Source of the DNA: Candidatus Woesearchaeota archaeon
Lineage (GTDB): Archaea; Nanobdellota; Nanobdellia; Nanobdellales; CAZNIQ01
Assembly (NCBI GenBank): GCA_964573185.1
Contig: CAZNIQ010000023.1
Span: forward strand, 1-10,488
DNA: 10,488 bases
Direction: 5' to 3'
Position numbers and translations under genes: made by a program. The notes beneath the pieces were generated by a model. It was not told the origin of the DNA, searched no databases, and saw nothing but the letters and a program-made list of their open reading frames with translations. This document shows, in pieces, positions 1 to 10,488 of this stretch; positions within the stretch are counted from its first letter, which is position 1; every line of letters begins with the position of its first letter.

Positions 1-437
1 GCTCCTAAAGGCAAATCTTCAAAATCTTCCCAGAAATAATAAGGAAAGTAAACTACAAAATAATGTGTTCCAGCAGGTAAATTCTCCATATAAACTGTAA
101 AGTTCTTATAAGAATGGACTATACAGTATGGTACCCCAACAGAAGACGTAGTACCTTCCCATCTACAGGGTATCTGTATTTGTTCTCCGGAAGTTAAATT
201 ATAATAATAAACCCTTGGAAAAGCAAGTTCACAATAGGTATAATTATGATCTTGACAATATTTCATAACATCATTTAAAATTGAATCTGGAATCTCAAAA
301 TAAATCCAAGCTTGAGAAGCATTTTCAGCAAGATTTACCTCATACCATAATCTATATTTCGCATATGTTATTTTCCATGGGACAGCATTAAAATCCAAAG
401 CAAATACAAGAGGTATTAGTAATAATAGAAACCACAT
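1..437 (-). CDS. Hypothetical secreted protein, N-terminal part only (ORF runs off the left window edge)
   Basis: Absent from the supplied track because the window edge truncates it. My reverse-complement translation from the ATG at 437..435 stays open to position 1 (145 full codons): MWFLLLLIPLVFALDFNAVPWKITYAKYRLWYEVNLAENASQAWIYFEIPDSILNDVMKYCQDHNYTYCELAFPRVYYYNLTSGEQIQIPCRWEGTTSSVGVPYCIVHSYKNFTVYMENLPAGTHYFVVYFPYYFWEDFEDLPLG... The hydrophobic N-terminus looks like a signal peptide. It has 4 N-x-S/T sequons and 4 Cys. A TTTAAAA box lies 23-29 nt upstream. No family recognised. Confidence 0.55.
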   Translation of the reverse strand, partial: MWFLLLLIPLVFALDFNAVPWKITYAKYRLWYEVNLAENASQAWIYFEIPDSILNDVMKYCQDHNYTYCELAFPRVYYYNLTSGEQIQIPCRWEGTTSSVGVPYCIVHSYKNFTVYMENLPAGTHYFVVYFPYYFWEDFEDLPLG

Positions 438-459
438 AATGATTTGAGATAGAATGGTG

Positions 460-466
460 TTTTAAA
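460..466 (-). promoter_or_regulatory. TATA-like box TTTAAAA for the left-edge secreted-protein gene
   Basis: Lies at -29..-23 relative to the minus-strand ATG at 437. Confidence 0.3.
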
Positions 467-471
467 TCTTA

Positions 472-543
472 TGGGGCCGCGGGGATTCGAACCCCGGACC
501 TCCGGGTTGTGGGCCCGGCGTCATGCCGCTAGACTACGGCCCC
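472..543 (-). tRNA. tRNA-Val (anticodon CAC), no encoded CCA, no intron
   Basis: The reverse complement folds as a cloverleaf: GGGGCCG UA GUCU AGCGGCA UGAC G CCGGG CCCACAA CCCGG AGGUC CGGGG UUCGAAU CCCCG CGGCCCC A. It has a 7-bp acceptor stem, a canonical T-arm (GGGG-UUCGAAU-CCCC) and a 5-bp anticodon stem. The 7-nt loop places CAC at positions 34-36. G+C is about 74 percent (53 of 72) in an AT-rich context. Confidence 0.9.
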
Positions 544-550
544 TTTAAAT
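544..550 (+). promoter_or_regulatory. TATA-like box TTTAAAT for the permease-methyltransferase operon
   Basis: Lies at -30..-24 relative to the ATG at 574. This is the expected archaeal TATA-to-start spacing if the mRNA is leaderless. AT-rich background lowers specificity. Confidence 0.35.
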
Positions 551-566
551 TAGTTACTATACATTA

Positions 567-574
567 GATTTTAA
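567..574 (-). promoter_or_regulatory. TATA-like box TTAAAATC for tRNA-Val
   Basis: Lies at -31..-24 relative to the mature tRNA 5' G at 543. This implies little or no 5' leader. Confidence 0.3.
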
Positions 575-2370
575 TGTCTTTAAAGAAAGAGTTAACACTC
601 AAAGATATAATTCTTATAACCATAAACTCAATTGTAGGGGCTGGAATTTTCTTTATACCAGAAGAAACTGCAAAATACGGTTTGATCTCAATATTAGCTT
701 GGATTTTGATGGGTTTCTTTTCAATAGTAATGTCTTTAATAATAGCAGATTTAGTATATAAATATCCTAATGCTGGAGGTCCTTATGAGTTTGTTAAAAG
801 AGCTTTTAACTCAAAATTCTTAGGATTCCTGACAGCTTGGCTAGAGATAATTGCTTCTTTACTTATAGTTGCAATGACTTTAACAGCATTATCTATGGAT
901 TTCCAATATTTGACTTCTTTACCAAAACATGTTTTCATTCTATTAATTATTATTCCTCTAACATATCTAGCTTATAGAGGAATTAAAACTTCAAAATACA
1001 CTCTCATAATTTTTGCTGGAATAACGATAATAACGTTAATTTACGCCCTCATAGCAGGAGCTATTCTATACTCTTCTTATTTTGATACCATTATTAAAAA
1101 ATTAAAGATAGGTATGTTAACTGTTCCGATATTCCTAACCATTCTGTTTAAAGTCTTTGAAGCTTATGCTGAATGGGAAGGTATAACACATTTAGCTGAA
1201 GAAACAAAGAAAAAGGAAGATGTAGCTTATGGTTTAATAATTGGAAACCTAGTTATAGTAATTATTTATTTTATACTAGCCTTTTTATTAACGGTTTTGT
1301 ATGGTACAATTAATATTTTGGAAACTACATTGGGAAAAATCCTGATTATCTTAATATTGATCCAAGCCTTAGGAACAATATTTTCTTGGTTAGTGTTTAT
1401 ACCAAGATTATTATTTGCTTTGGGAAGAGACGAGGTAATACCTTATATCTTTGCAAGGCTTCATCCGAAATATAGAACACCGTATGTCTCAATCATTTTT
1501 GTATCAGTTCTAATACTATTCTTTTCCTTAACGGGAACGTTTTCTTTAACTCTTGAAACCCTCGTTTATACTTTATTAATAAATTATATCTTAATTGTAT
1601 TGGGATATATAAAGTTAAAATTAAAGGATGAAAAGGGATTTATACCAAAGAAGTTGGGATTGCTTTTAGGATTTACAGCATTAATCGTTTTATTTATACT
1701 TGCCAGCATCAAATTAGAATATTTACCTTTGATATTTGTGTTTATAGTATTGGGAATCACTTTTTATTTAACTTATTTGATTAGAGCTCACTATAAACTA
1801 ATAGAATTTGTACATGGGAAAACGTCTTTTATCTTAGATATTTTATCTCATTTCTGGATGAAAGATAAGTACATAAATGATATAATTCTGTATATTTCTC
1901 CCTTGGAGAATAAAAAAATATTAGATTTTGGATGCGGTCCTGGAAAGCTTTCCATTGAAATAGCTAAGAGATGTAAAAACTGCATAGTTTTTGCTTCAGA
2001 TATATCACCTGAAATGCTTAGAAGAGTTAGAGAAAAAGTAGAAAAAGAAGGTATTCATAATATTATTTTAATTTTAGAGAAAAAAGATAGAATAAATCCA
2101 CATTTCAAAGAATACTTTGATGCTATAGTTTCTATAGGTGTGCTAGGTTATATTATAAACCCGGAGATCTTCTTAGAAAACTTATCAAGGGCTTTAAAGA
2201 AAAAGGGAAAATTTATGTTTATAGAATTTGATAATGTATTTAAGATTTTTAGAGCACCAAAGTGGATATTTAACAAAGAACTTTGGGAAAAATATGGATT
2301 AAAAGTTGAATATTTAAAGGAGAAAGAGCTATTTTGGGATGTAATTTATGTCTATGGAGAGAAAGTATGA
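574..2370 (+). CDS. Fusion protein: N-terminal APC-superfamily amino acid/polyamine permease, C-terminal class I SAM-dependent methyltransferase
   Basis: Single uninterrupted 598-codon ORF. Residues 1 to about 425 form about a dozen hydrophobic helices with an N-terminal NSIVGAGIFFIPEE signature typical of APC permeases. Residues 429-598 carry class I methyltransferase motifs: motif I ILDFGCGPGKLS, post-I FASDIS, motif II FDAIVSIGVL and motif III KKGKFMFIEF. A TTTAAAT box lies 30 nt upstream of the ATG. Confidence 0.8.
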   Translation: MSLKKELTLKDIILITINSIVGAGIFFIPEETAKYGLISILAWILMGFFSIVMSLIIADLVYKYPNAGGPYEFVKRAFNSKFLGFLTAWLEIIASLLIVAMTLTALSMDFQYLTSLPKHVFILLIIIPLTYLAYRGIKTSKYTLIIFAGITIITLIYALIAGAILYSSYFDTIIKKLKIGMLTVPIFLTILFKVFEAYAEWEGITHLAEETKKKEDVAYGLIIGNLVIVIIYFILAFLLTVLYGTINILETTLGKILIILILIQALGTIFSWLVFIPRLLFALGRDEVIPYIFARLHPKYRTPYVSIIFVSVLILFFSLTGTFSLTLETLVYTLLINYILIVLGYIKLKLKDEKGFIPKKLGLLLGFTALIVLFILASIKLEYLPLIFVFIVLGITFYLTYLIRAHYKLIEFVHGKTSFILDILSHFWMKDKYINDIILYISPLENKKILDFGCGPGKLSIEIAKRCKNCIVFASDISPEMLRRVREKVEKEGIHNIILILEKKDRINPHFKEYFDAIVSIGVLGYIINPEIFLENLSRALKKKGKFMFIEFDNVFKIFRAPKWIFNKELWEKYGLKVEYLKEKELFWDVIYVYGEKV

Positions 2371-3115
2371 GATAGTAATAGTAAAGGAAAATGAAGAAGA
2401 GTATATTAAAGTAGCTAAAAAACTTGGGGTTAAGGATTTAGTAATGCTCTATGAGGTAAATAAACTTTCTGATTTGTCTATATTCTTAGATTACAAAAAA
2501 CCTTATGATATAAACATTTATTTAGGAGCGTTAATAAGAACGAATAACAAAAAAAGAATTAGAAGGCTAGCTGTAGAGTTGTATTATAATAAAAATTTGT
2601 TTAATGATTTAATTGTTGTAGAAGCTTCTTCTCCAGATATAGTAAGATACGTTTCGGATTTAAGGTTTGTGAATATCGTAATTAATGTTGAATGGTTAGC
2701 GCAAGAGGATCATTTGCATTATAGGAAATCTGGATTAAATCATATCGTTGCTAGAAGATTAAAAGAAAATAATATTGCTTTAGGAATTCCATTCGCAAAA
2801 TTAATTAACACAGAGCTTTACCTTAAAGGAAAAGTTTTTGGGAGGATTTTGCAGAATATTCAGAAATTATATAAAAAATACAGGTTTAAAATAATTATAG
2901 CCTCATTTGCTGAAGATCCTTATTTAATGAGAAGACCTGAGGATTTAATTTCTTTAGGAAGGGTATTAGGTTTAAATTATCATGAAGCTTTAGAAGCTGT
3001 AAGTAAAAATATTGAGGAACAAATGAAAAGAATAAGAGAAGTTAAAGATCCTACAACATTGGGAATAGGATTTAAGATAGTTAGATATCCATTTGAAGAT
3101 TATGAAGATTATTAA
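2348..3115 (+). CDS. rnp3: RNase P protein component 3 (Rpp30/Rnp3 family)
   Basis: 255-aa ORF overlapping the upstream gene by 23 nt (an alternative Met lies at 2354). The segments VVEASSPDIVRYV, GLNHIVARRLKENNIALGIPFAKLI, FKIIIASFAEDPYLMRRPEDLISLGRVLGL and EALEAVS follow the pattern I recall for archaeal Rpp30 (TIM-barrel, PHP-like). For comparison, Pyrococcus Rpp30 has ...DHVLAK....NVALGF... and ...RYPRDLISLGVVIGM... Assigned by eye from memory, not by search. Confidence 0.7.
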   Translation: MSMERKYEIVIVKENEEEYIKVAKKLGVKDLVMLYEVNKLSDLSIFLDYKKPYDINIYLGALIRTNNKKRIRRLAVELYYNKNLFNDLIVVEASSPDIVRYVSDLRFVNIVINVEWLAQEDHLHYRKSGLNHIVARRLKENNIALGIPFAKLINTELYLKGKVFGRILQNIQKLYKKYRFKIIIASFAEDPYLMRRPEDLISLGRVLGLNYHEALEAVSKNIEEQMKRIREVKDPTTLGIGFKIVRYPFEDYEDY

Positions 3116-4229
3116 AATTAAAGAAGGTTCTGCTGAAATTTTAGTTCCTGAGGAAACTTTAAAGAAGCCCTATACTGCTGTTGACGTCTTTTATAATCCA
3201 AGGATGAGAATAAATAGAGATATTTCTGTTTTGGTATTACAGGCTCATAAGAATATTGTAGGTAGAAAATTAAAGATTTTGGATGCAATGGCTGCTACAG
3301 GAATAAGATCTATAAGATTTCTTAAGGAAACAGATGCAGTTGAAGAAATAATAATAAATGATTTGAATCCAAAAGCTGTTGAATTTATTAAAAGGAACTT
3401 AGAGATAAACAAAATTGAAATTAATGAAAAAATAAGAGTTGAAAATAAAGATTGCCTAGAAATAATGTTAAAAGAGAAATTTGATTATATTGAAATAGAT
3501 CCATATGGGACTCCTGTACCATTTTTGGATTTAGCTGTTAGATCTTTAAGAAGAGGTGGTATCCTTTCTGTAACTGCTACAGATGTTGCTGCTTTAACAG
3601 GAGCAAGAGAAAAAGCTTTGAGAAGGAAATATCAGGTTATAGGTTTTAAAACGGATTTCTTTTACGAATTTGGATTAAGAGTATTAGCTAAAAAAATAAT
3701 AGAAATAGGTGCACAATATGATTTCGCATTAGTTCCAATCTTTGGATACTACAAAGAACACCATTACAAAATATTCTTTGTAAAGAAAGGTAGTCAAAAG
3801 CTGGCTAATGAACTTTTAGAAAATATCCGATTCATAAGTTATTGTGAAAAATGTATGTATCGTGAAATAGACGTGAACACTAAATGTAAAGTTTGTGGAA
3901 GTTCTATGAAAATTTTAGGACCAATATATACAGGTCCTTTATGGGATGAAAAATACGTGAACGAAATGTTGAGGATAGATAACCCCTACATTTCAGAAGA
4001 AACAAGGGAATTATTAAATAAAATAAAAGAAGAAATGAAGTTTAAAACCCCGTGGTATTATGATTTAAGATTCTTTGCTAAAAAATATAAATACAAGGAA
4101 TTAAAGAAAATAGAGTACTATTTACAGAAATTAGAGGGAGTTCGAACGCATTTTTCAAATCTAGGAATAAAAACTGATAAAGATCCTTATGATGTAATTA
4201 AAATCTTGTCAGAAGAGGCTATCAAGTGA
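3093..4229 (+). CDS. trm1: tRNA (guanine(26)-N2)-dimethyltransferase Trm1
   Basis: 378 aa with hallmark Trm1 motifs: VFYNPRMRINRDISVLVL, ILDAMAATGIRSIRFLKE (SAM site), IIINDLNPKAVEFIKRNL, IEIDPYGTPVPFLDLAVRSL and GGILSVTATDVAALTG. The C-terminal domain has a CxxC...CxxC pair (CEKC, CKVC). The start could be M4 at 3102. Overlaps the rnp3 stop. Confidence 0.9.
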   Translation: MKIMKIIKIKEGSAEILVPEETLKKPYTAVDVFYNPRMRINRDISVLVLQAHKNIVGRKLKILDAMAATGIRSIRFLKETDAVEEIIINDLNPKAVEFIKRNLEINKIEINEKIRVENKDCLEIMLKEKFDYIEIDPYGTPVPFLDLAVRSLRRGGILSVTATDVAALTGAREKALRRKYQVIGFKTDFFYEFGLRVLAKKIIEIGAQYDFALVPIFGYYKEHHYKIFFVKKGSQKLANELLENIRFISYCEKCMYREIDVNTKCKVCGSSMKILGPIYTGPLWDEKYVNEMLRIDNPYISEETRELLNKIKEEMKFKTPWYYDLRFFAKKYKYKELKKIEYYLQKLEGVRTHFSNLGIKTDKDPYDVIKILSEEAIK

Positions 4230-4735
4230 TTGTAATAAGAGCTTAAATAATACTTTGAAAAAAGAGTTGTGATATTTGTATAAAAAGTCCATTCACTGGG
4301 AAATGCTGAAAATAAGAATACACCAGTAACATATATCCCACTCTTCCTTATTGTAGAATGATTAGCGCTTGAATAAAAATAGATGATATCAATACTTTTA
4401 TTGGTCCCTATAACAAGATGCGTTTTATTTTCCCTACAATCTAATTCAATTTGCGAGCAGGATATGTTTAAATCTTGGATATTTTTTGAAAGAATAAACA
4501 TCGAATAATTATCCATATAATATATTTTGACTGGAACTGCAAATAAGAATTCTGGATACTTATAATATCTGCTATATAATTCCTTAAGTTTATAAAGTGT
4601 AATAAAATCTAAAACTATGTCGTTCTTTTTAAAGAAATCTACGTATTCAAAGAATTTTTGTTGCAAGGAATATATCATTGTGAGCAAAACTATTGAAAGC
4701 AAAATTATTGATAATACTTGAAATTGGGCTTTCAT
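4187..4735 (-). CDS. Hypothetical secreted/surface protein with pilin-like (class III type) N-terminus
   Basis: 182-codon ORF. Its ATG overlaps the upstream gene's stop in an ATGA (4732-4735). The N-terminus MKA/QFQVLSIILLSIVLLTMIY is a short basic head, then A-Q, then a hydrophobic helix, as in archaeal prepilin-peptidase substrates. It has 6 N-x-S/T sequons and 2 Cys. No family recognised. Confidence 0.65.
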   Translation of the reverse strand: MKAQFQVLSIILLSIVLLTMIYSLQQKFFEYVDFFKKNDIVLDFITLYKLKELYSRYYKYPEFLFAVPVKIYYMDNYSMFILSKNIQDLNISCSQIELDCRENKTHLVIGTNKSIDIIYFYSSANHSTIRKSGIYVTGVFLFSAFPSEWTFYTNITTLFSKYYLSSYYNHLIASSDKILITS

Positions 4736-5559
4736 TTGGAAATAAGTATATACAGATTTCTATATTTTATAGGTATTACTTCTTTGTTTTCTATACCTGA
4801 TACAGTTGTAATATTCAAAGCTTCTAAGGGAAAGTAGATAGTTCCATAATTGGAAGAAATGTTACATACATTATTATTTCCTTCTCCAAGAATAACATAC
4901 GCGTAACCAGTATAATTAATAAAAACAACCTTTAAATTTGTGGTAGTAATATTTATTAAAGTAGCTGTTGTAAAAGTAAAATTGTCATAATTAGTGAAGA
5001 AACTTACATTGATGGGCACATTTTTTAAAACATATATTATTTTGCTTTTGGTATAAAAACATGTTTTATCATTCTTCTTAAAGAAAGGGAGAAGGTTATA
5101 GTAACCGTCAAAAACTAATGAGACATTTGTGATGTTTGTACATACAAATCCCGTTGAATTCAATCTGTATACATAGGCAACTACACTTTTATTTATACAT
5201 GAAAAGATTTCTTTTCCATTTAGATCGATAACTTTATAATTTGATGGTATTGGTAAAACAATGTATCCTCTTTTAACATAAATAGGGTACATGTATCCTA
5301 CGCTAACATTAAAGCTCAGAGGTAAATGATTAAGTACAAAATTTATTGCGAAATCATTGTATTTTATCAAAGAATCCATTATAAATTTGCTTTTTAATAA
5401 TTCTAACAAGTTATATGTTTTAATAATTGTTTCCCAATGAATAGAAGGATAATTAAAGGAAAGGGAGCTAGTATATGTGAGGACAAAGAACAGAAAGAGG
5501 GGAATAAAGAGCCATTCTAAAAGAGCTACTACCATAAGTATTTTATTTTTGTTGTTCAT
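4732..5559 (-). CDS. Hypothetical membrane-anchored or secreted glycoprotein candidate
   Basis: 275-codon ORF. The N-terminus MNNKNKILMVVALLEWLFIPLFLFFVLTY is a basic head plus a hydrophobic helix. The ectodomain is rich in Y/N/I/V with 11 N-x-S/T sequons and 4 Cys. It is translationally coupled to the downstream ORF. An alternative start is M9 at 5535. No family recognised. Confidence 0.65.
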   Translation of the reverse strand: MNNKNKILMVVALLEWLFIPLFLFFVLTYTSSLSFNYPSIHWETIIKTYNLLELLKSKFIMDSLIKYNDFAINFVLNHLPLSFNVSVGYMYPIYVKRGYIVLPIPSNYKVIDLNGKEIFSCINKSVVAYVYRLNSTGFVCTNITNVSLVFDGYYNLLPFFKKNDKTCFYTKSKIIYVLKNVPINVSFFTNYDNFTFTTATLINITTTNLKVVFINYTGYAYVILGEGNNNVCNISSNYGTIYFPLEALNITTVSGIENKEVIPIKYRNLYILISK

Positions 5560-5568
5560 AAAAAGCTA

Positions 5569-6402
5569 ATGATTGAATTGCTAAAGAAATACGCAAAAAT
5601 ATTTTTCATATTAAGTATTGCAATTTGGGCTTTCTTTTCAGGAATTATTATTTACACGAAGATAAAAACAGGAGATTGGTTTTACAAAGATTTGACTTTA
5701 GCTGGCGGAAAGAGCATTTTAATAGAGTATACTGGAAAAATAAATGTAAATAGCATAGAAAATATTTTGAGAAAAGAGTTTGGAAATGTTTATGTAAGAG
5801 AAATAACGAATATTTATAACCAACCTATTGCTATAAAGATCGATCTTCCTTATAATGCAAATGTAACTAAAGTACTTGAAGTCTTACAAAAATTTATTCA
5901 AATAAAATCTTATTCTGTATACGAATTCTCTCCTTTATTAACTACTGAATTAAGAGCCTTGCTGTATTCGATAATTCTAGCACTAGCTTTCATAAGCGCT
6001 GTAATCTTTCTAAGAATAAGAAAAATGTTACCCTCTATAACAATTATACTATCTGTAATTTATGATTTAACAAATACTCTTGGTTTGTTTGACTTACTAA
6101 AGATACCTGTTTCTTTAATGACAATCGGTGCTTTTTTAATGATCATAGGTTATGCTATAGATAATAATATCGTTTTAGCGACATACTATTTTAGGGATAA
6201 AGATCTAAAGAGAGGTTTAATTACCGGCTGGACTATGTGGGGTACTACAGTAGCTGCTTTGTTAGCAGTACTCTTATTTGTTAAACAATATGTTGTTCAA
6301 CAATTAGTACTAGCACTCTTTGTTGCAGAAATATTCGATTTCATAGCATTTACATTCCTGAATACGTCTATCTATATTTTATTTGGAGAGAAGTTTAAAT
6401 GA
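5569..6402 (+). CDS. secF: Protein-export membrane protein SecF (SecD/SecF family)
   Basis: 277 aa. It has an N-terminal TM helix, then a roughly 100-aa extracytoplasmic domain starting with a DLTLAGGKS motif (compare the GxDFxGG motif of SecF). The C-terminal block has about 5 TM helices and the SecDF/RND-type signature MIIGYAIDNNIVLATYYFRD. The size fits archaeal SecF better than SecD. Confidence 0.7.
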   Translation: MIELLKKYAKIFFILSIAIWAFFSGIIIYTKIKTGDWFYKDLTLAGGKSILIEYTGKINVNSIENILRKEFGNVYVREITNIYNQPIAIKIDLPYNANVTKVLEVLQKFIQIKSYSVYEFSPLLTTELRALLYSIILALAFISAVIFLRIRKMLPSITIILSVIYDLTNTLGLFDLLKIPVSLMTIGAFLMIIGYAIDNNIVLATYYFRDKDLKRGLITGWTMWGTTVAALLAVLLFVKQYVVQQLVLALFVAEIFDFIAFTFLNTSIYILFGEKFK

Positions 6403-6403
6403 T

Positions 6404-6477
6404 TGGACCCGCCGGGATTTGAACCCGGGGCCTCCGCCTAGCCAGGGCGGCGCTCTACCAGGCTGAGCTACGGGCCC
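6404..6477 (-). tRNA. tRNA-Ala (anticodon GGC), no encoded CCA, no intron
   Basis: The reverse complement folds as GGGCCCG UA GCUC AGCCUGGUA GAGC G CCGCC CUGGCUA GGCGG AGGCC CCGGG UUCAAAU CCCGG CGGGUCC A. The acceptor stem has the G3:U70 alanine identity pair (U70 at position 6407). The anticodon GGC lies at 6443..6441. The 3' end lies 2 nt from the secF stop codon. Confidence 0.92.
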
Positions 6478-6503
6478 AAGTAATTATTACTATTTTTTGT
6501 AAG

Positions 6504-6510
6504 CTTTAAA
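6504..6510 (-). promoter_or_regulatory. TATA-like box TTTAAAG for tRNA-Ala
   Basis: Lies at -33..-27 relative to the tRNA 5' G at 6477. It overlaps the T-run that follows the upstream sRNA. Confidence 0.3.
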
Positions 6511-6512
6511 AA
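6508..6512 (-). terminator. T5 run following the candidate H/ACA sRNA
   Basis: The minus strand reads ...GGGUC ACA AC UUUUU. Oligo-T runs are the usual archaeal termination signal. Read-through into tRNA-Ala cannot be excluded. Confidence 0.35.
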
Positions 6513-6514
6513 GT

Positions 6515-10488: not shown

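Follow-up and report, generated by a model that had tools for sequence, protein, structure and literature searches.

A LAT-type carrier joined in one chain to a class I methyltransferase domain: a protein family of Nanoarchaeota/Woesearchaeota with a possible role in SAM sensing

INTRODUCTION

Woesearchaeota, Nanoarchaeota and other DPANN archaea have very small genomes and rely on partners for their amino acids. In this work we have analysed a stretch of 10,488 nucleotides from a Woesearchaeota archaeon (contig CAZNIQ010000023.1; hereafter the window), in which an APC-type permease and a class I SAM-dependent methyltransferase (MT) appear to share one open reading frame. Is this a real protein, and what would a methyltransferase do at the end of a carrier? 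A first reading, made from the sequence without database searches (the sequence-only reading), had raised two possibilities, and both are still live: that transport is coupled to methylation, or that the joining serves regulation or tethering. Full-text literature searches returned no description of a permease-methyltransferase fusion; the family is undescribed and is defined in the present analysis.

RESULTS

One gene, one chain

The fusion gene lies on the forward strand at positions 574 to 2370 of the window (stop codon included), starts with ATG and comprises 598 codons. The list of open reading frames gives it as the single continuous frame that the sequence-only reading had described, with a translation free of stops, and in DNA of about 29% G+C an open frame of this length should be far beyond what chance would produce. 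The AF2 model of the whole 598-aa chain (mean pLDDT 91.9, pTM 0.80) shows, in this order, a 12-helix LAT/APC-type carrier (residues 1–405), a three-helix linker (406–445) and a minimal class I SAM-MT (446–598). Pfam supports both parts of the earlier proposal, an APC-type permease and a complete small methyltransferase. That the two had been joined by the assembly was also considered at that stage, and it is contradicted by the recurrence of the same collinear frame in NCBI, ENA and Logan assemblies, in single-cell genomes and in closed genomes; both halves share one frame in the nine complete loci checked (9/9). The fusion of permease and MT domain is confirmed as a real single gene of a symbiotic-type (DPANN) archaeon, and we hold the architecture and the family membership described here to be correct with near certainty.

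The carrier domain

The carrier is encoded at positions 574 to 1788 (+ strand). Pfam AA_permease_2 matches residues 7–377 with 104.6 bits (E 7.8e-30; cut-off 27) and AA_permease scores 65.2 bits (cut-off 24.6), the AA_permease matches together spanning residues 7–400. In the AF2 model there are 12 transmembrane (TM) helices, of which TM1 and TM6 are broken at residues 20–24 and 198–202, as in the LeuT fold; the corresponding sequences include the motif GAGIFF in TM1 and FEAYAEWE in the TM6 region. The sequence matches of the carrier in the PDB include LAT2, xCT, y+LAT, BasC and AdiC (E-values 1e-14 to 1e-8), and Foldseek gives target-normalised TM-scores of 0.75–0.81 against LAT1, BasC and AdiC. 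By its profile score and its 12-TM LeuT-type fold, the carrier belongs to the APC superfamily. With 12 TM helices, and with 14 lysines and arginines on the inner side of the membrane against 5 on the outer side, both termini are cytoplasmic, and so is the MT domain, a point that the sequence-only reading had left to topology prediction.

The curated NCBIfam subfamilies of APC carriers place the protein less closely: it scores 106.3 bits for TIGR00909 (ABT; cut-off 556.8), 73 for TIGR00905 (APA; 409), 44.5 for TIGR00911 (LAT; 701.8) and 64.7 for NF008245 (YjeH; 284). On these scores, far below the cut-offs, the protein resembles the ABT, APA, LAT and YjeH subfamilies and is a member of none of them. 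Its predicted cargo class, judged by its LAT-like sequence, is amino acids. LAT1, LAT2, y+LAT1, xCT, BasC and AdiC have, like the fusion carrier, a 12-TM LeuT-type fold with broken TM1 and TM6, and LAT/APA-type carriers also share with it G-x-G-I-F in TM1, the cytoplasmic motifs FPxxGGxYE and EETKxP, and cytoplasmic termini. In contrast, the solved LAT/APA-type carriers have no methyltransferase domain, and their identity to the fusion carrier is only 17–21%.

The linker and the methyltransferase domain

From TM12 the chain runs into the MT domain through three cytoplasmic helices (residues 406–445, positions 1789 to 1908, + strand; AF2 helices 407–416, 418–428 and 431–441), which are the counterpart of the lid that small methyltransferases have at their N-terminus. 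P430 of this linker is kept in 86% of the family (n=140), and the mean conservation is 0.51 for the linker and 0.57 for both the carrier and the MT domain.

The MT core (residues 446–598) is encoded at positions 1909 to 2367 (+ strand). Over residues 445–553 it matches Methyltransf_25, Methyltransf_11 and Methyltransf_31 of Pfam with 61.6, 58.4 and 62.2 bits (cut-offs 27, 21.2 and 27), and the AF2 strands 448–452, 471–476, 497–501, 515–521, 541–553, 576–584 and 589–597 form a seven-stranded Rossmann-like sheet. Motif I, ILDFGCGPG (residues 449–457, positions 1918 to 1944, + strand), is the predicted SAM-binding glycine loop; of the 140 family members, 97% retain its E/D451, 98% its G453 and 97% its G457. 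At the end of strand β2 stands D476 (positions 1999 to 2001, + strand), an aspartate or glutamate in 86% of the 140 members, which we take, from the general class I methyltransferase fold, to be the acidic residue that binds the ribose of SAM. The window protein has all the canonical SAM-binding motifs (G453-C-G455-P-G457, D476, E502 and D516), and by its profile scores, its seven strands, the GxGxG of motif I and the acidic end of β2 this part of the chain is a class I SAM-MT domain. In the family as a whole, at least one of five core positions is altered in 43 of the 140 members, and clearly destructive changes in motif I occur in only about 5%. Positions expected on the substrate side are also well kept in the 140 members (S520 in 94%, Y526 in 84%, W564 in 92% and W588 in 94%).

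When the isolated domain was compared by Foldseek, 3dh0 gave a TM-score of 0.77–0.80, with UbiG, Coq5 and NovO as further matches; all the matches are generic small-molecule methyltransferases, a sarcosine/dimethylglycine MT-like protein among them. Enzymes of the Methyltransf_11/25 type (3dh0, 3mgg, UbiG 4kdc/5dpm, Coq5 4obw), whose TM-scores to the domain are 0.73–0.80, share with it the seven-stranded core, GxGxG, the acidic residues after β2 and β3, and FDxxxS in β4. UbiE/UbiG/Coq5-like enzymes, however, are stand-alone proteins, soluble or peripheral, whereas the fusion domain is continuous with TM12; it is also minimal by comparison (about 150 aa plus the lid helices), and the identity is 10–22%.

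The fusion family

The sequence-only reading had not recognised the pairing as a standard architecture. Instead, it is standard within one archaeal phylum: of the 400 Nanoarchaeota/Woesearchaeota genomes sampled, at least 117 carry the fusion, and a search of species-representative genomes with a tighter family alignment as query gave 235 related loci. An exhaustive search was needed for the family, as a word-based search with the MT region alone returned only 2 proteins. In the permease tree, a branch with support 0.97 separates all 140 fusion proteins from 142 permease-only relatives; the family is monophyletic and specific to Nanoarchaeota/Woesearchaeota. The window protein aligns end to end with the 139 other fusion proteins and is a divergent member, with 28–31% identity to the main clade and nearest relatives at 79% and 44%.

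No split or MT-less version of the fusion was found in more than 140 proteins and the 235 loci; orthologues with unlinked halves, which the earlier reading had named as evidence against a genuine fusion, were not seen there. Stand-alone soluble orthologues of the MT domain were not found either, the short top matches being fragments or proteins with preceding TM helices; those that cover the MT part only begin inside TM10–TM12 or inside motif I.

Fusion-bearing genomes often carry several copies. Within a genome, the carriers of paralogues are 34–42% identical and their MT domains 45–69%, and one genome (G364) shows the reverse, with a carrier identity of 95% and an MT-domain identity of 66%. 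Some paralogues have gained an S4-type voltage-sensor-like N-terminal module, and their carrier is still 55–56% identical to that of the sister protein; in these the MT domain lacks G453 and D476 and falls to 22–28% identity, and its full length is retained. The family also includes forms of about 840 aa, whose extra 200 aa gave one weak and uninformative match to DUF3108. Relatives found in the same searches carry Usp and PTS-EIIA domains at the C-terminal, cytosolic end.

Gene neighbourhood

The sequence-only reading had pointed to tRNA-processing genes as the next in line, and this is so. A gene for the RNase P subunit Rpp30 (positions 2348 to 3115, by profile match) overlaps the 3΄ end of the fusion gene and is itself overlapped by the gene that follows, trm1 (positions 3093 to 4229, by profile match). 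The linkage of Rpp30 and Trm1 downstream of the fusion is shared only with the 79%-identical orthologue. Five other contexts are different. Elsewhere in the family the neighbours are TatD/PAPS reductase, LeuRS, SecY, PPDK, diphthamide synthase or a Na+/H+ exchanger, and no conserved enzyme partner or operon was found among the neighbourhoods compared.

DISCUSSION

What does the methyltransferase fold do on a carrier? We tentatively favour, at a little under an even chance, the reading that the domain acts mainly as a putative built-in sensor of SAM or SAH that gates the carrier. The MT-fold domain would bind SAM and/or SAH in the cytoplasm, binding of the ligand would order its lid helices, the linker would transmit this ordering to TM12 by mechanical means, and amino-acid uptake or exchange would thereby be tuned to the methionine, SAM and energy status of the cell.

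Sensing is favoured by the fact that the halves were never found split, since mechanical allostery needs an obligatory covalent linkage, and the whole-chain pTM together with the conserved linker fits a fixed geometry between the domains. In the voltage-sensor-bearing paralogues one regulatory input appears to have replaced another while the fold stays part of the carrier, and the C-terminal cytosolic domains of relatives (Usp, PTS-EIIA) are of regulatory types. The full-length fold matches, which include SLC12 carriers and the c-di-AMP-binding KimA, point the same way. SLC12, KimA, APC-Usp and APC-EIIA proteins have the same plan as the fusion, an APC-fold membrane part followed by a C-terminal α/β cytoplasmic domain, and the Foldseek full-length alignments to SLC12/KimA-type carriers extend over 580–750 columns; in those carriers, however, the cytoplasmic folds and ligands differ, and an rmsd of 14–16 Å means that the domain is not placed in the same way. 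The lack of a conserved enzyme partner or operon in the compared loci also speaks for a sensor, and a SAM synthetase is present in 94 of the 117 fusion-bearing genomes, so SAM would be available there as a signal. As a conceptual analogue, SAMTOR is an animal SAM sensor with a methyltransferase fold; unlike the fusion, it acts with separate protein partners, and it has no sequence relationship to it. A further argument comes from the paralogues, where the divergence of the carrier is not matched by the MT domain, as would be expected for a constant ligand. It loses force because a globular domain that carries universal motifs often retains more identity than a membrane domain, and the opposite pattern in G364 also speaks against it.

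Against sensing, the domain of the window protein is fully canonical and of catalytic type, and its fold neighbours UbiG, Coq5 and NovO are active enzymes. The conservation of S520, Y526, W564 and W588 equals or exceeds that of D476, and this pattern on the expected substrate side, as read from the alignment, would suit a conserved methyl acceptor no less well than a surface on which the lid docks. With destructive changes of motif I in so few members, most could be active enzymes.

These observations belong to the main competitor, which we consider possible and, on balance, doubtful: a putative active small-molecule methyltransferase placed where the carrier opens to the cytoplasm. Either the imported solute would be methylated, as metabolic trapping or to give an N-methylated compatible solute, or a methylated counter-substrate would be made for export by an exchanger. 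The LAT-type relatives of the fusion work as exchangers. Precursor/product antiport is established in the APC superfamily by the decarboxylase/antiporter pairs AdiA-AdiC and GadB-GadC, which are conceptual analogues of methylation coupled to transport, although there the partners are separate and have no sequence relationship to the fusion. The SAM motifs, intact in the window protein and each kept in 86–98% of the 140 members, argue for catalysis, as do the conserved substrate-side residues, the active small-molecule methyltransferases among the nearest folds (the sarcosine/dimethylglycine MT-like protein included) and the equal conservation of MT domain and carrier (0.57 versus 0.57). On the other side, neither partner genes nor a pathway context are conserved, and methylation would be costly and hard to rationalise for imported amino acids in auxotrophs. 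No SAM synthetase was found in the window's genome, the MT domain fails to co-diverge with the carrier in paralogues, and members with dead SAM motifs still retain the full-length domain. Finally, the halves never occur as adjacent split genes, unlike those of typical transporter-enzyme metabolons.

Whichever of the two holds, it would add something new to the biology of secondary transporters and cast light on how these symbionts handle host-derived nutrients. If sensing is true, nutrient uptake is tied to SAM/methionine status in a compact prokaryotic counterpart of eukaryotic amino-acid/SAM sensing, and a one-chain SAM-gated amino-acid carrier would be new for prokaryotes. If methylation is true, a SAM-driven group-translocation or precursor/product mechanism resides in one polypeptide; to our knowledge, SAM-driven vectorial metabolism of this kind has not been described for any transporter class.

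Could SAM itself be the cargo? In the window's genome, which is 89% complete, 7 radical-SAM genes stand beside Trm1 and further methyltransferases, and no SAM synthetase of archaeal or bacterial type, no SAH hydrolase and no member of the PNP/MTA-SAH nucleosidase family was found there; in the closed genomes of the same order both synthetase types were likewise not found. In these organisms SAM is used with no known route for its synthesis or for the clearance of SAH, so it must come from outside. The carrier might then import SAM, or swap SAM for SAH, with the MT-fold domain receiving it or handing it over, and replace the synthetase. No APC permease other than the fusion is encoded in the window's genome, and in yeast the SAM permease, Sam3, likewise belongs to the APC family. 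Yet across the 400 genomes the fusion goes with the synthetase and not against it, the ratio of genomes with to genomes without it being 94/23 where the fusion is present and 137/146 among the 283 fusion-free genomes, a comparison confounded by kinship and genome size. There are thus 146 genomes with neither fusion nor synthetase, and G059, the smallest genome of the same order, also lacks both. The carrier, moreover, retains the TM1/TM6 motifs of LAT carriers, which are of the α-amino-acid type. We judge SAM acquisition improbable: family-wide, an importer replacing the synthetase is rejected by the association in the 400 genomes, and SAM import survives solely as a lineage-specific possibility.

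The sequence-only reading had further suggested that a free MT of 170 aa may be made from an internal start. Such a product could accompany the full-length protein or take its place. Its coordinates are right: M429 is the ATG at positions 1858–1860, and the hexamer TTTTAT lies 31 nt upstream (1827–1832, + strand; candidate internal start 1827 to 1860). The spacing also suits a genome of leaderless type. Across the genome, TATA-like hexamers are most frequent at 30 to 27 nt before gene starts; they precede 44% of gene starts and, counted in a window from −34 to −24, only 6.9% of internal in-frame ATGs. The fusion gene itself has such a box, TTTAAATT (544 to 551, + strand), 30 nt upstream of its ATG; its PWM score of 4.45 is above that of 73% of gene starts, which implies that the fusion transcript is probably leaderless and driven by this box. 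M429 stands at the domain boundary. The box before it, however, scores only 0.93, a value reached by 11% of internal ATGs and exceeded by 69% of true starts. Neither element is conserved: in the 79%-identical orthologue (L005) the Met is kept and the box is destroyed (TTTTCT, −2.26), and the M429 column holds Met in 5 of 140 family members, the consensus being L-P-K. A chain started at M429 would also keep only one lid helix of the three. The internal start would be lineage-specific at best, and we rate the existence of two products as slightly less probable still than SAM import.

The least probable account, which we would credit only at a very long shot, is that the fusion is an artefact of assembly or frameshift, against which stand the collinear frames from independent sources, or that the domain methylates RNA in concert with the tRNA-processing genes downstream, as the operon had hinted. 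For an RNA methyltransferase, the overlapping series of Rpp30 and Trm1 can be named, and some generic weak Pfam matches to RNA methyltransferase families, which are below their cut-offs or far weaker than the small-molecule families (TRM5-TYW2 at 22.8 bits, cut-off 28, and a marginal RrnaAD); against it stand a neighbourhood kept only in the closest orthologue and a domain that is always membrane-tethered.

The natural variants of the family, namely members with dead SAM motifs, the voltage-sensor-bearing paralogues and the forms of about 840 aa, offer material for experiments. Beyond the SAM-binding motifs, W564, W588 and K597 are further conserved, family-specific residues of the MT domain.

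Results

The fusion gene forms one continuous frame of 598 codons at 574-2370 (+), and ORF calling and translation agree here with the sequence-only reading, which had described a transporter joined to a methyltransferase (MT). The window is an entire contig (C23, 10,488 bases), and the genome to which it belongs comprises 594 kb in 37 contigs, is 89% complete and has about 29% G+C. In Pfam, AA_permease_2 matches residues 7-377 (E 7.8e-30), and the generic class I MT families Methyltransf_25, Methyltransf_11 and Methyltransf_31 match residues 445-553 (E ~1e-16). Since the NCBIfam amino-acid-transporter subfamily models that match the protein score far under their curated cut-offs, it is best described as APC-like and a member of no named subfamily. 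Motif I in its MT half is of textbook form (ILDFGCGPG), and acidic residues stand where they are expected, at D476, E502 and D516. With an identity of only 28-31% to the main family clade, it is judged a divergent member of the fusion family, found in a 0.6-Mb genome of a small-genome order.

The junction between carrier and MT domain was followed in other assemblies. An NCBI assembly and, independently, a Logan assembly both contain a 79%-identical orthologue of 598 aa; two ENA assemblies contain a 44%-identical relative, also of 598 aa, and further assemblies contain relatives of about 30% identity, all of them collinear through the junction. One collinear homologue of 573-578 aa is encoded in each of three closed, single-contig genomes from the same order, and full-length members are also present in single-cell genomes. 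Because collinearity holds across independent assemblies, closed genomes and single-cell genomes, we regard the junction as secure.

A whole-chain AlphaFold2 model, built with 42 homologues, was confident (mean pLDDT 91.9, pTM 0.80). In this model the carrier (residues 1-405) has 12 TM helices, with TM1 and TM6 broken as in the LeuT/APC fold, the linker (406-445) consists of helices 407-416, 418-428 and 431-441, and the MT core (446-598) is minimal, seven-stranded and Rossmann-like, with strands across 448-597. In Foldseek the membrane half neighbours LAT1, BasC, y+LAT1 and AdiC (target-normalised TM 0.75-0.81), and a PDB sequence search concurs. For a model of the MT domain alone (pLDDT 89.7) the closest folds include Aquifex 3dh0 (TM about 0.78), UbiG, Coq5, NovO/CouO, TleD and a sarcosine/dimethylglycine MT-like protein, all of them small-molecule methyltransferases. 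Because the positive-inside count over the modelled loops (14 versus 5) puts both termini inside, the MT domain is predicted to be cytoplasmic, which accords with the location expected of it.

Conservation was measured in 140 aligned family members. In motif I, E/D451, G453 and G457 are kept in 97%, 98% and 97%, respectively; D/E476, at the end of beta2 and expected to contact the SAM ribose, and D/E502, after beta3, are each kept in 86%. On the expected acceptor side, S520 (94%), Y526 (84%), W564 (92%) and W588 (94%) are retained, as is K597 (97%) at the C-terminal end of beta7. All five core SAM positions (E/D451, G453, G457, D/E476 and D/E502) are intact in 97 of the 140 proteins, and overall conservation is equal for both halves (0.57 versus 0.57). 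Since the core positions are kept and the halves are equally conserved, the MT domain is evidently under strong selection, and most family members should bind SAM.

Only the C-terminal 195 residues were used to query 1.84 billion cluster representatives exhaustively with HMMER, and about 50 of the best 150 matches were proteins of 550-860 aa in which the MT domain is C-terminal, behind an APC permease. The domain was matched (E <= 1e-8) in 196 of 400 sampled phylum genomes, each at least 90% complete; in at least 117 of them, counted by hand among the matches listed, it closes an open frame of at least 540 aa. Several genomes hold between two and four copies, some of which lie in tandem, and both halves were present in all nine complete loci inspected. 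Species-representative genomes contain 235 related loci, the best 80 of which are all full length, with titles mostly of Woesearchaeota, Nanoarchaeota, Nanoarchaeia or Nanobdellota, the others being generic or apparently mislabelled; sampling sites include marine, groundwater, vent and saline settings. NCBI labels such proteins plainly 'amino acid permease'. When the permease halves were placed in a maximum-likelihood tree, one branch (support 0.97) set all 140 fusion proteins apart from their 142 closest permease-only relatives, with no MT-less sequence nested among them, which points to a single origin of the fusion without detected loss. Orthologues keep the halves linked: neither a split-gene version nor a soluble stand-alone MT orthologue was found among the family searches. 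Short MT-only matches begin within TM10-TM12 or motif I, or retain the preceding TM helix; they are gene fragments and were rejected as stand-alone methyltransferases.

Two further observations concern outlying members. One full-length protein lies at the extreme end of a long contig (L058, NJBN01000005.1, 306,667 bases) titled 'candidate division LCP-89 bacterium', and either the contig is mis-binned or chimeric or the gene was transferred to a bacterium. Five proteins of about 810-860 aa (P0066, P0075, P0094, P0175 and P0190) have some 200 extra residues past the MT domain, a module whose sole match is a weak one to DUF3108 (P0075, residues 674-787).

Genome-wide, TATA-like hexamers begin 27-30 nt upstream of gene starts. 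Because a TATA-like box lies within -34 to -24 of 44% of gene starts (versus 6.9% of internal in-frame ATGs), the pattern indicates mostly leaderless transcription. The fusion gene has a TTTAAATT box at 544-551 (+), 30 nt before its ATG, within the gap of only about 30 nt that separates it from the G+C-rich tRNA-Val(CAC) gene directly upstream (472-543, -). A separate 170-aa MT from the internal ATG of M429 (1858-1860) had also been suggested. TTTTAT is indeed present at -31, with a PWM score of 0.93 that 11% of internal ATGs equal or exceed; the 79%-identical orthologue no longer has the box (score -2.26), and Met occupies this column in 5 of 140 members, the consensus being L-P-K. A second product from M429 is a weak candidate in this organism and no general trait of the family.

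Discussion

We class the protein with a known kind, the APC-fold carriers with a C-terminal cytoplasmic module, and a full-text literature search found no paper describing this fusion. Our first-ranked, still tentative reading is that the MT-fold domain would sense SAM/SAH and regulate the attached carrier. It is placed first because every family member has the two halves covalently joined, the linker is conserved and pTM for the whole chain is high, carriers diverge around what appears to be a constant ligand, the fold outlives its SAM motifs in paralogues that acquired a different sensor-like module, neither a partner enzyme nor a pathway accompanies the gene, and regulatory C-terminal domains have precedent in APC-fold carriers. 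The same searches gave relatives with C-terminal Usp and EIIA domains, and SLC12 carriers and KimA surfaced in the fold search of the fusion protein.

The most informative contrast comes from paralogues sharing a genome. Within five genomes they have carrier halves 34-42% and MT halves 45-69% identical; by these values the MT domain does not co-diverge with its carrier. Two genomes have a third paralogue of 741-776 aa (L113:2547-4874 and L116:2727-4949, both +), in which the carrier is preceded by an S3-S4-like segment whose every third residue is arginine, resembling an S4 ladder; the same segment is found in P0006, and Pfam Ion_trans did not match it at E <= 0.01. The carrier of this third paralogue is 55-56% identical to its sister and the MT domain just 22-28%, having lost G453 and D476 while retaining full length. 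Genome G364 reverses the pattern in two (L110 and L111) of its three compared copies, with carriers 95% and MT domains 66% identical, a hint of recombination or domain swapping.

Transport-coupled methylation by the attached domain ranks second, as the other live though less likely mechanism; in its favour are a fully canonical, enzyme-type MT domain, strongly conserved acceptor-side aromatic and Ser positions, and active small-molecule methyltransferases as nearest folds. SAM binding is predicted by this reading and by sensing alike.

The fusion could instead import SAM. The window genome contains seven radical-SAM genes, Trm1 and several small methyltransferases, and at 89% completeness no archaeal- or bacterial-type SAM synthetase, SAH hydrolase or PNP/MTA-SAH nucleosidase was found in it; both synthetase types are also absent from closed genomes of the same order (G059, G248, G316 and G370 being the same-order genomes compared). 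It appears that members of this order have to take up SAM and also rid themselves of SAH. If the fusion were a SAM importer, it would be expected more often where the synthetase is missing. Among the 400 phylum genomes, synthetase occurs in 94 of 117 fusion-bearing genomes versus 137 of 283 others (odds ratio 4.4, related genomes not being independent and genome size being a confounder). We reject SAM import as a family-wide role, since the fusion goes with the synthetase, and keep it as a lineage-specific possibility. In several related genomes (G228, G252, G127, G305, G287 and G242; family f14) one contig carries both the fusion gene and, 6-22 kb away, a bacterial-type synthetase gene; this proximity may reflect synteny by descent and not a functional link.

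An RNA substrate, suggested earlier from the neighbouring tRNA-processing genes, finds no backing, as that gene order is kept in the closest orthologue only; other members neighbour TatD and PAPS reductase, LeuRS, ribosomal/SecY genes, PPDK, diphthamide synthase, a Na+/H+ exchanger or HAD hydrolases.

In the window, the fusion gene, Rpp30 (2348-3115, +) and Trm1 (3093-4229, +) follow one another in series, each called ORF sharing its last 23 nt with the start of the next, an overlapping order that recurs at L005, the locus of the 79%-identical orthologue. Two adjacent ORFs, 4187-4735 (-, 182 aa) and 4732-5559 (-, 275 aa), match nothing in Pfam or NCBIfam, and two ORFs of comparable length (190 and 277 aa) occupy the corresponding position in L005. 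An RqcH-like ORF at 6600-7640 (+) has just 346 aa, the NFACT-N part of a 645-position profile, and a GAPOR/AFOR-like ORF at 8295-9788 (-, 497 aa) matches a 654-position profile only in patches; compared with their family models, both appear shortened.
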